Of a stretch of 64,000 nt of DNA, positions 1 to 64,000 are shown in pieces. Both the position numbers and the translations under genes were made by a program. Source of the stretch: an uncultured Clostridia bacterium. GTDB lineage: Bacteria; Bacillota; Clostridia; Christensenellales; Borkfalkiaceae. Within the stretch, counting starts at the first letter, position 1. Every line of letters starts with the position of its first letter. The stretch is taken from the NCBI GenBank assembly GCA_947625605.1, contig CANQOY010000005.1, positions 3,206 to 67,205 of the forward strand. Reading direction: 5' to 3'. The notes under the pieces are model-generated. The model was given only the letters and a program-made list of their open reading frames with translations, had not been told where the DNA came from and did no database searches.

Positions 1-59
1 CCTGAGCTCCGTCGAAAGGTGACCACATTATAAAATAAGGTTATGTTTCGACTTCGCTC

Positions 60-260
60 AACATGACGATTGGAATGCCCACCACTCGGTTGCGATGACA
101 GGGGCAACCCCCACCCCTACCCCGCCCCCTTCAACGGGGGCAGGTAAGGGCACTGCACTGTTGAGCAAGAATTGCCCCGCTCCACCCTTCAAAGGGGGCG
201 CCAAGGGGCGGGGCGGACATTTTGCCGCGGAAAATGTTTCAACTTCCCCTATGCGGGGTA
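60..260. repeat. mosaic palindromic repeat cluster (reverse-oriented copy)
   Basis: 151-205 is the reverse complement of 39882-39935 (CTTGGCGCCCCCTTTGA(A/G)GG..GGAGCGG.GCAATTCT(T)GCTCAACAGTGCAGTG). CGATGACAGGGGCAACC at 93-109 resembles 57022-57036. Confidence 0.6.
108..129 (-). other. canonical G-quadruplex motif (G5-N1-G4-N2-G4-N1-G5 on the minus strand)
   Basis: The plus strand reads CCCCC-A-CCCC-TA-CCCC-G-CCCCC, inside the repeat cluster. Confidence 0.6.
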
Positions 261-369
261 TCATAGTGATTGTGAGGCGGAGAGGAAAATTTTTGCGGAC
301 AGCGCATTGACTTTTTCCGTCCTCCGTGCTACAATTTCAATGATATCGGAAAAAAGGAGTGAACCTATC

Positions 370-816
370 ATGATCGACTACACCTTAAAGGCGCTCACGG
401 CCGATGAGCTTTCCTTCAAAGTCAACCCCATCAAAGTGGCCCCCGACACCAAGTTCGAGATCAAGCCTTTCTTCTCCCGCCGCATCCAGTCGGCCAAGGA
501 GAACCCGAAGATCAACATCGTGATCCTCGAATGCAAGATCGAATCGACGGCGGAATCCCCCAAGCCCTTTAACCTCATCGCGCGCTTCGTAGGCGTGTTC
601 GAAGTCAACAACATGAACACCAACGAGGACCGCCGCATGTTCGCCATCAACGCGACGGAGACGATGTTCCCCTATCTGCGGGCCTCCGTCTCCAACCTCA
701 CGTCTGCGGCGCTCATCAATCCGCTCAACCTCCCCGTCGTCTCGGGCGCGACCCTCTTCCCCGACGACAGGCAGGAACAGTACACCATCAACTTCGACCC
801 CAAAACCGTAAACTGA
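370..816 (+). CDS. SecB-like export chaperone (148 aa)
   Basis: In frame with ORF 172..816. ATG 370 follows SD AAGGAG (354-359), and a TTGACT-17-TACAAT promoter lies at 307-335. The C-terminal half (NATETMFPYLRASVSNLTSAALINPLNLPVV) resembles the SecB family core. Terminator at 829-857. Confidence 0.6.
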   Translation: MIDYTLKALTADELSFKVNPIKVAPDTKFEIKPFFSRRIQSAKENPKINIVILECKIESTAESPKPFNLIARFVGVFEVNNMNTNEDRRMFAINATETMFPYLRASVSNLTSAALINPLNLPVVSGATLFPDDRQEQYTINFDPKTVN

Positions 817-828
817 GCCTTTCCCTTT

Positions 829-857
829 GCGCCCTCCTGCACGGAGGGCGCTTTTTT
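829..857 (+). terminator. intrinsic terminator after the SecB-like gene
   Basis: GCGCCCTCC-loop-GGAGGGCGC followed by TTTTTT. Confidence 0.8.
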
Positions 858-947
858 CGTATGGGGAAAATTTTTCCGATTGGTCTTGATTTTTGTCATG
901 GGATTTGTTACAATGGAATGCAACGCAAAAGAGGGGAGGAGCATTTC

Positions 948-2432
948 ATGGAAGATAACAACTTGCCCGAACGGGCGCCCGAGCCCGCACCGGACGGCAA
1001 AGCTGCGGCCAAAAAGGGCTTCCTCGGCCGCGTGGACACGTTCTTCGGCATCACGAAGAGCGGCTCGTCTTTCCGCACCGAGATCGTCGCCGGGCTGACG
1101 ACCTTTATGGCGATGGTGTACGTCCTCCTCGTCGTGCCGGACATGTACCCCGACAGCGTCTCGTTCGGCGCCGTGTATATCGCGACGGCGCTCGGCGCGA
1201 TCGCGGGCACCATGCTCATGGCCTTTCTCGCCAAGATGCCCCTCGCGCAGGCCTCGGGGCTCGGGGCGACCGCCTATGTGACGGGGACGCTCCTCGGCGG
1301 CTCGATGGGGCTCACCTACGCGAACGCCATGGTGTTCGTCCTCCTCGGCGGGGCGATCTTCGTCCTGCTCACGGCGACGGGCCTGAGGAAGAAGATCCTC
1401 GCCGCCATTCCCAAGGAAGTCAAGGTGACCGTCCCCGTCGGCATCGGCATGTTCATCGCCTTCATCGGGTTCAACAACGCGGGCGTTGTCAATCTTCACG
1501 AGGGGAGCATCGTCTTTGCCTCTTTCAACGTGCTCAACGAGGCCGTCACCTATCGGGGCGCGATCGGGGCGCTCGTCGCGCTGCTCGGCGCCGTCGCCAT
1601 CGCCGTCCTCGCGAAAAAGAACGTCCGCGGCGCCATCCTCTGGGGCATGCTGGGCTCCGCCGCCGTCTACTACGCCCTCATCGGCCTCGGCTGCGCATGG
1701 AACGCCTACGGTTGCAGGGAGGTGTTCACGGGCATCGCAAGCGGATTCGAGGACCCCTTCAAGGCCTTCGGCGCGTGGGGGAAGGAGGCCGCGGGGCAGC
1801 TCTTTATCCATGGTTTCGACTTCGGCGGCATCGGCGCGGGGCAGCTCGTCGTCGTCATCATCACGACCTCCCTCTCGCTGTGCATGCTCAACATGTTCGA
1901 TACCCTCGGCACCCTCTACGGGGCATGCTCGAAGGGCGGACTGCTCGATGAGAATGGCAACCCCGTGCGCGCGAACCAGTGCATGCTCGCAGACGCCATC
2001 GGGACGTGCGCGGGCGCCGTGTTCGGCGCGACGACCGTCACGACCTATGTCGAGTCCTCTTCGGGCGTCGCCGCGGGCGGACGGACGGGCTTCACCGCCC
2101 TGATCACGGGCGTATGCTTCCTCATCGCCACCTTCCTCTCCCCCATCGCCAAGCTCGTGCCCACGGCCGCGACCTCGGCCGCGCTCATCTGGGTGGGCGT
2201 GCTCATGATGTCCTCCGTCAAGGACATTGACTGGACGGACCCTGCGGCCGCGCTCCCCGCCTTCCTCACCATCGCGGTGATGGCGTTCGGCTACTCCATC
2301 TCGTACGGCATCGGCGTGGGCATCATCTCCTGCGTGCTCGTCAAGCTCTTTACGGGCAAGGTGAGGGAGATCTCCGTGGTGACATGGGTGATTGCGGCGC
2401 TCTTCGTTGCGATGTTCGTCCTGACGAACTGA
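948..2432 (+). CDS. NCS2-family purine (adenine/guanine/hypoxanthine) permease, AzgA/PbuG type
   Basis: ATG 948 follows GGGGAGGAG. The N-terminus FFGITKSGSSFRTEIVAGLTTFMAMVYVLLVVP and many hydrophobic segments are typical of NCS2 permeases. Confidence 0.85.
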   Translation: MEDNNLPERAPEPAPDGKAAAKKGFLGRVDTFFGITKSGSSFRTEIVAGLTTFMAMVYVLLVVPDMYPDSVSFGAVYIATALGAIAGTMLMAFLAKMPLAQASGLGATAYVTGTLLGGSMGLTYANAMVFVLLGGAIFVLLTATGLRKKILAAIPKEVKVTVPVGIGMFIAFIGFNNAGVVNLHEGSIVFASFNVLNEAVTYRGAIGALVALLGAVAIAVLAKKNVRGAILWGMLGSAAVYYALIGLGCAWNAYGCREVFTGIASGFEDPFKAFGAWGKEAAGQLFIHGFDFGGIGAGQLVVVIITTSLSLCMLNMFDTLGTLYGACSKGGLLDENGNPVRANQCMLADAIGTCAGAVFGATTVTTYVESSSGVAAGGRTGFTALITGVCFLIATFLSPIAKLVPTAATSAALIWVGVLMMSSVKDIDWTDPAAALPAFLTIAVMAFGYSISYGIGVGIISCVLVKLFTGKVREISVVTWVIAALFVAMFVLTN

Positions 2433-2450
2433 GGCATGAAAAAAACAGGA

Positions 2451-2478
2451 CCCCCTCCGCGGAGGGGGTTTTTGTTTT
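2451..2478. terminator. bidirectional terminator between the permease and hydrolase genes
   Basis: Palindrome CCCCCTCCGCGGAGGGGG flanked by an A-run and a T-run. Confidence 0.8.
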
Positions 2479-2530
2479 GCGGACTTCGGATGGGCGCCCT
2501 GTCATCCCGAGGGCGGGTGTTACCGCAGGG

Positions 2531-3430
2531 CTATGCGCGCGGGGCGGCGCGGACGATGTTTTCAAAGAAGGCAAGAAGGGTGCCCCATTTCTCCTCCCGC
2601 CCTTCCGCTTCATTGAGAAATTCATGGCGGGAATTCGGGAACAGGACGAGGGATACCTCGGACATGCCCCCCTTGCGCGTGTAAAAATCGTACAGTTTCC
2701 GCACGCCCTTGCCCATGTTTCCGACGGGGTCGTTCTCCCCCGAGACGAGGAGAAGAGGGAGGTCCTTTCTCAGCCCGGCAATGTATTTTTTCGTATAGAG
2801 GCTGCGGAGCCCCTTGAAGAAATCCCTGTAAAAACGGTTGGAGCAGGTGAACCCGGAGAGCGGATCGCCCGCATACTTCTCGTTGTTTTCGGGGTCGTTC
2901 GAGAGCCACTGCCCGTCCTCGAACTTCTTGGAATAGGCGCCGAAGGAGAGCTTCTCGATGAGGCGGGCAGGCGAACTCTCCCGCCCGAGATGGGAGACCA
3001 GCGAGCCTGCGTACACCTCGGCGTCCTTTTTATAGCTGCTCCCGCCGATGACGGCGCCGTCGATCTTCTCCGCATAGTCGGAGATGTAGCGCTGGGTCAA
3101 AAAGGAGCCGTAGGAAAACCCGAACAGGAAATACTTCAACCCGGGATATTTCGCCCTGTAACGATCGGTGATCTCCCCCTCGTCGCGCACCGTGTCCATG
3201 AACATGTCCCCCGCATGGTAGCCGAGAGAATCGGGGTCCGTGAGTCCGTGCCCGCGGTGGTCGTCAGCGACGACGACGTACCCATGTCCGTTGAGGAAGC
3301 GCGCAAATGCGTCGTAGCGCGCCGCGTGCTCCGTCATGCCGTGCACGATCTGCACGACCGCTTTGGGCTGTTCGGCCTCCGTCCATTCATGCACATAGAT
3401 CTCCGCCCCGTCAAACGATCTGAATTTCAT
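2531..3430 (-). CDS. alpha/beta hydrolase (lysophospholipase/monoacylglycerol-lipase-like)
   Basis: HG motif (VQIVHGMTEH), nucleophile elbow GFSYGS, about 300 aa. ATG 3430 with SD AAGGAGA. Confidence 0.8.
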   Translation of the reverse strand: MKFRSFDGAEIYVHEWTEAEQPKAVVQIVHGMTEHAARYDAFARFLNGHGYVVVADDHRGHGLTDPDSLGYHAGDMFMDTVRDEGEITDRYRAKYPGLKYFLFGFSYGSFLTQRYISDYAEKIDGAVIGGSSYKKDAEVYAGSLVSHLGRESSPARLIEKLSFGAYSKKFEDGQWLSNDPENNEKYAGDPLSGFTCSNRFYRDFFKGLRSLYTKKYIAGLRKDLPLLLVSGENDPVGNMGKGVRKLYDFYTRKGGMSEVSLVLFPNSRHEFLNEAEGREEKWGTLLAFFENIVRAAPRA

Positions 3431-3614
3431 GCCGTCTCCTTTTCCCCGCGCGGGCTCTTCCGCAGGCGGGATTTTTTTCCATTATAGCACATTCTTCCCG
3501 AAAATCAATCCCTCGGCGGGAATTTTCCGCCCTCTTTCCGAGGCGCGCCGCAAAAATTCCGCTTCCCGCCCAAAGTTCGTTGCGCTTTTCGCGGTTTTGT
3601 GGTATAATGAATGT

Positions 3615-4424
3615 ATGATCGTTTCGGATATGCACACACACTCCTCCTTTTCTTCGGACGGAAGAGCCTCACTCTCGGACATGGTAGCCGCGGCGAAGGC
3701 CATCGGCCTGCGTTGCTACGGCGTTACGGAGCACATCCACGGGGATGAGCCCTCCCTCGCGCAGTACGGGGAAACGGACGCCGCGGCCTATTTTGCCTGC
3801 GCGCGGGCGCTGCAAGAGCGGGAATGCGGCGAAAACTTTTCCTTCTTCGCGGGCGGGGAATACAACTATGCCCCCGATCCGCGCGCGCTCGACTACCTCG
3901 TCGCCCTCTCGGAAAAGTACCGCCCCGACTTCGTCGTAAACAGCGTGCACAACGTGGACGGCGCGAAGTGCTGCCATTTCTCCTATTTCGAGGGCAAGAG
4001 CAAACAGCGCGCGTACGGGCGCTATCTCGAAGAGGTGCGCCGCAGTCTCGACGCGCCCTATCCCTACGACATCGTGGGGCACCTCGGGTACGTCTCCCGC
4101 AGCGCTCCCTATGCGGACAAAAAGCTCCGCTACGACGAGTTTGCCGACCTCTTCGACGAGATCCTCCGCACGGTCATACGGCGGGGCGTGATCCTCGAAG
4201 TGAACACGGCTGCGAGCAATTCGGGGAGCGAGTTTCTGCCCGACGCAGACGTGCTCGCCCGCTACTTCGAGCTGGGCGGGCGCAAGATCTCTTTCGGATC
4301 GGACGCGCACTACCCCTCGCGCATCGGGGAGAAGCGGGAGCTCGTGTGCGAACAGCTCGCCGCGATCGGCTTTACGGAGATCACCGTCCCCAATCGGGGA
4401 ACGCATATTACGATCGGCCTCTGA
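3615..4424 (+). CDS. PHP-domain histidinol-phosphatase-family protein
   Basis: N-terminal DMHTHSSFSSDG metal-binding motif of PHP/HisJ-type phosphatases. ATG 3615 lies 6 nt after an extended -10 (TGgTATAAT, 3600-3608), a leaderless-type start. Confidence 0.75.
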   Translation: MIVSDMHTHSSFSSDGRASLSDMVAAAKAIGLRCYGVTEHIHGDEPSLAQYGETDAAAYFACARALQERECGENFSFFAGGEYNYAPDPRALDYLVALSEKYRPDFVVNSVHNVDGAKCCHFSYFEGKSKQRAYGRYLEEVRRSLDAPYPYDIVGHLGYVSRSAPYADKKLRYDEFADLFDEILRTVIRRGVILEVNTAASNSGSEFLPDADVLARYFELGGRKISFGSDAHYPSRIGEKRELVCEQLAAIGFTEITVPNRGTHITIGL

Positions 4425-4439
4425 GCCGATCTTTTTTTT
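4412..4439 (+). terminator. intrinsic terminator after the PHP gene
   Basis: GATCGGC-CTCTGA-GCCGATC followed by T8. The stop codon lies in the loop. Confidence 0.75.
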
Positions 4440-4493
4440 GCCGCTTTTTTCCTCCCTTCGCCGATTTTTTTTCGCAAAATTTTCCCCCTCCCC

Positions 4494-4550
4494 TTGACAA
4501 CGCCGAAACAGAATGATATAATAACATGCGTTATCAATAACACTTGTTAT
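4494..4550 (+). promoter_or_regulatory. TetR-operon promoter with two operator-like palindromes
   Basis: TTGACA 4494-4499, 17-nt spacer, TATAAT 4517-4522. Palindromes ATAACATGCGTTAT 4521-4534 and ATAACACTTGTTAT 4537-4550. Confidence 0.65.
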
Positions 4551-4564
4551 GAAAGGAGGTTCCT

Positions 4565-5122
4565 ATGCCCGCAAAAACGGTAGCGGATCGGGATCGCTTC
4601 CTGAAAGCCGCCATGAAGATCGTGAAAAAGAGGGGGATGGACGGCCTGAACATGCGCGCCGTCGCCAAGGAATGCGGCTGCTCCACCCAGCCGCTGTACC
4701 ACTGCTTCTCGGGCATGCCTGCCCTGAAAGAGGCCGTCGCCGCGCAGATCGTGCAGATCTATCAAGGGTTTCTGCGCGACGAGATCGCCTCGGGCGAGTT
4801 CCCCGAATACAAGGCCGTCGGCATGGGGTACATCCGCTTTGCGAAGGAGGAGCCGCAGCTGTTCAAGTATCTGTTCATGCGCGACAGACACGGCTCGGAT
4901 ACCATAGACGAGGACACGGGCTTCGAGGAAGAGGCGCTTCGCATCGCGCAAAAGACGGGCGTGGACGAACGCCGCGCCCGCGAACTCCACGCGCACATGT
5001 GGGTGTGGGTGCACGGGATCGCCGCCATGTACGCGACGGGCTACCTCAGTTGGGACCGCGAGACGGTGAGCCGCATGCTGACCGACGTGTTCCTCGGCGT
5101 AAAACAGCGTTTGGAGGAATAG
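4565..5122 (+). CDS. TetR/AcrR-family transcriptional regulator
   Basis: N-terminal HTH (LNMRAVAKECGCSTQPLYHCF). SD AAAGGAGG. First gene of a TetR-ABC transporter operon. Confidence 0.85.
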   Translation: MPAKTVADRDRFLKAAMKIVKKRGMDGLNMRAVAKECGCSTQPLYHCFSGMPALKEAVAAQIVQIYQGFLRDEIASGEFPEYKAVGMGYIRFAKEEPQLFKYLFMRDRHGSDTIDEDTGFEEEALRIAQKTGVDERRARELHAHMWVWVHGIAAMYATGYLSWDRETVSRMLTDVFLGVKQRLEE

Positions 5123-5125
5123 GGA

Positions 5126-6040
5126 ATGGGTATGATGATCGAGATCAAAGACCTCTGCAAATCCTATCAGGGCGTGAAGGCGGTGGACGGCCTCACCTTT
5201 TGCGTGCGCCGCGGCGAGCTCTTCGCCTTCCTCGGCGTAAACGGCGCGGGCAAGTCCACGACCATCAACATTCTCAGCGGGATCTTGCGGCGGGACGGCG
5301 GCACGGTGGAGGTGTGCGGCGAAAGCATCGACGACCGCCCCGCGTATGTCAAGCAGAAGCTCGGCGTCGTCTTTCAGAGCTCCGTGCTCGACAAGCGCCT
5401 GACCGTGCGCGACAACTTGAAGAGCCGCGCAGCGATGTACGGCATCTTCGGGGACGCGTTCAAAGGCAAGCTCAACGCGCTCTCCGCACGCTTCGGCCTC
5501 TCGGAGATCCTCGGCCGCCCCGTGGGGAAACTCTCGGGCGGGCAGAGGCGGCGCGTGGATGTGGCCCGCGCCCTGATCAACGACCCCGAACTTCTCATTC
5601 TCGACGAGCCCACCACGGGCCTCGACCCCAAGACCCGCCGCACGGTGTGGGAGGTGATCCAGACCTGCCGCAAAGAGCGCGGCCTGACCGTGCTCCTCAC
5701 CACCCACTACATGGAAGAGGCGGCCGTCGCGGACAACGTCCTCATCATCGACGGCGGCAAAAAGGTGGCGGAGGGCACCCCGCACGACCTCAAAACTGCG
5801 TATGCGGGCGACTTCATCCGCTTCTATACCCGCCTCGACGAGGCTGAGAACGCCCTCCGCGGCCTCGGCTGCCCCATGCGGCGGGAGCAGGGCTTTTTGG
5901 AGGCCGAACTCGCGAGCACCGCCGAGGTCGCCGCCATGATCCGCACGTTCCCCGAGATCTTCGAGGACTTCGAGGTCCTCAAAGGGAACATGGACAACGT
6001 CTTTCTGAAAGTCACGGGAAAGGATATCCGGGAGGGATAG
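5126..6040 (+). CDS. ABC transporter ATP-binding protein (ABC-2/DrrA type)
   Basis: Walker A GVNGAGKST, signature LSGGQRRR, Walker B LLILDEPT. SD GGAGG 8 nt upstream. Confidence 0.9.
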   Translation: MGMMIEIKDLCKSYQGVKAVDGLTFCVRRGELFAFLGVNGAGKSTTINILSGILRRDGGTVEVCGESIDDRPAYVKQKLGVVFQSSVLDKRLTVRDNLKSRAAMYGIFGDAFKGKLNALSARFGLSEILGRPVGKLSGGQRRRVDVARALINDPELLILDEPTTGLDPKTRRTVWEVIQTCRKERGLTVLLTTHYMEEAAVADNVLIIDGGKKVAEGTPHDLKTAYAGDFIRFYTRLDEAENALRGLGCPMRREQGFLEAELASTAEVAAMIRTFPEIFEDFEVLKGNMDNVFLKVTGKDIREG

Positions 6041-6041
6041 G

Positions 6042-7016
6042 ATGAACGAATTCGGAAAACTCTGCGCGCTCGTTTCGCGCAATATCAAGTGCTATTTCAA
6101 GGATAAATTCCTGTTCTTCGTCTCGCTGATCACCCCGATGATCCTCCTCGTCCTGTTCGCGACCTTCCTCCGCGGGGTGTACATGTCCTCCTTCGAGGGC
6201 ATCTTCCGCGCCGTCGGTTTCGAACTCGCCGACGCGCGCGTCGTCGAGGGGCTTGCGGGGAGCTGGCTGCTGTCCTCCATCCTCGCCGTCAGTTCGGTGA
6301 CGGTCGCCGTGTGCTCGAACGCCGTGATGGTCAACGACAAGATCGAGAATACCCTGACCGACTTTTGCGTCACGCCCGTCAAGCGCACGACGCTCTCCGC
6401 CGCGTACTTCATCGCGAACTTCACGGTGACGCTCATCGTCCTGCTCGCCGTGCTGGCCGTCGGCTTGGTCTACCTCGCCGCCGTCGGCTGGTGCCTCGCC
6501 TTCACGGACATCCTCGCGATCCTCGCGGACGTGATTTGCAGCGTGCTGTTCGGGACGCTGGCCGCCGCCGTGATCGGGAACTTCATCTCCACGCAGGGCG
6601 GGCTTTCGGCGGTCTCCACCCTCGTTTCCAGCCTGTACGGCTTCCTCTGCGGCGCGTACATGCCCCTCTCGCAGTTCGCCGACGGGCTGCGCAGCGTCAT
6701 CTGCTGTCTGCCGGGCACTTACAGCGTGGGCATCCTGCGCAACCACTTCATGACGCCCTATATCCAAAAACTGACCGGCCTCGGATTGCCAGAGGCCGGC
6801 GCAAAGGGGCTGATGGACAGCTTCGATTGTAATCTCACGTTCGGCGGAAAATTCGACAAGGTCGGCTATGTCGGCGGCACGCAGATCCCGCTCGGCGCCA
6901 TGTACGGCATCCTCCTGGGCGCCTGCGCGATCCTCTTCGCCGTCTACTTCGTGATCGTCGCCGTGAAAAACCGCGAGGGCGAACGCGCGGTGCGCAGGCC
7001 CAGACGGCCGGCATAG
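6042..7016 (+). CDS. ABC-2-type transporter permease
   Basis: Starts 1 nt after the ATPase stop. Multiple hydrophobic TM segments and operon context. Confidence 0.75.
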   Translation: MNEFGKLCALVSRNIKCYFKDKFLFFVSLITPMILLVLFATFLRGVYMSSFEGIFRAVGFELADARVVEGLAGSWLLSSILAVSSVTVAVCSNAVMVNDKIENTLTDFCVTPVKRTTLSAAYFIANFTVTLIVLLAVLAVGLVYLAAVGWCLAFTDILAILADVICSVLFGTLAAAVIGNFISTQGGLSAVSTLVSSLYGFLCGAYMPLSQFADGLRSVICCLPGTYSVGILRNHFMTPYIQKLTGLGLPEAGAKGLMDSFDCNLTFGGKFDKVGYVGGTQIPLGAMYGILLGACAILFAVYFVIVAVKNREGERAVRRPRRPA

Positions 7017-7048
7017 GAGCGCCGCCGCCCGCAGGGAGGCGGAACGGG

Positions 7049-7879
7049 TTACGGGAGGAGTTCGGAGAGCCTGTCCGCAAGGGAGGCGAACTGTTCGGGG
7101 GTGAGCGTCTCCCCCCGCGCGCCCTCGGGGACGCCCTCTTCCGCCAGCACCGCCCGCGCCTGTACGCGGGAGAGCCCGAAGGCCTGCATGAGGTTGTTTT
7201 CCAGCGTCTTTCTCCGCGAGACGAACGCCGCCCTGACCACCGCGCGGTATTTCGCGGGATCCTTGACGGGGAGCCTGTCCTCTTCAAAGAGGATGCGCAC
7301 GACGGCGGAATCCACGTTGGGGCGGGGGACGAACATCGTGCGCGGTACCTTGCGCGTGATCTCGCACGTTCCCCTGCGCGCGATGGCCGCCGTCACCGCG
7401 CCGTACGCGGGCGAACCCGCCTGTGCGGCGAAGCGTTCGGCGACTTCTTCCTGTACCATGACCGTGATCCCGCGGCAATTTTGCGCTTCTTCCACGAACC
7501 GCATGACGACGGGCGTCGTGATGTAATAGGGCAGGTTCGCGACGACGACATACTCCCCGAGCTCCTTTTCGAGCGCGGCAAGATCGCACCTGGAAAAGTC
7601 GCGGAAGACGATCTCCGCGTTCTCGCAGCCCGCGAGCGTCTCCGCCAAAACGGGCCTGAGCGTGCGGTCGATCTCGAAGGAGAGCACCCGCTTCGCCCGT
7701 TCGGCGAGCGCACGGGTGAGCGCGCCCGCGCCCGCCCCGATTTCGAGGACGACGGTATCCTCCCCCACGCCCGCATCGCTCACGATCGCGCGCAGGAGGT
7801 TGCCGTCCGTGAGGAAATTCTGCCCGTACTTCTTCTTGAAGCCGAAGCCGTGCCTCTGCAAGATCTCTCCGATTTCCAT
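7049..7879 (-). CDS. rsmA: 16S rRNA (adenine1518/1519-N6)-dimethyltransferase
   Basis: KKYGQNFL N-terminus, SAM motif VLEIGAGAGALT, NLPYYITTP. ATG 7879 with SD GAGGGGAAG. The 235 upstream codons of ORF 7049..8584 are Arg/Gly-rich read-through. Confidence 0.9.
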   Translation of the reverse strand: MEIGEILQRHGFGFKKKYGQNFLTDGNLLRAIVSDAGVGEDTVVLEIGAGAGALTRALAERAKRVLSFEIDRTLRPVLAETLAGCENAEIVFRDFSRCDLAALEKELGEYVVVANLPYYITTPVVMRFVEEAQNCRGITVMVQEEVAERFAAQAGSPAYGAVTAAIARRGTCEITRKVPRTMFVPRPNVDSAVVRILFEEDRLPVKDPAKYRAVVRAAFVSRRKTLENNLMQAFGLSRVQARAVLAEEGVPEGARGETLTPEQFASLADRLSELLP

Positions 7880-8049
7880 TCTTCCCCTCGCATGCGGGGC
7901 CCGTCCCCGCGCATACTGCGGAAAGGGATCCCCCACAAAAGATACAAAGGGCCGGAAGTTCGCTTTCGGCCCTTCGGCTGATTCCGAAGAGATTATACCA
8001 CCTTTTGCGGCGGTTGGCAAGCGGTTCGCGGCCCCGCCCTTTCCGGCCC

Positions 8050-8877
8050 TCACGCCCCCGCGGGGAGCAGGCTCTTCAAGGGCTCGAAATAGGCGCCGCG
8101 CCCGAGCCCCGCGAGAAATTCCTCCTCCGAAAGTTCGCCGAGAAATTCCTGCCCCTCGAACAACACGAGCGTGAGATATTTGTCCTCCCGCAGAAAGCGG
8201 ATGGCGTCCCTTGCGGGAACTTCTGCGGAGATGGCCACCCGCCGTTCCTCGACGCCGCGCGCGAACCGCTTCGGCGAGAAGGAGACGCGCGCATACGATC
8301 CGCCGCCCAGCGCCCCCGCGGCGAGAAAGCACGCAAAGGCGAGCGCCGACCACTGCGGCGAGGAGAAACAGCTCCACACAAAGAACCCCGCGATCGCGAG
8401 CGCGGTGAGATAGCTGACCGCGGCGCAGACCGCGCGGGCACGCCGCTTCCCGAAGCGCTCCAAGAGGAGGCGGAGCATGCGGCCGCCGTCCAGCGGATAG
8501 GCGGGGAGCAGGTTGACGAAGAAGAGCGAAAAGGATACGCTTGCCGCGAGTTCGGTGTAGGGGTACGTTTCGGGGTACATCCACCAGAGCGCGAGAAAGA
8601 AGATGCCCGTCGCAAAGTTGGCAAGAGGGCCCGCCGCGAGCACGGCGAGCTCCTGCTTTTTTCCGATCCCCGCAATGTCGCCCGAGATCATCGCCCCGTA
8701 GGGCATGAGCACGATCTTATCGAGAGAGTAGCCGAACCGCCGCGCGGCGTAGGCATGGGCGCATTCGTGCTCGATGGCGGCGAGGCATGCGGCGAGGAAG
8801 AGGAAGAGCGTCCCCGTAAACGCCGAGAGCACGCCCACCGCCAGAAAGAGCGGATGGATCCTGACTTTCCCCTTCAT
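8050..8877 (-). CDS. spoIVFB: M50 site-2 protease, SpoIVFB-like
   Basis: HExxH (IEHECAH) and NLLPAYPLDGG motifs, CBS-like C-terminus. ATG 8877 overlaps the upstream stop (TGATG). The track's 8886 start is a TTG. Confidence 0.75.
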   Translation of the reverse strand: MKGKVRIHPLFLAVGVLSAFTGTLFLFLAACLAAIEHECAHAYAARRFGYSLDKIVLMPYGAMISGDIAGIGKKQELAVLAAGPLANFATGIFFLALWWMYPETYPYTELAASVSFSLFFVNLLPAYPLDGGRMLRLLLERFGKRRARAVCAAVSYLTALAIAGFFVWSCFSSPQWSALAFACFLAAGALGGGSYARVSFSPKRFARGVEERRVAISAEVPARDAIRFLREDKYLTLVLFEGQEFLGELSEEEFLAGLGRGAYFEPLKSLLPAGA

Positions 8878-9599
8878 CAGCTCCAAGCAAGGCCGTTTTC
8901 TCCGAGGGAGTAGTTGGTGATCAGGCGGTCGTTGTCATAGAACATGACGCGCACGACGCCGTCCCCGTCCGTAAAGCCGAGGGGCGTGTTGGTGCGCACA
9001 GTCTCCCCCTCCGCGGCGTAGACGGTATCCAGCCCGCTGATGACGGTGGTGAAGGAATCGGAGTGACGGAGCAGGACGGAGTAGCCCTCCTCGGCGCTGC
9101 CCGTGACGCGCTCCAACGCTCCCGCGCACGGCGCATAGACGGAGCACTCCGCCGTGAAGGACATGACGCCCGTCTCGGACACGGTGATGTCCACATCGTC
9201 GAACCCGTTCACGACAGGGCTGAGGGCGAAGTCGTTGTATGTGCGCGTATCCGCCGTGGACGCGCCGCGGAAGAGCCCGCGCACAAAGGTGTTGATCGCG
9301 CTGTTCGGGATGAAGAGATTGGTGAAGAAGATCGCGGCGCACAGAACGACCACGGCAATGAGTTCGCCCACGAGGACGCGCTTCGCCCACGAGGGACGCG
9401 GCTTCTTCACGGCCTCGCGCTCGATGGTCGTGCTCTCGGCATAGGCGGGATCGCCCGTCTGCATGCGCTCGTTGACCTGCTCCACGAGCTGATCGGAGAG
9501 GGCCTCTTCCCTCCCCTTTTTTTTCTTTTCTTTGCGTTTGACGGTCACCGTTTCCACGGGGATTTCGAGCATCTCGGCGTAGCTCAGTTCATCGTTCAT
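8877..9599 (-). CDS. SpoIVFA-like membrane protein with degenerate LytM/M23 domain
   Basis: Lys/Glu-rich N-terminus, one TM, LytM-like C-terminus. Lies directly upstream of and overlapping the M50 protease, as in spoIVFA-spoIVFB. SD GAGGTGA. Confidence 0.6.
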   Translation of the reverse strand: MNDELSYAEMLEIPVETVTVKRKEKKKKGREEALSDQLVEQVNERMQTGDPAYAESTTIEREAVKKPRPSWAKRVLVGELIAVVVLCAAIFFTNLFIPNSAINTFVRGLFRGASTADTRTYNDFALSPVVNGFDDVDITVSETGVMSFTAECSVYAPCAGALERVTGSAEEGYSVLLRHSDSFTTVISGLDTVYAAEGETVRTNTPLGFTDGDGVVRVMFYDNDRLITNYSLGENGLAWS

Positions 9600-9797
9600 A
9601 CGTCACCTCTTGAAATGATTTTTCGCTTCGCCCGCGGATCGGCCTTCCCTCCTCGGGCAATCATAATGTATGCGGAAAATTCCGCCGATAGAAGAAAAAT
9701 TCCCTGTCGAATCGGCGGGAAAGAGAAAGATTTTTCATCGGAAAGAGGGAAACCGCGGGGGCCTTCCGCCGCGCCTTCGCGCAAAAGACGGAAATAT

Positions 9798-9826
9798 TTG
9801 ACATTCTCCCCGATTTGCCCTATACT
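9798..9826 (+). promoter_or_regulatory. sigma-70-type promoter of the cysteine desulfurase gene (leaderless)
   Basis: TTGACA 9798-9803, 17-nt spacer, TATACT 9821-9826, ATG at 9833. Confidence 0.65.
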
Positions 9827-9832
9827 GTAAGT

Positions 9833-10924
9833 ATGAACGTCTATCTCGATTACGCGGCGACCGCGCCGCTGCTCCCCGAAGTTTTCGAGGAAATGAAGCC
9901 GCTGCTTGCGGAACACTTCGGCAACCCGGACTCCGCGCACGCCTACGGGCGGAAGGCGGCGGCCTATCTTACGGACGCGCGCGACCGCATCGCGCGGGTG
10001 CTCGGCGTATCCCCCGCCGAGGTGTTTTTCACCGCGGGCGGGACGGAGGCGGACAACTGGGCCGTGCGCTGCCTCGGCGAGGGGGACCTGATCGTCTCCC
10101 CCATCGAACACGCGGCCGTTCTCTCCGCGGCGCAGCAGCGAGCAAGCAGGGTCTTTTCCTGCGGCGTCGGCTGGGACGGCGTCGTCACAAAGGCGCATTT
10201 GGGGCGTACCATGTCCGAGGGTGTGGGGTTAGTTGCGGTCATGGCCGTCAACAACGAGACGGGGTGCGTCCAACCCGTCCGCGAGCTCGCACGGGCCACC
10301 CATGCCTGCGGTGCGCTCTTCTTTTCGGACTGCGTACAGGCCGCCTGCACACAGGACCTCAAAGACATCGCGCGGGAGGCGGACGCGATTTCGCTCTCGG
10401 CGCACAAGCTCGGCGGACCCAAGGGCGTGGGGGCGCTCGTCGTCAAAAAGGGCGTACGCATCCGTCCGCTGCTCTTCGGGGGGGAACAGGAGCGCGGGCT
10501 GCGCGGGGGCACCGTCAACGTGGCGGGGGCCGTCGGCTTTGCAAAAGCGCTCGAACTCGCCGCAGAGCGCCGCGAAGCGTTCTGCCGCCATGCGGGCGCG
10601 CTTCGCGATCTGTTTGAACGCAAGATCCTCTCCGCGCTCGGGGAGGACGTCGAGACCGACGGGGAAAACCGCGCGCCCAACCTCTCGCATCTGACGTTCC
10701 GCAGGGGGAGCGCGGCGCTTTTGGACCGCCTCGACCTCCAAGGCGTTGCGGCCTCGGGCGGGGCGGCCTGCTCGGCGCACGCGGCCCTCCCCTCCCATGT
10801 GATGCTTGCGATGGGGCGCTCGGAGCGCGAGGCAGGGCAGGGGATCCGCTTCTCTTTCGGCCCCTCCACCACGGAAGAGGAAGTCCTCTTCGCCGCAGAC
10901 GCCGTCATCGGCTGCCTGCAATGA
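9833..10924 (+). CDS. cysteine desulfurase (class V aminotransferase, NifS/IscS-like)
   Basis: DYAATAP N-terminus, PLP-lysine motif SAHKLGGPKG, active-site loop SGGAACS. ATG 9833 lies 6 nt after TTGACA-17-TATACT (9798-9826), a leaderless-type start. Confidence 0.85.
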   Translation: MNVYLDYAATAPLLPEVFEEMKPLLAEHFGNPDSAHAYGRKAAAYLTDARDRIARVLGVSPAEVFFTAGGTEADNWAVRCLGEGDLIVSPIEHAAVLSAAQQRASRVFSCGVGWDGVVTKAHLGRTMSEGVGLVAVMAVNNETGCVQPVRELARATHACGALFFSDCVQAACTQDLKDIAREADAISLSAHKLGGPKGVGALVVKKGVRIRPLLFGGEQERGLRGGTVNVAGAVGFAKALELAAERREAFCRHAGALRDLFERKILSALGEDVETDGENRAPNLSHLTFRRGSAALLDRLDLQGVAASGGAACSAHAALPSHVMLAMGRSEREAGQGIRFSFGPSTTEEEVLFAADAVIGCLQ

Positions 10925-11008
10925 TCTTGCAAAATTTCGTTGATTTTTTCCCTTGTGCGTCACAAATGCAGGGTTTGAAACGTTTTATAGGCGTAAACTG
11001 CTTCCGCC

Positions 11009-11458
11009 ATGGCAAGAGATGAGATCGAGAACATCGTAGAGGCTTACGGCGATATGATCTATCGCCTCGCCCTGCACTATGTAAAGAGCGATTTCGACGC
11101 GGAGGACGTCGTTCAGGAAGTCCTCCTCTCTTTTTGCATGCGGAAGATCCCCGAGGACAGGCAGAAGGCGTGGCTTCTCCGCGTCACCGTCAACAAGAGT
11201 CTCGACCTCCTCCGCAAGCGCAGGCGGCAGGTCCCGCTCGAATGCGAGCCGCGGGAGGATCCGGCGGAGAAGATCTCCCTCTCCGAAGAGCTGGAAGCGC
11301 TCTCCCCCACCGACCGTGAACTCGTGTATCTGCACTTCTTCGAGGGCTATTCCTCCAAGGAGATCGCAAAACTCGTGCGGATGACCGACGCCGCCGTGCG
11401 CAAACGCCTCGAACGGGCGAGAAAAAAACTCAAAGGCATTTTGGAGACGCAATCATGA
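11009..11458 (+). CDS. ECF-type RNA polymerase sigma-70 factor
   Basis: Region 2 (DAEDVVQEVLL) and region 4 HTH (SSKEIAKLVRMTDAAVRKRLERARKKL). Confidence 0.85.
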   Translation: MARDEIENIVEAYGDMIYRLALHYVKSDFDAEDVVQEVLLSFCMRKIPEDRQKAWLLRVTVNKSLDLLRKRRRQVPLECEPREDPAEKISLSEELEALSPTDRELVYLHFFEGYSSKEIAKLVRMTDAAVRKRLERARKKLKGILETQS

Positions 11459-12294
11459 AATATCGGGAAGAAGTGGAAAAATTGTCGCTCGACGGCGCAC
11501 AGCGGGAGCGCATCGCCGCCGCCCTCAGGGAGCGGCGCGCGGCAGGGCGCGCCGAACAGGCCCGCGTCCGCAAGCGCGCGCTCGCAGCCGCCTCCCTCTC
11601 CGCGGCGCTCGCCCTCATCGTCGCAGCGCCCATCGGGATACGGTACGGCCTCAAAAGCGCGACCGCGAAAGATCAATCCGCAGGCGGGCCTTCCGTGGAG
11701 GACCCGAACGGAACCCAGACCCCGGGAGGGGAAAAAGATCCCGATTCGGGCAGCACCGGAACGGACCCCGAGCCGCCGGACGGAGAGATCACCCCGCCCG
11801 AACTGATCGAGGGCGTTGACGGGAGGATCGTCGATTGCAAGCCCATGTACGCGGCGGACGAGACGATTTTCATCCGTTACCGCGCCGTGGCGGGCACCCC
11901 GCTCACCGAAACGAAAGTGGAAAACGGCTTCTCCGTCGTCTCCTGCACGCTGATCTCTTCGGCCGAAAAGCGCCCGCGGACGGAATACACCTATCAAATC
12001 CAACTGAAAGCGGCGGAAGCGGGCGAACACCTCTCGGGCGGCGTGCGCTTCGAGACGGAGGATGGCAACCCCGCCGCCTGCATCCTCTACGGCTACCGCC
12101 CCGCGGAGGGCCCCCACGCGGACGGGACGATCTACACGAGCACGGTCTCGCAAGACGACGCATTCGGGGCCTATCTCCGCTTTTTGGTGGGGCTGGGAGA
12201 GATCACGGACGACGAGTATCACGATCGGCTCTCCGAATATTGGCGCGAGAGCGGCGCCGTGCGGGAAAAGATCGAAGTGATGCAGGCGCATTAA
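11455..12294 (+). CDS. putative anti-sigma factor / single-pass membrane protein
   Basis: ATGA overlap with the sigma gene, one TM (AAASLSAALALIVAAPIGI), extracytoplasmic C-domain. No zinc-binding anti-sigma motif seen. Confidence 0.5.
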   Translation: MKYREEVEKLSLDGAQRERIAAALRERRAAGRAEQARVRKRALAAASLSAALALIVAAPIGIRYGLKSATAKDQSAGGPSVEDPNGTQTPGGEKDPDSGSTGTDPEPPDGEITPPELIEGVDGRIVDCKPMYAADETIFIRYRAVAGTPLTETKVENGFSVVSCTLISSAEKRPRTEYTYQIQLKAAEAGEHLSGGVRFETEDGNPAACILYGYRPAEGPHADGTIYTSTVSQDDAFGAYLRFLVGLGEITDDEYHDRLSEYWRESGAVREKIEVMQAH

Positions 12295-12530
12295 AGGGGG
12301 AGACCGCTCTTGTCATTCCGAATGAAGAGCGCCACCCCTTCCGTCACTCGCGCTGCTCGTGCCACCCACCCCTCAATGGGTGGGCAAGGAAAGACCGATT
12401 CTCGGCGCACCCTTGAGGGGGAGCTCCGCCGCAGGCGGTGAGGGGGTGTCATCCCAAATGAAGAGTGCCACCCCTTCCGTCACTCGCGTTGCTCGTGCCA
12501 CCCACCCCTCAAGGGGTGGGCAAGGGAACC
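12293..12530. repeat. two tandem empty units of the arm-pair repeat
   Basis: Unit 1 is 12311-12390 (left arm truncated). Unit 2 is 12404-12527 and has the same arms as the DUF559 element joined by a 14-nt linker. Confidence 0.8.
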
Positions 12531-12580
12531 CCCATTTTTCCCGTCATTCTGCCCGCCTTGTGGCTCATCAGAACAAATCA

Positions 12581-12606
12581 GGCCTATCCATGTCCGCGGA
12601 TAGGCC
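12581..12606. terminator. hairpin terminator at the 3' end of the kinase gene
   Basis: GGCCTATCC-8 nt-GGATAGGCC with T-rich flanks on both strands. Confidence 0.6.
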
Positions 12607-12629
12607 CTCATTTTGCATTTTGTAGAGTG

Positions 12630-13370
12630 TTACGTCCAATCGCAGACGTTCACCCATTTGGCGAGGAATTCCTGTTCCTCGGGCTTCTTCTTCACCGACT
12701 GCGACGCCGCGACGATGGGCAGAATGCGCTGGACATACTGCACGGCCGTGTCCGTCTTGGCGCAGTAGAGTTTGAGGTATTTCTCCGCGAGCTCGTCTTT
12801 GCCTTGAAGTTTGAAGATGAGATAGGTCCGCGCCGCATCCGCCGAGCCGTTGCCCTGCGTAGCGTGCGACCAGTCGATGATGTAGGGCGTGCCGTCCTTG
12901 GTGATGACGACGTTGCTCGGCTGGAAGTCTCCGTGGCAGAGCTTCTTGTGGCGGGGAAGCCCGTCGAGGCGGACGTGCAGGTCGTAGCGGACGGTCGCGG
13001 GGAAGGCGCTCGCCGAGATCTTCGCGTGCATCTTGTCCCTGAGGTGTCCCAAGAGGGGCACCTTTTCCTTGCTCATGCGGATCTGCAAATCGACAAAGAA
13101 TTCGAGATATTCGTCCGTCTTTTCGGGATGCTTCTGCATGAGCTCTTCGAGCGTATCTCCCTCGATGAGCTCGCGGACGATCGACCACTTCCCGTCGATG
13201 ACGGACACGCTGAGGATCTTGGGCACGTTGAGCGAGGTCTCCTCCACGCGTGCCGAATTGAGGGCTTCGTTGAGAATGTCCGCCTTGGAGTAGGTCTCGT
13301 CAAAGGACTTGATGAGGCGGTTTCCGTCGCGGTACAGCTTCTTGCCGACGCTTTCGTGAATGAGTTTCAT
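12630..13370 (-). CDS. phosphotransferase-family kinase (APH/choline-kinase fold)
   Basis: Catalytic-loop motif HGDFQPSNVVI followed by IIDWSH. SD AGGAGGAAG. Confidence 0.75.
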   Translation of the reverse strand: MKLIHESVGKKLYRDGNRLIKSFDETYSKADILNEALNSARVEETSLNVPKILSVSVIDGKWSIVRELIEGDTLEELMQKHPEKTDEYLEFFVDLQIRMSKEKVPLLGHLRDKMHAKISASAFPATVRYDLHVRLDGLPRHKKLCHGDFQPSNVVITKDGTPYIIDWSHATQGNGSADAARTYLIFKLQGKDELAEKYLKLYCAKTDTAVQYVQRILPIVAASQSVKKKPEEQEFLAKWVNVCDWT

Positions 13371-13572
13371 GCTTCCTCCTGTTCGCGCGGGGCGCCCCGC
13401 GATCCTGTTCCCCGTTATTATATCCTAAAATCGTCCGCTCGACAATCCCTTTTGCGAAAATTCTTCCGCAGAATTTGCCCTTCTTTTGCCCCTTTTCCGC
13501 AAAAAACGGGGAAAAAGCGATCCCGCCCTGCGCGGACGGGACATGGTAGGCGCGGATGCGCGCTGCGGCGCG

Positions 13573-14451
13573 TCATGCGCCGAGGATGAGGCTGATGCAG
13601 CGGATGCGGCGGTCGAGTTCGGCAAGGCGCGCTCCGTCCGGCGTGGACGCGGCGTCCTCGTTTTCCCGCACGAGCTCGCGCGCGCACCAGAGCTTGCGCG
13701 CATAGACGATGAGGACGGCCAACACGCCTGCCGCGCACCCCGCAAACACGAGGGTGAAGATGAGCGGCAGATCGGTCCGCGTTCTCAAAAGGAAAGAGGA
13801 ACTCACGCCGCAGGCGATCGCACACAGCGCAAAGGCGACCAAAATGACGGCGAACCGCACCGCATAGTAGCGGAAATTCGCACGGAATGCCACGGCGCGC
13901 TCCCCCTGCTCTGCCGTATATTTCGCGCGCAGGGGCTCGGCTTCGGCGGAAAGTTTCTCGCGTTCGGCGCGCAGTCCCTCCCCCATGGCGGCAAGGAGGG
14001 GACGCCTTACGTCCTCCTCCGCGCGGGAAAATTCCTCCGCCACGCGCACGTCATAGAGCGGCTCCGCGTCCGTGAAGTTCTTGGTACGGGCGATCCAGAG
14101 CTTGGGGAGCACCCTGCCGCCGTCCACCTCATAGATGGCCGCCTGCTCGAACATGGGCTGCGCGGCGGCGTAATCCTCGCATGCGAGCAGACGCTCCCCC
14201 TCGGCGACGAGCCTCTCGTATTCGGCGCGCGCCTTTTCCTCCGCGCGGCGCCTCTCTTCGAGCTTTTCCCGAAGCCGTTCGGGAGGCAGGCCGGCAAATT
14301 CGTCCCCCAGCCCCTCGGGGATCTCGATGCAGATCTCCTCCTCTTCCTCCGCGGGAGCGTCCTCGCGGCCGTCGTCCTCCACGGCGTCCGTCTCTTCGCC
14401 CATCTTTTTGAGCTTGATCTGACGTTCCCTGTCGATGATCCTCTCTTCCAT
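13573..14451 (-). CDS. hypothetical membrane protein (acidic coiled-coil N-terminus, 3 C-terminal TM)
   Basis: ATG 14451 with SD AAGGAGA. Coding-like composition downstream only. The upstream part of ORF 13573..14880 is Arg/Gly-rich. Confidence 0.55.
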   Translation of the reverse strand: MEERIIDRERQIKLKKMGEETDAVEDDGREDAPAEEEEEICIEIPEGLGDEFAGLPPERLREKLEERRRAEEKARAEYERLVAEGERLLACEDYAAAQPMFEQAAIYEVDGGRVLPKLWIARTKNFTDAEPLYDVRVAEEFSRAEEDVRRPLLAAMGEGLRAEREKLSAEAEPLRAKYTAEQGERAVAFRANFRYYAVRFAVILVAFALCAIACGVSSSFLLRTRTDLPLIFTLVFAGCAAGVLAVLIVYARKLWCARELVRENEDAASTPDGARLAELDRRIRCISLILGA

Positions 14452-14486
14452 GCTTTCTCCTTTTGGTACGTTTTTTCGCCCGCGCG

Positions 14487-15401
14487 CTATGCCTGCTCCC
14501 CGTCCCCGAGCGAAAAGGGGCTCGCGACCGTGCGGGGGGCGCGCGGATCCGCGCTCCTCGTCACGAGCGTGCGGCACGGGCCGCGGTATCGGCTCTTTGC
14601 CCACTCGCAGAGCTCGCGCGATTCGAAGCAGGCGAACGCCGCGGCGCCCGATCCCGTCATGGAACTGCCGAGGGGCGAAAACCCCGCGGCCGCACTGCAA
14701 GCCTCCCGCACGGCGGGTTCGATTTCGCAGGCGGCGGGGTAGAGATCGTTGCCGAAGAGCCGCGCCGCCCAGCCCACGTTGCCGCCTTGCAGGGCGCGCG
14801 CCGCCTCCCCCGTGCGGTTCGAGCCCGTTCCCGCCATCTCGTCGAAGCGGGCGTAGCAGGCCTGCGTGGAGACGCGCCACTCGGGCAGAAACAGGAGGAA
14901 GTGCATAGGCACGAAGGGCAGGGGTTCCACCTGCTCCCCTCTGCCGCGAATGCGTGCAAGTCCCCCCGTAAGGAGGTAGCCCGCGTCACTGCCCAAACCG
15001 TCTGCAAGGGCCTTCATGGCGCCCATGTCCGTGACGTCATACAGCCTACCCATGCCCGCGATCACGCCCGCAATATCCGCGGACGAGCCACCCATGCCCG
15101 AGGCAAGGGGGATATTTTTGTAGATCGTGATATCCGCGCCGCGGGAGGAAAACGCCTGCACGAAGGCGTCGCCCGCGCGCTGTGCGTTGTTGTTTTCGGG
15201 AAAGATCTCCTCGCTCCCGAGCCCGCGCATCGTCACGCGGACGAGCCCGTCTTTCCGCCGCTTCAACACGATGCGGTCAAAGACGTCTACGGTGGTGACG
15301 AGGGAATCGAGCATGTGGTATCCGCCCTGCTTCCCCTTGATGTCGAGCGTGAGATTGAGCTTGGCGTACGCATTGATCCGAACCGTATTCACGGCTTTCA
15401 T
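14487..15401 (-). CDS. ispE: 4-diphosphocytidyl-2-C-methyl-D-erythritol kinase
   Basis: AYAKLNLTLDI N-terminus and GHMP-kinase motif PLASGMGGSSADIAG. Confidence 0.85.
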   Translation of the reverse strand: MKAVNTVRINAYAKLNLTLDIKGKQGGYHMLDSLVTTVDVFDRIVLKRRKDGLVRVTMRGLGSEEIFPENNNAQRAGDAFVQAFSSRGADITIYKNIPLASGMGGSSADIAGVIAGMGRLYDVTDMGAMKALADGLGSDAGYLLTGGLARIRGRGEQVEPLPFVPMHFLLFLPEWRVSTQACYARFDEMAGTGSNRTGEAARALQGGNVGWAARLFGNDLYPAACEIEPAVREACSAAAGFSPLGSSMTGSGAAAFACFESRELCEWAKSRYRGPCRTLVTRSADPRAPRTVASPFSLGDGEQA

Positions 15402-15480
15402 TTTAGCATGTTTTGCGCAGCTTTGCAAGGGATTTGAGGAAAAACCTTCCCCGCATGGGGGAAGGTTCGAAGTCATTGTA

Positions 15481-16962
15481 TCAACGCATCGCCGTTTTCT
15501 TTCGGTAGACGATGACGCGCTGCCCCTCGCGCACGGGGAATTCGATATCGGGATTGCTCGCCGAGACCTCCTCGGGCGACTTTTTCAGGCTCTTCGCGAG
15601 CTCCCAGAGCCCGTCGCCCGCGCGGGGGATATAGACGCTCACCGCGCTGTCGCTCTGCTGCAACGCCTCGCCCTCCTCCGCGCTCGAAACCAGCCGCGCC
15701 GTGACCGTCCGCTTCTCCTGTACCGTGATCTTCAAGGTGGCCTCCGCGTCGATCTCGCCCTCCTGCCGCTGCCGTGCCGACATGCCGCACACGAGCACCG
15801 AGATGTTCGCGTCCTGCGCGTCCAGCGGGACGGAGAAGGGAAGGCTGAGCTCTAACCCGCGGTGCGCGCCGTCCGAGCCGAGCACGAGCAAGGTAGCCAT
15901 GGCCACGCCCTCGACGCGTTTTCCGTCCTCGGCGGAGACGAGATTGGCCTCGGCGCGCTGCAACGTGACCGCCTGCAAGACGTCCGAGAAGGCGATCTCG
16001 GAGGAGAGCGCGCACTTGCCCGAAATGCGTTCGGTCACGCGGAACACGTCCCCCACGCCCCCGCTCTCCGCCGTCGAAAAGACGAGATCGGTCGCATGGG
16101 TCGGGGAGAAGGCGTCCGTTACGGCGTCCACCGCCGTCTCCTCATACACGCACCCCTCCGCCGCGAGGGAAAACTCCGCGATGATGGAGCACTTCCCCTT
16201 TTCCTCGTCCGTCTCCGCACGGATGGCGGTGTTGACGACGCTGACCCGCGCCTCCGCGCTGCACCCGAAGGAGGCCGCCTCGCAGGGCACGGCCATGGAG
16301 AAGGGCACGAGGCGCTCAAAGGAGACGAGGGCGCCGCTGTCCTTTAAGGCGAGTACGCACAGGTTGATCTCCCCCTCGATTTTGAGGGTGCCCGTCTCGC
16401 ACACGATCTCGCCGAGATTCACCGTTTCGGCGTGTTGGAGAATGTCGCCGAGCAGGTCGGTCTCGAACTCGTCCTCCGTCTCCGCCGCCCCCGAGACCAA
16501 GTGCGCGGTCAAGACCTTTACGGGTTCGCGGCGCATGATGAGATCGCCCCCGGAGAGGTACTCGAAAGTCTGTTCCCCGTACAGAGAAATGTCCGCGCCG
16601 AGGAGCGCCTGCACGTACACGCTCGCGCCCTCGCGCCTGACCGCAACGTTCTCCACGGAGACCGCCGCCCGCGCGGTGAGGGCGGGGAAGCAGAAGTCGT
16701 CCTTGCAGACGGAGGAGAACTCCACGCCCTTTTCCCCGCGGCAGACGCGCTTTTCCGCATCCTCATAGACGAGGGAAAAATGCGCCTTTCCGAAGTAGCG
16801 CACCTCGCCGTTTGCGACTTCCGCACCCGTCAGCACGGCGGCGCAGTGAACGGAGAGGACGGTCTCCACCTCGCCGCCGAAGCGGCATTCGACCGCCGTC
16901 TGGGCATTCAGTTCCTTCCTCTTTCCGTATCCGCGAAAGATTTGCGTCTCGGTTTTCATCAT
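15481..16962 (-). CDS. SPOCS/DUF3794-repeat protein with C-terminal LysM domain (spore-coat-assembly type)
   Basis: C-terminal LysM-like segment (VYIPRAGDGLWELAKSLKKSPEEVSASNP). Position between ispE and veg. ATG 16962 with SD GGGAG (the track start is a GTG 2 codons upstream). Confidence 0.65.
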   Translation of the reverse strand: MMKTETQIFRGYGKRKELNAQTAVECRFGGEVETVLSVHCAAVLTGAEVANGEVRYFGKAHFSLVYEDAEKRVCRGEKGVEFSSVCKDDFCFPALTARAAVSVENVAVRREGASVYVQALLGADISLYGEQTFEYLSGGDLIMRREPVKVLTAHLVSGAAETEDEFETDLLGDILQHAETVNLGEIVCETGTLKIEGEINLCVLALKDSGALVSFERLVPFSMAVPCEAASFGCSAEARVSVVNTAIRAETDEEKGKCSIIAEFSLAAEGCVYEETAVDAVTDAFSPTHATDLVFSTAESGGVGDVFRVTERISGKCALSSEIAFSDVLQAVTLQRAEANLVSAEDGKRVEGVAMATLLVLGSDGAHRGLELSLPFSVPLDAQDANISVLVCGMSARQRQEGEIDAEATLKITVQEKRTVTARLVSSAEEGEALQQSDSAVSVYIPRAGDGLWELAKSLKKSPEEVSASNPDIEFPVREGQRVIVYRKKTAMR

Positions 16963-17087
16963 AAACACACTCCCGATTTTTGGATTCCTTTCATCGTATG
17001 CGGGGAAACGGGAAATTATGCGGGGGAAAGCGCGGGAAGTTTTGTCGAAGCGCGGCGAGCGCGGGCGAAGGGGCGGGAGGTATAAAA

Positions 17088-17366
17088 ATGGAAGAAAGCG
17101 GCAACAATTCCGGCATGATCAAGCCCAAACATGACATTGCCCACATCAAGCAGACGATCGCGGATTCCTTTCAAAAGCAGGTCAACGTGACCGTCAATTT
17201 AGGCAGAAACAAGGTCGTCAAGTTCTGCGGGGAGCTCTCGGGGGTATACCCCGCCCTCTTCACCGTCCGCCCCAACGACAAGAACTTTTTGGGCAAGACG
17301 TCTTACTCCTATGCGGAAGTGCTCTGCGGGAGCGTAAAGGTCAAGCCCATCGATCAGGCAAAGTAA
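17088..17366 (+). CDS. veg: Veg protein
   Basis: IKQTIADSFQKQVNVTVNLGRNKVVKFCGELSGVYPALFTV matches the Veg family. SD GGGAGG. Confidence 0.85.
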   Translation: MEESGNNSGMIKPKHDIAHIKQTIADSFQKQVNVTVNLGRNKVVKFCGELSGVYPALFTVRPNDKNFLGKTSYSYAEVLCGSVKVKPIDQAK

Positions 17367-17370
17367 AAAA

Positions 17371-17399
17371 GGCGCCGCGGAAGAGAGTTCCGCGGCGCC
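17371..17399. terminator. bidirectional terminator between veg and gyrA
   Basis: GGCGCCGCGGA-loop-TCCGCGGCGCC with an upstream A-run and a downstream T-run. Confidence 0.8.
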
Positions 17400-17422
17400 T
17401 CGGCGTTTTTGCCGTTTTTCTG

Positions 17423-20035
17423 TTATTCCTGCGTTTTCGGAGGCTCATCCTCGGACATGGTGGCCTCGTTTTTGCTCTCCGCCTCATCGGGAGCACCCGC
17501 AAGTTCCTCGGGGGAGAGGTCTGCGGCGGTCTCTTCGGGAGCGGCGACCTCGGCCTCTTCGTCCTTCTCGGTGACGGCGACCGTCGCCACCGTGCCCTCG
17601 CGCACATTCATGAGACGCACCCCGCGGGAGGCCCTGCCGATGCGGGAGATGGCCTCGACGTGCATGCGGATGACGATGCCCGCGCTCGTCACGAGCATGG
17701 CGTCGTTCGTGTTGTCGGCCAGCTTCATGCACACGAGCGCGCCCGTCTTTTCGTTGAACGTGCCCGCCTTGATGCCCTTTGCCCCGCGCGCGGTGAGGCG
17801 GTATTCCGCGGGATCGGAGCGCTTGCCGTACCCCCTTTCGGTGACGGTGAGGATATCGTACCCCTCTTTGAGGACGAGCATGTCCACGACCGTGTCGCCC
17901 TCGGCGAGGTTGATGCCGCGCACGCCCATGGTGTCTCTGCCCATGGGGCGCACGTCCGTCTCATGGAAGCGGACGCACTTGCCGAAGCGCGAGGCAATGA
18001 CGATCTGGTCCTCGCCGCCCGCGAACTGCACCGAGATGAGCTCGTCGCCCTCCGTGATCTTGATGGCGATCTTTCCGTTCTTCATGATGCGCTCGAACTC
18101 GCTCGTCGCCGTCTTCTTGACGAGGCCGTTCTTCGTCGCCATGACGAGGTACCCCGTGCCGTTTTCCAGAACGGGCAAAAACGCTGCGATCTTCTCCCCC
18201 GCCGCCAGCTGGATGAGGTTGACCATCGCGCGGCCCCGCGCCTGCCTGTTGGCCTCGGGGATCATGTAGCCTTTGAGGGAATACACCTTGCCGAAGTTGG
18301 AGAAGAAGAGGATGTTGTGGTGCGTGGAACAGACGAACATCTGCTCGACGAAGTCCTCATCCTTGGGCTTGTGGCCCGTGATCCCCACGCCGCCGCGGTG
18401 CTGGGCCCTGTACTCCGCAAGCGGATAGCGCTTGACGTACCCGCCGTGCGTCATCGAAATGACGACGTCCTCCTCGTCGATGAGGTCTTCGTCTTCGATG
18501 TCGCCGTAATCCACGGAGACCTCCGTCCGCCGCTCGGAGGGATACTTCGCCTTGATGGCGATGAGGTCGTCGCGGATGATCTGCATCACGCGGCTCTCGT
18601 TGGCGAGAATGTCTTTGAGGTCCGCGATGGCCGCTTCGAGCGCTTCGAGTTCCTCCCTGAGCTTTTCCACTTCGAGAGAGGTGAGCCGCTGCAAGCGCAT
18701 TTCGAGGATGGCGTTGGCCTGCTTCTCGGAGAGTTCGAAGGAGGCGGTCAGCTTGTCGTTGGCGTCGTTCTTGTCCCGCGATTCCTTGATGATGCGGATG
18801 ACTTCGTCGATATTGGCGAGGGCGAGGACGAGCCCCGCGACGATGTGCGCGCGCTCCTCCGTCTTGCCGAGGTCGTACCGCGTGCGGCGGACGATGACTT
18901 CTTTCTGATGTTCGAGATAGTAGTAGAGGATGTCGCGGATGGTCAAATACCGCGGTTCGGTGCCGTTCTCGACGAGGGCGAGGAGGATGATGCCGTCCGA
19001 AACCTGCAAATTGGAGTGCTTGTAGAGGGTGTTCAGAACGACCTGCGCGTTTGCGTCCTTCTTGCATTCGATGACGATGCGCAGCCCCTCTCTGCCCGAT
19101 TCGTCGCGGATATCCGAGATACCTTCGATGCGTTTATCCTTGACCATGTCCGCGATCTGGATGATGAGTTGCGCCTTGTTGACCTGATAGGGGATCTCCG
19201 TGACGACGATGCGGGAGCGCGCGTTTGCGCCCGTGCCGTGCTCTTCGATCTCGCACTTGGAGCGGATGACGATGTTGCCCTGCCCCGTGCGGTACGCCTT
19301 GCGGATGCCGCTGCGGCCCATGATGACGCCCCCCGTGGGGAAGTCGGGCGCGGGAATGTACTCCATGAGTTCGTCTACGGTGATCTCGGGATTGTCGATC
19401 ATGGCGACCGTGCCGTCGATGACCTCGGCGAGGTTGTGGGGCGGGATATTCGTCGCCATGCCCACGGCGATGCCGTCCGACCCGTTGACGAGCAGGTTGG
19501 GGAAGCGGGCGGGGAGCACCGCAGGCTCCATCTCGATCCCGTCGAAGTTGGGGAAGAAATCCACCGTCTCCTTGTCGAGGTCGCGGAGCATTTCGGCGGC
19601 GAGCTTTGTGAGGCGCGCCTCGGTGTAACGCATGGCCGCGGGCGGATCTCCGTCCACCGAGCCGAAGTTGCCGTGGCCGTCTACGAGCGGGAAGTTGATG
19701 GAAAAGTCCTGCGCCAGACGGACGAGCGCGTCGTAGACCGAGCTGTCTCCGTGCGGATGGAACTTACCCATGACGTCGCCGACGATACGGGCGCACTTGC
19801 GGTAGGCCTTGTCGTTGTAGAGGCCCATCTCGTGCATGGCGTAGAGGATGCGCCGGTGGACGGGCTTCAAGCCGTCGCGCACGTCGGGGATGGCGCGGGA
19901 CTTGTTGACCGCCATCGCATAGGCGATGAAGGAACGCTTCAATTCGTCGTTGACCTCTACATCGAGGATCTTCGTCATTTCCAGCGTCTTTTTGAATTCT
20001 TCGGTGAGCTCGGGTGATGTTTCTCTCTTTGCCAT
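17423..20035 (-). CDS. gyrA: DNA gyrase subunit A
   Basis: 870 aa, active-site region [11 protein letters not shown]-terminal beta-pinwheel repeats and acidic tail. Confidence 0.97.
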
Positions 20036-20069
20036 ATCAATACTCCGAATTATTTTTTCTGAATGTCTC

Positions 20070-20540
20070 GGCGCCCCCTTGAGGGGGAGCTGTCTGCCCC
20101 GCAGACTGAGGGGGTGTTATTCCAATTCTAAATAATACAAGATCCTTTTCTTTACCTGTTCATAGTTGAATGCAACATCATAGTTCGATATCCTATAAAC
20201 AGAAATGCCGCGCTCTTTCAAAAAAGCATCGCGCCGAACATCGTATCGTTCCCCGTCCTCCTCAAAGTGCTGCGATCCGTCCAATTCAAGCGCAAGATTT
20301 TTTTGGGGACAATAGAAATCGACGACATAACAACCAAGCGCCTTTTGCCGCACGAACTTCACGGGAAGTTTGCGCAGAAATGTGTACCACAATTTCCGCT
20401 CTTCCTTTGTCATTGATTTTCGCAACGCTCGGGCGTTTTTGGTCAATTTCGGATTATATAAGTCGTTCATTTCTATGAGAACACCCCTTCCGTCGCGGCT
20501 TCGCCGCGCCACCCACCCCTCAAGGGGTGGGCAAGGGAGC
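20070..20540 (-). mobile_element. nested-palindrome repeat element carrying the DUF559 ORF (filled copy)
   Basis: Left arm 20070-20123 and right arm 20481-20540 match the adjacent arms at 12404-12527 and 39885-40104. The ORF occupies the junction. Confidence 0.5.
20117..20470 (-). CDS. DUF559 endonuclease-domain protein (Vsr-like fold), 117 aa
   Basis: NARALRKSMTKEERKLWYFLRK...VVDFYCPQKNLALELDGSQH...D..RD..L...G is the typical DUF559 pattern. The gene is visibly AT-richer than its flanks. ATG 20470. The stop lies inside the repeat arm. Confidence 0.8.
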   Translation of the reverse strand: MNDLYNPKLTKNARALRKSMTKEERKLWYTFLRKLPVKFVRQKALGCYVVDFYCPQKNLALELDGSQHFEEDGERYDVRRDAFLKERGISVYRISNYDVAFNYEQVKKRILYYLELE

Positions 20541-20561
20541 TTGATGTTCCGGCTCTCAAAA

Positions 20562-22475
20562 TCAGATATCCAGATCGGTCACCAGCGTGGCGTTCTCTTC
20601 GATGAACTGCCTGCGGAGGGCGGGGTTTTCTCCCATGAGCACGGAGAACATCTTGTCCGCCTCCACCGCGTCCTCCATCGACACCTTGATCAGCGTGCGC
20701 GTGGCAGGGTTCATCGTCGTGTCCCAGAGCTGTTCGGTGCTCATCTCGCCCAGACCCTTATAGCGCTGGTACTCCACCTTGTTGTTGTTCGCCGCGTCGA
20801 ACAGCGTCTTTTCCTCCTCGGAATAGAGGTACACGTCCTCCTTGCCCTTGACGCTCGCCTTATAGAGCGGCGGCTTGGCGGAATAGACATGCCCGTGCTC
20901 GATGAGCGGCCGCATGTAGCGGAAGAGGAAGGTGAGGAGCAGAATGCGGATGTGCGCGCCGTCCACATCGGCATCCGTCATGGAGATGATCCTGTCGTAG
21001 CGGAGCTTGCTCTCGTCGAAGTCGTCGAGGATCCCGCAGCCGAAGGCGGTGATCATCGCCTTGATCTCGGCGTTTTCGAGGGCGCGGTTGAGGCGCACCT
21101 TCTCCACGTTGAGGATCTTGCCGCGGAGGGGAAGAATGGCCTGAAAGCGCCTGTCTCTGCCCTGCTTCGCGGTGCCCCCTGCGGAGTCGCCCTCGACAAT
21201 GTAGATCTCGCACAGTTCGGGGCGCTTGTCCGAGCAGTCCGCAAGTTTCCCGGGGAGCGTCGTGGATTCGAGCACGCCCTTCCTGCGCGTGAGTTCGCGG
21301 GCGTTGCGGGCGGCGTCCCGCGCCTTCTGGGCCGTAATACAGCGCAAAACCAGCTCCCGCGCCTCGGAGGGATGCTCTTCGAGGTAGGTGCCGAACTTCT
21401 CCGCCACCGCCTTGGAAACGAATGGACGGATGAAGGAGTTGTTGAGTTTATCCTTGGTCTGCGATTCAAACTGCGCGTTTTCGAGTTTGACGGAGACCAC
21501 GGCCGTGATGCCCTCGCGCACGTCCTCGCCCGAGAGCTTGTCGCTCTCTTTGAGGATGTTCAGCTTCCTGCCCGCGTCGTTGATGACCTTGGTGAGGGCG
21601 AGTTTGAGGCCCTCGACGTGCGTCCCGCCGTCGATGGTGTTCACGTTGTTGGCATACGAGTAGATGACCTCGTTGTAGCTGTCGTTGTATTGCAGGGCGA
21701 TCTCGCAGACGGTGGTATCCTCCTGCGCCTCGAAGTACAGGGGCACCGAGAAGAGCTGCTCCTGCCCGCGGTTGAGCTCCTCCACGAGTTCGCGGATGCC
21801 GCCCTCGTAGAAGAAGCAATCCGACCTCTCATGGCCCTCGCGCCTGTCGGTGAGCGTAATGGTGAGGCCCTTGTTGAGGAAGGCGAGCTCTTTGAGGCGG
21901 ATTTTGAGCGTCTCATAGCGGAACACGATGGTCTCGAAGATCTCCGCGTCGGGATAGAACGTGACCTTGGTGCCCGTGGCAGAAGTGTCTCCGACGATCT
22001 GCAACGCCCTCTGCGGCACGCCGCGGTTGTAGACCTGTTTGTAGACGTGGCCGTTCTGGTAGACCTCGACTTCGAGCCACTCCGAGAGCGCGTTGACCGC
22101 CTTCACGCCCACGCCGTGCAGACCCGAGGAGACCTTGTAGCCGGAATCTCCGCCGAACTTGCCGCCCGCGTTGACCTTGGTAAAGACGACTTCCACCGTC
22201 GAGATGCCCTCCTTGGGGTGGATCTCGGTGGGGATCCCGCGGCCGTTATCCACGACGGTGCAGGAGCCGTCTGCGTTGACGGTGACGTCCACGCGGTCGC
22301 AGTAGCCCGCGAGCGCTTCGTCGATGGAGTTGTCAACGACCTCGTTGACGAGGTGATGGAGCCCCTTCTCGTCCGTGGAACTGATATACATCCCCGGGCG
22401 CTTGCGGATGTGTTCCAACCCGTCGAGGACCTGAATTTGTTCCGCACCGTATGCTGCTTCTACTTTTTCCGGCAT
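20562..22475 (-). CDS. gyrB: DNA gyrase subunit B
   Basis: GHKL ATPase motif GLHHLVNEVVDNSIDEA, TOPRIM EIYIVEGDSAGG, PLRGKILNVEK. ATG 22475 with SD GGAAGGAGC. Confidence 0.97.
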   Translation of the reverse strand: MPEKVEAAYGAEQIQVLDGLEHIRKRPGMYISSTDEKGLHHLVNEVVDNSIDEALAGYCDRVDVTVNADGSCTVVDNGRGIPTEIHPKEGISTVEVVFTKVNAGGKFGGDSGYKVSSGLHGVGVKAVNALSEWLEVEVYQNGHVYKQVYNRGVPQRALQIVGDTSATGTKVTFYPDAEIFETIVFRYETLKIRLKELAFLNKGLTITLTDRREGHERSDCFFYEGGIRELVEELNRGQEQLFSVPLYFEAQEDTTVCEIALQYNDSYNEVIYSYANNVNTIDGGTHVEGLKLALTKVINDAGRKLNILKESDKLSGEDVREGITAVVSVKLENAQFESQTKDKLNNSFIRPFVSKAVAEKFGTYLEEHPSEARELVLRCITAQKARDAARNARELTRRKGVLESTTLPGKLADCSDKRPELCEIYIVEGDSAGGTAKQGRDRRFQAILPLRGKILNVEKVRLNRALENAEIKAMITAFGCGILDDFDESKLRYDRIISMTDADVDGAHIRILLLTFLFRYMRPLIEHGHVYSAKPPLYKASVKGKEDVYLYSEEEKTLFDAANNNKVEYQRYKGLGEMSTEQLWDTTMNPATRTLIKVSMEDAVEADKMFSVLMGENPALRRQFIEENATLVTDLDI

Positions 22476-22730
22476 ATCCTTGCTCCTTCCGAAGCGCACT
22501 CCTGCGCTCCGAACATAATTAACGATATAGTATTATATATACTAAATGCGCACGCGCACGCGCGCGAGACAAAATTATTATAGCACGAAAATTGCGCGTT
22601 GTAAACCCCCTGCGGAAACTTTTTCCTACAAAAAGATGAAAAAATGGGGCTCCCGCCCATAAATCGGGCGGGAGCCCCCACCGAAAAACCGCCTGCATGG
22701 CGGGATCTGCCGATACAAATTCCGGCGGCG

Positions 22731-23666
22731 CTACGCGCGGAAGATCTCCCCGGCGAGCGCGGCGACCTCGTCCGTCGTCTCCGCGGCGAAGAGCTGCGTC
22801 TTCCACCTGTTCGCGCCGGGACGGCCCTTGATGTAAAACGCCGCCATCTTGCGCATGTGGACGCAGGCGAACCGCTCGCCGTAGAGTGCCCTTGTCTCTT
22901 CGAGCTGGCGCGCAAACAGCGCCCCGAGGGGCGGCGCCGCGCGGCCCGTGAGGTCGGCGAAGATCGTGGGGCGGTAGAGGGCGGCGCGGGCGATCATCAC
23001 GCCGTCCGCACCCGTCCGCTCGAACATCTCCCGCACGTCCCTCTCGTTCCAGAGATCGCCGTTGGCGATGAGCGGGATCTTCACCGCAGCCTTGGCCGCC
23101 GCGATCTCGGCATGGTCGCAGGGGCCCGCGTAGATCTTGTCCCGCGTCCTGCCGTGAACGGTGACCATGGCCGCGCCCGCTCCCTCGCACATCCTCGCAA
23201 ATTCGGCCGTGACCTTGTGCGCCGCGTCCACGCCCGTCCGAAATTTCACCGAGATGCGCTTGCCGCTCTTGACGCACGCCGCCACGATCTTTTCCGCAAG
23301 GGGGAGGTTTTCGAGCAGCGCGCTCCCCTCGCCGTTGCGCGTCACTTTGGGCATGGGGCAGCCCATGTTCAGGTCGATGAGGTCGAAAGGCGCAAGCGCC
23401 TCGCTCTCGCAGGCCTCCCGCATGATCTCGGGGTCGCTGCCGAAGATCTGCGCCGCCTTGGGCGCCTCCTCCCCGCAAAGGAGCAGGGACTTCGTCTCCG
23501 CGTTCTTGTAGTGGAGCCCCTTTGCGCTCACCATCTCGGTGAACGTGAGCCCCGCGCCCAAATCTCGGCACATGGTGCGGAACGGAAGATTGGTGTAGCC
23601 CGCAAGCGGCGCGAGAAAGACGTTGTTCGGGCATACCATGCCCGCGATATTGAGCTCGTGGATCAC
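22731..23666 (-). CDS. dusB: tRNA-dihydrouridine synthase
   Basis: FLAPLAGYTNLPFR and DLNMGCP motifs. GTG start overlaps the yabN stop (GTGA). Confidence 0.85.
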   Translation of the reverse strand: MIHELNIAGMVCPNNVFLAPLAGYTNLPFRTMCRDLGAGLTFTEMVSAKGLHYKNAETKSLLLCGEEAPKAAQIFGSDPEIMREACESEALAPFDLIDLNMGCPMPKVTRNGEGSALLENLPLAEKIVAACVKSGKRISVKFRTGVDAAHKVTAEFARMCEGAGAAMVTVHGRTRDKIYAGPCDHAEIAAAKAAVKIPLIANGDLWNERDVREMFERTGADGVMIARAALYRPTIFADLTGRAAPPLGALFARQLEETRALYGERFACVHMRKMAAFYIKGRPGANRWKTQLFAAETTDEVAALAGEIFRA

Positions 23667-25054
23667 GCTTTGGCCCTTTCGTAGTACGCGAGTTTCTCCG
23701 CTTCGGAGAGCGCGTTCACGTCCTTGCCGTCCGCCCGCACGAGGGCTTCGTAGGCGGTGTAGCGCGCCTGCATCTTCTTCACCGTATCGAGGAGCGCCTC
23801 CTCGCAGTCCGCCCCGACCGCTCTGCCGAGTTCGACGGCGCAGAACAGGACGTCGCCGAGCTCCTCCGAAATGTGCGCCTTGTCGCCCGAGGCGAGGGCC
23901 TCTTTGAGCTCCGCGTACTCCTCGCGGAACTTCTTCTCGAAGTTCTCAACCGTGGCCGCGTCCCAGCCGCCCTTCTGCATGCGCCTTGCGATCTTCTGCG
24001 CCCTCAGCAGGGCGGGAAAGCACGTGGGAACGTCGTTCACCGCGTCCGAATAGGTCTCCTGCCCTTTCTCTTTCATCTTGTTCTTTTCCCAGACGGAGAG
24101 GGCGCCGTCCGCGCTTGCGGCCCTGTCTTTCCCAAAGACATGGGTATGCCGCGTGATGAGTTTTTCACAGACAGCGGTAACCATGTCCGAGACGGTGAAG
24201 CCGCCGCGCTCCTCCTCGATGAGGGCGTGGAAAGCCGCCTGCATGAGGACGTCCCCCGTCTCTTCGAGCATCCGCGCGGGGTCCTGCCTGTCGATCGCGT
24301 CAACGAGCTCGTACGCCTCCTCGATGCAGTTGATGCGGATGGATTCGTGCGTCTGCGCCCTGTCCCACGGGCAGCCGTCCGGGGCGCGCAGCCGCTTCAA
24401 GATCGCGATGAAGTCCTCGAAATCGTACTTCTTCCTTTCGAGAAGGGGGCGCTCGGGGATGACGAGCGCGCAGTCGGCGCCGTATTTCCTGCGGTCAGCC
24501 TCATAGAGAGAGATGGTCTCGCACTCGTCGCCGTGGATGTAGTAGGCGGGCGCCTCGTCGCCGTACCTCTCGGTGAGCAGCAGCTTGACGTCGCCGCGGA
24601 AGGCGGGCGTGATATCGTACACGACGAGGGGAAGGGCGAGCTTCTTCTCCGCGAGATCGAAGGCGGAGACGGCCGTGTATCCCCCGAAGAGCTTCGCCTT
24701 CGCCGCGAACGCCGCGCCCTTGGAGTTGCCGTCGATGACGGTCACCCCCCTCCCTTCGAGCAGAATGCGGGCGGCCGTGTCCTCTAAAACGCTGCCGTCC
24801 ACGCAGTAGCAGACGCGCTTGTCCTTTGCGTGCGAGCGGATCTCGCGTGCGATATTCTTTGCGAGCGTATCGTAATTGCGGCTCCTGCGGTAGAGCGCGT
24901 CAAAGGTGAAATAGGGAATGCCCTCTTCATCCAGCGTCTCCGCCGAGGGCAGACCGCTTGTGCGCACGCAGACTTCGTCCGCTTCCCTGAGGGCTCTGAG
25001 CCCCTTGAGGGAGAGATCCCCCTTTTCCGTTCCCAAACTCACAATGGTTATCAT
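23663..25054 (-). CDS. YabN-type fusion: tetrapyrrole-methylase-like N-domain + MazG NTP pyrophosphohydrolase
   Basis: ITIVSLG N-terminus. Tandem MazG motifs (EEAYELVDAI, EELGDVLF). SD GGGAGA. Synteny spoVT-yabM-yabN as in Bacillus. Confidence 0.85.
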   Translation of the reverse strand: MITIVSLGTEKGDLSLKGLRALREADEVCVRTSGLPSAETLDEEGIPYFTFDALYRRSRNYDTLAKNIAREIRSHAKDKRVCYCVDGSVLEDTAARILLEGRGVTVIDGNSKGAAFAAKAKLFGGYTAVSAFDLAEKKLALPLVVYDITPAFRGDVKLLLTERYGDEAPAYYIHGDECETISLYEADRRKYGADCALVIPERPLLERKKYDFEDFIAILKRLRAPDGCPWDRAQTHESIRINCIEEAYELVDAIDRQDPARMLEETGDVLMQAAFHALIEEERGGFTVSDMVTAVCEKLITRHTHVFGKDRAASADGALSVWEKNKMKEKGQETYSDAVNDVPTCFPALLRAQKIARRMQKGGWDAATVENFEKKFREEYAELKEALASGDKAHISEELGDVLFCAVELGRAVGADCEEALLDTVKKMQARYTAYEALVRADGKDVNALSEAEKLAYYERAKA

Positions 25055-26366
25055 ATGCTTTCTCCCTTTTGGACTTTTTTACAGTATATAACAAATCCAG
25101 AGAAAAAGCAATCAAATAACAGGCATTTGAAGCAATTGCCGCGCCGTCGATGCCGAAGGCGGGAGATGAGATGAGGACGTATTGCAGGGAAAACTTCACG
25201 GCCACAGCGAACAGCATGGAGAGCGCCGCGTGTTTTGCCCTACCCATGCCTGCGAGACAGGCCGCCAAAGTGTCCGTTCCCGCAAGCGTCATCGCCGAAA
25301 CGGCGGAGAGGCGGATGAGGCGCACGAGGGTGGCGGCGTCATTTGCGGAGAGGGAGGAATAGAGCAGGGAGACGATGGGTCCGGCCAAGACGAACAGCCC
25401 GACGGCGCAGGGCAGCGAGAGGAGCAGGGTGAGCCCCAAAGAAAAGAGCGCGCGCCGCTTGCCCTCCTCCTCATCCCCCTGTGCGCACGCGCGGGCAACG
25501 AGGGGGACGGAGGCGGCGGCAAACCCGTAGCAGACGGTTGCTGGCAGACTGACGAGGGCGACCGCCCCGCCCGTAAAGAGCCCGTACAGGGAGACGGCCC
25601 GCGCCGAGTAGTTTGAGAGCAGGCGCACGATCATGACGGAATCCACCGTCTGCGAGAGCGGCAGGAGTGCGGAAGAGGCCATGACGGGAATGGCGGCGGA
25701 GAGGATCTCCGTCCCGCGGACGCGGCGGCAGCGCACCGTCCGCGCGCGCGGCTCGCGGCGGTAGCGAAGCAGCAGAAAGAGCATGGCCGCGGCCTCCGAC
25801 GCGGTGACCGCAAGCAGGGTGCATGCAACCGCGAGGGCGGGGGCATGTCTGAACCTATACGCCAAAATCAGCCCCGCGCCCGCCTTGACGACCTGTTCGA
25901 TGACCTCGGATACGGCCGTGGGCGCCATGTTGTTTTTTCCCTGAAAATACCCCCTCAAAACCGCGATGAGGGCGACGAGAAAGACGGAGGGAGACAGGGC
26001 AATGTAGCAGAGAAACAGCTTTCCGTCCCCTTGCAGGGCCGCCATGTGCGGCGCGAAGAGGCACATGAGGAGCGTCCCCGCCGCCCCGATGAGGGCAAAG
26101 AGTTTGAGCGCCGTCTTTACCGTCGTCCCGTCCTCCGCGCCCCGCACGGTCTCGCGCGCGATCATGCGGGAAAACGCCGACGGGATCCCCGCCGACGAGA
26201 ATGTCAGGAGCACGCAGAAGAGCGGATAGGACATCTGGTACAGCCCCATGCCGTACCCGCCCAAGAGGTCCATGAGCGGAATGCGGTACAGCGCGCCGAT
26301 CCCCTTTGCGATCAGCCCGCCCGCCGTGAGCAGCACAACGCTTTTGAGGAAGGTGGAGTGTTTCAT
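24927..26366 (-). CDS. MOP-superfamily flippase (SpoVB/YabM-like polysaccharide/lipid II exporter)
   Basis: N-terminus LLTAGGLIAKGIGALYRIPL, about 12-14 TM segments. The 3' 128 nt overlap yabN. Confidence 0.75.
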   Translation of the reverse strand: MKHSTFLKSVVLLTAGGLIAKGIGALYRIPLMDLLGGYGMGLYQMSYPLFCVLLTFSSAGIPSAFSRMIARETVRGAEDGTTVKTALKLFALIGAAGTLLMCLFAPHMAALQGDGKLFLCYIALSPSVFLVALIAVLRGYFQGKNNMAPTAVSEVIEQVVKAGAGLILAYRFRHAPALAVACTLLAVTASEAAAMLFLLLRYRREPRARTVRCRRVRGTEILSAAIPVMASSALLPLSQTVDSVMIVRLLSNYSARAVSLYGLFTGGAVALVSLPATVCYGFAAASVPLVARACAQGDEEEGKRRALFSLGLTLLLSLPCAVGLFVLAGPIVSLLYSSLSANDAATLVRLIRLSAVSAMTLAGTDTLAACLAGMGRAKHAALSMLFAVAVKFSLQYVLISSPAFGIDGAAIASNACYLIAFSLDLLYTVKKSKREKAYDNHCEFGNGKGGSLPQGAQSPQGSGRSLRAHKRSALGGDAG

Positions 26367-26423
26367 TATGTACGGCCGAAAGGGCGGCGGGCTTCCCCCG
26401 CCCCTCCGGACGCCGCCCGCCGC

Positions 26424-26969
26424 TCACTCGAATTGGTTGGCGATGATGTCCGCCGTCAGCCTTGCCAGCTTGACGGCATTGCTCTCCATGAGCGCGCCCT
26501 CCTCCGAGGAGAGCAGCACGACCGACCCGAGGCAGTCTCCGTTCGAGACGATGGGCACCATGATCTGGGCGGTGAACTTATTTTCGTCGTCTACCGTGAC
26601 GGGATAGATCTCCCCGCCCTCCGATCTCGAAGCGGCATAGCTCCTCCTCGACGTCATGATCTCCGTGAGCCGCTCGGAGACCGTCTTGCCGACCAGCCCT
26701 TTCTTCCCCGTGCCGTACGCCGCGAGCACGACGTCGTTATCCGTGATCAGCGCGAGATGGCCGCTCTGCTCGTTGAGGGACTTTGCCGTCCCCTCGGCGA
26801 ACCGCTCCACCGAGGCGATGGGCGAGTACTTTTTGAGCATGAGCTCGTCGCGGTCTGTGAAGAGTTCGAGAGGATCTCCCTCGCGGATCCTGAGCGTCCG
26901 TCTGATCTCCTTCGGGATGACCACCCTCCCCAGCTCGTCGATCCGCCTCACGATTCCCGTTGCTTTCAT
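26424..26969 (-). CDS. spoVT: stage V sporulation protein T (AbrB-family regulator)
   Basis: Swapped-hairpin N-terminus TGIVRRIDELGRVVIPKEIRRTLRIREGDPLE plus GAF-like C-domain. ATG 26969 with SD GGAGG. Confidence 0.85.
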   Translation of the reverse strand: MKATGIVRRIDELGRVVIPKEIRRTLRIREGDPLELFTDRDELMLKKYSPIASVERFAEGTAKSLNEQSGHLALITDNDVVLAAYGTGKKGLVGKTVSERLTEIMTSRRSYAASRSEGGEIYPVTVDDENKFTAQIMVPIVSNGDCLGSVVLLSSEEGALMESNAVKLARLTADIIANQFE

Positions 26970-27103
26970 AAAAAAACCTCCGTATATCTTCATTATGCGG
27001 AGGTTGAGAATTATTATGCGAAGCGATGTCCCCGATGGGGAAAGACGGGCTATGCGGCCACCATGTCCGCGATCTTGGGCTCGGAAACGCGGCGAAGCGC
27101 AAC

Positions 27104-29917
27104 CTATAACACCTTTCGGAGCCATTGGCCCGTGTACGAATTTTCGACGCGGGCGACCTCCTCGGGGGAGCCGGTCGCGACGATCTCGCCGCCGCCGTCG
27201 CCGCCCTCGGGGCCGAGGTCGATGAGGTGGTCGGCGATCTTCACCACGTCGAGATTGTGCTCGATGACGACCACCGTGTTCCCGCCCTCGCGCAGGCGGA
27301 GGAGGATCTTGACGAGCTTGTCCACGTCGTAGCTGTGCAGGCCGGTCGTGGGCTCGTCGAGAATGTAGAACGTCTTGCCCGTGGAGCGCTTGGCGAGCTC
27401 CGTGGCGAGCTTGACGCGCTGCGCCTCGCCGCCCGAGAGGGTCGTGGAGCTCTGGCCGAGCTTGATATACCCGAGCCCGACCTCGTTCAGGGTGGCGATC
27501 TTATTGTAGATGGAGAGGTGGTTTTTGAAAAATTCGCAGGCCTCCTCCACCGTCATGTCGAGCACGTCCGCAATGCTTTTGCCCTTGTAGCGGACTTCGA
27601 GCGTCTCGCGGTTGTAGCGCTTCCCCCCGCACACCTCGCAGGGGACGAACACGTCGGGCAAGAAGTGCATCTCGATCTTCATGATGCCGTCGCCCTGACA
27701 GTTCTCGCACCGTCCGCCCGCGACATTGAAGGAGAAGCGGCCCGATTTGAACCCCATCGCCTTCGCGTCTGCCGTGGCGGCGAACAGCTCGCGGATGGCG
27801 GAGAACACGCCCGTGTAGGTGGCGGGGTTGGAGCGGGGCGTCCGCCCGATGGGCGACTGGTCGATGGCGATCACCTTGTCGAAGTACTCGATCCCCTCGT
27901 GCGAATCGCTCTTGCCCGTGGGCAGGCGCGCTCCGTTGAGTTCGTTGGCGAGGATGGGGTATAAGATCTCGTTGACAAGGGAGGACTTCCCCGAGCCGCT
28001 CACCCCCGTGACGCAGGTCACGAGCCCGACGGGAATGGCGACGTCGATGCCTTTCAGATTGTTTTGGCGGCACCCATGTACGCGGAAGAACCTTCCGTCA
28101 GGCGCTTTGCGGACGGCGGGCACTTCGATCTTCCGCCGCCCCGCGAGGTAGTCTCCCGTGATGGAGCGGGGCTCGTTCATGATGTCCTCCAAGCTCCCGC
28201 AGGCGACGACCTCCCCGCCGTGCACGCCCGCCTTCGGGCCGATATCCACAATGTAGTCGGCCGCGCGCATGGTGTCTTCGTCGTGCTCGACGACGAGGAG
28301 CGTATTGCCCAAATCGCGCAGCCCTTTCAGGGAATTCAACAGCTTTTCGTTGTCCCGCTGGTGCAGCCCGATGGAGGGCTCATCGAGAATGTAGAGGACG
28401 CCCGTGAGGGCGGAGCCGATCTGCGTGGCGAGGCGGATGCGCTGGCTCTCCCCGCCCGAGAGCGTGGCCGCGTTGCGCGAGAGGGTGAGATAGTCGAGCC
28501 CCACTCCCACGAGGAAGTCGATCCTCGCGCGGATCTCTTTGAGGATGACGTCCGCAATGGCGTGCTGGGTGCGGGTGAGTTCGAGCTCCCCGAGGAAGCG
28601 GCGGAGCGCGACGACGGGCATCTCGCAGACCTCCGCGATGTTCTTCCCCCCTACCGTGACCGCGAGCGCCTCGCGTTTTAGGCGCTTTCCGTGGCAGTCG
28701 GGGCAGTCGCTCGTGCGCATGTACCGCTCGATGTCCCACTTTACGCTGATCGACGAGGTCTGCTCGTAGCGGCGCTGCAAATTGCAGACGAATCCCTCCC
28801 ATGCGGCCTGATAGGTGGAGTGCATCGTGCGGGTGCTGTACTCCATGCGGATCTTCTCGCCGCCGTTCCCGTACATGAGAAGATCGAAAGTCTCCTTGGG
28901 CAGATCCTTGACGGGAACGTCCAAAGAGAAGCCGTAGCGGCGGGAGAGCGCGGCGAGGTAGGTCTGCGTGACGGAGGACGAATCGAGATTCCAGCCGCTG
29001 ATGCGGATCGCGCCCTCGCGGAGGGTCTTGGTGCGGTCGGGGCAGATGAGGTCGGCATCCACCTTCTGGGTGAACCCGAGGCCCGAGCAGGTCGGGCATG
29101 CCCCCCAGACCGTGTTGAAGGAGAAGAGGCGGGGCTCGATCTCCTCGATGGAGATGCCGCAGTCCGGGCAGGCGTAGCGGGAGGAATAGAGCGTCTCCTC
29201 CCCACCCATGTCTATGATGACAAGCCCGTCTGCAAGTTTTAAGGCCGTTTCGAGCGACTCCGTGAGGCGCTTTAACACGCTCTCTTTCACGACGAGCCGA
29301 TCGATGACGACGGAGATATTGTGCTTGACGTTCTTTTCGAGGGAGATCTCCTCTTGGAGGTCGTACACGATGCCGTCGATCTTGACGCGCGCATATCCGC
29401 TCTTGCGGTATCCCGCGAGTTCCTTTTTGTACTCCCCTTTCTTGCCGCGGATGACGGGCGCGGTGACGAGGATCTTGCTCCCCTCGGGGAGCTCCATCAC
29501 CTTGTCCGCGATCTCGTCCACCGTCTGGCGGCGGATCTCCCTGCCGCAATTCGGGCAGTGCGGCGTGCCCGCGCGCGCGAAGAGGAGGCGGAGATAGTCA
29601 TAGATCTCCGTCACCGTCCCCACCGTGGAGCGCGGGTTGTGCGACGTCGTCTTTTGGTCGATGGAGATCGCGGGGGAGAGCCCATCGATGGACTCGACGT
29701 TGGGCTTTTCCATCATGCCGAGGAATTGCCTCGCGTACGAGGAAAGGCTCTCCATGTACCGCCTCTGCCCCTCGGCGAAGATGGTATCGAAGGCAAGGGT
29801 GGACTTCCCGCTGCCCGAGAGCCCCGTGAGCACGGTGAGCGAATTGCGCGGGATGTGCACGTCGATGTTTTTGAGGTTGTTCTCTTTCGCGCCTTTTACA
29901 TAGATCTCTTCTTTCAT
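27104..29917 (-). CDS. uvrA: excinuclease ABC subunit A
   Basis: Two ABC modules ([18 protein letters not shown]) and CxxC zinc modules. Start placed at [18 protein letters not shown] (29917) by family N-terminus. An alternative ATG lies at 29950. Confidence 0.93.
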
Positions 29918-30007
29918 TTTGGGCCTGTATGACCGTCCTTTCTCGGACATGGTATGCTTGAATGATGTGATAATTGGATTTTTTTCTTCCCCAAAAGGGG
30001 AACGCGC

Positions 30008-30598
30008 TCAGCCGTTGAGGAGGGCGAGGATGTGCCGTACCGCCACGTCGATCTGCTTCCAATTCGCGCCGCCGTAGCGGATCTCGCGGGCGCGGGCGAC
30101 GTTGTGCCGGCCCACGGCGAGCACCGCGCGCACGCCCAGCTTCTGTGCCCCGAGGCAGGCGGTGAGATCGTCGTCCACGAGGATGGGGATCCCATGCTCG
30201 GCGCAGTATTTGCCCTTTTCCGCGAACGGGACGCGCGCGACGATCTCGTCGTAGGGGATGCGGCGCTTTTCCAGCCAATCGCGGGCGACCTTCTCGGGGT
30301 TGACGAACCACTCCTCCTCGCGCGAGGTGAGGATGACGACCTCATGCCCCTCCGCTCTCCATCCTTCCAACGTTTCCCGCGCCCACTTGCGGGCCTCGGC
30401 GTCCGTAAAGGCGGTGATCCCGCCCTCGCGGATGAATTCGAGGACGTCGCCGAGCTGCCAATCATATGTCTCGACAAACTTGTTCGTGTTCTCGTTGACG
30501 AGGCGGAAGGGCAGGTTTTTGCGGCGGATATACTCGCCGGCCCGCCCCACGCGGTCCACAATATTCAACGTGTCGTCGATATCCACAGCGATTTTCAT
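30008..30598 (-). CDS. HAD-superfamily 5'(3')-deoxyribonucleotidase-like hydrolase
   Basis: DxDxT motif at the N-terminus (MKIAVDIDDT), later ILVDDD. SD GAGGTG. Sits between uvrB and uvrA. Confidence 0.6.
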   Translation of the reverse strand: MKIAVDIDDTLNIVDRVGRAGEYIRRKNLPFRLVNENTNKFVETYDWQLGDVLEFIREGGITAFTDAEARKWARETLEGWRAEGHEVVILTSREEEWFVNPEKVARDWLEKRRIPYDEIVARVPFAEKGKYCAEHGIPILVDDDLTACLGAQKLGVRAVLAVGRHNVARAREIRYGGANWKQIDVAVRHILALLNG

Positions 30599-30645
30599 TC
30601 GTTTCACCTCGGTTGCATGCGGCGGGACGGGACCCCGCGGCACGG

Positions 30646-32607
30646 CTATTTTCTCATCCGCTTTCTCAGCTCGTTGATCGTCTCGCGGATCTCGATCGCC
30701 TTCTCGTAGTCGAGCGCGTTGGCGGCGACGCGCATGAGCGTTTTGAGCCGCTCGATCTCTTCCGGAATGTCTTTCACGGCGATCTCGGACGTCTTTTTCG
30801 CCTTGCCCGTGATGGCGAGCGTGGAGACGATCTCCTTGACGATGGTCTTGGGCACGATGCCGTGCGCCTCGTTATAGGCCTGCTGCTTCGCCCTCCTCCG
30901 CTCTGTCTCGCCGATGGCGCGCTGCATGCTGCCCGTCATGGTATCCGCGTACATGATGACCCTGCCCTCCGCGTTGCGCGCCGCGCGGCCGATGGTCTGC
31001 ACCAGCGCCGTCTCGCTGCGGAGGAAGCCCTCCTTGTCCGCGTCGAGGATGGCGACGAGCTTGACCTCGGGAAGATCGAGCCCCTCCCGCAGGAGATTGA
31101 TGCCGCAGAGGACGTCAAACTCCCCGCTCCTGAGGCCGTTGACGATGTCGATGCGTTCGAGGGTGTCGATGTCGGAGTGCATGTAGCGCACCTTGACGCC
31201 CGCCTCCTTCAAATAGTCCGTGAGGGACTCCGCCATGCGCTTGGTGAGCGTCGTGACGAGCACGCGTCCCCCACCCATGACCACGGTCTTAACCTCGGAA
31301 AGCAGGTCGTCGATCTGCCCTTTCGTCGGCTTTACCGTGACGGGGGGATCGAGCAGGCCCGTCGGGCGGATGAGCTGCTCGACGACGTTCCCCGCCTGTT
31401 CGAGCTCGTAGGGCGCGGGCGTCGCGGAGACGCAGATGAGCTGCGGGACGCGCTCGTCAAACTCCTCGAACGTGAGCGGGCGGTTGTCGTATGCGGACTG
31501 CATGCGGAAGCCGTACTCCACGAGGTTGACTTTCCGCGAGCGGTCGCCGTTGTACATGGCGCGGATCTGCGGGATGGTCATATGGCTCTCGTCGATAAAG
31601 ACGAGGAAGTTTTCGGGGAAATAGTCGAGGAGAGTGAAGGAGGGCTGCCCCGGGCTCCTGCCGTCGAAGTAGCGGGAGTAGTTCTCGATGCCCGAACAGT
31701 ACCCGATCTCGCGCATCATTTCGAGGTCGTGCTCCGTGCGCTGGCGGAGGCGCTGGGCTTCGAGCAGCTTGCCCGCCTGCTCAAACGCCTTGACCTCCCC
31801 ATCGAGGTCCTCCGCGATCATGGCGAGCGCCGCTTCGAGCTTCTCGCTGCCCACGGCATAGTGGCTCGCGGGGAACACGACGGCGTGCTTCAACGTGGAG
31901 ACGATCTTCCCCGTGACGACGTCCTCCTCGCAAATGCGGTCGATCTCGTCGCCGAAGAATTCCACCCGGAGCGCCACCTCGGAATTGGAGGCGGGAAAGA
32001 TCTCCACGACGTCGCCGCGCACGCGGAAGGTGGAGCGCTTGAAGTCCATATCGTTGCGGGAATATTGGATCTCCACGAGCCGCGCGAGCAGTTCGTTCCG
32101 CTCCATCTGCTGGCCGGGGCGCAGGGACACGCCGAGGCGGAAGAACTCCTCGGGGGCACCCAAGCCGTAGATACAGCTCACGGAAGAGACGACGATGACG
32201 TCGTCCCGCTCGCCGAGCGAGCATGTCGCGGCGTTGCGGAGCTTGTCGATCTCGTCGTTGACGGACATGTCCTTCTCGATATAGGTATCGGTGGAGGGGA
32301 TATAGCTCTCGGGCTGATAGTAGTCGTAATAGGAGACGAAGTACTCCACGCGGTTCTCGGGGAAGAACTCGCGGAACTCGTTGCAGAGCTGGGCGGCGAG
32401 CGTCTTGTTGTGCGCGATGACGAGGGCGGGGCGGCCGACATTTTTGATGATGTTCGCCATGGTGAACGTCTTGCCGCTCCCCGTCACGCCGACGAGCACC
32501 TGCGTGCGGATGCCGTCTAACACGCCCTCCGTCAGCTTCTGGATGGCCTCGGGCTGGTCCCCCGTGGGGGCAAAGGGCGCATGCAGTTTGAATTCGAAAT
32601 GCTCCAT
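30646..32607 (-). CDS. uvrB: excinuclease ABC subunit B
   Basis: GDQPEAI, Walker [14 protein letters not shown] box, C-terminal UVR motif ([18 protein letters not shown]). Confidence 0.97.
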
Positions 32608-32641
32608 GGTAAATTGCGGCCCGCGCGCCCGCGCGCGGGAA

Positions 32642-33010
32642 TCAAGAGAGGATGAGTTTCAACAGCAGGCCGATCGTCGCGGAGAGGAGCCCGCACACGG
32701 CGGCAAAGAGCAGCTTCAATACGAGAGTGCGCCTGCGCTGGATATCCGAACGGCGGAAGGCGAGCCCCGCCTCCCGCATGTGGACGCAGTATGTTTTCTC
32801 GCCCTTGCGGTCGGAAAAAACGAGCTCGAAGTAGCCGTCAATTTCAAGAGAATGCAGGATGCGTTCGAGCTTTTCTTCGTCGAATTTGAATTTTTCGGGG
32901 AGGAGCGCGAGGATCTCGTAGGGATACGCCAGAAAGCGTTCCTTGCCCTGCGAGAGCGTAAAGACGGCACCCATGACCGCGTTCTCCCGTTTGGAAAGTC
33001 GCTCGTCCAT
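32642..33010 (-). CDS. small membrane-anchored protein (helical N-domain + C-terminal TM), paralogue pair member
   Basis: ATG 33010 lies 1 nt after the upstream stop. C-terminal [24 protein letters not shown]. Same architecture as 33012..33371. Confidence 0.5.
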
Positions 33011-33011
33011 G

Positions 33012-33371
33012 CTACACCAGAAGGGATAGGAGCAGGACGGCCGCCCCCGACAGCGCGCCGCCGAGAAAGGCGCCGAGCGCGGCGTAGAGCAAGCTCTCGC
33101 GGTTGCGCTTCTTCGCGTCGAGCCGTTCGCGCTCTACCCGTTCCGCATAGCTTCTCCCCGCGGGGAGAAGGCGGAGGCAAAATGCGCCGCCCTCAGCGTA
33201 GCGGACGTCGATGAGCCGCTTTTCTTCGAGCAGCGCAAGAGAGCGTGTGAGTTCTTCCCCCGTGAGGGGAAGGCGGGGAGCCAGCTCCCCCTCCTCCACA
33301 ATTTTATAGCCGCCGCCCACAATGAGCGCGCTCAGCGCGGAGAGCAGCTGCGCAGATGCTTCGTCCAACAT
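33012..33371 (-). CDS. small membrane-anchored protein (helical N-domain + C-terminal TM), paralogue pair member
   Basis: ATG start. C-terminal TM LLYAALGAFLGGALSGAAVLLLSLLV. Weak similarity to the neighbour (LEEKRLIDVRYAEGGAFCLRLLPAG vs [28 protein letters not shown]). Confidence 0.5.
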   Translation of the reverse strand: MLDEASAQLLSALSALIVGGGYKIVEEGELAPRLPLTGEELTRSLALLEEKRLIDVRYAEGGAFCLRLLPAGRSYAERVERERLDAKKRNRESLLYAALGAFLGGALSGAAVLLLSLLV

Positions 33372-33425
33372 ACCCTATGGAAAAAGTATGCGGGAATCAG
33401 CGCAAATTCATACCACCCGGCGCCG

Positions 33426-34478
33426 TCAAAGGAGTTTGAGGAAGGGATTCGCCGTATAGAGGATCCTCGTGAAGGACGAGGAGGTGATCCATGCCTCTAC
33501 CCGCCTTGCAATGTCGGCGATAGTGCGGAGGATCTCATCCGCCCCCTCCGCCGTGAGCTGCTCGGCAAGCGAGGTGCTTTCGAGATCGTGCGCCAGCCAC
33601 CACACCCCGACGTTCAGGGCGCAGAGGAAGAGGACCGCGACCGCGAAGAGGATGACGGCGAGCAGGAGCCCGTCCACAATCCCGAACCCGCGGATATAGC
33701 GGATGCGCCGCACGAGCTTGTGCAGGAAGAAGCAGAGCACGGTGAGGATGGTAAATACGATGGCGAAGAGGATGAAGCCCGCGATGCCGAAGCCCGCGCA
33801 GTTCGCCACGATGGGATCGGACTTCTTGAAGGCGCCCGCAAAGAGTTCGCCGAACGCACGGAAGAAGGGCACGCGCCAGAGGAGGAACACGGTCAGCACG
33901 ATCGTGCCGACGGCAAAGGCGAACATGAGGAGGATGATGAAGCCCCTCCCGAAGCCGACGCGGTACCCCACCTGCACGAGGCAGGCGAGCACGGCGATGA
34001 CGAAGAAGTCGAGCGCGTGCTTTCCAACGACCCCCCAGACGCCCGATTCAAAGACGGGCGAGAGCGATCCGCCGAGCGAGGGGATGCAGTTCTCGATCAG
34101 GGAGAGCGCAAGCCCGCCCGCCGCCAACAGGATGACCGCATAGCCCATGAGCGCCGTGAGCGCGCCGAGGATGCGGTCGATCGCCCGCCACGCCGTGTGC
34201 GCGGGACGGAGCTTCGCGTGCATCAGGTAGCGGAGGACCCCGCCGATGCCGAGGATCACCCCCGTCCCGCCCAAGAAGATCAGCGAGGCGAGCGCGAAGT
34301 GCGTGTCGGCATTCATGGTCTCGGGGAGCTTATCGCACAGCAGGACGAAGAGGAAGATGAGCGGGATCTGCCAGGGGATCCATCCCATCTGCGAAAATTT
34401 ACGGAACACACCATAGAGCAGGGATGCGACTCCGCAGACGCATGCGAGTACGATGATGATAATGGTGGTGGTTGTCAT
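33426..34478 (-). CDS. polytopic integral membrane protein, unknown function
   Basis: ATG 34478 with SD GGAGGG. About 8-10 hydrophobic segments. Confidence 0.6.
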   Translation of the reverse strand: MTTTTIIIIVLACVCGVASLLYGVFRKFSQMGWIPWQIPLIFLFVLLCDKLPETMNADTHFALASLIFLGGTGVILGIGGVLRYLMHAKLRPAHTAWRAIDRILGALTALMGYAVILLAAGGLALSLIENCIPSLGGSLSPVFESGVWGVVGKHALDFFVIAVLACLVQVGYRVGFGRGFIILLMFAFAVGTIVLTVFLLWRVPFFRAFGELFAGAFKKSDPIVANCAGFGIAGFILFAIVFTILTVLCFFLHKLVRRIRYIRGFGIVDGLLLAVILFAVAVLFLCALNVGVWWLAHDLESTSLAEQLTAEGADEILRTIADIARRVEAWITSSSFTRILYTANPFLKLL

Positions 34479-34539
34479 AGATTCCCTCCGATTTGATATT
34501 GGAAATGCTGCCGCGGACATGGTGCCCGCGCATGCGGTG

Positions 34540-36165
34540 TTACTTGTTGAAGTTGTCCTTCAAGGACACGATCTCCGAGAGGACGAGCTTCCCCCCTTCG
34601 GCGCACTTTTTGTAGTACCCCGTGCGCATGAGCTGGAAGGCCGTCCCGTCCTCCGCCTCGAAAAGCGCGGGCTCCGCCTTTGCGGAAAAGATGTGCTCGC
34701 TTTCGAGGTTGATCCGCTCCGAGAAGTCTTGCCCCGCGTAATCGGCGTCGCGGAGAAGGTGGTCGTACTGCCTGAGTTCCGCGTCCGCGCACGTCTCGGC
34801 GTTCACCCAATGGAGGACGCCTTTCGCCTTGATGCCGCTCGTATCCGCGCCGCTGCGGCTCTCGGGGAAGTAGGTGCACTTGACCTCGACGACCTCGCCG
34901 TTTGCATCCGTGACGGCCTCGTCCGCGCGCACGATGTAGGCGCTTTTGAGGCGGGCGCAGCCGCCGATTTTGAGGCGGTGATACTTCGGCGGGGGATCGA
35001 GGGAGAAGTCCGACCGTTCAATGAAGAGCGTCTTGCCGAATCTGATCTTCCGCGTTTTCGCCGAGGGATCGAGCTGGTTGATCTCGAAGTCCACCTCTTC
35101 CTCGCCCTCGTAGTTGGTGATCGTGAGTTTGATGGGATCGACCACGGCCATGGCGCGGGGAGCGCGCAGGTTGAGCCAGTCGCGCACGACGGCCTCGAAG
35201 TAGCCGATCTCACACTCCGAATTCGCCTTGGTAACGCCCGCGCGGGCGCAGAAGTCGAGAATGGCGCCGGCGGGGATCCCGCGGTTCCGAAGGCCTGCCA
35301 GCGTGGGCATCCTCGGATCGTCCCACCCGTGCACGGAGCCCTCCTCGACGAGCTTTTTGAGGTAGCGCTTGCTCATGACGAGGTTGGTGAGGTTGAGGCG
35401 CGCAAATTCGATCTGCCTCGGCTTGGGCGAGAACCCGAGCTCGACGCCCACCCAGTCGTAGAGCGGGCGGTGATCCTCAAATTCGAGGGTGCACAGAGAG
35501 TGCGTCACCCCTTGAAGATAGTCGCAGATCGGGTGCGCATAGTCGTACATGGGGTAGATGCACCACTTGTCCCCCGTGCGGTGATGGGTCTCGTGCAGGA
35601 TCCGGTAGATGACGGGATCGCGCAGGTTGATGTTGGGAGAGGCCATGTCGATCTTCGCCCGCAGGCACTTCTCGCCGTCGCGGTATTTGCCCGCCCGCAT
35701 CTCGCGGAAGAGGCGGAGGTTCTCCTCGGGCGTCCTGTTCCTGTAAGGGCTCTCGACGCCCGGCTCGGTGAGGGTGCCCCGCGTCTCGCGGATCTCGTCG
35801 GCGGAGAGGTCGCACACGAACGCCTTGCCCTCGCGGATGAGCCGCTCCGCATAGTCGTAGATGACGTCGAAGAAGTCGGAGGCATACACCTCTTTCTCCC
35901 ACTTGTACCCCAGCCACTCGATGTCGCGGCGGATGGCGTCCACAAACTCCGTCTTTTCCTTGGAGGGGTTGGTGTCGTCAAAGAAGAGGTTGCACGTTCC
36001 GCCGTATTTCAGGGCGGTGCCGAAGTTGACGTACATGCTCTTGGCATGCCCGATGTGAAGATACCCGTTGGGTTCGGGCGGGAAGCGCGTACGGATCGCG
36101 CTCACCTTCCCGCTCGCCAGATCTTCGTCGATGAATTGCTGAATGAAATTTTCCGCATCTGCCAT
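34540..36165 (-). CDS. glnS: glutamine--tRNA ligase
   Basis: HIGH region PEPNGYLHIGHAKS, KMSKS-type LVMSKR, 541 aa GlnRS-like layout. Confidence 0.95.
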   Translation of the reverse strand: MADAENFIQQFIDEDLASGKVSAIRTRFPPEPNGYLHIGHAKSMYVNFGTALKYGGTCNLFFDDTNPSKEKTEFVDAIRRDIEWLGYKWEKEVYASDFFDVIYDYAERLIREGKAFVCDLSADEIRETRGTLTEPGVESPYRNRTPEENLRLFREMRAGKYRDGEKCLRAKIDMASPNINLRDPVIYRILHETHHRTGDKWCIYPMYDYAHPICDYLQGVTHSLCTLEFEDHRPLYDWVGVELGFSPKPRQIEFARLNLTNLVMSKRYLKKLVEEGSVHGWDDPRMPTLAGLRNRGIPAGAILDFCARAGVTKANSECEIGYFEAVVRDWLNLRAPRAMAVVDPIKLTITNYEGEEEVDFEINQLDPSAKTRKIRFGKTLFIERSDFSLDPPPKYHRLKIGGCARLKSAYIVRADEAVTDANGEVVEVKCTYFPESRSGADTSGIKAKGVLHWVNAETCADAELRQYDHLLRDADYAGQDFSERINLESEHIFSAKAEPALFEAEDGTAFQLMRTGYYKKCAEGGKLVLSEIVSLKDNFNK

Positions 36166-36326
36166 GGTGAATACCCCGCAAGAGGCGCCGCCCGCCGCCC
36201 CCTGCGCGGGAGTTTGGGCAAAAAAAAGCGTCTTTTTATACTATACCGCATTGATTATAACATATTCTTTCGGAAAATGATACTTTTTCGAGGGTATTTT
36301 TTAGAAAATCTGTTATAATAGTATTT

Positions 36327-37163
36327 ATGGAGCAAGTTCTTTTACAATTTTTTGAAGGAATCCGCTCTCCGGCGCTCACCGTCGTGTTCGGGATCTTCTC
36401 CGCGCTGGGCGAAGGGCTGATCGTCGCGGGGGCGGTGATCCTCGTGTATTGGCTCGCGGGGCAGGCGGGAGAACAGATCCTCTTTACCCTGCTCTCCTCC
36501 GCGGCGGCGAACAGCCTCGTCAAGTGCGTCGTGCAGCGGCCCCGCCCCTATGCGGCGGGCGCCACGGAGCAGCTCCCCTCCTTCTTCGGGAAGGAATACG
36601 GGGACGCGCTCTCCTTCCCGAGCGGGCACACGCAGGCCTCCGCCTCCGCCCTGCTCGCGGGCGCGATGCGCGTCAGGCGCGCGTGGATGTGGATCCTCTC
36701 CCTCCTCCTCATCGCGCTCATCGCCTGTTCGCGCCTGTACTTCGGCGTTCACTGGCCGACCGACCTGTTGGGCGGCTTCCTCTTCGGCCTCGCATTTGCG
36801 CTTTTCTGGCAGCTCATCTTCGGACATGCCTACCGCCTACGCTTTCATTTCCTTGCGGGAATGGCCGTCGTGGCCGTCTCCGTCATGCTCTTTTTTCCCG
36901 AAGAGGACTTCGTGGAAACGGCGGCTCTGCTCGCGGGCGGCGCGGTGTTTCTCCCCCTCTGCTCCCTCCTCCGCTGCCCCCTGCCCGCACGGTTTGCGCG
37001 GCGGCTGTGGCGGATCCCCATCGGGCTTTTGTGCACGGGCACGGTGTTTGCGCTGTGCATGCTCCTCCCCGCGGGGCCCGCTTGTTCTTTCCTGAAACGC
37101 TTCCTCCTCATCGGCGCGGCGACGTTCCTCGCCAACCTCTTGTTCAAACTTTTCAAAATATAA
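36327..37163 (+). CDS. PAP2-family phosphatase
   Basis: Motifs VKCVVQRPRP, PSGH, SRLYFGVHWPTD. ATG lies 7 nt after extended -10 TGtTATAAT (36311-36319), a leaderless-type start. Confidence 0.8.
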   Translation: MEQVLLQFFEGIRSPALTVVFGIFSALGEGLIVAGAVILVYWLAGQAGEQILFTLLSSAAANSLVKCVVQRPRPYAAGATEQLPSFFGKEYGDALSFPSGHTQASASALLAGAMRVRRAWMWILSLLLIALIACSRLYFGVHWPTDLLGGFLFGLAFALFWQLIFGHAYRLRFHFLAGMAVVAVSVMLFFPEEDFVETAALLAGGAVFLPLCSLLRCPLPARFARRLWRIPIGLLCTGTVFALCMLLPAGPACSFLKRFLLIGAATFLANLLFKLFKI

Positions 37164-37182
37164 AATATAAAGGAGAATTGCC

Positions 37183-38214
37183 GTGAAAATCGCATTTTTC
37201 GACGCAAAAGAGTACGACATCCCCGCCTTCGAGCGCTTCGGCAAGGAGCGCGGGATCGCATTCAAATACTTCGACACCAAACTCAACGAGGACACCGTCG
37301 GGCTCGCCGCGGGATCGGACGGGGTCTGCGTCTTTGTCAACGACACGGTGAACGCCGCCGTCGTGGACAAGCTGTACGCCTGCGGGGTGCGCATCGTCGC
37401 GCTGCGGTGCGCGGGATACAACAATGTGGACCTCTCCGCCTGCTTCGGAAAACTGCACGTCGTGCATGTGCCCGCTTACTCCCCTTACGCGGTCGCCGAG
37501 CATACCATGGCCTTACTCCTGACCTCGATCAGGCGCATCCACAAGGCGTACAACCGCACGAAAGACTTCAACTTTTCCCTGAGCGGGCTCACGGGATTCG
37601 ACCTGCACGGCAAGACGGTCGGCGTCATCGGGACGGGCAGGATCGGGCGCGTCTTTATCGACATCTGCCGCGGCTTCGGCATGCGCGTCATCGCCTATGA
37701 CAAGTACCCCGCGGAGGGGATCGGCGCCGAGTATACGTCCCTCGACGAACTGTTCGCAAGGAGCGACATCATCTCCCTCCATTGCCCACTGACCGAGGAG
37801 ACGCACCACCTCATCGGCCGCGAGGCGCTGGGCAAGGTGAAGAAGGGCGTCGTCATCCTCAACACGTCGCGCGGCGCGCTCATCGACGCCGAGGCGCTCC
37901 TCGACGGCATCAAGCGGCGCATCGTGGGCGCGGCCTGCCTCGACGTCTATGAGGAGGAGTCCGACGTGTTCTTCCGCGACTTCTCGGGGCATATCGTGGA
38001 GGACGACGTGCTCGCGCGGCTCATCACCATGCCCAACGTCATCGTCACCTCCCATCAGGCCTTCCTCACGGAGGAGGCGCTCGGCAGCATCGCGGAGACG
38101 ACCGTGCAGAGCCTCGCCGCCTTTGCGGCGGACGAGCCTCTGGAACACGAACTCTGCTACGGGTGCGGGGAGACGGAGCGGTGCAGAAAGGCGCGCAAGG
38201 CGCGGTGCTTTTGA
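37183..38214 (+). CDS. D-isomer-specific 2-hydroxyacid (D-lactate) dehydrogenase
   Basis: NAD-binding GVIGTGRIGR. LdhA-like N-terminus MKIAFFD. GTG start 7 nt after AAGGAGA. Confidence 0.9.
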   Translation: MKIAFFDAKEYDIPAFERFGKERGIAFKYFDTKLNEDTVGLAAGSDGVCVFVNDTVNAAVVDKLYACGVRIVALRCAGYNNVDLSACFGKLHVVHVPAYSPYAVAEHTMALLLTSIRRIHKAYNRTKDFNFSLSGLTGFDLHGKTVGVIGTGRIGRVFIDICRGFGMRVIAYDKYPAEGIGAEYTSLDELFARSDIISLHCPLTEETHHLIGREALGKVKKGVVILNTSRGALIDAEALLDGIKRRIVGAACLDVYEEESDVFFRDFSGHIVEDDVLARLITMPNVIVTSHQAFLTEEALGSIAETTVQSLAAFAADEPLEHELCYGCGETERCRKARKARCF

Positions 38215-38348
38215 GGAATGCGGCATGCCGGGCGGGCGGATCCTCCGTCCGCCTTTCTCATGCCCTCTTTTTGCATAAAAAGTTTGGAATCGCTTGACGA
38301 TTCTCACACAATTCTATATAATAGACAAAAAACGTTTCGAGGCAAACT

Positions 38349-39725
38349 ATGACGACGAATGCGGTCACGATGGAAAAGCTCGTTGCGCTCTGCAAGGCGC
38401 GCGGCATTATCTTTCCCGGAAGCGAGATCTACGGCGGCATGGGCAACACGTGGGACTACGGGCCCGTCGGCGTGGAGATCAAGAACAATATCAAGCGCGC
38501 ATGGTGGAAGCGCTTCGTCACCGAGAGCGAAAACTCCTACGGCGTAGACGCGGCCATCCTCATGAATTCGCGCGTGTGGGAGGCGAGCGGGCACACGACC
38601 TCGTTCTCCGACCCGAAGATGGACTGCAAGTCCTGCAAGACGCGCCACCGCGCAGACAATCTCATCGAAAATTTCAGCAAGGGGACGGTGGATCCCGATA
38701 CCATGTCCAACGATGAGATGGAAAAATACATCGAAGAGCACCATGTGAAGTGCCCCGTCTGCGGGAACTTCAACTGGACGAATATCCGCACGTTCAACCT
38801 CATGTTCGAGACGTCGCGCGGGGTCACGGACGAGAGCCAGAACAAGATCTACCTCCGCCCCGAGACGGCGCAGGGCGAGTTCGTCAACTTCCTCAACGTG
38901 CAGAGAACGACGCGCGCCAAGGTGCCTTTCGGCATCGCGCAGATCGGCAAGGCCTTCCGCAACGAGATCACGCCCGGGAACTTCATCTTCCGCACCATCG
39001 AGTTCGAGCAGATGGAGCACCAATGGTTCTGCAAGGCGGGCACGGATGAGGATTACTATCGCCAATTCAAGCAGAAGGCGCTCACGTTCCTGCTCGACCT
39101 CGGCTTCAAGGAGGAGCACCTGCGCTTCCATGACCACGAGAAGCTCGCCCACTACGCCAAAGAGGCGTGCGATATCCAATACCTCTACCCCATGGGCTGG
39201 CAGGAGCTCAACGGCATCCACAACCGCACGGATTACGACCTCACGCGCCATCAGGAATACTCGGGCAAGACGCTCACCTATGTGGACCCCGTAAACAGCG
39301 AACGGTTCATCCCCTATGTCATCGAATACTCCATCGGCGCAGACCGCCTCATGCTGGCGGTGCTCTCGGAGGCGTACGAAGAGGAGGAGCTCGAAGGCGG
39401 CGACGTGCGTAACGTCATGCACTTCCACCCCGCGCTCGCGGCGTACAAGGCGGCCGTGCTGCCCCTGCAAAAGAACCTCGCCCCGCACGCAAGGGAGCTG
39501 CTCGCCAAGCTCAAAAAGCACTTCTCCGTCTCTTACGACGAAGCGGGCTCCATCGGCAAGCGGTACAGAAGGCAGGACGAGATCGGGACGCCGTTCTGCG
39601 TGACGGTGGACTTCGATACGCTTGAAAACGGCACGGTGACGGTGCGCGATCGCGATACCATGTCCCAGATCCGCCTCTCGGAAAACGAACTCATCGACTT
39701 CCTTCGGGAGAAGTGCGCCTTCTGA
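38349..39725 (+). CDS. glyQS: glycine--tRNA ligase (alpha2 GlyQS type)
   Basis: GSEIYGGMGNTWDYGPVGVEIKNNIK N-terminus, 458 aa. Promoter TTGACG-17-TATAAT at 38294-38322. Confidence 0.95.
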   Translation: MTTNAVTMEKLVALCKARGIIFPGSEIYGGMGNTWDYGPVGVEIKNNIKRAWWKRFVTESENSYGVDAAILMNSRVWEASGHTTSFSDPKMDCKSCKTRHRADNLIENFSKGTVDPDTMSNDEMEKYIEEHHVKCPVCGNFNWTNIRTFNLMFETSRGVTDESQNKIYLRPETAQGEFVNFLNVQRTTRAKVPFGIAQIGKAFRNEITPGNFIFRTIEFEQMEHQWFCKAGTDEDYYRQFKQKALTFLLDLGFKEEHLRFHDHEKLAHYAKEACDIQYLYPMGWQELNGIHNRTDYDLTRHQEYSGKTLTYVDPVNSERFIPYVIEYSIGADRLMLAVLSEAYEEEELEGGDVRNVMHFHPALAAYKAAVLPLQKNLAPHARELLAKLKKHFSVSYDEAGSIGKRYRRQDEIGTPFCVTVDFDTLENGTVTVRDRDTMSQIRLSENELIDFLREKCAF

Positions 39726-39746
39726 ATTTCCCCCAAATAAAAGGCC

Positions 39747-39774
39747 GCCGCCCGTGCTGAGAAGCACGGGCGGC
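39747..39774 (+). terminator. hairpin after glyQS
   Basis: GCCGCCCGTGCT-GAGA-AGCACGGGCGGC. Near-identical hairpin at 40238-40263. Confidence 0.6.
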
Positions 39775-39884
39775 TTGATTGTCTGAACGAAAACCACGGT
39801 CGTCGCGTGGTTCAAAAGAGGCTTTGCCGATGAACAGAAAAACAATAAAGATAAGTAGTGCAATGAGCGGGATGAATATTTCTT

Positions 39885-40219
39885 GGCGCCCCCTTTGAGG
39901 GAGGAGCGGTGCAATTCTGCTCAACAGTGCAGTGCACTGTGAGCTGCACCGCGACAGGAGGCGTGGCCTCGCCGACGGTGTTGCGGCGGTCCCTGCCGCC
40001 CAACCGGGTCGAGGCAAAGCCGAGACTGAGGGGGTGTCATTCCCACACCCCTTCCGTCACTCGCGTTGCTCGTGCCACCCACCCCTCAAGGGGTGGGCAA
40101 GGGGAGTCCGCGTCTCTCCGGTCGTTCCGCCCCGCTCGCTTTGTCTACGCTGTCATTCCGAGGGGCTTTGCCCCGAGAGATTCCCCTTAAACGAAGTCCG
40201 TCATCGACCAAGGGGATAC
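39885..40219. repeat. empty arm-pair repeat with 118-nt insert, followed by a TGTCATTCCG-type module
   Basis: Left arm 39885-39907, 118-nt insert, CTGAGGGGGTGTCATTCC 40026-40043, right arm 40044-40104, TGTCATTCCG...CCCCTTAAACGAAGTCCGTCATCGACCAAGGGGATAC 40151-40219. Confidence 0.8.
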
Positions 40220-40237
40220 TTGCCCGAAAATGGAATA

Positions 40238-40275
40238 CCGCCCGTGCGAAGAAGCACGGGCGGCGTGATTTTTTC
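40238..40275. terminator. hairpin + T-run at the 3' end of the isochorismatase-family gene
   Basis: CCGCCCGTGC-GAAGAA-GCACGGGCGG followed by GTGATTTTTT. Confidence 0.6.
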
Positions 40276-40289
40276 CGAAATTTCTATGC

Positions 40290-40961
40290 TCAGTTAATGC
40301 GGATCTTGTGGCGCTTTTTGGAGACGTTCAGAACGACGTACTCCGCTTCCGTGGGGAGCTCTTCCCCCTCGCCGCAGGCGGCGCAGTCCCCGCCGCAGCA
40401 GCCCGCGCATCTCTCAAATTGATCCAAGATCTCGGACACGGTATAGGCCTCCGCGCCGTAGACCTCTTTGAGATACTTGATCCCGTACAGATAATCCTCC
40501 TCGGTGAAGGAGTCCGTCGCGTCCGTTGCGACCACGACGTGATAGCCGAGCTGGAAGGCGTCGGCCGCCGTATGGCGCACGCACATGTGGGCGTGAAGGC
40601 CCGTCATGATCACCGTGTTGACGCCGAGCTCGCGCAGCAAGAGGTCGAGATCGGTGTGGAAGAACCCGCTGTATCTGCGCTTCGGCACGACGTAATCCTT
40701 TTCGCACAGCCCGAGTTCGGGAATGACTTCCGCGCCGTGCGTGCCCGCGATGGCGTGCTCGCCCCAGACTTCGAACTCGCGGTCGATCCCTTTGAGATGG
40801 GCGTCGTTGCAGAAGATGACGGGCACCCCCGCCTTGCGCGCGCCGTCGAGAAGTTCCGCCGTTTTGGGAACGATGGCGAGGCCTCTGTCGCACTTCAAGG
40901 CGCCCGTAACAAAGTCGTTGAGCATATCCACGACGAGGATCGCCGCATGATTGGTTTCCAT
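40290..40961 (-). CDS. isochorismatase-family cysteine hydrolase (nicotinamidase-like) with Cys-rich C-terminal extension
   Basis: AILVVDMLNDF, KRRYSGF and TGLHAHMCVRHTA (catalytic Cys) motifs. Extra tail CAGCCGGDCAACGEGEE. SD GGAGGG. Confidence 0.8.
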   Translation of the reverse strand: METNHAAILVVDMLNDFVTGALKCDRGLAIVPKTAELLDGARKAGVPVIFCNDAHLKGIDREFEVWGEHAIAGTHGAEVIPELGLCEKDYVVPKRRYSGFFHTDLDLLLRELGVNTVIMTGLHAHMCVRHTAADAFQLGYHVVVATDATDSFTEEDYLYGIKYLKEVYGAEAYTVSEILDQFERCAGCCGGDCAACGEGEELPTEAEYVVLNVSKKRHKIRIN

Positions 40962-41055
40962 AATCTACCCTCCGGATTTTTTTCTTTATTTTACGTCAAC
41001 CGCGGCGGAAAGTCAAGGGGATCGCCCCTCTTCCCCGCACGCACGGCCGCGTTTT

Positions 41056-41982
41056 TTACTCCATTTCGTGCAGCTTCACGAGGAGAAACTGCTCAAAGTA
41101 CGGCATCCACCAATTCCGATAGCCCGCGCGTTTGGGATGGATGGCGTCGCTCCTGCACCATGTGTAGTACTCGTCCGTGACGGCGGCGTTAAAGCTCTCG
41201 TCATGGAAGAGGTCGATGACGTCCACGGGATAGGAAAGCGCCTGCCACTTCTCGCAGACGGCGAGCACTTCGTCCACGAGGGCCGCATAGTTGGTGCCGG
41301 ACGGATTGCCGTTTGCCCGCACGCCCGTGCCCGTGTCCCCGAACCATGCCCCCGAATAGAAGTAGACGGGGATGTGCCACGTCTCCCAGACGTAGGCGAT
41401 GATGTATTCCACGCCGCCGAGCGTCGTCTTGCGGTCGAAATCGTTGAGATAGTTGTGATCCCAGCCCGCGTCCGAGATGGCGCCCCTGTATTGCAGGCGG
41501 TTGGCGACGGCATCGTTTGTGGAGATCTGGCAGATGAAGAAGTCGGGCTGCTCGTCCTTGCTGAACACCGTGCTGTTGACCAGACGGCGCGTGTAGGAGC
41601 GCGCCCCGCTGTCCCCGTTTCCGCCGTCGTCGAAGATGGTCGTGCCCGACACGGCCTCCTTCTTGCAGATGCAGCCCGTCTTGGCGGCGAGAAAGTCCGC
41701 CATGCTCTCCTGCATGGAGGCGGAGCCGTAGGTGACGGAGGAGCCGAGCCAATAGATGAGCTTCCCTTCGAGGGGATGGCCCTCCACGCGCTCGTAGGAG
41801 GCTGCGGAGAACTGCGCGCCGTTGGGGTCCGCGCCGTCCGCAAAGTCAGACGCCGAGACGGTATATTCCACCTCGGGCGGCGTATAGGGGGGCTCGTCGG
41901 GTTTTTGGGCGCAGGCGGAGAGCCCGACTGCGGCGATGGCGGCAACCGTGCCGAAGAGTGCAAGGCGCATCAGATCTTTCAT
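41056..41982 (-). CDS. SGNH/GDSL-like hydrolase lipoprotein
   Basis: Signal peptide plus lipobox GLSAC. GSSVTYG block near the N-terminus and DAIHP near the C-terminus. Strong SD. Confidence 0.65.
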   Translation of the reverse strand: MKDLMRLALFGTVAAIAAVGLSACAQKPDEPPYTPPEVEYTVSASDFADGADPNGAQFSAASYERVEGHPLEGKLIYWLGSSVTYGSASMQESMADFLAAKTGCICKKEAVSGTTIFDDGGNGDSGARSYTRRLVNSTVFSKDEQPDFFICQISTNDAVANRLQYRGAISDAGWDHNYLNDFDRKTTLGGVEYIIAYVWETWHIPVYFYSGAWFGDTGTGVRANGNPSGTNYAALVDEVLAVCEKWQALSYPVDVIDLFHDESFNAAVTDEYYTWCRSDAIHPKRAGYRNWWMPYFEQFLLVKLHEME

Positions 41983-42087
41983 AGTCCTCTTTCTCCCTCT
42001 TGTTTGGTCTTATTATACGGCGCCCCGCGCGCGTTGTCAAGCGCGGAGAAAAAAATAAAACGGGCGTTTTGCCCGTTTTATCCGATG

Positions 42088-42846
42088 TCAGAGAATTGCC
42101 GCTTCGGAGAAGCCCAGCCAACCGGTGAGGACGTTCCATCCGCCGAAGGCAAAGAGCCAGATGCAGCAGGCAACGTAGGCCAGGAGAACGATGATGCCGA
42201 TGACGAGGCCCGCAATGGCGGCGCCACGGCGGCTGTCTCTCCTCAAACCGACGATGCTGACGATGATGCCCGCAATCGAGAGGGGCGGGAGCAGGATGGA
42301 GAGCAGGGAGAGGACGAGGCCGACGATCCCGTAGCGGACGCCGACGAGCGTCTCATACACCACAGGATCCTTGATCTCGGGCTCGGGACGCTTGCGCGCC
42401 GCGATGGCCTTCGGAGTCTCCTCGGGCACTTCGACGGGCCGACCGTCGGGGCCGATGGGCGGGAGCACGATGGGCGCTCCGGGGATCAAGGGCGTGCCCC
42501 ACGGCGTGAGCGGGATCTTGTTATCCTGCTTCTCGCCGCAGAACGGGCAGAATTTTTCGTCGCTGTAAATCTTCTCGCCGCACTTCTTGCAGGTCACCTT
42601 GACGGGCGCGCCGCAATTCGGGCAGTACTGTTCGTCGCGATAGATTTTGGTATGGCACTTCGTGCACTTTCTGTACAGGGTCTCTCCGCAGTGGGGACAG
42701 AACTCCTGATCCTTCGCCACGATCTCTCCGCAATAGCGGCAGGTGTTCAATGCCGGCCTTCTGTTGAGGACCTCGCCGGTGTAGGGATCGAACTTTGCGC
42801 CCTCGGGGATCTCTCTTTCGCCTTCGTTGATTCTATTTCTTGCCAT
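42088..42846 (-). CDS. multi-zinc-ribbon membrane protein
   Basis: Four CxxC...CxxC zinc-ribbon units (CRYCG..CPHCG, CTKCH..CPNCG, CKKCG..CPFCG), then a Pro-rich linker and 2-3 TM segments. SD GGAGGAA. Confidence 0.7.
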   Translation of the reverse strand: MARNRINEGEREIPEGAKFDPYTGEVLNRRPALNTCRYCGEIVAKDQEFCPHCGETLYRKCTKCHTKIYRDEQYCPNCGAPVKVTCKKCGEKIYSDEKFCPFCGEKQDNKIPLTPWGTPLIPGAPIVLPPIGPDGRPVEVPEETPKAIAARKRPEPEIKDPVVYETLVGVRYGIVGLVLSLLSILLPPLSIAGIIVSIVGLRRDSRRGAAIAGLVIGIIVLLAYVACCIWLFAFGGWNVLTGWLGFSEAAIL

Positions 42847-42998
42847 GGTTTTCCTCCGCTTACGGATACGATACTCTTCCGTATTATATTAAGCAATAAT
42901 AGAATACTACATGTTTCCGAACTTGTCAACCATATTTTCAAAAATTATATGAAAATAAATATATTTTTTGGGCATACACACCCGCCGCGGCGACGGTT

Positions 42999-43688
42999 TC
43001 AGGGCTGTGTGGCGCCTCCCGGGGGCATGGCATAGAGGTTGAATTCTCCGTCGAGATCGAAATTTTCGCTCTCGTCGAAGGCGGCAAGTTTGGAAATAGA
43101 GACCTCGTATGCGGTCATGGTTACCGCTTCCGTCTCCGAGAGGCGCTTTGTATACTCGCGGCTCTGGATCCTGCCCGAGAGGGCGACGCGGTCCCCCACT
43201 TTGAGATTTTGCACGAAGCGGGCGTTCCTGCCCCACGCGATGCAGGGGATGTAATCCGACTTGTTGTACGCGCGGTTGACGGCGAGGAGCAGGTCGGCGA
43301 TCTCGCGGTTGAAGGGCGTCGTGCGGTAGACGGGCGGCTTGCAGATATACCCCGAGAGCACGATGCCGTTGGGGTTTTTGCCCTCCCCGGGCTCTACGAG
43401 TTCGCGCACGAACACGGTGAGCATGAGGCGGGACTTGCCCCCTTCGAGCTTGTTGTAACTGCGGAACTGCCCCACCGCGGAGAGCATGCTCCCTTCCTTT
43501 AAGTCGTTCCCGCGGATGAGCCGTTCGGAGATGGTGACGGGCAGGATATCCGCCTGCCCCGAGAGCCGCATGACCTTGACGAAGAACTCATAGAATCCCT
43601 CACCGTACACTTCGTGTGAAAAAACCGCTTCGGACACGATCTCGCCGTAAATATAGACCTTGTTGTTCCTTTCCGCGCTGTATTCCAT
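42999..43688 (-). CDS. SSB-like protein with two tandem OB-fold halves
   Basis: NKVYIYGEIVSEAVFSHEVYGEGFY...LPVTISERL (first half) and GIVLSGYICKPPVYRTTPFNREIADLLLAVNR...IPCIAWGRNA (second half) resemble clostridial SSB-family proteins. ATG 43688 with GGAGG. Confidence 0.6.
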   Translation of the reverse strand: MEYSAERNNKVYIYGEIVSEAVFSHEVYGEGFYEFFVKVMRLSGQADILPVTISERLIRGNDLKEGSMLSAVGQFRSYNKLEGGKSRLMLTVFVRELVEPGEGKNPNGIVLSGYICKPPVYRTTPFNREIADLLLAVNRAYNKSDYIPCIAWGRNARFVQNLKVGDRVALSGRIQSREYTKRLSETEAVTMTAYEVSISKLAAFDESENFDLDGEFNLYAMPPGGATQP

Positions 43689-43730
43689 ATTATAAAGTAC
43701 CTCCACGTATTTCCGTATGAATGTGCGATC

Positions 43731-44501
43731 CTACGCCGTGCCCTTGGGGATCTGTCTCCCCGTCACGTCGATGGTGTAGTTCTCGCGGTAGATGAGTTCC
43801 CCGATGGGAACAAATTCGAAGCCGTTCGCGCGCAGGGTGGCGATCACGATGGGAAGCGCCTCCGCCGTGTGCAGGCCGTTGTTGTGCATGAGGATGATCG
43901 ACCCGCTCCTTACGCGCTCCACGATGCGGGCGGCGATATCGGACGCGGAGAGGTTCTTCCAGTCGAGGGAGTCCACGTCCCACTGGATGGGATAGTACCC
44001 CATGGCGCCCGCCGTGTCGATGAGCAGGTCATCGTAGTCGCCGTAGGGCGGACGGAAGAGCTCCACGGGCTTGCCCGTGACGGCGGTGATGGCGGCGGAG
44101 GAAGTTTCGAGTTCGCTCTCGATCTCGGGCCCCGAGAGGCGGGACATGTACGAGTGCGTGGCGCTGTGCGTGCCGACTTCGTGACCCATGTCCGAGATCT
44201 TTTTGAGATATTCCGGGTACTTCTCCGCCCAGAACTGCACGGTGAAGAAGGTCACGCGCACCTTTTCCGCTTGGAGACATTCGAGGATGGCGTCCGTGTG
44301 ATCCACGCCCCACGCGCAGTCGAACGAGAGCGCCACCTTGTTGTCATCCCGCTCTACGCTGTAAATGGGGAGGGAGCGCGAGCCGCTCCAATAGACCTCC
44401 GCGGCCCCCGCCGCATGCGCGGTGAGGGCGGACGCGCCGAGAAGGAGGGCGAGCCCCGCCGCGAGCGCAACCGATTTGAGCCGAATGGTGAGAAATCGCA
44501 T
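43731..44501 (-). CDS. polysaccharide deacetylase (NodB family, PdaA/PdaB-like), secreted
   Basis: Signal peptide. NodB-type motifs SFDCAWG, GTHSATHSY, RPPYG, LMHN. Confidence 0.85.
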   Translation of the reverse strand: MRFLTIRLKSVALAAGLALLLGASALTAHAAGAAEVYWSGSRSLPIYSVERDDNKVALSFDCAWGVDHTDAILECLQAEKVRVTFFTVQFWAEKYPEYLKKISDMGHEVGTHSATHSYMSRLSGPEIESELETSSAAITAVTGKPVELFRPPYGDYDDLLIDTAGAMGYYPIQWDVDSLDWKNLSASDIAARIVERVRSGSIILMHNNGLHTAEALPIVIATLRANGFEFVPIGELIYRENYTIDVTGRQIPKGTA

Positions 44502-44666
44502 TCAATACCTGTATCCTATCATTTTTTCGCGCGCGAGGAAGCAAACTTTTTGTCGGGTTTGGGGTTTTTGTGTAGAAAATCTTCCGTCCCGCGCTACCAT
44601 ACTCTATTCGGCGCAGAGGGGAAATATGAATAAAAAGCCTCCCAAACGGGAGGCAAAAATTTTTGT

Positions 44667-45407
44667 TTACGGTGCGGGCGGCAGCCCGAAAGGATGCTTG
44701 TTTTCCACGCTCGTGAACGTAAACGCATATACCGTGTCCGCACCCGCACGCTTCAAAGCGTCTGCGAGCTCGGAGACCGTCGCGCCCGTGGTGAGCGTGT
44801 CGTCCACGATGAGGATGCGCTTTCCCTTGACTTCCTTGCGCGCGGTGATGTGGAAACATCGTTCGAGATTCTTCTCCCGTTCGAGGCGGCCGAGGAACTT
44901 CTGCGCGGCCGTCTCCCGCTGTTTGATTGCGCAGTCGAGAAACTGCTTTCCGCTGCGCCGCGCGAGCTCCTCCGCGAGCAGGCGGGATTGGTTATACCCG
45001 CGCTTTTTCTCCGCCTTGGGCGTCATGGGGACAAACGTGACCGCCTCGGCCTCGGCGAACTCTCTCTGCAAAATCGGCACCGACAACGCGGACATGGTAC
45101 GGTACAAATACCTCGCGCCCCGCTTGAACCGCACGACGAGCCGCGCCGCTTCCCCCTCGTGGACAAACGCCGAGCGGGCCTTTTCGACGCCGAGGGGCTT
45201 CTGCTTGCATTCAAGGCATGTGCCGGGTTCCTTGACCCGCCGCCCGCAGAAAGGGCAGACCGTGCCGTCGTTCCACGGGAGGCGCCGCATGCAGGGCGCG
45301 CAGACGCGCTCGCCCGCAAAGACCTCGCGGCCGCACACGTCGCAGGTGAAGTTGTGCGCGTCGTCGTAGCGATCGAGGATCCCGCGCAAAAAGGCAAGCC
45401 CTTTCAT
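44667..45407 (-). CDS. comFC: ComF-family phosphoribosyltransferase-like protein
   Basis: N-terminal double CxxC zinc fingers and PRT motif ILIVDDTLTTGAT. Confidence 0.85.
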   Translation of the reverse strand: MKGLAFLRGILDRYDDAHNFTCDVCGREVFAGERVCAPCMRRLPWNDGTVCPFCGRRVKEPGTCLECKQKPLGVEKARSAFVHEGEAARLVVRFKRGARYLYRTMSALSVPILQREFAEAEAVTFVPMTPKAEKKRGYNQSRLLAEELARRSGKQFLDCAIKQRETAAQKFLGRLEREKNLERCFHITARKEVKGKRILIVDDTLTTGATVSELADALKRAGADTVYAFTFTSVENKHPFGLPPAP

Positions 45408-45447
45408 CTCTCCTCCGCAGGGCGGACGGCTTCGGCCGTCTCCGAAA

Positions 45448-45470
45448 AAACCGCGGAAAACCGCGGTTTT
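45448..45470 (-). terminator. terminator after the acidic zinc-ribbon gene
   Basis: The minus strand reads AAACCGCGG-TTTT-CCGCGGTTT followed by T's. Confidence 0.65.
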
Positions 45471-45480
45471 GCTTTACGGA

Positions 45481-45969
45481 TCAGAAATCCTCTCCGTCGT
45501 CGTCATCCTCGTCATCGTCGTCGCCCGCGAGGGTGTAGATCTCGTCCCCCGTGACGTAGTCGAGGTCCTCCTCCTCTTCGGGTTCGAATTCCTCCTCGGG
45601 TTCCTCCTCGGGCTCGTCGAACTCTTCATCGAAGGCCTCGTCGATCTCCCCGATCTGGGAGTCGAGATCGGCGTCCGTATCGTCGTCGAGATACTCCCGC
45701 CACTCGTCATCATCCTCCTCGGGGACGGGTTCCTCGGCGTAATCCATCTTTCTCTTGCATTCCTCGCACATCGCTTCGCCGGGGCGCATCATGTTTTCGC
45801 CGCAGACGGGGCAGAGCTCGGTCGCAAGCTCGGCTTCGTCCTCTTCGTCGATCTCATCCATATCGCTGGGGATCCCCTTCATCTCTTTGAGGCAGACGTC
45901 GCAGTACTTCTGCTTCTCGGCGTCGATGTAATTGAGCTCGCAGCGCGGGCACTTGATATAGCGTACCAT
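45481..45969 (-). CDS. small zinc-ribbon protein with extremely acidic C-terminal tail
   Basis: CPRC..CDVC and CPVC..CEEC pairs, then about 90 aa dominated by D/E. ATG with SD GGAGGAAAA. Terminator at 45448-45470. Confidence 0.6.
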   Translation of the reverse strand: MVRYIKCPRCELNYIDAEKQKYCDVCLKEMKGIPSDMDEIDEEDEAELATELCPVCGENMMRPGEAMCEECKRKMDYAEEPVPEEDDDEWREYLDDDTDADLDSQIGEIDEAFDEEFDEPEEEPEEEFEPEEEEDLDYVTGDEIYTLAGDDDDEDDDDGEDF

Positions 45970-46140
45970 TTTTTCCTCCGAAACGCCCTTGTGGTAGGCT
46001 AATAAATTATATTTGTATTTATTTTTTTTGTAAACTGTTTTTTTATGCGTTTCGCAAAAAACTTTCGGAAATGTAAAAAAATTTTGCCCCGCGGGGCATG
46101 TGGTATTTCATTTTCGGGTATAGCCCTCCTTGGCTGCCCC

Positions 46141-46368
46141 TGTCATACCGAGTCTGCGTAGCAGACGAGTGTATCCCCTTGGTCGATGAACGGACTTCGT
46201 TTAAGGGGATTCTCTCCTCCCTCGCAAGCTCGGTCGTACTTTGCCCTTGCGGGCTCGTGCCGCCCTTCGACAACGAAAAGAACGTGCGGGCGGGGCGGAA
46301 TGACAGCGTGAGAAAAAGTGGGCGGGGCGGAATGACAGCGTAGACAGGGCAGGTCAAGGGGCGCCAAG
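46141..46368. repeat. full-length TGTCATACCG...CGGAATGACA unit plus partial copies
   Basis: The 46141-46305 unit has inverted termini. A partial duplicate ends at 46337. The reverse-oriented GGCGCCCCTTGACC motif ends at 46368. Confidence 0.8.
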
Positions 46369-46395
46369 AAAACGTGGCTTTCGTTTAGACAAAAC

Positions 46396-46422
46396 GCTCC
46401 CCCCGCGGGAAGCGGGGGGAGC
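46396..46422 (-). terminator. terminator after the lipoprotein gene
   Basis: GCTCCCCCCGC-loop-GCGGGGGGAGC. The minus strand is followed by GTTTTGTC. Confidence 0.7.
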
Positions 46423-46430
46423 GGAATGGA

Positions 46431-48872
46431 TCATTCATTAGGGGTATCCGGCGTCTCGGGAGCGGGTTCCTCGGGAGCAGGTTCTTCGGGAGCGGGTTCC
46501 TCGGGAACGGGTTCTTCGGGAGCGGGTTCCTCGGGAGCAGGTTCTTCGGGAACAGGCTCTTCGGGAACGGGTTCTTCGGGAGCGGGTTCCTCGGGAGCGG
46601 GCTCTTCCGTGAGTTCCTCCTCGGGCGTGGGCTCGGGATCGACGGCATAGACGTCGATGTCCCTATCGTCCGTGGTGTCAACGTGCATGCGCTTCTCCTT
46701 GGGCGCCTTCTGCGCGTTCTGCCGCTTCTTGTGGAAGAAGTGGAGGACGAGGAGCCCTGCAAGACCGACCACCAGCACGCTTCCGATGACGATGAGTGCG
46801 ATCGCCCACGCGGGCAGGTGCGTCTCCTCCTCTTCGGGCGGGGTGTAGCGGGTGAGGAACGTGGACCGCCAATAGTCGTCCCATGCCTCGTTGTCCGCGT
46901 CGTCCCACGTACCGATCTTCGTGACGAAGAAGGACTGCGTTCTGAACGAGGCGTCTCCCTCCTTGAAGTCGGTCTCTTCGAAGAGCTTCACCTCGTCGTA
47001 GGTGTATCCTTTCCCCTCGACGTATGCCGCAAAGGCCTCGCGGTCCTTTTCTTCATAGGGATTTTCGAGATCGGCGTCCTCCTTGATGGCGTCCTCATAT
47101 TCGCGCACGTTCTCGTTGACCAGATCCGCGTTGCCCGTGTAGAAGTAGCACTCGATGGCTTCGGCGAGGATGTCGTTGACGTCCGACCGGATGCGGCTGA
47201 GAAGCGCCTCGTCCCGGTCGGAGACGATATCCACGATCTCATCGTACAGATCGTTGCGCGCGGCGAGCTCGACGTTGTCCATGAGGCCATTCTCGTCTTT
47301 GAGGTTGATCGTGCTCACATAGTTGAAGGAGTTGCCGCCGTACGTCTTGCCGTCCGCAAAGAAGAGGACGTTGTCGACGATCTCGACGTCGTACCAACCG
47401 CTCGTATGCACCGCTTCGAGAATGCGCACGGGGACATAGTAATCGTTGTGATCCTCGGGATGCGTGAGGTTGCTGTAATCGTCCTTTCCGGTCCCGAGCT
47501 TATCGGTGACCCCGTTGTACACCGCGCGGTTGATGGAGGAACCGCCCGAGACGGAATTTGCATAATACAGATAGTGGTAGCCTTCCGCATCCGACTCGTT
47601 GTCGATGCCGATGATCTTGGGCGAGCTGGCCGTGCGGACGATCGTGGTCTCTGCGCCGTCTTCCACGTCAACGCGGATGAGGTTGGAGCCGTCCGCATAG
47701 ATGTAGTGGTGCTTGCCGCCCTCCCGATAGAAGAAGGCGTCGGTCACCGAGGAGGAAGCCGCGTCGGAAGCGATGACGTCGAACGATTCGGCCTCGCTGT
47801 CGTTTGCGGCGATGGTATCCCAGCCGGAGGCAAGGTCGGTCTCTTCGAGGAAGTAGAGCGTGCCGCTCGCGCCGACGACGCCGGGAGGCGCCGAAACGGG
47901 CTTACGGGTGAAGTAAAGGCCGCCGTTGTCGTACGTCTTTAAGCTGTAAATGTAGCCGACGGGATCTCCGGGCACCGTCTCGCTGTGATTGAATTGGCTG
48001 TAATTGTCGCGGAAGTCGTTCGCCCCGACGCCGTCGAGCACGAGCTCCCCGAAGTTGTGATAGGGCTCTTCCCCGTCGTTGTTCTCGTCCAGCCACGCCT
48101 GATCCCATTCGTAGTCGTAGGGAGCCTCCGTGGCGTCCGCGCGGACGCGGTAGATCTGGTTATAGGAGAGGTCTGCGCCGTAGTCGCTGTCCGGACGCAC
48201 CCGCACGCCCATCGTGTAGTACAAATAGGGCTCTCCCTTTTCGGAGGCGTGGAACTGATATTCCGAGGCCTCGCGCACGAGCAGAACGTCCTCCCCCGTC
48301 TCCGTGTTAAAGGAGTGGATGTCGAAAGCGGACGACCCCTCCACATAGAGCACATACACCACGCCGTTCTCCTCCACGAAGCGGTACGGCGTCGTATTCG
48401 TTTCGAGGCGGAAGTGGTGGCGGATGTCCGTCCCGTCGAGCTTGGCGCTCTTGAAGTCCAGCCAGCTGTTTTCCACCACGCCCGAGGTGTTGCGCACGTT
48501 GGTGGGCGTTGCGAAGTACACCCTGCCGCCATAGACGAAGATGCCCGCCTCGTGATCGCCTGCGACCATCAGGGAGGGGATGACCGTCTCGGCGCTGTTG
48601 ACGCCCGCTTCGACGTCCGCCTTGCGGATGCGCTGCAACGCACCCTTGACGGGAGCCCCGTAGGCGTTGTCCGCATCGCTGGTCTCAACGCCGTTGATGA
48701 AGTAGTAATAATCCCCCACGCCGACGACAAAGCCGCCGTTGGACTCCGCCGCCCCTTCGGGAATGCCGGCAGGCGTCTTGAAATCGCTGCCGCACGCCGC
48801 GATGGAGACGATCCCGAGGGAAAGCGTCGCGGCAGTCGCCAAAGCCAAAATTTTCTTTGTAGATTTACGCAT
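46431..48872 (-). CDS. large surface lipoprotein with C-terminal TM anchor and PEEPx-repeat tail
   Basis: Lipobox SIAAC after the signal peptide, long beta-rich ectodomain, TM WAIALIVIGSVLVVGLAGLLVL, tail (PEEPA/PEEPV)x10. SD GGAAGGA. Confidence 0.7.
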   Translation of the reverse strand: MRKSTKKILALATAATLSLGIVSIAACGSDFKTPAGIPEGAAESNGGFVVGVGDYYYFINGVETSDADNAYGAPVKGALQRIRKADVEAGVNSAETVIPSLMVAGDHEAGIFVYGGRVYFATPTNVRNTSGVVENSWLDFKSAKLDGTDIRHHFRLETNTTPYRFVEENGVVYVLYVEGSSAFDIHSFNTETGEDVLLVREASEYQFHASEKGEPYLYYTMGVRVRPDSDYGADLSYNQIYRVRADATEAPYDYEWDQAWLDENNDGEEPYHNFGELVLDGVGANDFRDNYSQFNHSETVPGDPVGYIYSLKTYDNGGLYFTRKPVSAPPGVVGASGTLYFLEETDLASGWDTIAANDSEAESFDVIASDAASSSVTDAFFYREGGKHHYIYADGSNLIRVDVEDGAETTIVRTASSPKIIGIDNESDAEGYHYLYYANSVSGGSSINRAVYNGVTDKLGTGKDDYSNLTHPEDHNDYYVPVRILEAVHTSGWYDVEIVDNVLFFADGKTYGGNSFNYVSTINLKDENGLMDNVELAARNDLYDEIVDIVSDRDEALLSRIRSDVNDILAEAIECYFYTGNADLVNENVREYEDAIKEDADLENPYEEKDREAFAAYVEGKGYTYDEVKLFEETDFKEGDASFRTQSFFVTKIGTWDDADNEAWDDYWRSTFLTRYTPPEEEETHLPAWAIALIVIGSVLVVGLAGLLVLHFFHKKRQNAQKAPKEKRMHVDTTDDRDIDVYAVDPEPTPEEELTEEPAPEEPAPEEPVPEEPVPEEPAPEEPAPEEPVPEEPAPEEPAPEEPAPETPDTPNE
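46455..46615 (-). repeat. in-frame 15-nt tandem repeat encoding (PEEPA/PEEPV)n
   Basis: Alternating GGGAGCGGGTTCCTC / GGGAGCAGGTTCTTC units inside the 3' end of the lipoprotein gene. Confidence 0.85.
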
Positions 48873-49065
48873 ATGAGATATCCTTCCGTAATTCGGAAAT
48901 TTGTTCTACCGATACATCTTCCATTATAAACTAAATTAGGGCTTTTGGCAATCAAAAACCCGCAAAACTTGCACTTTTCTTTGAGAAATTTTGTGTATGT
49001 TCTGTGGAACGGGGATGATTTTGCGGCGATCCGCAACGAATCAGCCCGAAAAGGGAGGTAGGATC

Positions 49066-49326
49066 ATGGAAAAATTCGGCATCTTCGAGCTCTTGGACGC
49101 ACTCGCCGCGCTCACGCCGCCCGCCCGGGAGGACGGACCGCCCGAAGCGGAGGAGCCCGCCGCAGAGACGCAGCCCGCCCCCGCGGAGAAGCGCACGCCC
49201 GACGCAGCGTTCGCACCGCCCTCTTACGGCGAAGGCGGGGCCGCGCCCGCAAACCTCTCGCAGGGGTCCGCCTACGGGGCCTTCCTCGCGCGCCACGAGA
49301 AGGCGAAAGAGCGGGCGAAAAAATAG
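49066..49326 (+). CDS. hypothetical low-complexity protein (86 aa)
   Basis: ATG 49066 lies 7 nt after AAGGGAGG. Ala/Pro/Glu-rich. Followed by the bidirectional terminator at 49364-49391. Confidence 0.45.
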   Translation: MEKFGIFELLDALAALTPPAREDGPPEAEEPAAETQPAPAEKRTPDAAFAPPSYGEGGAAPANLSQGSAYGAFLARHEKAKERAKK

Positions 49327-49363
49327 GCCGAACGCGCATGCCGTGTCCGCGGCGCCCGCCGAA

Positions 49364-49391
49364 AAAACCGACCCTTTTGGGGGTCGGTTTT
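49364..49391. terminator. bidirectional terminator between the 49066 ORF and rpsI
   Basis: AAAACCGACCC-TTTTGG-GGGTCGGTTTT. Confidence 0.8.
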
Positions 49392-49396
49392 GCATG

Positions 49397-49807
49397 TCAT
49401 CTCTTCGAGAACTGAGGAGCACGGCGCGCCTTTTTGAGGCCGTACTTCTTTCTCTCCTTGACGCGGGGATCTCTCGTAAGGAATCCCGCTTTTTTCAGGG
49501 CGGGACGCGTTTCGGGCTCCGCTTCGAGAAGCGCTCTCGCAATGCCGAGACGGATGGCCCCGGCCTGCCCCGTATATCCACCGCCGATGACGTTCACGAA
49601 GATATCGTACTTGCCTTCGGCTTTGACTTCAACGAGAGGCTGCTTGACGACGTACTGCGTCGTGCCCTGCGGGAAATAGTCCTCCAACGGACGGTCGTTG
49701 ATGACGATGCCGCCGTTTCCGCCGGGAATGAGGCGAACGCGCGCAATGGCCTTCTTCCTCCTACCCGTGCCCCAGAACTGCAACTTTTTCTTAATCGCCT
49801 TAGCCAT
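49397..49807 (-). CDS. rpsI: 30S ribosomal protein S9
   Basis: [19 protein letters not shown] and C-terminal [12 protein letters not shown]. Confidence 0.97.
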
Positions 49808-49821
49808 AAATCGTCCTCACC

Positions 49822-50253
49822 TTAAAATAATTTCAGCGTCTCGGGCTTTTGTGCCGCATGGTTGTGCTCCGCGCCCTTGTACACTCTCAGCTTCTTGATC
49901 ATGGCCCTGCCGAGAGAGTTCTTGGGGAGCATGCCGCGCACGGCTTCGTACACCGCGAGGTCGCTCCGTTCGGCCATCATCTTGCTGTAAGGGATCTCTT
50001 TCAGCCCGCTGATATAGCCGGTATGATAGCGGTAAAACTTGGTTTCGAGCTTCTTGCCCGTGAGAAGAACTTTATCGCTGTTGATGATGATGACAAAGTC
50101 ACCCGTATCCACGTTGGGGGTGAAAGTAGGCTTGTTCTTGCCGCGCAAAATCGCAGCCGCCTTGGAAGCCAGCCTCCCGAGGGGAAGGCCGTCTGCGTCG
50201 ATGACGTACCACTTTCTTTCCACCGTTTGCGGCGTTGCCATGTAGGTTTTCAT
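49822..50253 (-). CDS. rplM: 50S ribosomal protein L13
   Basis: [18 protein letters not shown]...[17 protein letters not shown]. Confidence 0.97.
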
Positions 50254-50336
50254 ATCCGTGCTCCTTGTATTCGATCGGCAGCTTGTTCCGTCGGCCGACC
50301 CGCCGAAACGGCAGCGTCTGCGCCGACTACCCCTTT

Positions 50337-50365
50337 ATTATAGGGCCTCGGGGGAGTTCCGTCAA
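50337..50365 (-). promoter_or_regulatory. rplM-rpsI promoter
   Basis: The minus strand reads TTGACG (50365-50360), 17-nt spacer, TATAAT (50342-50337). It leaves a GC-rich 5'UTR of about 80 nt. Confidence 0.55.
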
Positions 50366-50500
50366 GCTGTTTTGACTTTGGATTTTAAGATTTTTTCGTT
50401 TTTCGGGAATTATTTTATTTTTATTCACGAATTTGCTTTCGGGTGAAAAAAGCGGTTTCGGGGCCCGCAAGCGCGTCCGTCCCGCGCGCACGGACGGGGA

Positions 50501-51052
50501 CTATACCTTTTTTATAATTACGGCAGGATTTCCCGCGGCGACGCAGCCCGGCGGAATGTCTCGGGTGACCACGGAACCCCCTCCAATCACGCTGCCGTCT
50601 CCGATCGTGACCCCGGGCATGATCTTGGCGCCGCCGCCGATCCACACGCCGTTTCCCACCGTGATGGGCCGCGCGTACTCCCTGCCGCTCATGCGGACCG
50701 CGGGATCGACGGGGTGCGTCCCCGCATAAAATCCGCACTGCGGACCGATGAGAACGTTGTCACCAAAGGTGATCTTGTTGCAGTCGAGAAACACGCAGTC
50801 GCGGTTGCAGAAGAAGTTGTCCCCGACCGTCGTGTTGAAGCCGTAATCGAACCAAACGTGCGGCTCGATCGAGACATGCTCCCCTCTTCCGCCGAGAAGC
50901 GCGGAGAGGATCTCCTGACGGCGGGCCTCCTCGTCGCCCGGCGTGCGGTTGTATTCCTCGCACAGCCTGCGGGCGCGCGCGTACAAAGTTCTGAGTTCGG
51001 GATCGGAACTGTCGTAGAGTTCCCCCGCGAGCATCTTCTCTCGTTCCGTCAT
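50501..51052 (-). CDS. maltose/galactoside O-acetyltransferase (hexapeptide-repeat)
   Basis: Mac-type N-terminus MLAGELYDSSDPEL and left-handed beta-helix repeats (ITVGNGVWIGGGAKIMPGVTIGDGSVIGGGSVV). ATG 51052 with SD AAAGGGGGAA. Confidence 0.85.
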   Translation of the reverse strand: MTEREKMLAGELYDSSDPELRTLYARARRLCEEYNRTPGDEEARRQEILSALLGGRGEHVSIEPHVWFDYGFNTTVGDNFFCNRDCVFLDCNKITFGDNVLIGPQCGFYAGTHPVDPAVRMSGREYARPITVGNGVWIGGGAKIMPGVTIGDGSVIGGGSVVTRDIPPGCVAAGNPAVIIKKV

Positions 51053-51057
51053 GGTTC

Positions 51058-51836
51058 CCCCTTTCGCGCTGCGCGACCCAATTCGCCACGCCACGCACGC
51101 TTCCTGTCTTTGAGAACATACAAACTTCGCGGGCGACACGGCTTTGAGATGCACACTCTAACCCCTCGCAAATTTCTTTGCCCTCTTTCCTGTCCCCGCA
51201 GGGGGATTCTTTCTTGAAAGAAATTTGCGAAAGCTCAAAAATTTCCTTGCGCGAGCAGGGTCTCCCTGCGCTGCGCGACCCAATTTGCCACGCCATGCAC
51301 GCTTCCTGTCTTTGAGGTCATGCAGGCTCGCGGGCGACATGGCTTTGAGATGATATATCCTAACCCCTCGCAAATTTCTTTGCCCTCTTTCCTGCCCCGC
51401 AGGGAGCTCTTTCATGAAAGAAATTTGCGAAAGCTAAAAAATTTCTTGCGCGAGCAGGGTCCCCCTGCGCTGCGCGACCCAATTCGCCACGCCACGCACG
51501 CTTCCTGTCTTTGAGAACATGTATGCTCCGCGGGCGACATGGCTTTGAGTTGCGCACTCTAACCCCTCGCAAATTTCTTTGCCACTATTTTTGCCCCGCA
51601 GGGGGATTCTTTCTTGAAAGAAATTTGCGAAAGCTCAAAAATTTCCTTGCGCGAGCAGGGTTCCCCTGCGCTGCGCGACCCCATTTGCCACGCCACCGCA
51701 GGCTTCTTGTCTTTGAGAACATGTAGGCTCCGCGGGCGACACGGCTTTGAGATGATGAAACTTAACCCCTCGCAAATTTCTTTGCCCTCTTTCCTGCCCC
51801 GCAGGGAGCTCTTTCATGAAAGAAATTTGCGAAAAA
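51058..51836. repeat. tandem array, 3.8 copies of a ~200-bp unit in A-B-A-B order
   Basis: The anchor GCGCTGCGCGACCC recurs at 51066, 51268, 51467 and 51668 (spacings 202/199/201). Each unit has a 13-bp inverted repeat CGCAAATTTCTTT/AAAGAAATTTGCG. Confidence 0.9.
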
Positions 51837-51841
51837 ACTTT

Positions 51842-53650
51842 TTATTCCAAAACCGCCTTGATCCTTCTCACGCCCGCCGAGGAGGACTGTTCCTTGACGA
51901 TCCTGAACTTCCCGAGAACGCCCGTCCTTTGGACATGGGGGCCTCCGCACATCTCCTTGGAGAAATCTCCGATGGAATACGTGCGCACGGTCTCGCCGTA
52001 TTTCGAGTCGAACACGCCGACGAAGTGCTCCGCGCGCGCCTGTTCGAGGCTCATCTCCCTGCACACGACGGGGATGTCCTCCGCGATCTTCTCGTTGACG
52101 AGCGCCTCCACCGCAGCGATCTCCTCGGCTGTCATGGCGCGGTCGAAATTGAAGTCGAAGCGCATGCGTTCGTCCGTGATATTGCTGCCCTTCTGGTTGC
52201 AGTCGGGCGAGAGAACGGCTTTGAGCGCGGCGTTGAGGAGGTGGGTCGCGGTGTGGTACTTTGTGGCCTGCTCGGAGTGGCTTTCAAGGCCGCCCTTCGC
52301 CTCCCCTTTCTGGATGACGCGGCTCTTCTCCTGATGCTCCCGGAAGGCCGCGTCGAACCCTACCGTGTCCACGGTGAGGCCCCTCTCTGCGGCAAGTTCC
52401 TCGGTCAGTTCGAGAGGGAAACCGTAGGTATCGTACAGGCGGAAGGCCTGCTTGCCGCCGATGACCGTCTCGGGGACGTACGCGGGGTCGCTTTTGCCCA
52501 TGAACTCGTTCTTGCGTGCAATGCCCGCAAGGCACTTCTCGAATTCTTTCATCCCCGTGGCGAGGGTCGCCTCGAAGCGCTCGGCCTCTTTGCCCATCTC
52601 TTCGAGGATGTATCCCTCTTTCTCCCCGAGCAGGGGATAGGAATCGCTGTACACTTCGCGGATGAAGATCTTCGCGACTTCGAGCATGGCGTCCGACCCG
52701 ACGCCGAGCTGGCGGCAGTAGCGGATCGCCCTGCGCATGATGCGGCGGAGGATGTAGCCCGCTCCCACGTTGGAGGGCAAAATGCCGTTGACGTCGCCGA
52801 TGAGCATGAGCGCAGTACGGGTGTGATCCGCAATAATGCGCATTGCACGCTGCGCCTCGCCGCCTTCCGCGTATACCATGCCCGAGATCTCCTCCAATTT
52901 TCGGATGGCTCCCGCGAAGAGATCGGTCTCATAGCCGTCCGTGAGGCCGTTCAGAAAGAGGAGCATTCTGTCGAACCCGAACCCCGTATCCACGTTCTTG
53001 TTTTGCAGGGGCTCGTAGCCGCTCTCCGTCTTTTTGTACTGCATATAGACGTCGTTGCCGATCTCGACATAGTCGTCCGGAAACTTGGGGTCGTCGAGAT
53101 TGCGGATGGGATAGAACCACTCGTTGTCGGGCCCGCAGGGCGTTCCCACGGTGCCTTCGAGCTCCCACCAGTTGTCCTCCTTGGGGAGGTAGAACACGTG
53201 CTCCGGCCGAATGCCGAGCGCGATGACGAGCTGCGCCGTCTCCTCGTCGCGGGGAGCGGCGGCGTTGCCCGCAAAGACGGTGGTGCACAGCTTGTCCTTG
53301 TCGAGACCGAACACGTCTGTGAGCAGTTCGAACGTCCACGCCGTCTTTTCCTTTTTGAAGTAGTCCCCGAGCGACCAGTTCCCCATCATCTCGAAAAAGG
53401 TGAAATGCGAGCTGTCTCCCACGGAGTCGATATCCACCGTACGCACGCACCCCTGAATGTTTGTGAGGCGCCTCCCTTGGGCATGGGGTGCCCCGAGGAG
53501 GTACGGCATGAGCGGCTGCATGCCCGCGACGTTGAACATGACGCCCGTCGAGCCGTCGCCGATGAGGGACACGGCGCCGATATCGACATGCCCCTTGGAC
53601 TTGTAGAAGTCAAGCCATTTTTGTCTGAGTTCCTTGGATGTGATCTTCAT
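51842..53650 (-). CDS. alaS: alanine--tRNA ligase, compact 602-aa form (no C-Ala domain)
   Basis: Class II AlaRS core (FFEMMGNWSLGDYFK, IIADHTRTALMLI, GAGYILRRIMRRA) and editing core with HTATH and CGGPH. Ends at VRRIKAVLE. Confidence 0.9.
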   Translation of the reverse strand: MKITSKELRQKWLDFYKSKGHVDIGAVSLIGDGSTGVMFNVAGMQPLMPYLLGAPHAQGRRLTNIQGCVRTVDIDSVGDSSHFTFFEMMGNWSLGDYFKKEKTAWTFELLTDVFGLDKDKLCTTVFAGNAAAPRDEETAQLVIALGIRPEHVFYLPKEDNWWELEGTVGTPCGPDNEWFYPIRNLDDPKFPDDYVEIGNDVYMQYKKTESGYEPLQNKNVDTGFGFDRMLLFLNGLTDGYETDLFAGAIRKLEEISGMVYAEGGEAQRAMRIIADHTRTALMLIGDVNGILPSNVGAGYILRRIMRRAIRYCRQLGVGSDAMLEVAKIFIREVYSDSYPLLGEKEGYILEEMGKEAERFEATLATGMKEFEKCLAGIARKNEFMGKSDPAYVPETVIGGKQAFRLYDTYGFPLELTEELAAERGLTVDTVGFDAAFREHQEKSRVIQKGEAKGGLESHSEQATKYHTATHLLNAALKAVLSPDCNQKGSNITDERMRFDFNFDRAMTAEEIAAVEALVNEKIAEDIPVVCREMSLEQARAEHFVGVFDSKYGETVRTYSIGDFSKEMCGGPHVQRTGVLGKFRIVKEQSSSAGVRRIKAVLE

Positions 53651-53704
53651 GATAACCTCGTTTTATTGTTCCCCGCCCGCCGGAGCGCGGGCCGCGGGCG
53701 CTCT

Positions 53705-55090
53705 TTATATTTTGCTCAACGTGTAACTGTCTTTGGAGTCCTTCACGGCGTAGCCGAGCTCCTTCAACTTCTCCCGCAGCTCGTCCGACTTCGCCCAGTC
53801 CCTGTTCCTGCGGGCTTCGAGACGCGCCTGCGCGATCTCCCTGACCTCGGCGGGCGCCTCGTCCTCTGCGGCGTACCGCGCGAGGTACTCCGCCGCGTCC
53901 TTCCCGAAGAGCCCCAGGAGCGAATACGTCCTGCGGATCTGATTGGTGATGCGGCGCGCCTTCGGGTCGCCTGCGGCGAGCAGTTTCGCCGCCTCCCGGA
54001 AGTAGCCGAAGAGGTTGGCCACGGCGAGAGAGGTGTTGAAATCGTCGGACATGGCCGCGTCAAATTCGGCGTCGATCTCGGGCATGCCCCCCTCCTCCGC
54101 GGGGAAAGCCGCCTCGATCTTCGCGATGAGGGTGTAGAACCGCACGAGGTGCGCCTCTGCATCCGGGAAGAGGTTGTCCGTGATGTTGAGGTCGGCGCGG
54201 TAGTTGCCGGAGAGGAGCGCAAGTTTGAGCGCCTCGTCCGAATAGCGGGCCAACACGTCCTCCATGAGGATCACGTTCCCGAGCGATTTGGACATCTTCT
54301 GCCCGTTGACCTTGATGAGCCCGTTGTGGATCCAATAGTTCGCGAATTTCTTGCCCGTGAGGGCCTCCGACTGGGCGATCTCGTTCTCGTGGTGCGGGAA
54401 GATGAGGTCGCGGCCGCCGCCGTGGATGTCGATCCTGTCCCCGAACGCGGCGTGGTTCATGGCAGAGCACTCGATATGCCAGCCCGGCCGACCCTTTCCC
54501 CACGGGGAATCCCAGCAGATCTCGCCGGGTTTGGCCGCCTTCCAGAGGGCGAAGTCGTACGCGCTCCGCTTGTTCTCATCGTTTTCGACGCGGACGCCGT
54601 CGAGCATGTCCTCCTTGTCCCGCCCCGAGAGCTGCCCGTACGCGGGGAAGGAATCGACGTCGAAATACACGTCTCCGTTGCCTCCCTCGTAGGCATGCCC
54701 CCCACGGATGAGCTCTTCGATAAAGGAAATGATGACGCCGATATGGTCGGTCGCTTTGAGCCAGAGGGTGGGTTCGTCGATGTGCGCCTTCGCCATGACG
54801 GCGTCGATCTTTTCGATCATCTTTCTCGCGTACTCATCGGCGGGGACGCCGACCTCCTTGGATTTGGCGATGATCTTGTCGTCAACGTCGGTATAGTTGC
54901 GGGCATAGACGACGCGATACCCCTGCTTTTCGAGAAACTTGCGGAACACGTCATAGACGAGGGCCTGAAACCCGTGCCCAATATGCGCCTCTCCGGATAC
55001 CGTGATCCCGCAGGCGTACATCTTGACCTTCCCCTCTTCAATGGGGACGAAATCTTCCTTTCTTCGCGTAAGTGAGTTGTAGATCTTCAT
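53705..55090 (-). CDS. cysS: cysteine--tRNA ligase
   Basis: YACGITVSGEAHIGHG (HIGH) and KMSKSLGN motifs, 461 aa. Confidence 0.95.
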   Translation of the reverse strand: MKIYNSLTRRKEDFVPIEEGKVKMYACGITVSGEAHIGHGFQALVYDVFRKFLEKQGYRVVYARNYTDVDDKIIAKSKEVGVPADEYARKMIEKIDAVMAKAHIDEPTLWLKATDHIGVIISFIEELIRGGHAYEGGNGDVYFDVDSFPAYGQLSGRDKEDMLDGVRVENDENKRSAYDFALWKAAKPGEICWDSPWGKGRPGWHIECSAMNHAAFGDRIDIHGGGRDLIFPHHENEIAQSEALTGKKFANYWIHNGLIKVNGQKMSKSLGNVILMEDVLARYSDEALKLALLSGNYRADLNITDNLFPDAEAHLVRFYTLIAKIEAAFPAEEGGMPEIDAEFDAAMSDDFNTSLAVANLFGYFREAAKLLAAGDPKARRITNQIRRTYSLLGLFGKDAAEYLARYAAEDEAPAEVREIAQARLEARRNRDWAKSDELREKLKELGYAVKDSKDSYTLSKI

Positions 55091-55159
55091 AGTTGCCTCT
55101 CAAAAAATCTTCCCACGCAGCCGCGTTGACCAAAAATGTTGGCACCATGTCCGCGTTCT

Positions 55160-55678
55160 CTACCTGATTTTCACCACTCTCGCGGGGATCCCCACTACGG
55201 TGGCATAGGGAGGGACCTCTTCGAGAACGACGGCGCCCGCGCCGATCTTCGCGCCCTCGCCCACGGTGAATCCGCCCAGCACCTTGGCACCGCAGGAGAG
55301 GATGGCCCCGCGCTTTACGGTGGGGTGCCGCTTCCCCGTCTCCTTGCCCGTTCCGCCCAGCGTCACGCCCTGATAGATGACGACGTCCGTCTCCACCTCG
55401 GCCGTTTCCCCGATGACGACGCCCGCGCCGTGGTCGATGAACACGCCGGGCGCGATCTTTGCGGCTGGATGGATCTCGATGCCCGTCCTGCGGGCCGTCC
55501 TCTGGGAGAGAAGGCGCGCCAGAAACTTCATGCCGTGCCGCCAGAAAAATGCCGCCCGACGGTGGCCGATGAGCGCGCGCACCCCGGGATAGAGGAGGAG
55601 AACTTCGAGTCTGTTTCTTGCGGCGGGATCGTTTCGCATGGCGGCGTCGAGATCCGCCCGCAGCTTGCGGAAAAACAT
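55160..55678 (-). CDS. cysE: serine O-acetyltransferase
   Basis: DPAARNRLEVLLLYPG, hexapeptide repeats, GVVIGETAEV. Start taken at MFFRKL (55678). The in-frame ATG at 55714 is an alternative. Confidence 0.82.
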   Translation of the reverse strand: MFFRKLRADLDAAMRNDPAARNRLEVLLLYPGVRALIGHRRAAFFWRHGMKFLARLLSQRTARRTGIEIHPAAKIAPGVFIDHGAGVVIGETAEVETDVVIYQGVTLGGTGKETGKRHPTVKRGAILSCGAKVLGGFTVGEGAKIGAGAVVLEEVPPYATVVGIPARVVKIR

Positions 55679-56006
55679 ACCATATTGTATGCTCCCGAAG
55701 GCCGTTTCCGCCATCTCCGCCGCGGGCAGCCCCGCTCTTCGGCTTCTTTCTCGCTTATTTTACCATTCCCGCTGAAAAAAGGCAATCGTTTTTATGCGCG
55801 CGGGAAAAATTCGGGCGCCCTTTCCGCCGGACGGCGGCTTTCGGCAGACAAAATGAAAAAATTGTTCATTTATCAACCGCATGCCCCTTTCTCACAAACT
55901 TTTTTGCGACTTTTGAAGAATTTTCGGAAAATGATTCAAAAAACGCTTGCATTTTGTATCAAGGTATGTTAGAATCTTACAAAAAGTATGAAAATGGAGG
56001 GAAACC

Positions 56007-56765
56007 ATGAAACGCGACCGCATCGAAGAAATCGCCGAACTTTTGGATAAGCGCGGCAAACTCACCCTCGACCAGCTTGACGGCTACTTCCCCAACGTCT
56101 CGCAGATGACGCTCCGCCGCGACCTCTTCCAGCTCGAACAGGAGGGCAGGATCATCCGCGTGAGGGGCGGCGCCATGTCCGTGAAGGAGGTCCAGAAAGT
56201 CTCGGGCGAACCCTACACCAAGAAGACCGCCATCCATACGGATGAGAAGATCAAGATCGCCCAAAAGGCCGCGCGCCTCATCGACGAAAACAGCTCCATC
56301 TTTGTGGACGGGGGCACCACGGCCATGTACCTCGCGAAGGAGATGCCCGACATCAACGTGCACGTCTTTACGAACGGGCTCGCCGTGGCCATCGAACTCG
56401 CCCAGAAGAAGAACGTCCATCTGACCGTGCTCGGCGGGCAGGTCCTCAAAGACAATCTCTCCACCGCTTCCCCCGTGGCCAAGGCGTACTTCGACAACAC
56501 GAACTTCGAGCTCGCCATCATCTCGGCTGCCGCATTCACGCCGGAGAACGGCTTCTCCTGCGCTTCGCAGATCGAGGCGGACCTGCTCAAAGTCACGCGC
56601 AAAAAAGCAAAGGCCATGTACATGATGCTCGACAGCTCCAAGATCGGCAAGATCATGCCCTACACGTTCGCGCGCCTCGAAGACATCGACGTGCTCATCA
56701 CGGACGACAATTTCCCCGCCGACCTCAAAGAACAATTCACTTCGCGCAACATCGTCGTTATGTGA
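56007..56765 (+). CDS. DeoR/GlpR-family transcriptional regulator
   Basis: N-terminal wHTH (VSQMTLRRDLFQLEQEGRIIRVRGGA) plus sugar-phosphate-binding C-domain. Promoter TTGCAT-17-TAGAAT at 55947-55975. Terminator at 56778-56808. Confidence 0.85.
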   Translation: MKRDRIEEIAELLDKRGKLTLDQLDGYFPNVSQMTLRRDLFQLEQEGRIIRVRGGAMSVKEVQKVSGEPYTKKTAIHTDEKIKIAQKAARLIDENSSIFVDGGTTAMYLAKEMPDINVHVFTNGLAVAIELAQKKNVHLTVLGGQVLKDNLSTASPVAKAYFDNTNFELAIISAAAFTPENGFSCASQIEADLLKVTRKKAKAMYMMLDSSKIGKIMPYTFARLEDIDVLITDDNFPADLKEQFTSRNIVVM

Positions 56766-56777
56766 AAACAGACCCTC

Positions 56778-56808
56778 ATCCCCCGACATGGTCGGGGGAT
56801 TTTTGTTT
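56778..56808 (+). terminator. intrinsic terminator after the DeoR gene
   Basis: ATCCCCCGAC-ATG-GTCGGGGGAT followed by TTTTGTTTTG. Confidence 0.85.
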
Positions 56809-56810
56809 TG

Positions 56811-57028
56811 GTTCCCCTTTTGACCCTGCCCGTCCCACGCTGTCATTCCGCCCCACCCGCACCGTCTCTCCTGTCATTCCGCCCCGCCCGCACGTTCTTT
56901 TCGTTGTCCAAGGGCGGCACGAGCCCGTAAGGGCGAAGTAAGGGCAACGCCCCGAGAGAATCCCCTTAAACGAAGTCCGTCATCGACCAGGGGGATACAC
57001 TCGCCCGTTCCACGGACTCGGTATGACA
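56811..57028. repeat. TGTCATTCCG...CGGTATGACA unit (reverse complement of the 46141 unit) plus partial copy
   Basis: 56872-57028 aligns with the reverse complement of 46141-46305. An extra TGTCATTCCG fragment lies at 56841-56871. Confidence 0.8.
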
Positions 57029-57049
57029 GGGCAACCGATTCGGGTTATG

Positions 57050-57091
57050 CCATAAAACGAAAAGTCCGCCCGCGGACATGTCCGCGGGCGG
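57050..57091 (-). terminator. terminator after the 57115..57945 gene
   Basis: CCGCCCGCGGA-CATG-TCCGCGGGCGG. The minus strand is followed by CTTTTCGTTTT. Confidence 0.7.
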
Positions 57092-57114
57092 CGCATGATA
57101 CGGAAAATTTTTAA

Positions 57115-57945
57115 TCAAACCTCAAAGATGCCGTCCCGACCCTTGCTGCCGTTGTGCACATAGTAGGCGGCAAAGTCCGCCGTCCAATATTTCAGATTGA
57201 GGACGAAAGCAGACCGCTCGGACGGGGATGCGACCACGGGAAAAAGATTATCGGTCGCCTTGTAGAGCGGAAGATGGGGACGGTAGGCCATGATACAGCT
57301 CACATAGACCTCCCTGCCGCCTGTCACTGCGTCGCTCAGCCGTCTGTTGGTAAAAAATGCGCTCTCATTGCTCAAAAAGTTGCCCTCTTTCCCCTTGTAG
57401 AGACGTTCGGCAATGCATTTGAGTTCGAGCGGATCGCCGTCGAAATACGCGTCGGGGCTATATAAGATCACGGCGGGAACGGGGAGCATGTCGATCCGTT
57501 GATTCTGATAGAGGGTTCGGTTCGCCTGCACGATACAGCCCCAAACCACTTTTCCGCCGCTGAGGACGCCGAAGTCGGACACGCAGGCCGAACCCGCAAA
57601 CGGACGGATAAAGAATTGGTTGGAAGCGGGGTTCTTCTCCGCCGTAAAGGCCTCGCGCATGGCAGCGATCTCTTCCGCAAAATCGGAAATGTCCGTCTTG
57701 GGAAGAGTAGAATACTTTTGAAATCTCTCTTTGAGTTCCCGATCTGGACGGGTAGAAATGAAATACCCCACGGGCAAAAGCACAACGGCGACCACGGCCA
57801 TTGCAAGACCCGACCAAAGCAGGGCGGGAATTTCCTGATCGTCGGAAGTTTTCAGTCCGAAATAGGCGATGAGGAGCCCGGCCGCAACCGCGAGCAGCCC
57901 TCCGCCGATGAGGTACATGCAAAGACCGAGTTTTCTGTTTTTCAT
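57115..57945 (-). CDS. hypothetical membrane protein (2 N-terminal TM + uncharacterised C-domain)
   Basis: ATG 57945 with SD GGAGGA. G+C lower than the surroundings. Divergent from the XRE gene. Confidence 0.55.
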   Translation of the reverse strand: MKNRKLGLCMYLIGGGLLAVAAGLLIAYFGLKTSDDQEIPALLWSGLAMAVVAVVLLPVGYFISTRPDRELKERFQKYSTLPKTDISDFAEEIAAMREAFTAEKNPASNQFFIRPFAGSACVSDFGVLSGGKVVWGCIVQANRTLYQNQRIDMLPVPAVILYSPDAYFDGDPLELKCIAERLYKGKEGNFLSNESAFFTNRRLSDAVTGGREVYVSCIMAYRPHLPLYKATDNLFPVVASPSERSAFVLNLKYWTADFAAYYVHNGSKGRDGIFEV

Positions 57946-58120
57946 ATCATTCCTCCGATATTGCTTACCAATATTTATAACACTTTTGTCCCCGCCTGTC
58001 AAGCCCCCGATCAGACCGAAAATGGACGGGGCTCTCTGCGCGGCGGATCGGCCTCAGACGGTTTCCACAATAGGAACAATAACCTTGTTGGGCTCCCAAT
58101 GCGTTTTGGATTTATAGTAT

Positions 58121-58185
58121 AACTCAATTGAGTTGATTTGTCAATTGTTTTGAGTTGTTAAATTAACTCAATTTCGTTATACAAT
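58121..58185 (+). promoter_or_regulatory. XRE-gene control region with repeated AACTCAA/TTGAGTT half-sites
   Basis: Palindrome AACTCAATTGAGTT 58121-58134. TTGAGTT-N8-AACTCAA 58150-58171. TACAAT 58180-58185. Confidence 0.55.
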
Positions 58186-58210
58186 GGCTGAGGTAAAACA
58201 AGGGGGCAAA

Positions 58211-58513
58211 ATGGATATTTTGAAACGGATCGATGATCTTCGCAAGCAGCGCGGCTGGTCGATCAACAATCTTGCAATGGAAGCGATGCTGACCCAATCT
58301 ACGCTGAACAACCTCTATTCTCGCGGCTCTGAACCCAAACTTTCCACTCTTCGGGCCATATGCTCCGCTTTTGGAATCAGCCTTGCGGAATTCTTTTCCG
58401 AAGATACCGCGTCGTGTAAGACGGAGAATGTGCATGAAGCGCTTTTGCAGCGCGTTGACGCTTTGTCGCCGGCTCAACAGAGTACGCTTCTTGCCTTCCT
58501 CAAAACGATTTGA
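58211..58513 (+). CDS. XRE-family HTH transcriptional regulator
   Basis: LRKQRGWSINNLAMEAMLTQSTLNNLYSRGSEPKLSTLRAICSAFGISLAEFF is a Cro/C1-type HTH. ATG 58211 lies 5 nt after AGGGGG. Low G+C. Confidence 0.8.
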   Translation: MDILKRIDDLRKQRGWSINNLAMEAMLTQSTLNNLYSRGSEPKLSTLRAICSAFGISLAEFFSEDTASCKTENVHEALLQRVDALSPAQQSTLLAFLKTI

Positions 58514-58591
58514 GCTGAGGATTCGCAGCAACAAATGATTTGATCCGCGAAAAAAGAGCGCAGACGATGCTGCGCTCTTTTTCGCTTTCGT

Positions 58592-60358
58592 TTATTTTTC
58601 GCAGTTCTTTTTGAGGGTTTCCAGACTCTCCCGAAGTTCCGCGGGCAGCCGGTCGCCGAACTGCTCATAATAGCCCTCGATCTCGTCCGCCTCCTTTCTC
58701 CAACGCGCCTTATCCACATAGAGGATGCTTTCGAGCGTCTCGCGGGTGCAATCCGCGCCTTCTAGGTCGATGTCTTTCGCATAGGGCACATAGCCGATCG
58801 CCGTCTCTTCGGCGTCCGCCTCGCCCGCGCAGCGCTTCAAGATCCAGTCGAGCACGCGCATGTTGTCGCCGAAGCCGGGCCAGAGAAACTCGCCGTTCGG
58901 GCCCTGACGGAACCAGTTCACGTTGAAGATCTTGGGCGGATTCTTGATTTTTTTGCCCATCTCGATCCAGTGCCCGAAGTAGTCCGCCATGTGATATCCG
59001 CAGAACGGCTTCATCGCCATGGGGTCGTGACGGAGCACGCCGACGGCACCCGTGGCCGCGGCCGTCGTTTCCGAACTCATGATCGAGCCCACAAACACGC
59101 CGTGATCCCAATCCCGCGACTGGTAGACGAGCGGGGTGGTCGTCGCCCTTCTGCCGCCGAAGATGATGGCGTCGAGCGGCACGCCCTCCTTGGAATGGAA
59201 CGCGGGCGAGAGGCAGGGGCAGTTCTCGGCGGGCGCCGTAAAGCGGGAATTGGGATGCGCCGCCTTCACGCCGCTCGCGGGCGTCCAGTCGTTGCCGAGC
59301 CAATCGATAAGCCTTTCGGGCGGCTGTTTGGTCAGCCCCTCCCACCAGACCGTGTTGTCGGCGGGGTCGATGGCGACGTTGGTGAAGATCGTCCCCTTGC
59401 GCGTTGCGGCGAGCGCGTTGGGATTGGACTTTTCGTTCGTCCCGGGAGCGACGCCGAAGAAGCCGTTCTCGGGGTTGATCGCCCAGAGCCTGCCGTCCTT
59501 GCCCACGCGGATCCACGCGATATCGTCCCCCACGCATTCCACTTTATAGCCCGCTTTGAGGTACTTCTCGGGCGGGATGAGCATGGCGAGGTTGGTCTTG
59601 CCGCATGCGGAGGGGAAGGCGGCGGCGAGATAGTGCTTTTCGCCGTTCGGATAGGTCACGCCCAAAATCAGCATGTGTTCGGCCATCCAGCCCTCGTTCT
59701 TGCCGAGGTAGGAGGCGATGCGCAGGGCAAAGCACTTCTTGCCGAGCAGCACGTTGCCGCCGTAGGCGGAATTGACGGAGATGATGGTGTCATCCTCGGG
59801 GAAGTGCATGATGTAGCGCTTCTCGGGATCGACGTCGCACTTGCAGTGGAAGCCCTTGATGAAGTCTCCGTTCTCTCCGAGATAGTCGTAGCACTCCACC
59901 CCGACGCGCGTCATGATGGCCATGTTGAGGACGACGTAAATGGAATCCGTGACCTCGATGCCGATCTTCGAGAAGGGGGACCCGACGATGCCCATGGAAT
60001 AGGGGATCACGTACATGGTACGGCCCTTCATCTTCCCGCGGGCGATCTCGCGGCAGAGCGCATACGCCTTTTCGGGATCCATCCAATAGTTGATGGGACC
60101 TGCGTCCTCTTTGTTTTTGCAGCAGATAAAGGTGCGGTCCTCCACGCGCGCAACGTCGTTCTGCGCCGTGCGGTGATAGTAGCAGCCGGGGAGTTTTTCC
60201 TCGTTGAGTTTAATCATCTCCCCTGTCTTGACGGCCTCTTCCCTGAGCGCTTCGAGCTGCGCCTCGCTGCCGTCGATCCAGACGATCTTGTCCGGGCAGG
60301 CGAGCTCTGCGCTCTCCCGAACGAAGTCGAGGACCTTTTTGTTGTTGGTAAGCGGCAT
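58592..60358 (-). CDS. phosphoenolpyruvate carboxykinase (GTP-dependent)
   Basis: 588 aa. Kinase-1a loop FPSACGKTNLAM and GSAYGGNVLLGKKCFALRIAS, typical of GTP-type PEPCK. ATG 60358 with AGGAGG. Confidence 0.93.
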   Translation of the reverse strand: MPLTNNKKVLDFVRESAELACPDKIVWIDGSEAQLEALREEAVKTGEMIKLNEEKLPGCYYHRTAQNDVARVEDRTFICCKNKEDAGPINYWMDPEKAYALCREIARGKMKGRTMYVIPYSMGIVGSPFSKIGIEVTDSIYVVLNMAIMTRVGVECYDYLGENGDFIKGFHCKCDVDPEKRYIMHFPEDDTIISVNSAYGGNVLLGKKCFALRIASYLGKNEGWMAEHMLILGVTYPNGEKHYLAAAFPSACGKTNLAMLIPPEKYLKAGYKVECVGDDIAWIRVGKDGRLWAINPENGFFGVAPGTNEKSNPNALAATRKGTIFTNVAIDPADNTVWWEGLTKQPPERLIDWLGNDWTPASGVKAAHPNSRFTAPAENCPCLSPAFHSKEGVPLDAIIFGGRRATTTPLVYQSRDWDHGVFVGSIMSSETTAAATGAVGVLRHDPMAMKPFCGYHMADYFGHWIEMGKKIKNPPKIFNVNWFRQGPNGEFLWPGFGDNMRVLDWILKRCAGEADAEETAIGYVPYAKDIDLEGADCTRETLESILYVDKARWRKEADEIEGYYEQFGDRLPAELRESLETLKKNCEK

Positions 60359-60508
60359 GTATAACCTCCTGAAATTTACACCGTGGAGGCGGAAGGCACC
60401 CTCCCGCCCCATTTTATTATACCACGGTTTTCCCCTTTTGTAAACAAAACTCCGTGCAATTTTCACACGGAGTCCGAGAACTTCTTTCTACGAGGATCGA
60501 TCTTCTTG

Positions 60509-61435
60509 CTAACTCTCTTTTACCGACACATACTCGCCCGAATCGGCGGACTGAAAGACGACCCAGAACCCCTCCTCCTCGGTGAAGTGCGAGGCGGGGA
60601 CGAAGCTCGCGTGTTCTCTCATCTCTTCGGGCGGATCGCCGTGCGCCTCGACGGCCACGCAGAGGAATTGGGGCACCCCATGTCCGTAGATGACCCCCAA
60701 AAGAGCTCCCTCGGCGCGCACCCATTCCGAGTAGGGAAAGACGGCTTTCAGCCTCTCGTCCTTGGGGAATTTGCGGAACGCCTCTTCCAGCCTTTCGCGA
60801 TTGGCGCGGTAGTATGTAAGAGATCCGCGCGGGTCGAGATACGGAGGCTCCGCATCCGCGCGAGCGTCCGCCCCGTGCGCGTCCTCTTCCGCTTCTCCTG
60901 CGCTTGCAGGCACAGCGTCGCCATCCTCATCCGGCGCATGTTGGTAGTAGTCCGATCGGGCAATGGCCTCGTCGTCATACCCTCCCGCATTGGGCGCGCG
61001 AAAGGAGGGAGCGGGCTCCTCCATCGCCTCCTTTTGATGCATGGGTGCCTCCGATTTCTTCTTTGCGGTGCGCGTCATGGCATCGAGAAGGACGCCGTAC
61101 TCGGGCGGCGCCAGCCCGCAGCTCCCGTAGGCGATGGGCTCGGGGTCCCCTTTCAGAAAGACGAGCAGCGCCGCGAACCCGCCCTTGACGGAGGGGCTGT
61201 CCGCAACGTGCAGCGCCTCGCCTCCCCGCAGTTCGAGGACGAACGTCTTGCCCTCCGCCCAGACCGCGAGGGCGTACCTCCCCTCCCGGACGGGCGCGAT
61301 CCCGAGGATGCGGGGCGTGATCGTGAGTTCGCTCCCCAGCCGCTCCGCATAGACGGCGCCCGAGAGCGTGCCTCCGTCCGCGGAAAATCCCTTTTTGAGT
61401 TGTTTCAGAACGCAGACGCGTTTTTCATACGACAT
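60509..61435 (-). CDS. hypothetical protein (308 aa) with acidic central linker
   Basis: ATG 61435 with SD AAGGAGAA. Coding-like composition. No family recognised. Confidence 0.55.
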   Translation of the reverse strand: MSYEKRVCVLKQLKKGFSADGGTLSGAVYAERLGSELTITPRILGIAPVREGRYALAVWAEGKTFVLELRGGEALHVADSPSVKGGFAALLVFLKGDPEPIAYGSCGLAPPEYGVLLDAMTRTAKKKSEAPMHQKEAMEEPAPSFRAPNAGGYDDEAIARSDYYQHAPDEDGDAVPASAGEAEEDAHGADARADAEPPYLDPRGSLTYYRANRERLEEAFRKFPKDERLKAVFPYSEWVRAEGALLGVIYGHGVPQFLCVAVEAHGDPPEEMREHASFVPASHFTEEEGFWVVFQSADSGEYVSVKES

Positions 61436-61581
61436 GATCCGATTCTCCTTGTCTCCCATTGTAGCAGAGCGCAAGGGGCGAACCTTGCCGAAGTTGGGCG
61501 AATGATGGAAAATTACAGAATAAACGCCGCTCTCTCAAAAGCGGCGCGAGGATGCGGACATGGTACCGGGGTAAGGTGTCC

Positions 61582-61809
61582 TGTCATACCGAGCACGCAG
61601 AGCGGGCGAGTGTATCCCCTTGGTCGTTGACGGACTTCGTTTCCCTGTCATACCGCCCCGCCCGCACGTTCTTATCGTTGTCCAAGGGCGGCACGAGCCC
61701 GCAAGGGCGAAGTATTCCGCGAAGCGGACGAGTGTATCCCCTTGGTCGATAACGGACTTCGTATCAGGGGATTCTCTCCTCCCTCGCAAGCTCGGTCGTC
61801 GGAATGACA
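61582..61809. repeat. rearranged/nested copy of the TGTCAT(A/T)CCG unit
   Basis: Termini at 61582-61591 and 61800-61809. The CGAGTGTATCCCCTTGGTCG block occurs twice (61607, 61729) around an inverted CCCCGCCCGCACG...GAAGTA block (61646-61714). Confidence 0.75.
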
Positions 61810-61828
61810 AGAGGATCGTGCGGCAGCT

Positions 61829-62284
61829 TCAAAGGGGAGAGGGGAAGAGCACTACCTTTTTCCCGAGCTCCCGCGCATAGCGCACGGTGTAGGCCGTGCC
61901 GCCCGTCTTTCGCGTACAGTAGGCAAAGACGAGGTCGGCCCGCTCCGCCATATAGCGGTTGCGCGCGAGAAAACAGCCCGCGTAGTACGAGGCGGCAAGC
62001 ACCTCTCTTTCATCGCACAGGGCGAGCAGGGAGCGGTATCTCTCCCGCTCGCCGCGGGGGAAGCTCCTCTCTTGTCCCTCGTGCGGAATACAGGCCTGAA
62101 TGCGGACATGGTACCGCCTTTTGAGGTCTATGAGGCATTCGAGCGCGAGCAGATCGAACCCGCGGGCCATGCCGCAGCAGAAGGTGGTGCAGCCCTCGCG
62201 GATGAGCGCTTCGAGCGCGTCGTACAGCGCGCTGCGGTCAAATCCTTCCGGCAGTTCCCTGTGCCCCGTGAGGGCGCACGTCAT
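61829..62284 (-). CDS. DUF1273 / SLOG-fold protein (YpsA-like)
   Basis: CALTGHRELP N-terminus, CCGMARGFDLLALE, GGTAYTVRYA. Starts 8 nt after the rsmG stop. Confidence 0.75.
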   Translation of the reverse strand: MTCALTGHRELPEGFDRSALYDALEALIREGCTTFCCGMARGFDLLALECLIDLKRRYHVRIQACIPHEGQERSFPRGERERYRSLLALCDEREVLAASYYAGCFLARNRYMAERADLVFAYCTRKTGGTAYTVRYARELGKKVVLFPSPL

Positions 62285-62292
62285 CCCCTCGC

Positions 62293-62991
62293 TCACAGCG
62301 GTTTCCTCCGCTCCGCGCCGTTCCCGCGCGGATACTGCGGCGGCGTCCGCTTCACCTTGGGCACGGCGACCAGACACCGTGCGCCGAACCCCTCCCAGAG
62401 CGCATAGCGGATGACCTCCGCCTCGCCGCCTCCCAGAAGCGAAATTGCGCGGCTTGCGATGTCCGTCTCGGGCATGCCCCCCTTGTATGCGATGAATTGC
62501 CCTCCCGTACGGACCAGCGGCATGCAGTATTCCGCCAGCGTATCGAGGCGGGCGACCGCCCTCGCGCAGCAGACATCGAACTTCTCGCGGTAGCGCGGAT
62601 CCCTGCCGACGTCCTCGGCGCGGGCGTTCACGACCTCCGCGCGCAGGCCGAGTTCTCGTATGACGACCCCGAGAAATTCGCACTTCTTGCCTGTGCTCTC
62701 GATGAGGGTAAAGGAGAGATCCGGCCGCGCGATCATGAGCGGGACGGAGGGAAATCCGCCGCCCGATCCCACCTCGGCCGCCCTCGCGCCCTCGGGGAGG
62801 AGGAACTCGCCCGCGAGCGAATCGTAAAAGTGTTTGAAGCGGATCTCCCGCTCCTCCGTGACGGAGGTAAGGTTGAAGCGCGCGTTATAGGCGGTGAGGA
62901 GGGCCGCAAAGGCTGCAAAGCGGTCTGCATTCTCCTCATACAGGGCGCGGCAACGCCCGAAATCGGGGGCTTTTTCTTTCATAGACCCCAT
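62293..62991 (-). CDS. rsmG: 16S rRNA (guanine527-N7)-methyltransferase
   Basis: NLTSVTEEREIRFKHFYDS and SAM motif EVGSGGGFPSVPL. ATG 62991 (alternative 62982). The upstream part of ORF 62293..63345 is non-coding. Confidence 0.88.
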   Translation of the reverse strand: MGSMKEKAPDFGRCRALYEENADRFAAFAALLTAYNARFNLTSVTEEREIRFKHFYDSLAGEFLLPEGARAAEVGSGGGFPSVPLMIARPDLSFTLIESTGKKCEFLGVVIRELGLRAEVVNARAEDVGRDPRYREKFDVCCARAVARLDTLAEYCMPLVRTGGQFIAYKGGMPETDIASRAISLLGGGEAEVIRYALWEGFGARCLVAVPKVKRTPPQYPRGNGAERRKPL

Positions 62992-63359
62992 TATATCACA
63001 CTTCGCGCGGGATTTCAACTTTATCCACCGCCTGTCGAAAAAAAGGATAACTTCTTCCACACGGTGGAACACTCTGTGGATGACGCGGCGGCCCTCTCTC
63101 CCCTTGCGGCGGCGGGCGGGAACGCCGTGCTCCCGTCGGGTGGAAAAGCCCCGTTTGCAAACAGGTTGTCCACTCCGCTCCCGACAGGAAAATTCCCAAA
63201 GGTTTTTGCGAAAAAGCGGAAAAAGACTTGAAATTTTTGCCGTTTTCCGATATAATAGACGCATACCCGGCGGAGCGGGGATGCTTGTCCACATTTCCAC
63301 CGCCTCTATTATTACTATTATAAGTAATTTATATAATCTAATCATCAGGAGGGAACACG
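62992..63359. promoter_or_regulatory. putative oriC / dnaN control region: DnaA-box cluster + AT-rich tract
   Basis: TTATCCACC 63021-63029, TCATCCACA (reverse) 63075-63083, TTGTCCACA 63285-63293, weaker TTGTCCACT 63166-63174 and TCTTCCACA 63053-63061. AT-rich tract 63306-63345. Promoter TTGAAA-17-TATAAT at 63228-63256. Confidence 0.55.
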
Positions 63360-64000
63360 ATGAAATTCGTCTGCGACGGCCTCACCCTTTCCGAGGCGGT
63401 CATGAAGGTCTCAAAGGCCTGTGCGGTCCGCACCACGGCGCCCATTATGGAATGTATGAAGCTGACGGCGGAGCGGGAGGAGGTCCGCCTTCTCGCGACG
63501 GACGGCGAACTCTCCATCCAAAAGGTCATCAAGGCGGAAGTGCTGGAAGAGGGGGAGATCTGCGTCCCCGGCAAGCTGTTTGCCGACTTCACTTCCAAGC
63601 TCCTCGGGGAGGAGATCGCGCTCTCCACATCGGAGAAGGGCATGGAGATCAAATACCGCGATTCCGTCTCCTATATGCAGACGCTCTCGGCGGAGGAGTT
63701 CCCCGCGATCAACCTCGACATCGGGGAAAATTCTTTCGTCATGAAGAGCGGCGGATTCAAGAAGCTTGTCGCGCAGACGACGTTCTGCTGCGCGCAGGAC
63801 GATTCCCGCCCCGTTCTCAAAGGATGCAGGCTGGAATTCGGTTCCGAGCTCGAAGCGGTCGCGCTCGACGGCTACCGCCTCGCCCTGACGCACGCGGAGA
63901 TCCTCGCCAAGAGCGGCGAGAACGCCATCATCTGCCCCGCGCGCACGCTGAACGAGATCGCCAGAATGCTCCCCGACGGCGACGGAGAGGTCACCCTCTA
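63360..64000 (+). CDS. dnaN: DNA polymerase III beta sliding clamp (5' partial, runs off window)
   Basis: ATG 63360 after CAGGAGGGA. MKFVCDGLTLSEAVMKVSKAC...LLATDGELSI...PVLKGCRLE...VALDGYRLA is a typical DnaN N-domain. Open to the window end. Confidence 0.9.
   Translation, partial: MKFVCDGLTLSEAVMKVSKACAVRTTAPIMECMKLTAEREEVRLLATDGELSIQKVIKAEVLEEGEICVPGKLFADFTSKLLGEEIALSTSEKGMEIKYRDSVSYMQTLSAEEFPAINLDIGENSFVMKSGGFKKLVAQTTFCCAQDDSRPVLKGCRLEFGSELEAVALDGYRLALTHAEILAKSGENAIICPARTLNEIARMLPDGDGEVTL

Follow-up and report, generated by a model that had tools for sequence, protein, structure and literature searches.

BoxC/PIT/TMECO repeats have been recognised in E. coli since the 1990s, and in several respects they resemble the repeats reported here, a pair of inverted arms (U and D) that frame a DUF559 nuclease gene in the spacer between gyrB and gyrA. 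Holder et al. 2015 described them as intrastrand-triplex repeats of E. coli (PMC4666352). In both cases the unit is built from a C-block, a short loop (often TTGA), a complementary G-block and a G-rich block that mirrors it; both lie between genes in tens of copies, often as inverted doublets made of two subtypes (A + B in E. coli, U + D here), both are tied to local genome variability, and one BoxC copy also adjoins a DUF559 gene, ycjD of E. coli. The differences lie in the second loop, which is a variable hairpin of 12 to 25 nt here and 3 nt in TMECO (1 to 6 nt in the published search), and in the cores, which are CCCACCCC/GGGGTGGG here and CCCTCNCCC/GGGNGAGGG in BoxC. The arms here also frame a nuclease gene, whereas the published BoxC work is without one: the TMECO study reports that mobility functions were "never" seen nearby and names no associated gene (PMC4666352).

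The REPIN-RAYT system (PMC3116915, PMC3337134, PMC5581495) offers another close comparison, in which, as appears to be the case here, a single-copy and mostly vertically kept gene is bordered by palindromic repeats of its own. In both, these repeats are scattered, some paired as inverted doublets around a short spacer and others as singlets, and several cognate gene-repeat pairs are possible in one clade. Its enzyme is an IS200/IS605-type Y1 HUH transposase, whereas the one encoded here is a Vsr-fold PD-(D/E)xK nuclease (DUF559), so that the cut-and-rejoin chemistry of RAYTs is inapplicable; the arms also obey a mirror (triplex) rule, which is absent from REPs. Autonomous transposons and their MITEs share with this locus the terminal inverted repeats, the short gene-less copies and the one gene-bearing copy, and the spacers of the gene-less copies may likewise be deletion remnants. 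Unlike in MITEs, a target-site duplication was not found, a transposase is absent, and there is one gene-bearing copy, which keeps its synteny from species to species. Vsr-like homing endonucleases such as I-Bth0305I (PDB 3R3P) belong to the same nuclease fold clade and are likewise encoded by a small gene, selfish in appearance and atypical in composition, between essential genes, but the gene described here lies outside any phage or intron, leaves many potential targets unfilled and occupies one conserved chromosomal site. Among DUF559 proteins, E. coli YcjD (NF007294) and N. gonorrhoeae NGO0050 (3HRL) are alike in family, in length (about 117 aa) and in catalytic motif, and we know of no function for either.

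The DNA covered comprised a 64-kb window, which is the whole stretch analysed, and 8-kb loci, and "single copy" refers to these. The relevant features of the window are as follows.

12333 to 12391, minus strand: extra single U arm with one core mismatch; a spacer-like piece, GCGCTCTTCATTCGGAATGACA, lies at 12311-12332
12404 to 12527, minus strand: gene-less doublet (D 12404-12448, 20-nt spacer 12449-12468, U 12469-12527)
17423 to 20035, minus strand: gyrA, context gene downstream of the element
20070 to 20123, minus strand: downstream arm D, starting right after the stop codon (GGAATAA followed directly by CACCCCCTCAG)
20117 to 20470, minus strand: DUF559 gene (YcjD-like, Vsr-fold PD-(D/E)xK; Pfam PF04480, E = 6.5e-28)
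20481 to 20540, minus strand: upstream arm U (in gene orientation), core at 20512-20531
20562 to 22499, minus strand: gyrB, context gene upstream of the element
39885 to 40104, minus strand: gene-less doublet with abutting arms (U 40044-40104, D 39885-40043)

The DUF559 gene runs on the minus strand from an ATG at 20470 to a TAA stop at 20117-20119 (354 nt, 117 aa). Its family had been proposed in an initial annotation of the window, and the profile check suggested there bears this out: the 117-aa product matches Pfam PF04480 at E = 6.5e-28, with 97.2 bits against a cut-off of 20.6, over profile positions 2 to 108 of 109. It also matches PDB 3HRL, the DUF559 protein NGO0050 of N. gonorrhoeae, at E = 3.7e-11. 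The catalytic motif D...ExDGxxH is intact (D51/E62/D64/H68), and D51, E62, D64, G65 and H68 are invariant in an alignment of 18 sequences that includes E. coli YcjD. For the closest pair of orthologues (L008 and L052), dN/dS is 0.057 (about 0.06), which indicates purifying selection on the gene at gyrB-gyrA and, together with the invariant catalytic columns, argues that the gene is functional. At 42% identity to E. coli YcjD, and with 66.7 bits against a cut-off of 218 for the YcjD equivalog NCBIfam NF007294, the protein is a relative and no equivalog. Identification as a Vsr very-short-patch repair endonuclease was rejected, since the Pfam scan gave DUF559 and a sub-threshold MTES_1575 match only, and so was linkage of Vsr with a Dcm-type methyltransferase, the gene's neighbours being gyrB and gyrA. 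No defence context was found; PADLOC returned weak domain-level matches only (DpdF and a methyl-directed REase). An exact look-up succeeded with a 98-aa version of the product; the gene caller had placed the start at Met34.

The ORF is indeed AT-richer than its surroundings (GC 0.43 in the gene, 0.61 around it), and low GC3 is a property of the gene and of all its orthologues (0.41-0.56, compared with 0.74-0.87 for gyrB). As had been claimed, gyrB, the DUF559 gene and gyrA are co-oriented on the minus strand, and on that strand neither a terminator-like nor a promoter-like site was found from the DUF559 gene to gyrA. The arrangement is genuine and no assembly artefact, because two independent assemblies (L001 and L002) are 100% identical over the region from the end of gyrB through arm, gene and arm to the start of gyrA. 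A recombination break at the arm, hinted at by a low identity of GyrA in L002, was dismissed: the break really lies within gyrA, on a low-coverage contig.

Read on the minus strand, U consists of CCCTTG, the C-block CCCACCCC, the loop TTGA, the G-block GGGGTGGG, a hairpin of variable sequence (GCGCGGCGAAGCCGCGAC) and finally GGAAGGGGTGT, the third block, which is G-rich, lies at 20481-20491 and doubles as a Shine-Dalgarno (SD)-like sequence. As single-stranded DNA it has a predicted fold of -21.7 kcal/mol (z = -4.24). D passes from CACCCCCTCAG into a hairpin, TCTGCGGGGCAGA, and then into CAGCTCCCCC, a TCAA loop and GGGGGCGCC, and the two arms have in common a hairpin of pyrimidine block, loop and purine block (CCCACCCC-TTGA-GGGGTGGG in U, CTCCCCC-TCAA-GGGGG in D). 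The initial annotation had the arms as inverted repeats of each other, and this similarity survives alignment, in that U, like D about 55 nt long, is an imperfect reverse complement of D, with terminal inverted repeats of the form YCTTGCCCACCCC...GGGGnnGCCRAGR. The small hairpins do change in sequence between copies while staying paired, and covariation is seen in related genomes, where the U hairpin has 88 distinct sequences in 130 copies (mean stem 6.1, against 3.0 when shuffled) and the D hairpin 43 in 57 copies (4.7 against 2.9). The SD sequence attributed to the right arm, GGAAGGGG, is present, but it lies rather far from the ATG, at 13 nt, compared with 3 to 7 nt for the SD-like block in orthologues and other lineages.

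The mirror rule was scored as the match of the third block to the mirror of the G-block, with G·G, A·A and T·A counted as pairings. In 79 DUF559 loci this match was 0.82, compared with 0.71 for shuffled blocks and 0.72 for a direct control, and perfect mirror matches numbered 23 of 79 against 4 of 79 (p = 9e-12 and 1e-8 for the mirror-rule tests), with about ten distinct covarying variants of G-block and third block. The window's own U obeys the rule at only 6 of 8 positions (GGAAGGGG against GGGTGGGG). Judging from its sequence, the layout of the arms would allow single-stranded DNA to fold into hairpins and into an intrastrand triplex of the purine motif. Rfam returned zero families for the whole window at gathering thresholds, for the spacer at E <= 5 and for five related loci, and the arms therefore correspond to no described RNA.

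All of the strings and coordinates on which the initial annotation relied were found in the window. The right-arm core CCACCCACCCCTCAAGGGGTGGGCAAGG has four copies (12362, 12498, 20509 and 40075, all on the plus strand; none expected from shuffles), the left-arm core occurs at 12404 and 20070 (0.01 expected) with a degenerate, expanded copy at 39885, and three copies of the junction motif TGAGGGGGTGTYATYCC start at 12439, 20107 and 40027 (0.05 expected), so that the window holds four U and three D arms. The description of a nuclease gene framed by two inverted arms, with gene-less versions of the same pair, stands: these are joined by 14 to 20 nt at 12449-12468 and abut at 40043/40044. To this can be added a fourth right arm, the single one at 12333-12391; the spacer-like piece GCGCTCTTCATTCGGAATGACA beside it is the same as that near the 12404 to 12527 doublet. 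In the doublet at 39885 to 40104, the hairpin region of D is interrupted by an insert of over 100 nt, and the doublet occupies a site where relatives carry an intact small membrane gene; in L223 and L224 the orthologue of the 39885 site is free of the repeat cluster.

A DUF559 gene also lies in the gyrB-gyrA spacer of five rabbit-gut Clostridia species (L003, L008/L079, L055, L107 and L052), whose proteins are 62-70% identical to that of the window and 64-87% identical among themselves, while GyrB identity across the DUF559-bearing species is 91-99%. D starts at the stop codon in 6 of 6 species, and U is found upstream in 5 of 6, being degenerate in L008. The 22-mer core of U is far more widespread, with 136 U cores at at least 118 loci in at least 28 species-level MAGs. 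Among these 118 repeat-bearing loci no copy is filled except at gyrB-gyrA; there are about 29 tight U-x-D doublets (at least 28), and most U copies are single arms (more than 100). Most U copies are distant from any DUF559 gene. About 20 of the single U arms are embedded in another composite repeat of about 250 nt, and other routes of spreading must therefore exist. Other mosaic repeats are abundant in these genomes and are heaped in the same spacers, and the arms interrupt metagenome assemblies (L024).

Presence/absence polymorphism was anticipated at this site and does occur, as the spacer of L087 is without the gene, and L087 shares 99.5% identity in GyrB with L052, which bears DUF559. The uninterrupted spacer that the initial annotation had called for was not found among the loci covered: other repeats occupy the only DUF559-free spacer, that of L087. 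Intact arms are retained elsewhere in the L087 genome. The doublet spacers often have TCATA at the start and GGAATGA or GAACGA at the finish, resembling the ends of the gene region. This is suggestive of derivation by internal deletion, though the match extends over 7 to 11 nt only. The gene-end remnant in these spacers overlaps a separate, GTCATTCCGAG-type family of hairpin repeats and carries no decisive weight. With one copy in the window and all found copies at gyrB-gyrA in six species, inheritance may be of the REPIN-RAYT type, though tree congruence is weak: the DUF559 and GyrB trees agree loosely (Pearson 0.61, Spearman 0.22), so exchange of the gene at the gyrB-gyrA site is possible.

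At 80 metagenomic DUF559 loci, the flank inverted-repeat score had a median of 42.5, compared with 16 at control positions on the same contigs, and 72.5% of the loci exceeded the control 95th percentile, a cut-off that 5% of controls exceed by definition (Mann-Whitney p = 7.5e-26). Framed DUF559 genes occur after valS, between pth and mfd, and between cysS and an alaS-like gene, and in Butyrivibrio sp. VCD2006 the gene follows mgtE and has a 54-nt inverted repeat with compensatory changes. Different lineages have different arm cores, and the same rabbit-gut clade also contains a second DUF559 subfamily, which lies within arrays of another arm type. The arms are cognate to their DUF559 genes, and the association of gene and repeat is general, reaching well beyond the source genome. 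In the classifiable subset the order is U-gene-D in 21 cases versus 7, as judged by an automatic flank typing that is crude and missed the window itself and several clear cases; in some lineages the gene sits between doublets (D-gene-U), outside any one doublet. T-runs follow the D hairpins in several lineages, and the third U block is the SD in most. The DUF559 family comprises 19,963 clusters at 50% identity (E <= 1e-3). Viral contigs contained just 12 relatives, mainly at contig ends, so a phage origin is unsupported. A search of the literature on DUF559, ycjD, boxC and Vsr with MITE found no paper tying DUF559 to repeats.

E. coli K-12 carries ycjD and 23 BoxC copies, and 168 nt downstream of the gene comes BoxC/TMECO no. 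9. Together, ycjD and this BoxC make up a single indel cassette. It is found in 3,346 of 5,426 complete E. coli genomes, and the BoxC part of the query has matches in all 5,426, the 2,080 that lack the ycjD cassette among them. The cassette is reported to have taken the place of eefRABCD at the same site at least twice, and in the alternative eefRABCD allele BoxC is absent at the break (PMC12817139). Perhaps the unexplained BoxC repeats of E. coli also belong to a gene-repeat pairing of this kind.

The reading that we favour, at a probability of roughly 0.55, is that the locus holds a resident nuclease gene with its own dispersed cognate repeats, similar to RAYT/REPIN but with a PD-(D/E)xK enzyme, and with a mechanism that we infer. 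The gyrB-gyrA region would be the resident copy of a nuclease-plus-repeat system made up of a YcjD-like DUF559 gene and its cognate arms, with the third block of U supplying the ribosome-binding site and D beginning at the stop codon. The gene is kept at gyrB-gyrA in the rabbit-gut clade, with none elsewhere in the DNA examined, and the arms would have dispersed genome-wide, as doublets that lack the gene (U-spacer-D) and as single arms, like the REPINs of a single-copy RAYT. The nuclease may recognise and nick folded arms that supercoiling extrudes or that are accessible in single-stranded form, after which repair synthesis or gene conversion at the breaks would copy, move or delete arm units; the same process might now and then carry the whole cassette into a new intergenic site. 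To our knowledge a PD-(D/E)xK nuclease is unable to rejoin DNA, and the copying would therefore have to rest on host repair. The link between nuclease and repeats is one of association throughout, and against a dependence of the repeats on the gene is the fact that they outlast it, both as arms in L087 and as BoxC in the 2,080 ycjD-negative E. coli genomes. A wider reading, which we regard as tentative and on balance doubtful, would make YcjD-like DUF559 nucleases the missing enzymes of BoxC/PIT-type triplex-and-hairpin repeats from Clostridia to E. coli, and a second class of resident nuclease-plus-repeat replicator beside RAYT/REPIN, working by structure-specific nicking of mirror-palindromic DNA and repair-mediated copying with no transposase.

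The initial annotation had favoured mobility, either of an autonomous element with MITE-like copies or of a gene homing into the repeat. The insertion is neither recent nor active, as the gene is at the same gyrB-gyrA site in six species. If DUF559 were nevertheless the transposase of an autonomous element, and the doublets internal-deletion MITEs mobilised in trans, the arms could be its terminal inverted repeats of about 55 nt; the TCATA and GGAATGA/GAACGA pieces of the spacers, the differing genomic contexts of the cassette in differing taxa and the commoner U-gene-D order would fit as well. A target-site duplication was looked for at 28 doublets, however, and none was visible, the one filled copy is syntenic in six species, a second gene inside the arms is absent, and in the D-gene-U lineages the gene lies between doublets. 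We also know of no strand-transfer chemistry for a Vsr-fold PD-(D/E)xK nuclease of 117 aa; such a product is no transposase, "autonomous element" in the MITE sense is therefore inapplicable, and we consider transposition an improbable origin. Homing would have DUF559 cut a gene-less arm pair or an uninterrupted spacer, with break repair copying the gene in via arm homology. It draws on the group I intron homing endonuclease 3R3P within the Vsr/DUF559 clade (PMC3424549), on PHROGs domain matches of DUF559, which are homing endonuclease families, on the low GC3 that lasts in all orthologues, on the weak DUF559-GyrB tree agreement, which fits repeated replacement, and on the replacement of eefRABCD by the ycjD cassette at one site (PMC12817139). 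Yet homing into the repeat was not seen among the 118 loci: the doublets and single arms stand unfilled, with one filled site per genome, the gene-less copies are no clean empty sites but have variable spacers, viral contigs are poor in the gene, and in L087 the lost gene has given way to other repeats, so that no precise empty allele results. Homing is, in our estimation, very unlikely.

There could also be no link at the DNA level, the arms being either abundant REP-like intergenic repeats or structures in the untranslated 5' and 3' parts of the gene itself (a structured ribosome-binding site, a terminator or stabiliser, and pairing of the 5' with the 3' side to keep down the translation of a toxic nuclease), with the dispersed copies spread by unrelated means. 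The SD role of the third U block in most lineages and the T-runs after D hairpins in several agree with this, as do the crowding of other mosaic repeats in the same spacers and the distance of most U copies from DUF559 genes. Such an account is hard to reconcile with the share of DUF559 loci above the control 95th percentile and with an arm type that varies with lineage and gene subfamily. The mirror-repeat rule would have no role in RNA pairing, purine-motif triplexes being reported to fail to form in RNA (PMC4666352), and pure regulation would leave the gene-less doublets, with their same two arm subtypes, unexplained. We think it unlikely that gene and arms are unconnected in this way, and favour the resident nuclease with its cognate repeats.

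For annotation, the arms matter in that gene callers often run DUF559 ORFs through them, producing tails such as "SPQGEG" and "PLEGK". BoxC/PIT/TMECO repeats have so far lacked a known origin, function and associated gene, and DUF559/YcjD has likewise lacked a known function; a reproducible link between DUF559 and repeats, if true, would give both a testable role, in organisms that laboratories already grow (E. coli K-12 and Butyrivibrio sp. VCD2006). With it, the few persistent, vertically inherited repeat systems of bacteria would also gain a second class of enzyme.

The spacer between gyrB and gyrA holds a DUF559 gene set between two arms of about 55 nt, and the anatomy of this element is established. 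In gene orientation it reads gyrB stop, 21 nt, upstream arm (U, 20481-20540), 10 nt, ATG to TAA, downstream arm (D, 20070-20123), 34 nt and the gyrA ATG. The strings and coordinates given for it in the initial annotation are all correct in the window, which contains:

20562-22499, minus strand, gyrB
ATG 20470, TAA 20117-20119, minus strand, DUF559 ORF of 117 aa (PF04480, E = 6.5e-28)
17423-20035, minus strand, gyrA
12404-12527, gene-less arm pair
39885-40104, gene-less arm pair
12333-12391, extra lone U
39780-39884, minus strand, 3' end of a small membrane-protein gene, the sole part left

The ORF carries a full-length DUF559 domain, is a relative of 3HRL, a DUF559 protein of solved structure (E = 3.7e-11), and has E. 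coli YcjD as its closest named family; equivalog status with YcjD was rejected (66.7 bits where the cut-off is 218). An alignment with YcjD among its members shows no variation at D51, E62, D64, G65, or H68. The stretch from gyrB through the element to gyrA is 100% identical in two independent metagenome assemblies. A scan of the gyrB-gyrA interval on the minus strand found neither a terminator-like site nor a sigma-70-like promoter, which would be consistent with read-through from gyrB to gyrA across the element.

The arms are imperfect reverse complements of each other, with U reading CCCTTG-CCCACCCC-TTGA-GGGGTGGG-TG-[hairpin]-CGGAAGGGGTGT and D reading CACCCCCTCAG-[hairpin]-CAGCTCCCCC-TCAA-GGGGGCGCC. 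The window has 4 matches to the right-arm core (0.00 expected), 2 to the left-arm core (0.01), and 3 to the junction motif (0.05). In two relatives (L223 and L224, GlyRS 88% identical) the orthologous site of 39885-40104 has the small membrane gene intact and no repeats; in the window the repeat cluster stands where the 5' part of that gene would be. The window also contains about 14 tandem units of 15 nt, reading EPAPE on the minus strand, and separately a four-copy unit of about 200 nt (46426-46635, 51066-51834).

A fresh insertion between gyrB and gyrA is not borne out, as the gene is resident there: the element is conserved at this one site in the clade. The protein has its nearest homologues in MAGs from rabbit gut that carry the label "uncultured Clostridia bacterium", and the same spacer holds DUF559 in five other species (loci L003, L008/L079, L055, L107, and L052), whose proteins are 62-70% identical to that of the window and 64-87% identical among themselves, with GyrB 91-99% identical among these genomes. 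In those species D begins at the stop codon and U lies upstream, degenerate in L008. The gene is under purifying selection (dN/dS = 0.057, from the single pair L008-L052, synonymous sites being saturated in all other DUF559 pairs). DUF559 and GyrB distances agree loosely (Pearson 0.61, Spearman 0.22), and in all six species the GC3 of DUF559 is 0.41-0.56 versus 0.74-0.87 for gyrB, with no amelioration despite synonymous saturation between the species. The spacer of L087, a genome sharing 99.5% GyrB identity with L052, lacks DUF559; the distal part of D is kept beside gyrA and other repeats replace the gene. The presence/absence polymorphism anticipated among relatives therefore exists, as loss or replacement. 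Arm-unit number in this spacer also varies, from the U-x-D-U-gene-D-U of L003 (x, spacer) to a U-x-D-U-x-D array downstream of gyrB that runs up to a contig end (L024, 1-280). Metagenome assemblies appear to stop short at the arms, as at this contig end, and copy numbers from MAGs are therefore probably too low.

Within the clade hairpin 1 is invariant and hairpin 2 varies, and the latter keeps its pairing: the hairpins covary, as does the mirror block. U hairpin 2 occurs as 88 distinct sequences in 130 copies, its perfect stem averaging 6.1 (3.0 when shuffled), and D hairpin 2 as 43 in 57 copies (4.7 versus 2.9). Folded as single-stranded DNA, U gives z = -4.2 and D z = -1.7, while two Butyrivibrio arms give -4.6 and -5.2. 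In most lineages the third block of U has no complement inside the arm and mirrors the G-block, as in AAGGGAGG then GGAGGGAT, GGGGGAGG then GGTGGGGG, GGAGAAG then GATGAGG, and GGGGAAAG then GAAAGGGG. Across 79 loci the mirror match is 0.82, versus 0.71 for a shuffled and 0.72 for a direct block, with 23 perfect matches versus 4.

Across taxa, the association of DUF559 genes with such arms is strong and lineage-specific. Genes 51-56% identical to that of the window lie in other contexts, all with analogous arms whose cores are lineage-specific:

L130, after valS
L134, between pth and mfd
L138 (Butyrivibrio sp. VCD2006), after mgtE; arms make up an inverted repeat of 54 nt that shows compensatory changes
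L139, 1.2 kb downstream of an Mntp-family (mntP-like) gene and upstream of a PALP-family gene; a U-x-D doublet upstream of DUF559, no arm seen on its downstream side

When the 160-nt upstream flank was aligned to the reverse complement of the downstream flank at 80 metagenomic DUF559 loci, the median score was 42.5 versus 16 for control positions within the same contigs, and 72.5% of loci scored above the 95th percentile of the controls (p = 7.5e-26). Among classifiable loci, 21 read U-gene-D and 7 D-gene-U. A second subfamily (61-63% identical) in the same rabbit-gut clade forms tandem arrays with a different arm type (L228, 2740-3700; L225, 2240-3614), CTGTCCCCTnnGGGGAAAGT-hairpin-GAAAGGGGTT, a perfect mirror; one such locus lies between cysS and an alaS-like gene, and the MAG that carries L228, CANQLW, also has several type-1 U arms. 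The C-terminal tails of annotated homologues are often translated arms (e.g., "SPQGEG", "PLEGK"). The family comprises 19,963 representative clusters at E <= 1e-3 and is rare among viral contigs.

Gene-less arm pairs and lone arms are dispersed. An exact 22-mer of U occurs in at least 118 stretches, all matches listed being in rabbit-gut Clostridia MAGs (at least 28 assemblies among 80 U-bearing loci listed), and these loci hold at least 136 U cores and at least 51 strict D cores. Among the matches listed, at least about 29 are tight U-x-D doublets (core-to-core gaps 69-86 nt), at least 82 are U without D, and a gene occupies a large gap only in the gyrB-gyrA DUF559 copies. The spacers inside doublets vary and are short and rich in AT; many of them open with TCATA and close with GGAATGA, GGAATAA, or GAACGA directly in front of CACCCCC, resembling the ends of the gene region. 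Judged by these spacer ends, which agree though the matches are short, the doublets would fit as internal-deletion products. In about 20 cases a lone U arm caps a conserved composite repeat some 250 nt long, in which a long hairpin (CGCACGTTTCTTT...AAAGAAACGTGCG) with U or a U-like module at its tip is followed by a conserved structured tail (..AAGCCGTAAGTATGCGGCAAATTGTGTGCGCTTATGGAAAAG..). It is conserved across species (L087 6635-7024 and 400-800; L039 1436-1825; L093 7431-7820; L102 5349-5738; L125 3760-4149; L030 132-521), occurs at least twice in one MAG, once within the DUF559-free gyrB-gyrA spacer, and has no match in Rfam. A 9-mer, TGTCATTCC / GGAATGACA, is common to other mosaic intergenic repeat families (8 copies versus 0.47 expected; window 40119-40220, 46139-46340, 56840-57000, and 61580-61810), and the same few bases terminate the DUF559 gene and many doublet spacers; it may mark a boundary shared between modules, serve as a target, or be left over from a gene end.

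The sequence class nearest to the arms is BoxC/PIT/TMECO, the intrastrand-triplex repeats of E. coli, for which the mirror rule is defining; the DUF559 arms follow it too, but differ by a hairpin inside the second loop. The TMECO consensus is CCCTCNCCC-N3-6-GGGNGAGGG-N3-GGGNGAGGG, MG1655 has 23 copies, five of them inverted A+B doublets, and Holder et al. reported that mobility functions were never found near TMECOs (PMC4666352). The product of E. coli ycjD (b1289) is itself a DUF559 protein, and BoxC/TMECO no. 9 (1351204-1351239) lies 168 nt downstream, past a partial duplication of the ycjD 3' end. Gene, duplicated piece, and repeat form one indel cassette (L142 4030-4840, E. coli K-12 1351029-1351839; also L243). 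The order sapF-ycjD-BoxC-fabI is found in 3,346 of 5,426 complete E. coli genomes; in the remainder the match is limited to 134 nt beside fabI, breaking about 40 nt past BoxC. In genomes that lack the cassette eefRABCD occupies the site and the break carries no BoxC; ycjD therefore travels with a BoxC as one cassette. Replacement of eef by ycjD has been reported, with at least 2 independent eef losses inferred (PMC12817139). Every one of the 5,426 genomes has BoxC-length matches, which speaks against strict dependence of BoxC on ycjD. The 5' flank of ycjD has a perfect 17-nt palindrome ending GAATGAGGTG, similar to the third block of clostridial U arms. Our literature search found no paper tying DUF559 or YcjD to repeats.

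Neither origin proposed in the initial annotation is likely. Autonomous and non-autonomous copies of a MITE-type element are contradicted by copy number and by the absence of a transposase, and no target-site duplication was visible at 28 doublets. For a homing-type gene targeting the repeat, the replacement seen in E. coli, the low GC3 values, and the loose agreement of the trees count to some degree in favour, but the many unfilled sites weigh against it. If the arms served gene expression only, the SD inside the third block would be explained, as would the D hairpins that resemble terminators in some lineages, but the mirror rule and the dispersed doublets would not.

The closest working analogy is that of RAYT transposase-like genes and their dispersed REPINs (PMC3116915, PMC3337134, PMC5581495), although membership fails on the enzyme. 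We infer that the DUF559 nuclease acts on its own arms, and that arm units, and now and then the cassette, would be copied, moved, or lost through this action.

What the first reader, a model, noticed from the sequence alone, without database searches (positions are those of the whole stretch)
46141..46305. 165-bp unit with TGTCATACCG...CGGAATGACA inverted termini is the core of a mosaic (BIME/MITE-like) repeat family at 7 or more intergenic loci
The 46141-46305 unit and the 56872-57028 unit are reverse complements over almost their full length. Shared blocks are CGAGTGTATCCCCTTGGTCGATGA(A)CGGACTTCGTTTAAGGGGATTCTCTC and CCCCGCCCGCACGTTCTTTTCGTTGTC(C/G)AAGGGCGGCACGAGCCCG(T/C)AAGGGC. Both units are bounded by TGTCAT(A/T)CCG and its inverse. 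Related modules recur at about 60-260, 12293-12530, 39885-40219, 61582-61809 and as the arms at 20070-20540. Every copy is intergenic, and several lie between convergent genes next to terminators. I recognise no transposase or REP-associated tyrosine transposase gene in the window. Reading frames across copies are broken by indels, so the many small ORFs over them are not coding. The density, roughly 1.6 kb of this 64 kb, is high for a Bacillota chromosome.
Basis: seen in the sequence. Interest (0 to 1): 0.6.

Follow-up and report, generated by a model that had tools for sequence, protein, structure and literature searches.

The report
Hairpin repeat mosaic of an Ssn-type nuclease
The 165-bp unit is built from short DNA hairpin repeats that, throughout this rabbit-gut Clostridia genus, bracket a tiny GIY-YIG nuclease gene of the Ssn type described in 2025, so it is a Gram-positive variant of a known nuclease-plus-repeat system and not an orphan transposon relic.

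Summary
The two units are inverse copies (79% over 265 bp). TGTCATWCCG occurs 11 times in the window (0.27 expected) and 80 times in the 1.43-Mb draft (5 expected). The repeats belong to a network of 58 loci (about 20.6 kb).

The unit is a composite, not a core:
- It holds two convergent hairpins of the form GTCAT(T/A)CCGAG, variable mini-hairpin, GAG(A/T)G(A/T)ATCC.
- One of these hairpins has a 60-nt module, beta, nested inside it.

The same hairpins flank the genome's only small single-domain GIY-YIG gene (91 aa, contig C1, outside the window). Equivalent hairpins with covarying arms flank all 29 homologues inspected in sister species. This is the architecture of Ssn nucleases and their NTS/SRM repeats (Chenal 2025); NTS begins CGTCATTCC.

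Three tested spacers are about 250-600 bp shorter in relatives. No RAYT, TnpB or IS110 gene and no Rfam family was found.

Caveats: the published SRM search pattern is not enriched here, cd10448 membership could not be tested, and activity is inferred.

Beta (about 2,200 signature hits in 92 of 130 genus genomes, covarying) appears undescribed. The scan met an Ssn-linked hairpin mosaic before, on another genome.

The parts
46139..46178 (+). Type-2 hairpin unit, CCTGTCATACCGAG-TCTGCGTAGCAGAC-GAGTGTATCCCC. It has the head GTCATACCG, an inner 6-bp stem with a GTA triloop (a GCGTAGC mini-hairpin), and a 3' arm whose GTAT pairs with ATAC of the head.
   Evidence: In all 40 such units of the genome the T/A at head position 6 matches the A/T of the 3' arm.
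46179..46204 (.). Central spacer of the palindromic 'alpha' element (TTGGTCGATGAACGGACTTCGTTTAA). It is the place where the nuclease gene sits in the gene-bearing version of the element.
46205..46305 (-). Type-1 hairpin unit read on the minus strand. The head TGTCATTCCG is at 46296-46305 and the 3' arm GAGAGAATCCCC at 46205-46216. Module beta is nested between the head and the inner segment CGACCGAGCTTGCGAGGGAG.
46237..46296 (-). Module beta: GCCCCGCCCG...AAGGGCGGCACGAG-CCCGCAAGGG-CAAAGTA. It has a 6-bp P1 stem and a variable P2 hairpin, and it always lies directly 3' of the head.
46306..46349 (-). Head-only unit: a second TGTCATTCCGCCCCGCCC with its upstream flank, with a spacing of about 32 nt to the next head.
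56841..57030 (+). Second composite, in inverse orientation to the first. It holds a head-only unit (56841-56871), a head (56872-56881), beta (56881-56940), the inner hairpin plus GAGAGAATCCCC arm, and a type-2 unit on the minus strand (56991-57027).
61580..61809 (+). Third composite. It holds a type-2 unit (61583-61619), a head plus beta (61646-61714), the body of a second type-2 unit, and a type-1 unit on the minus strand (61767-61808).
   Evidence: The five nearest relatives have spacers about 250-320 bp shorter here.
40121..40219 (+). A head-only unit plus the left half of alpha (TGTCATTCCGAGGGGCTTTGCCCCGAGAGATTCCCC...). It lies at the right end of a 455-bp repeat-laden insert.

Best explanation
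The unit is a composite of repeats of the Ssn-related-motif (NTS-like) kind. These are the DNA hairpins that go with a small site-specific single-strand DNA nuclease of the GIY-YIG superfamily.

Each basic unit is GTCAT(T/A)CCGAG, then a variable mini-hairpin, then GAG(A/T)G(A/T)ATCC. Two such units facing each other form a 105-bp palindromic element, 'alpha'. Alpha looks like the gene-less shell of the cassette hairpin-ssn-hairpin found on contig C1. In the unit at 46141-46305 one of the two hairpins also carries a nested 60-nt two-hairpin module, 'beta'.

Proposed working: when the DNA is single-stranded (replication, uptake or repair), the head strand folds. The 91-aa nuclease binds the hairpin together with its conserved 5' GTCAT flank and nicks nearby, as shown for Neisseria SsnA. 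Nicking followed by repair or recombination between the many identical heads would then copy, truncate and shuffle modules. That would give mosaic arrays next to terminators.

Shown here: the anatomy, the covariation, the link between gene and repeat in 29 of 29 loci inspected, and the presence or absence of inserts between species. Inferred: the enzyme's activity, its substrate strand, and the way the repeats spread.
For: - Partner gene. G000 has only two GIY-YIG matches, UvrC (620-aa frame) and a 91-aa single-domain protein at C1:118180-118455. That gene has TGTCATTCCGAGGGCGAAGCCTAAGAGAATCCCC about 20 nt upstream of its ATG. It lies between arrays of type-2 units with a 63-bp period, with 14 heads within about 600 bp.
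- Same layout in sister species. In all 29 homologous loci inspected, a forward hairpin lies upstream and a reversed one downstream.
- Arm covariation between genomes. The arms differ but stay complementary: ATTC/GAAT, ATAC/GTAT, ATTTC/GAAAT, ATCCT/AGGAT, ATGCT/AGCAT, ATGTT/AACAT, ACCCT/AGGGT, ATGGT/ACCAT, ATTGC/GCAAT. There are 183 perfect 5-bp-arm hairpins after [CG]TC in 160 kb, against 18-30 in controls.
- Pairing within G000. All 40 units pair head T/A with arm A/T. The 26 distinct inner hairpins form stems of at least 4 bp in 69% of cases, against 22% for shuffles.
- Strand asymmetry that fits a single-stranded DNA substrate. C-GNA-G triloops occur in 119 of 186 hairpins on the head strand, against 10 for the complementary motif. 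GCGNAGC occurs 67 times against 0. GCGNAGC is the known extra-stable DNA mini-hairpin (PMC13037366, PMC3201870).
- Match to the literature. The published NTS is CGTCATTCCCGCGMAVGCGGGAATCYRG. Ssn genes are single-domain, about 94 aa and flanked by such repeats, and the enzyme needs the conserved upstream flank and cuts only one strand of ssDNA (PMC11893778).
- Gene-less shell. Alpha copies equal the cassette without the gene in G000, G015 and G103.
- Insertion differences between species. This was seen at 3 of 3 spacers tested.
- Association with beta. Among genomes with at least 10 beta copies, 26 of 56 have ssn; among the rest, 10 of 74 do.
Against: - The published degenerate SRM search sequence is not enriched in G000: 9 hits against 12.3 expected. 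The local hairpins have only 4-bp outer arms, interrupted by CGAG.
- Membership of the protein in cd10448, or similarity to Neisseria SsnA, could not be tested. The nearest solved structures are UPF0213 proteins, and only at E 2e-5. NCBIfam has no specific family for it.
- 30 of 56 beta-rich genomes show no ssn homologue. These are fragmented MAGs, and the gene sits inside repeats that assemble poorly.
- G000 has a single ssn copy, and no biochemistry exists for any Clostridial member.
- A second nuclease-repeat pair (DUF559 with BoxC-like modules) shares the same arrays and the same junction motif, so the assignment of partners could be confounded.
- A function at the RNA level cannot be excluded.
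Confidence: 0.72

Rival explanations
1. Classical MITE family. Alpha and its composites would be non-autonomous derivatives of a DDE or other transposon that is missing from this draft, moved in trans through the 12-bp terminal inverted repeats TGTCATWCCGAG/CTCGGWATGACA.
For: Alpha has perfect 12-bp inverted termini and a size of about 105 bp. Copies are present or absent at orthologous spacers. Many copies lie at contig ends, so multi-copy IS elements could be unassembled.
Against: The flanks of full copies show no consistent target-site duplication. No Y1, TnpB or IS110 gene was found in a 97%-complete genome. The 'termini' are the conserved flanks of hairpins whose arms covary, and single hairpins and head-only units are as common as pairs. 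The only gene found inside such termini, in 29 of 29 loci, is the GIY-YIG gene.
Confidence: 0.08
2. Structured RNA elements. The hairpins would act after transcription at gene 3' ends, as stabilisers, RNase III sites or accessory terminators, and the repeats would persist for that reason.
For: 41 of 44 classifiable loci adjoin at least one gene 3' end, and the window copies sit beside intrinsic terminators. Stems covary, which RNA would also explain.
Against: No Rfam family matched, even at E up to 10. Units occur in both orientations relative to neighbouring genes, and alpha is palindromic. The loop bias towards C-GNA-G and GCGNAGC is the hallmark of DNA mini-hairpins. The tight linkage to a nuclease gene is not expected for a plain terminator. 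No expression data could be obtained.
Confidence: 0.1
3. REP/BIME-type elements maintained by a RAYT (IS200/IS605-like Y1 transposase).
For: The clusters are mosaics of oppositely oriented palindromic units at gene ends, as in BIMEs. Beta always lies 3' of one fixed sequence in one orientation, as IS200/IS605 relatives do.
Against: PF01797 finds nothing in G000, while the control genomes ring. No TnpB was found. The units have no GTAG-type REP head. The gene that is flanked by the units is GIY-YIG, not Y1.
Confidence: 0.03
4. Beta and/or the head motif belong to the DUF559 (Vsr-like) nuclease system and not to the GIY-YIG gene. The motif GGAATGACA would then be a relic of the 3' end of DUF559 genes.
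For: In the window's DUF559 cassette the stop codon lies inside TGTTATTCC. Gene-less U+F copies carry a perfect TGTCATTCCGA at that place. DUF559 genes in the genus often end ...TTGGAATAA or GGAATGAG.
Against: The DUF559 flanks in 25 loci are BoxC-like G/C palindromes, not GTCAT hairpins. DUF559 presence does not track beta: 7 of the 11 genomes with a match to the unit have it, against 5 of the 13 without. Beta lies within 220 bp of about ten ssn genes and is nested inside GTCAT hairpins in 75 of 111 cases.
Confidence: 0.05

Closest known systems
Ssn nucleases with NTS / Ssn-related-motif (SRM) repeats (Chenal et al., Nat Commun 2025, PMC11893778)
   Same: The gene is small and single-domain GIY-YIG (91 aa here, 94 aa in N. 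meningitidis). It is flanked on both sides by oppositely oriented hairpin repeats. The repeats have a conserved, oriented 5' flank GTCAT followed by a palindrome that ends ...AATC. Copies are many and mostly intergenic. Hairpin arms co-vary with lineage.
   Different: The host is a Gram-positive gut Clostridia genus. The outer stem is only 4-5 bp and is interrupted by CGAG/GAG around a variable GNA-loop mini-hairpin. The published SRM pattern is not enriched. Extras here are palindromic gene-less shells (alpha), head-only tandem units and the nested beta module. Neither the activity nor cd10448 membership was tested.
Neisseria intergenic mosaic elements (NIMEs: RS blocks bounded by dRS3, the core of NTS)
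   Same: Arrays of 40-160-bp blocks are joined at one short conserved inverted motif, lie between genes, and are polymorphic between relatives.
   Different: The motif sequence differs (ATTCC-G... versus ATTCCC-N8-GGGAAT). The block sequences are unrelated. No link to filamentous prophage integration was seen.
REP/BIME elements with RAYT transposases of Proteobacteria
   Same: Hairpin units lie in alternating orientation and form mosaics at gene ends. The partner gene is itself flanked by its repeats. The Ssn paper draws the same parallel.
   Different: There is no Y1 transposase. The head is different, and the partner enzyme has a different fold.
BoxC / PIT 'triplex-motif' repeats linked to DUF559 genes
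   Same: They lie in the same arrays (modules F, U, H, J, L, M, X) and show the same gene-bearing versus gene-less relation.
   Different: They are G/C-rich palindromes such as CCCACCCCTCGAGGGGTGGG, without a GTCAT-flanked hairpin. Their partner is a Vsr-like nuclease, not a GIY-YIG one.
BOX elements of Streptococcus pneumoniae (boxA-boxB(n)-boxC)
   Same: They are modular, with a variable number of internal modules, intergenic and hairpin-rich.
   Different: No partner gene is known for BOX. There is no sequence similarity and no shared junction motif.

Membership tests
Ssn nuclease / SRM repeat system | The partner is a single-domain GIY-YIG protein of about 90-100 aa | tested here: met
   A 91-aa ORF lies at G000:C1:118180-118455. 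Pfam GIY-YIG covers residues 1-74 (E 1.7e-14) and no other domain matches. The only other GIY-YIG hit in the genome is UvrC.
Ssn nuclease / SRM repeat system | The protein falls in CDD cd10448 or matches N. meningitidis SsnA at blastp E < 1e-10 | not testable with these tools
   Neither CDD nor a Neisseria sequence was on hand. NCBIfam has no specific model. The nearest PDB entries are UPF0213 proteins at E 2e-5.
Ssn nuclease / SRM repeat system | The gene is flanked on both sides by the repeat | tested here: met
   This holds in G000 and in 29 of 29 homologous loci of the genus inspected.
Ssn nuclease / SRM repeat system | The repeat is a 20-50-nt hairpin with a conserved, oriented upstream flank (CGTCAT...) | tested here: met
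   G000 has 40 units of the form GTCATWCCGAG-hairpin-GAGWGWATCC with matched arms. Relatives have 183 hairpins after [CG]TC against 18-30 in controls, with at least 9 arm variants.
Ssn nuclease / SRM repeat system | The repeats match the published degenerate SRM search sequence and are enriched over shuffles | tested here: not met
   There are 9 matches against 12.3 +/- 3.4 in 20 dinucleotide shuffles, and none of the 9 lies in the repeat loci.
Ssn nuclease / SRM repeat system | The enzyme cuts one strand of ssDNA next to the hairpin, and cuts neither dsDNA nor RNA | not testable with these tools
   Only indirect support exists: a strand-asymmetric bias towards GNA and GCGNAGC DNA mini-hairpins on the head strand.
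REP/BIME with RAYT | A Y1 (HUH) transposase gene is present and flanked by the repeats | tested here: not met
   PF01797 gives no match in G000 (97% complete) while the control genomes ring.
REP/BIME with RAYT | Mosaic clusters of oppositely oriented palindromic units lie between genes | tested here: met
   See the module maps of 58 loci.
MITE | Terminal inverted repeats | tested here: met
   The 12-bp termini TGTCATWCCGAG / CTCGGWATGACA bound alpha and the composites.
MITE | Target-site duplications flank the copies | tested here: inconclusive
   Full alpha copies show no short direct repeat. One array (39.7-40.3 kb) is flanked by a 30/33-nt duplicated terminator hairpin that is single in relatives. 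The two other loci show none.
MITE | A parent element with a transposase shares the termini | tested here: not met
   No Y1, TnpB or IS110 gene was found. The only gene-bearing version carries the GIY-YIG gene.
Neisseria NIME / dRS3 | Blocks are bounded by dRS3, ATTCCC-N8-GGGAAT | tested here: not met
   The local motif is ATTCCG / ATACCG with a 4-bp arm and a longer interior. The arrangement is alike, but the sequence is not.
Any Rfam RNA family | A covariance-model match | tested here: not met
   The window gave no hit at gathering scores. In 45950-46450 only chance-level hits appeared (E 0.7 or higher), and none lies on the unit.

The most novel reading that the evidence does not exclude
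Module beta is an element in its own right. It is a 60-nt, two-hairpin DNA module that lies directly 3' of the GTCAYNCYG head in all G000 head-bearing copies and, in 75 of 111 head-bearing copies across the genus, sits inside the loop of an Ssn-type hairpin. One reading is a hyper-parasitic single-strand insertion that targets the nuclease's own recognition hairpins. Another is an add-on that alters or blocks cleavage. It has spread to about 2,200 signature copies in 92 of 130 species of one genus and almost nowhere else. Together with the gene-less alpha shells, this would be the first comparative evidence that Ssn cassettes and their hairpins behave as mobile DNA.
Probability: 0.25. Interest if true: 0.65.

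Novelty: new variant of a known kind. Interest (0 to 1): 0.45.

Why it matters
Ssn nucleases were described only in 2025, mostly from Gram-negative bacteria, and how their repeats multiply is an open question. This genus of small-genome rabbit-gut Clostridia offers a dense natural data set:
- dozens of species with and without the gene;
- lineage-specific hairpin arms that co-vary, which predict enzyme/site pairs for ssDNA tools;
- gene-less shells of the cassette;
- empty and filled orthologous sites;
- a conserved module nested inside the hairpins.

For genome annotation it explains about 1.4% of the genome, many contig breaks, and many spurious small ORFs in these MAGs. It also shows that two different small-nuclease/repeat systems (GIY-YIG/GTCAT hairpins and DUF559/BoxC-like palindromes) pile up in the same intergenic arrays.

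Tried and rejected
- Rfam gave no hit at gathering scores on the whole window, and only chance-level hits, none on the unit, at E up to 10 on 45950-46450.
- Searches of the genome for RAYT/IS200 (PF01797), TnpB (PF07282) and IS110 (PF01548) found none. There are two tyrosine recombinases, neither near the repeats.
- The DUF559 gene as partner of alpha/beta was rejected, because its flanks are BoxC-like and its presence does not track beta.
- The published SRM regular expression is not enriched, so the repeats are filed as a variant and not as a literal match.
- Plasmid and phage collections gave no match to the unit by blastn.
- A literature search for the head and hairpin sequences as text, and for DUF559 plus repeats, found nothing relevant.
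- The supplementary tables of the Ssn paper are not held.
- A small conserved protein was rejected. Copies differ by module swaps and by indels that are not multiples of three. The variable segments keep base pairing, not codons.
- Target-site duplications were looked for in full alpha copies and at three spacers. Only one terminator duplication was found.

Full report
**Observation.**
- BLAST aligns the two loci in opposite orientation at 79% identity over 265 bp. The difference is concentrated in one inner segment of about 20 nt.
- The bounding 10-mer TGTCATWCCG occurs 11 times in the window against 0.27 expected. It occurs 80 times in the 1.43-Mb, 37-contig, 97%-complete draft against 4.95 expected.
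- Both strands of the unit fold better than dinucleotide shuffles as DNA (z -3.6 and -3.9).

**Census.** Self-BLAST of the genome gives one connected network of 58 repeat loci. It totals about 20.6 kb, or 1.4% of the genome. Fourteen loci sit at contig ends, so copy numbers are lower bounds.
- Cutting the loci at piled-up alignment ends resolves them into recurring modules.
- The modules of the finding are 'alpha' (about 105 bp, 48 full or partial matches, 6 of them complete), 'beta' (about 60-70 bp, 22 matches, about 19 of them copies) and short head-only units of about 32 nt.
- Other modules (F, U, H, J, L, M, Q, X) are G/C palindromes of another kind.
- In the window, alpha and beta occur at 40121-40219, 46139-46349, 56841-57030 and 61580-61809.
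They share only the arrays and the junction motif.
- With crude gene calls, the loci are 18 convergent, 23 tandem, 3 divergent and 14 at contig ends.

**Anatomy.** The basic unit is GTCAT(T/A)CCGAG, a variable stem-loop, then GAG(A/T)G(A/T)ATCC.
- The genome holds 40 such units. In all of them a T at head position 6 goes with ...GAATCC, and an A goes with ...GTATCC, so ATTC pairs with GAAT and ATAC with GTAT.
- The 26 distinct inner segments form stems of 4 bp or more in 69% of cases, against 22% for shuffles, mostly with triloops.
- Alpha is one unit of each type facing the other, which is why it has 12-bp inverted termini.
- The unit at 46141-46305 has four parts: a type-2 unit on the plus strand (46139-46178), a 26-nt centre, a type-1 unit on the minus strand (46205-46305), and beta nested in the type-1 unit (46237-46296). 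A head-only unit follows (46306-46349).
- About a dozen composites exist, in three architectures. The finding's exact architecture recurs at C6:8354-8520 (91% identity) and at C36:2616-2726.

**Partner gene.** A note from another window of this scan pointed to Ssn nucleases.
- PF01541 finds two GIY-YIG genes in G000, UvrC and a 91-aa single-domain ORF at C1:118180-118455.
- About 20 nt upstream of that ORF's ATG lies TGTCATTCCGAGGGCGAAGCCTAAGAGAATCCCC. On both sides are arrays of type-2 units with a 63-bp period.
- An alpha copy 250 bp upstream matches the left and right flanks of the gene but lacks the gene. The same relation holds in G015 and G103, so alpha looks like the gene-less shell of the cassette. 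Whether the gene was lost or gained cannot be told.

**Genus-wide picture.** Homologues with E < 1e-15 occur in 36 of 130 genomes of the genus.
- In all 29 loci inspected, a forward hairpin lies upstream and a reversed hairpin downstream.
- The arms differ between species but stay complementary: ATTC/GAAT, ATAC/GTAT, ATTTC/GAAAT, ATCCT/AGGAT, ATGCT/AGCAT, ATGTT/AACAT, ACCCT/AGGGT, ATGGT/ACCAT, ATTGC/GCAAT.
- A scan of 160 kb of these loci finds 183 hairpins with a perfect 5-bp arm after [CG]TC. Controls with reversed or merely complemented arms give 30 and 18.
- The loops are strand-asymmetric. C-GNA-G occurs in 119 of 186 hairpins on the head strand, against 10 for its complement. GCGNAGC occurs 67 times against 0. 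GCGNAGC and GNA triloops closed by C:G are the classical extra-stable DNA mini-hairpins (PMC13037366, PMC3201870). This points to one DNA strand as the functional form.

**Beta.** Beta always follows the head directly, in three different alpha contexts.
- Across 167 distinct copies, the variable dinucleotide of its P1 stem is Watson-Crick complementary in 159, with six states. RNAalifold on 30 copies shows two covarying pairs and no broken pair in a 6-bp stem. The P2 hairpin has 75 different inserts.
- In 111 copies with a head just upstream, the complementary arm lies within 70 nt downstream of beta in 75. Controls give 5-7. So beta sits inside the hairpin.
- Its 3' signature CGGCACGAG-N5-16-CGAAGTA gives 2,199 hits in 92 of 130 genus genomes, against about 4 for the reversed pattern.
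- Outside the genus it was found in 0 of 8 other genomes of the family and in 1 of 192 others of the order.
- Of genomes with 10 or more beta copies, 26 of 56 have ssn; of the rest, 10 of 74 do. The nominal odds ratio is 5.5, but relatives are not independent and MAGs lose repeat-flanked genes.

**Mobility.**
- Spacer between the 162-aa and 813-aa genes: five relatives have about 70 bp with a single terminator hairpin. G000 has the roughly 330-bp mosaic between two hairpins. G136 has a different mosaic with six CGGAATGACG heads.
- Spacer at 61.6 kb: all five nearest relatives are about 250-320 bp shorter.
- Spacer at 39.7-40.3 kb: three of the five have 100-134 bp and one terminator. G000 has 724 bp, flanked by a 30/33-nt duplicate of the terminator hairpin.
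- Short target duplications were not seen.

**Comparison with what is known.** Chenal et al. (PMC11893778) describe Ssn as follows.
- The proteins are single-domain GIY-YIG proteins (94 aa in N. meningitidis).
- They bind a hairpin repeat, NTS = CGTCATTCCCGCGMAVGCGGGAATCYRG, which contains dRS3 of the Neisseria mosaic elements.
- They cut one strand of ssDNA just upstream, and they need the conserved 5' flank.
- 71% of homologues have such motifs in their flanks.
- The layout NTS-ssnA-NTS resembles an IS and, like RAYT/REP, may explain how the repeats expand.

The present repeats share the GTCATTCC head, the ...AATC end, the flanking of the gene and the covarying arms. They do not fit the published degenerate pattern (9 hits against 12.3 expected), because a short outer stem encloses CGAG and an inner mini-hairpin. 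Membership of the protein in cd10448 could not be tested. I therefore file this as a variant of the Ssn/SRM kind and not as a proven member.

**Rivals.** A transposase-driven MITE, REP/RAYT, a structured RNA and the co-resident DUF559 system were each considered. Plasmid and phage collections hold nothing similar. ComEC and DprA genes are present, so uptake of single-stranded DNA is at least encoded. That is not evidence of competence.

**Shown and inferred.** Shown: the anatomy, the covariation, the strand asymmetry, the gene-repeat linkage, the restriction of beta to the genus, and insert differences between species. Inferred: that the 91-aa protein cuts ssDNA at these hairpins, that nicking and repair or recombination between heads copies and shuffles modules, and that beta changes recognition or is an insertion of its own.

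**Verdict.** This is a real and well-defined repeat system, explained largely by a family published in 2025, with new features in a new lineage. Interest is moderate.

Noticed in passing
window 39747-39780 and 40238-40270: The terminator hairpin CGCCCGTGC..GAAGCACGGGCGGC.TGATT is present twice (30 of 33 nt identical), on both sides of a 455-bp repeat-laden insert. G024, G087 and G015 have a single hairpin of a different sequence in a 100-134-bp spacer. It looks like a long target duplication, or a copy made during insertion.
   Followed up: partly
window 12311-12330 and 20070-20540: Modules U+F are the gene-less form of the DUF559 cassette. Where the gene sits in the cassette, the gene-less copies carry TGTCATTCCGAATGA, two heads overlapping as a palindrome. 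In the cassette the DUF559 stop codon lies inside TGTTATTCC. Why the junction of a BoxC-like element carries the Ssn-type head is unexplained.
   Followed up: partly
window 46306-46349, 56841-56871; G000:C1:141322-141361; relatives L050, L052, L053: There are tandem head-only units of about 30-32 nt (upstream flank, then TGTCATTCCG, then the first 8-10 nt of beta). Analogous runs of the local head occur beside ssn genes in other species. They look like repeated truncated copies.
   Followed up: no
L044 (G136:C11:45700-46650): The orthologous spacer of the 46.1-kb locus in another species holds a different mosaic, with six CGGAATGACG heads and a GTCACCCTGAGCCTGTCGAAGGGT hairpin. The same site was therefore filled independently.
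   Followed up: partly
window 45970-46085: The region upstream of the 162-aa gene (minus strand) is conserved at about 75% across more than 100 species of the genus. It includes a near-consensus TTTACA-17-TATAAT promoter and the invariant GGCTAATAAATTATATT. The Rfam manA-II hit there is at chance level (E 0.92).
   Followed up: no
window 61826-62284 (minus strand): The ORF next to the 61.6-kb repeat locus gives a weak DprA/Smf-family match (29 bits) with one in-frame TGA. It could be a degenerate paralogue or an unrelated Rossmann-like protein.
   Followed up: no
L203/L205 (G307:C64:307-570): Two beta-like signatures lie 240 bp apart in one genome of a different family of the order. This is the only hit outside the genus among 200 genomes. 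It could be transfer, binning contamination or chance.
   Followed up: no
window 51050-51836: The roughly 200-bp tandem array already reported for this window joins the same BLAST network through a shared module (E-type segments). It has none of the GTCAT hairpins.
   Followed up: no

Follow-up and report, generated by a model that had tools for sequence, protein, structure and literature searches.

Mycobacterial operon repeats (MIRU) are 46–101 bp long and in frame with short ORFs that overlap the flanking genes; they form tandem copies of a dispersed repeat in the spacers of co-transcribed genes, abutting stop and start codons. The BOX repeats of S. pneumoniae and S. suis are composite intergenic elements built from boxA, a variable tandem boxB and boxC, with modules that may be absent or tandem. 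They are strongly paired when transcribed, clustered or nested, co-transcribed with their neighbours and without a clear target duplication (PMC3049150), and their ends resemble the inverted repeats of ISSpn2. REP/BIME sequences and the RAYT-mobilised REPINs of Proteobacteria are extragenic and hairpin-forming, occur as mosaic motif clusters, often at gene 3′ ends and in operons, and can remain in place at orthologous sites; compensatory changes maintain their hairpins, and they have neither terminal inverted repeats nor target duplications (in part after PMC3184786). In the Firmicutes, bcr1 and the other bcr repeats of the Bacillus cereus group measure ~150–300 bp, are present in many chromosomal copies and have a multi-stem structure at the RNA level with compensatory changes (PMC3184786); direct repeats of 5 bp flank bcr1, whose positions are not conserved between strains.

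In a 64,000-nucleotide stretch of DNA from an uncultured Clostridia bacterium, analysed here as a whole (the window), we find a ~200-bp repeat that shares some of these traits and departs from each system in others. It is BOX-like in that its left module is optional, its apical cassette variable and its whole units tandem; however, the tandem part is the entire 200-bp unit rather than a 45-nt internal module, ends resembling insertion-sequence inverted repeats are absent, and host lineage and G+C differ, such that homology to boxA, boxB or boxC is not expected given lineage and composition. Whereas REPs are single 20–40 nt, G+C-rich palindromes with a GTAG/CGTC tag, the window unit spans 200 nt and combines several helices with long, conserved linkers that are unpaired. 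Flanking direct repeats of the bcr1 kind were not seen and many sites are orthologous, and in contrast to MIRU the element is structured and varies in length by non-multiples of 3. We conclude that the family is new but of a familiar bacterial repeat kind, and not a unique RNA gene or an origin-linked site. The window locus as a whole is best explained, with a probability of roughly 0.7, as a lineage-specific insertion of four head-to-tail copies of a dispersed repeat that was amplified in place, with the caution that copies at orthologous sites and conserved unpaired linkers also fit a functional RNA or protein-binding element.

The first-pass annotation had described a non-coding unit of ~200 bp, in 3.8 tandem copies, that fills the spacer between alaS and the downstream acetyltransferase gene, maa. 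This description is borne out by TRF, which returned a tandem array at 51066–51834 (period 202, 3.8 copies, 88% matches, score 1180), and by the anchor GCGCTGCGCGACCC, which recurs at 51066, 51268, 51467 and 51668 and thus delimits units of 202, 199 and 201 nt plus a 169-nt partial unit; lengths that vary by non-multiples of 3 support the non-coding assignment. Judged by copies elsewhere, the natural unit runs from ~30 nt 5′ of the anchor to ...AAATTTGCGAAAG, and in this phase the first copy lacks ~40 nt, the 5′ half of hairpin P1 among them (Table 1). The edge that had been placed 6 nt from the alaS stop codon holds for the right end of copy 4, but the orientation needed correcting: both flanking genes lie on the minus strand, which puts the alaS stop at the right edge of the array and the maa ATG at its left.

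Table 1 Features of the alaS–maa region (positions within the window; strand given where assigned).
Feature	Position	Strand	Basis and remarks
Whole inserted block, 789 bp	51053–51841		Precisely between alaS stop codon and maa start codon
Element copy 1, 5′-truncated	51053–51233	+	nhmmer HMM positions 37–218
Element copy 2, full, type B, including window-specific junction GCTCAAAAATTTCC	51234–51433	+	nhmmer HMM 10–219, score 206.7
Element copy 3, full, type A	51434–51633	+	nhmmer HMM 16–218; allied with copy 1 by 8 informative sites
Element copy 4, full, type B	51634–51835	+	nhmmer HMM 12–213, score 215.6
Hairpin P1, two-tier helix GCGCG-A-GCAGGG / CCCTGC-GCTG-CGCG	51448–51476		Also 51249–51277, 51649–51677; partial 51053–51075
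Long stem P4, 14 bp, TCGCAAATTTCTTT/AAAGAAATTTGCGA	51567–51630		Equivalents 51166–51230, 51368–51430, 51770–51832
Apical hairpin P5, CCCCGCAGGGGG, enclosed by P4	51594–51605		
Conserved unpaired linker TAACCCCTC	51560–51568		Also 51159, 51361, 51763; invariant or near-invariant alignment columns
alaS, short-form alanyl-tRNA synthetase, 602 aa	51842–53650	−	Pfam tRNA-synt_2c (1.4e-108) and tRNA_SAD; homologues of 601–606 aa
maa-like hexapeptide acetyltransferase, 183 aa	50501–51052	−	Pfam Mac and Hexapep
Promoter-like TTGAAA-17-AAAAAT, spanning unit junction, antisense to operon	51214–51242	+	Second copy 51614–51642
Predicted maa ribosome-binding region, GAAAGGGGGAACC then directly ATG	51053–51065	−	Compare full-unit minus strand GCAGGGGAACCCTG; GGGGG motif at 51057–51061

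Comparison with related genomes identified the spacer as an insertion. In more distant relatives the two genes overlap by 4 nt (L043), abut (L045) or stand 3 nt apart (L044). Since the window flanks are contiguous in L045 (...GGCGGTTTTGGAATAA / ATGACGGAACG..., GGAATAA / ATGACGG), the 789-bp block is an insertion, specific to the lineage, at a junction that is polymorphic for insertions: the spacer measures 194–350 bp in L038, L039 and L046, with different modules, and in L038 holds a half-element in the opposite orientation. Exact-protein look-ups of the window AlaRS and Maa, seeking other assemblies of the same species, returned no record.

The array is the product of local amplification of a dimer, because its units are far closer to each other than to copies elsewhere (87–92% against ~74% identity), the junction sequence between them is private to the window array and the units follow an A-B-A-B pattern. 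Eight informative sites group units 1 and 3 against units 2 and 4, versus two and one for the alternative groupings, which supports the earlier proposal that a ~400-bp dimer was duplicated, although overall identities are nearly equal (0.920 for units 1 and 3, 0.916 for units 2 and 4, 0.914 for units 1 and 2). Dimers elsewhere join different subfamilies that are 73–77% identical. An element or dimer would have landed exactly between the alaS stop and the maa start, originally adjacent or overlapping, and unequal recombination or slippage could then have amplified it in place, from monomer to A-B dimer to A-B-A-B. Substitutions among the array units avoid the columns conserved across the family (4/74 vs 40/154, P = 1.3 × 10−4). 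An odd 0.8-kb non-coding block in a housekeeping operon is in this way explained as an interspersed repeat expanded locally.

What decides this interpretation is the dispersal of the unit, for which a BLAST check had been suggested. The Lapin MAGs, from rabbit-gut Clostridia, include GCA_947625555.1, GCA_947629675.1, CANQFB and CANPZH; in nine of these MAGs a 20-mer from the unit, CCCTCGCAAATTTCTTTGCC, has matches at 30 loci, many of which are contig ends, and nhmmer profile searches yielded ~45 full or partial copies, solitary, half-length or head-to-tail, in a sample that is biased by the 20-mer towards copies with the canonical P4 left arm. Within the window, nhmmer found no further copies outside the array. 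The copies are intergenic, lie beside unrelated housekeeping genes in at least nine related species and face either way with respect to transcription (about 13 sense, 8 antisense and 3 convergent loci). Many of them are shared by different species at orthologous sites, 5′ of ruvA, pth, uvrB and trkA or 3′ of groEL; at orthologous sites half-elements and full elements interchange, and the right end of the element lies 2–10 nt 5′ of the Shine–Dalgarno sequence and ATG of 14 genes. Recent proliferation is indicated as well, since ~97%-identical copies occupy different loci of a single MAG.

Across the family the order of modules is fixed, while single modules may be absent or tandemly repeated, a composite arrangement of the BOX type. 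The right half is solitary in L002, L008, L009, L014, L020, L021, L031, L032 and L038, the left part in L012, L013, L015 and L019; optional apical inserts of 50–115 nt and head-to-tail dimers also occur, and abutment is exact even across subfamilies, with 0–5 nt between ...GCGAAAC and ATTCCCAATCAC. As with MITEs, the element is small, non-coding and multi-copy, and its presence is polymorphic between relatives. The window unit belongs to a family of intergenic repeats, not described before, that is dispersed, modular and rich in hairpins and occurs in a clade of uncultured rabbit-gut Clostridia. A match to a known RNA family or annotated mobile element had been named as the outcome that would count against the earlier account, and in that literal sense none appeared: Rfam gave no match at gathering thresholds in the whole window and only noise at permissive thresholds in the array (best Phe_leader, E = 0.38, with 22.7 bits where the threshold is 55). 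The search for tRNA and tmRNA genes was negative, distant blastn searches against plasmid and phage collections gave no match, and the hits of the 20-mer in JGI metagenomes and IMG/VR were all 20-nt chance matches whose flanks showed no homology.

We observed an identical order of helices and linkers in all copies, with the helices kept by compensatory changes. Pairing across the family is 95.2%, and double changes occur at 12 of the 23 tested pairs of the four conserved helices, compared with 4.4 ± 1.3 in shuffles (0/500) and 2–4 in slid registers. P1 persists in at least seven different sequence versions, and P4 shows double compensatory changes at 6 of its 14 pairs; single mismatches in P4, the cleaner guide to the folding strand, are evenly divided (G·T 2 vs A·C 2). 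The first-pass annotation had placed a 13-bp inverted repeat here, and the position given is right and all four units carry the repeat, but the stem is 14 bp long (TCGCAAATTTCTTT at 51166–51179 with AAAGAAATTTGCGA at 51217–51230). The CCCCGCAGGG mini-hairpin and the CAGGG-N3-CCCTG hairpin are present as described, whereas the supposedly competing palindrome CTTTC(AT/TT)GAAAG is found in the window units and conserved nowhere outside the window. The unpaired linkers that separate the helices, which include GCGGGCGAC, GCGGGCGA and a twice-repeated CTTTGAG, are highly conserved while the helices vary. Copies that are otherwise 97% identical have entirely different helix cassettes (P1, P2 and the apical hairpin), and these cassettes turn up again in other species; they appear to be exchanged between copies. 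Folding of a window unit is more stable than expected on both strands (z = −3.3 and −4.0). By minimum free energy the element's antisense strand is the more stable in 20 of 27 copies (P = 4 × 10−4), but it is also the G-rich strand.

The array is most likely transcribed within the cysS-alaS-maa mRNA, in antisense orientation, as the element has neither a promoter nor a canonical terminator in the direction of the genes. We found no minus-strand promoter within the array, in agreement, for the sense strand, with the earlier statement that the units lack a sigma-70 promoter; on the plus strand that statement fails, with a promoter-like site at two junctions. A strong promoter, TTGACG-17-TATAAT at 50365–50337, lies downstream and precedes rplM only. 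Read-through expression of maa is plausible given that alaS and maa overlap or abut in relatives. In the mRNA, every unit is predicted to form several stable stem-loops, and the Shine–Dalgarno sequence that maa lost on separation from alaS would come from the truncated proximal unit; to judge from its sequence, the predicted ribosome-binding region of maa probably derives from the loop and 3′ arm of P1 in the truncated copy. The insertion parts two genes that formerly overlapped or abutted and seems to give maa a new ribosome-binding site; it may also affect mRNA stability or uncouple the translation of alaS and maa. Its clean placement between stop and start is a natural example of repeats remodelling operon junctions. 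A terminator function was rejected, as no U tract follows the long stem on either strand; a terminator-like apical hairpin on the gene's strand is confined to some of the copies downstream of groEL.

How the family spreads is a question on which its ends bear, although it is from distribution alone that we speak of a mobile element. Comparison of the left end, TTCCCAATCACTTGC, with the reverse complement of the right end, GTTTCGCAAATTTC, revealed no terminal inverted repeats (at best 6/8 in one subfamily and 4/8 in another). The filled site in the window, set against the empty site in L045, reads TAA / insert / ATG with no target-site duplication, the window's first unit being truncated, and direct repeats are not evident at the flanks of ~27 copies. 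Subterminal hairpins lie at both ends, with P1 ~15 nt from the left and P4/P5 ending ~5 nt from the right, an arrangement of the PATE type. Because hairpins are conserved while terminal inverted repeats and target duplications are lacking, the comparison points to spread by recognition of folded single-stranded DNA or RNA, possibly as in REP/RAYT or IS200/IS605-type systems. We tentatively consider a more specific form of this, a non-autonomous, hairpin-dependent single-strand transposon (an IS200/IS605-derived PATE, a RAYT-mobilised REPIN or an IS91-like rolling-circle derivative), whose copies would be cut out and reinserted in folded single-stranded form and whose arrays would arise by adjacent insertion or rolling-circle read-through. 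Maintenance of the end hairpins by compensatory change, exact head-to-tail abutment, near-identical copies at many loci of one MAG and a tendency to NTTC in the left flank, which may itself belong to the element, are consistent with such a transposon, as is a CGTC-tagged palindrome, CGTCCGCGCGGACG, confined to some long-form copies in other genomes, in which it is nested as an insert; this tag is described as typical of REPs (PMC3733652). IS200/IS605 ends, however, are usually similar, while P1 and P5 are dissimilar and show no correlation between their variants; the weak target motif and the many old copies that are orthologous across species also count against such a transposon. Such a transposon would refine the account of how the family spreads and is compatible with insertion and amplification in place. 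Integron attC-like ends were rejected: an inverse-core-like ACTTAAC is not partnered by a GTTRRRY at the opposite end. Since cassettes differ between 97%-identical copies yet recur across species, the element could also serve an uncharacterised system as its scaffold, in the form of RNA or single-stranded DNA, with a constant multi-helix core, conserved linkers and exchangeable helices; this we regard as improbable. Were it true, the helices would encode specificity, as in guide/bridge-type RNAs of mobile elements or cognate protein–RNA recognition, and the tandem array would be a multi-unit locus of such RNAs.

Functional readings of the array were weighed against the same distribution. The element may have been domesticated as an intercistronic RNA that binds a host protein or RNase for mRNA processing, stability or translation, with the array as an expansion of dosage; BOX, BIME, ERIC and Correia elements are reported to have effects of this kind (PMC3049150). 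The retention of orthologous-site copies across species, the conservation of TAACCCCTC, GCGGGCGA and CTTTGAG beside variable helices, the sparing of conserved columns by array substitutions and the position of the right end just before 14 genes all agree with this; yet both orientations occur, such that an RNA function tied to sequence could operate in just some of the copies, the neighbouring genes are functionally unrelated, and half and full elements interchange at orthologous sites. On balance we think domestication rather unlikely. A regulator specific to this locus, be it a tandem riboswitch or attenuator acting in cis on maa, or an origin-linked iteron, centromere or parS-like array, is very improbable: the array is tandem, structured, directly upstream of maa and furnished with palindromic motifs, but the element also stands by ruvA, pth, uvrB, trkA, groEL and others in nine other genomes and in both orientations, relatives with the same synteny have no spacer there, and Rfam offers no match. 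Because copies are dispersed in both orientations beside unrelated genes, and not confined to a replication or partition locus, tandem RNA gene and iteron or centromere-like site, both among the roles first proposed, are disfavoured, and the third, a satellite-type expansion, comes closest. Decidedly improbable, too, are tandem small-RNA genes on the plus strand, in which junction promoters and the CCCCGCAGGGG hairpin of the next unit, with its U-rich tail as terminator, would delimit ~160-nt antisense RNAs. The two promoter-like sites and plus-strand terminator-like hairpins at 51186–51207, 51388–51406 and 51790–51808 suggest them, but the −10 hexamer belongs to the junction that is private to this array, a promoter of this kind is absent from copies in other genomes, units 2 and 4 carry ATGAAA in place of TTGAAA, the putative terminator is a 4–5 bp stem with an interrupted U tract, and terminator-like sites in the region number 7 against 7.9 in shuffles. 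Type III toxin–antitoxin RNA repeats were rejected, the downstream gene being a conserved hexapeptide acetyltransferase coupled to alaS in relatives. Finally, a collapsed or expanded repeat in the assembly is hardly credible: family repeats do break the short-read assemblies of other MAGs, the one point in its favour, but pairwise identities of 86–92% (8–14% divergence, plus indels) make every unit uniquely placeable, and the A-B-A-B site pattern, like the selective conservation, is a sign of biological origin.

The analysis places on record a new, well-structured repeat family in an uncultured high-G+C gut Clostridia clade. Exchangeable helices within a conserved fold, combined with the lack of inverted repeats, make its mechanism of spread a tractable question. 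The repeats could serve for strain typing, and they break short-read MAG assemblies, with many matches at contig ends. The genomes of this clade also appear unusually rich in mosaic intergenic repeats.

Tandem Repeats Finder, run on the window, recovered the alaS-maa array at 51066-51834 with a period of 202, 3.8 copies and 88% matches, and its anchor sequence lies at 51066, 51268, 51467 and 51668, just as the first-pass annotation had read it. The units are 86-92% identical pairwise and differ by indels that are not multiples of three, in keeping with the non-triplet spacing described there; this divergence rules out a simple assembly artefact. Every unit contains the 14-bp inverted repeat TCGCAAATTTCTTT/AAAGAAATTTGCGA, a CCCCGCAGGG mini-hairpin and a CAGGG-N3-CCCTG hairpin, all noticed earlier, the inverted repeat there at 13 bp. 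Eight informative sites join units 1 and 3 against units 2 and 4, versus 2 and 1 for the alternative groupings, which also supports the proposed A-B-A-B duplication of a dimer. Overall, what was observed is confirmed; the interpretation given with it holds in part.

Features of the window; all genes around the array lie on the minus strand
Feature	Position	Strand	Remark
cysE-like hexapeptide protein	55160-55714	-	
cysS	53705-55090	-	
alaS	51842-53650	-	short, 602 aa
Array	51053-51841		between alaS and maa; 789 bp
maa	50501-51052	-	Mac/hexapeptide acetyltransferase
rplM and rpsI		-	beyond maa
Spacer before rplM	50254-50500		247 bp
Promoter TTGACG-17-TATAAT	50365-50337	-	near-consensus, in spacer before rplM
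Second dispersed repeat, ~90 nt	12311-12400, 12447-12536, 20505-20538, 40024-40113		intergenic
Further dispersed repeats	46139-46189, 61580-61630, 61702-61752; 56840-56998, 61644-61714, 40119-40219		
Gene of 813-aa protein	46431-48872	-	
Coding tandem repeat, 15 nt	46455-46625		~10 copies, in gene of 813-aa protein
G+C-rich stretch	49000-49400		up to 78%; between rpsI and 813-aa gene
Imperfect tandem repeat, 21 nt	49155-49207		in G+C-rich stretch

The best-supported reading is that the array arose when a new intergenic repeat, interspersed, modular and rich in hairpins, expanded in tandem. The repeat's invariant 20-mer CCCTCGCAAATTTCTTTGCC has 32 matching loci among the species-representative genomes, 30 of them in nine rabbit-gut 'uncultured Clostridia bacterium' MAGs, where matches frequently sit at contig ends, as a multi-copy repeat would give; the other two are chance matches. 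Across these loci iterated nhmmer found ~45 copies, full or partial, so the dispersed relatives that the first-pass annotation had proposed looking for exist; in the window it found no further copy beyond the array. Nothing related was found in the JGI metagenome, IMG/VR, plasmid and phage collections. The natural element spans ~200 bp, from (N)TTCCCAATCACTTGC to AAAGAAATTTGCGAAAY, and these ends resolve the array into four elements abutting head to tail, the first without its first ~40 nt. Variant copies comprise the right half alone, the left part alone, head-to-tail dimers, and copies whose long stem carries 50-115 nt inserted in its apical region.

All copies share one order of parts: a short leader, the two-tier hairpin P1, CCCCAATTTG, a P2/P3 hairpin or central helix around CTTxATGTCTTTGAGAAC, GCGG(G/C)CGA, GCTTTGAGATG, TAACCCCTC, the 14-bp A/T-rich long stem P4, which surrounds a variable apical G+C hairpin (P5), and the end, GCGAAAY. 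Judged from the aligned copies, these helices are kept by compensatory change. P4 occurs in versions with both arms changed coherently (CGCGCG.../...CGCGCG; CGTTGAATTT/AAATTCAACG; CACGAAATTTTG/CAAAATTTGTG), and at least seven sequence versions of P1 form the same two-tier helix. In an 18-copy alignment, pairing is kept in 95.2% of cells, with double changes at 12 of 23 pairs; shuffling gave 4.4±1.3 such pairs (0/500) and sliding the register 2-4. Folding of one window unit gave z = -3.3 on the gene strand and -4.0 on the opposite strand. Neither strand stands out as the selected one: in 20 of 27 copies the antisense strand gives the more stable fold, but it is G-rich, and P4 has as many single G·T mismatches (2) as A·C (2).

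Three copies from one MAG (L011, L016 and L030; CANPZH, Lapin-002 bin41) share ~97% identity from P2 rightwards and yet carry three unrelated P1 hairpins, versions of which recur in other species. The helices thus behave as exchangeable cassettes, and the swaps in P1 and P2 suggest that copies exchange cassettes or undergo gene conversion with one another. One P2 swap among these copies is fully compensated (GCGCGA/TCGCGC vs GCCGCA/TGCGGC).

The array indicates growth in place, with a monomer duplicated and next the dimer, as judged from unit similarity, a private junction and the A-B-A-B pattern. Window units share 87-92% identity with one another and ~74% with the copies of other genomes, where dimers pair different subfamilies at 73-77% identity; all three internal junctions carry GCT(C/A)AAAAATTT(C)C where CATTCCCAATCAC is usual. 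Substitutions among units avoid family-conserved columns (4/74 vs 40/154, Fisher p=1.3e-4), so the units evolved under family constraints or were homogenised towards them.

The alaS-maa junction varies among relatives. The genes overlap by 4 nt in L043 (AlaRS 88% identical to that of the window) and are 0 nt apart in L045 (81%) and 3 nt apart in L044 (82%); other repeat modules fill gaps of 194 bp in L039/L040 (88%), 230 bp in L046 (84%) and 350 bp in L038 (87%), the last with the right half of the element only, directly 5' of the maa SD and opposite in orientation to the window array. L041 (87%) has no maa. The window flanks join directly in L045 (...ATCAAGGCGGTTTTGGAATAA|ATGACGGAACG...), which places the insert exactly between stop and start codons. 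Its gene-strand end, GAAAGGGGGAACC, right before the maa ATG, can be aligned to the loop and arm of P1 in full units (GCAGGGGAACCCTG), so the truncated first copy probably supplies the maa ribosome-binding site. In L043 the cysS-alaS spacer (L043:2943-3500) is 558 bp long with a called 111-aa ORF, against 54 bp in the window, so which junction of this operon is expanded differs between lineages.

By crude gene calls (ORF length plus GC3), copies run with their flanking genes at ~13 loci, antisense to them at ~8, and lie between a convergent pair at 3. The right end lies strikingly near gene boundaries, followed by an SD and ATG within 2-10 nt in 14 cases (trkA-like, ruvA, pth, uvrB, maa and others), 0-7 nt from a convergent gene's stop codon in 10, and followed by the next copy in 6. 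Copies occupy orthologous positions in different species at several sites, with module content that differs. On the gene strand, the hairpin topping the long stem has the form of a canonical intrinsic terminator in two copies after groEL (L018:6136-6219 and L031:4012-4094), one reading GCGGCGCC-UAUU-GGGCGCCGC-UUUU and the other CAGCGCCC-UUUCA-AGGGCGCUG-UUUU; the apical cassette can thus carry a predicted, functional-looking terminator.

Under the expansion reading, the array would ride in the alaS-maa transcript, passively or with modest effect. Both a riboswitch or attenuator specific to maa and the iteron or centromere near the origin raised by the first-pass annotation are disfavoured: the element is dispersed, in two orientations, beside unrelated neighbours, and relatives with the same synteny have no spacer. 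No Rfam family reached gathering score in the window, a permissive scan over the array gave noise only, and the window has no tRNA genes. A promoter and terminator scan found no gene-strand promoter-like site inside the array; the earlier note of no good promoter in the units thus holds for that strand. On the opposite strand it found TTGAAA-17-AAAAAT at each of two unit junctions, along with weak terminator-like hairpins. Plus-strand tandem sRNA genes are nonetheless unlikely, since the candidate -10 belongs to the junction sequence private to the array and the 'terminator' is a weak one.

As for spread, conserved subterminal hairpins, exact head-to-tail abutment and the lack of inverted repeats or duplications suggest a mechanism recognising folded single strands (REPIN/RAYT, IS200/IS605 or rolling-circle type). 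A domesticated RNA function is possible, given copies retained at orthologous sites and conserved linkers. Terminal inverted repeats together with target duplications define MITEs (PMC3049150); we looked for both, and the element has neither inverted repeats at its termini nor a visible target duplication. In BOX elements, which are composite, modules can be missing or tandemly repeated, and the elements are highly base-paired, clustered and co-transcribed (PMC3049150); our element is similarly modular but unrelated in sequence and without their IS-like ends. It shares mosaic clustering, extragenic hairpins and missing MITE signatures with REP/BIME (PMC3184786), whose units are, however, palindromes of 20-40 nt rather than ~200 bp, and compensatory upkeep of a multi-stem fold with bcr1, which differs in its 5-bp direct repeats (PMC3184786). 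On this comparison we file it as a new family of structured interspersed intergenic repeats, outside any named family.

The only strong gene-strand promoter-like site is upstream of rplM, giving rplM-rpsI its own promoter downstream of maa; that spacer has no Rfam match to an L13-leader. The window AlaRS consists of the catalytic domain and tRNA_SAD, without the long C-terminal domain, and homologues at 80-88% identity are short in 120 of the 120 listed (596-628 aa, nearly all 601-606). In relatives alaS overlaps or translationally couples to the acetyltransferase gene, an unusual conserved gene pair.

Mosaic intergenic repeats abound in the window's genome, as they do in related MAGs. The ~90-nt repeat (TGTCATTCCGAATGAAGAG...CCACCCACCCCTCAAGGGGTGGGCAAGG) combines a GTCATTCC motif with a G+C hairpin and has two copies 136 bp apart; its GGAATGAC motif flanks or nests in copies of the studied element at MAG loci. 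Further families are CCTGTCATACCG...GAGTGTATCCCCTTGGTCGATGA, CTGTCATTCCGCCCC(A/G)CCCGCAC and a 57-71 nt unit at 91-96% identity. The 813-aa protein has no Pfam domain; it carries an N-terminal lipoprotein-like signal and a transmembrane segment before its C-terminal (P-E-E-P-A/V)n tail, which the 15-nt repeat encodes.
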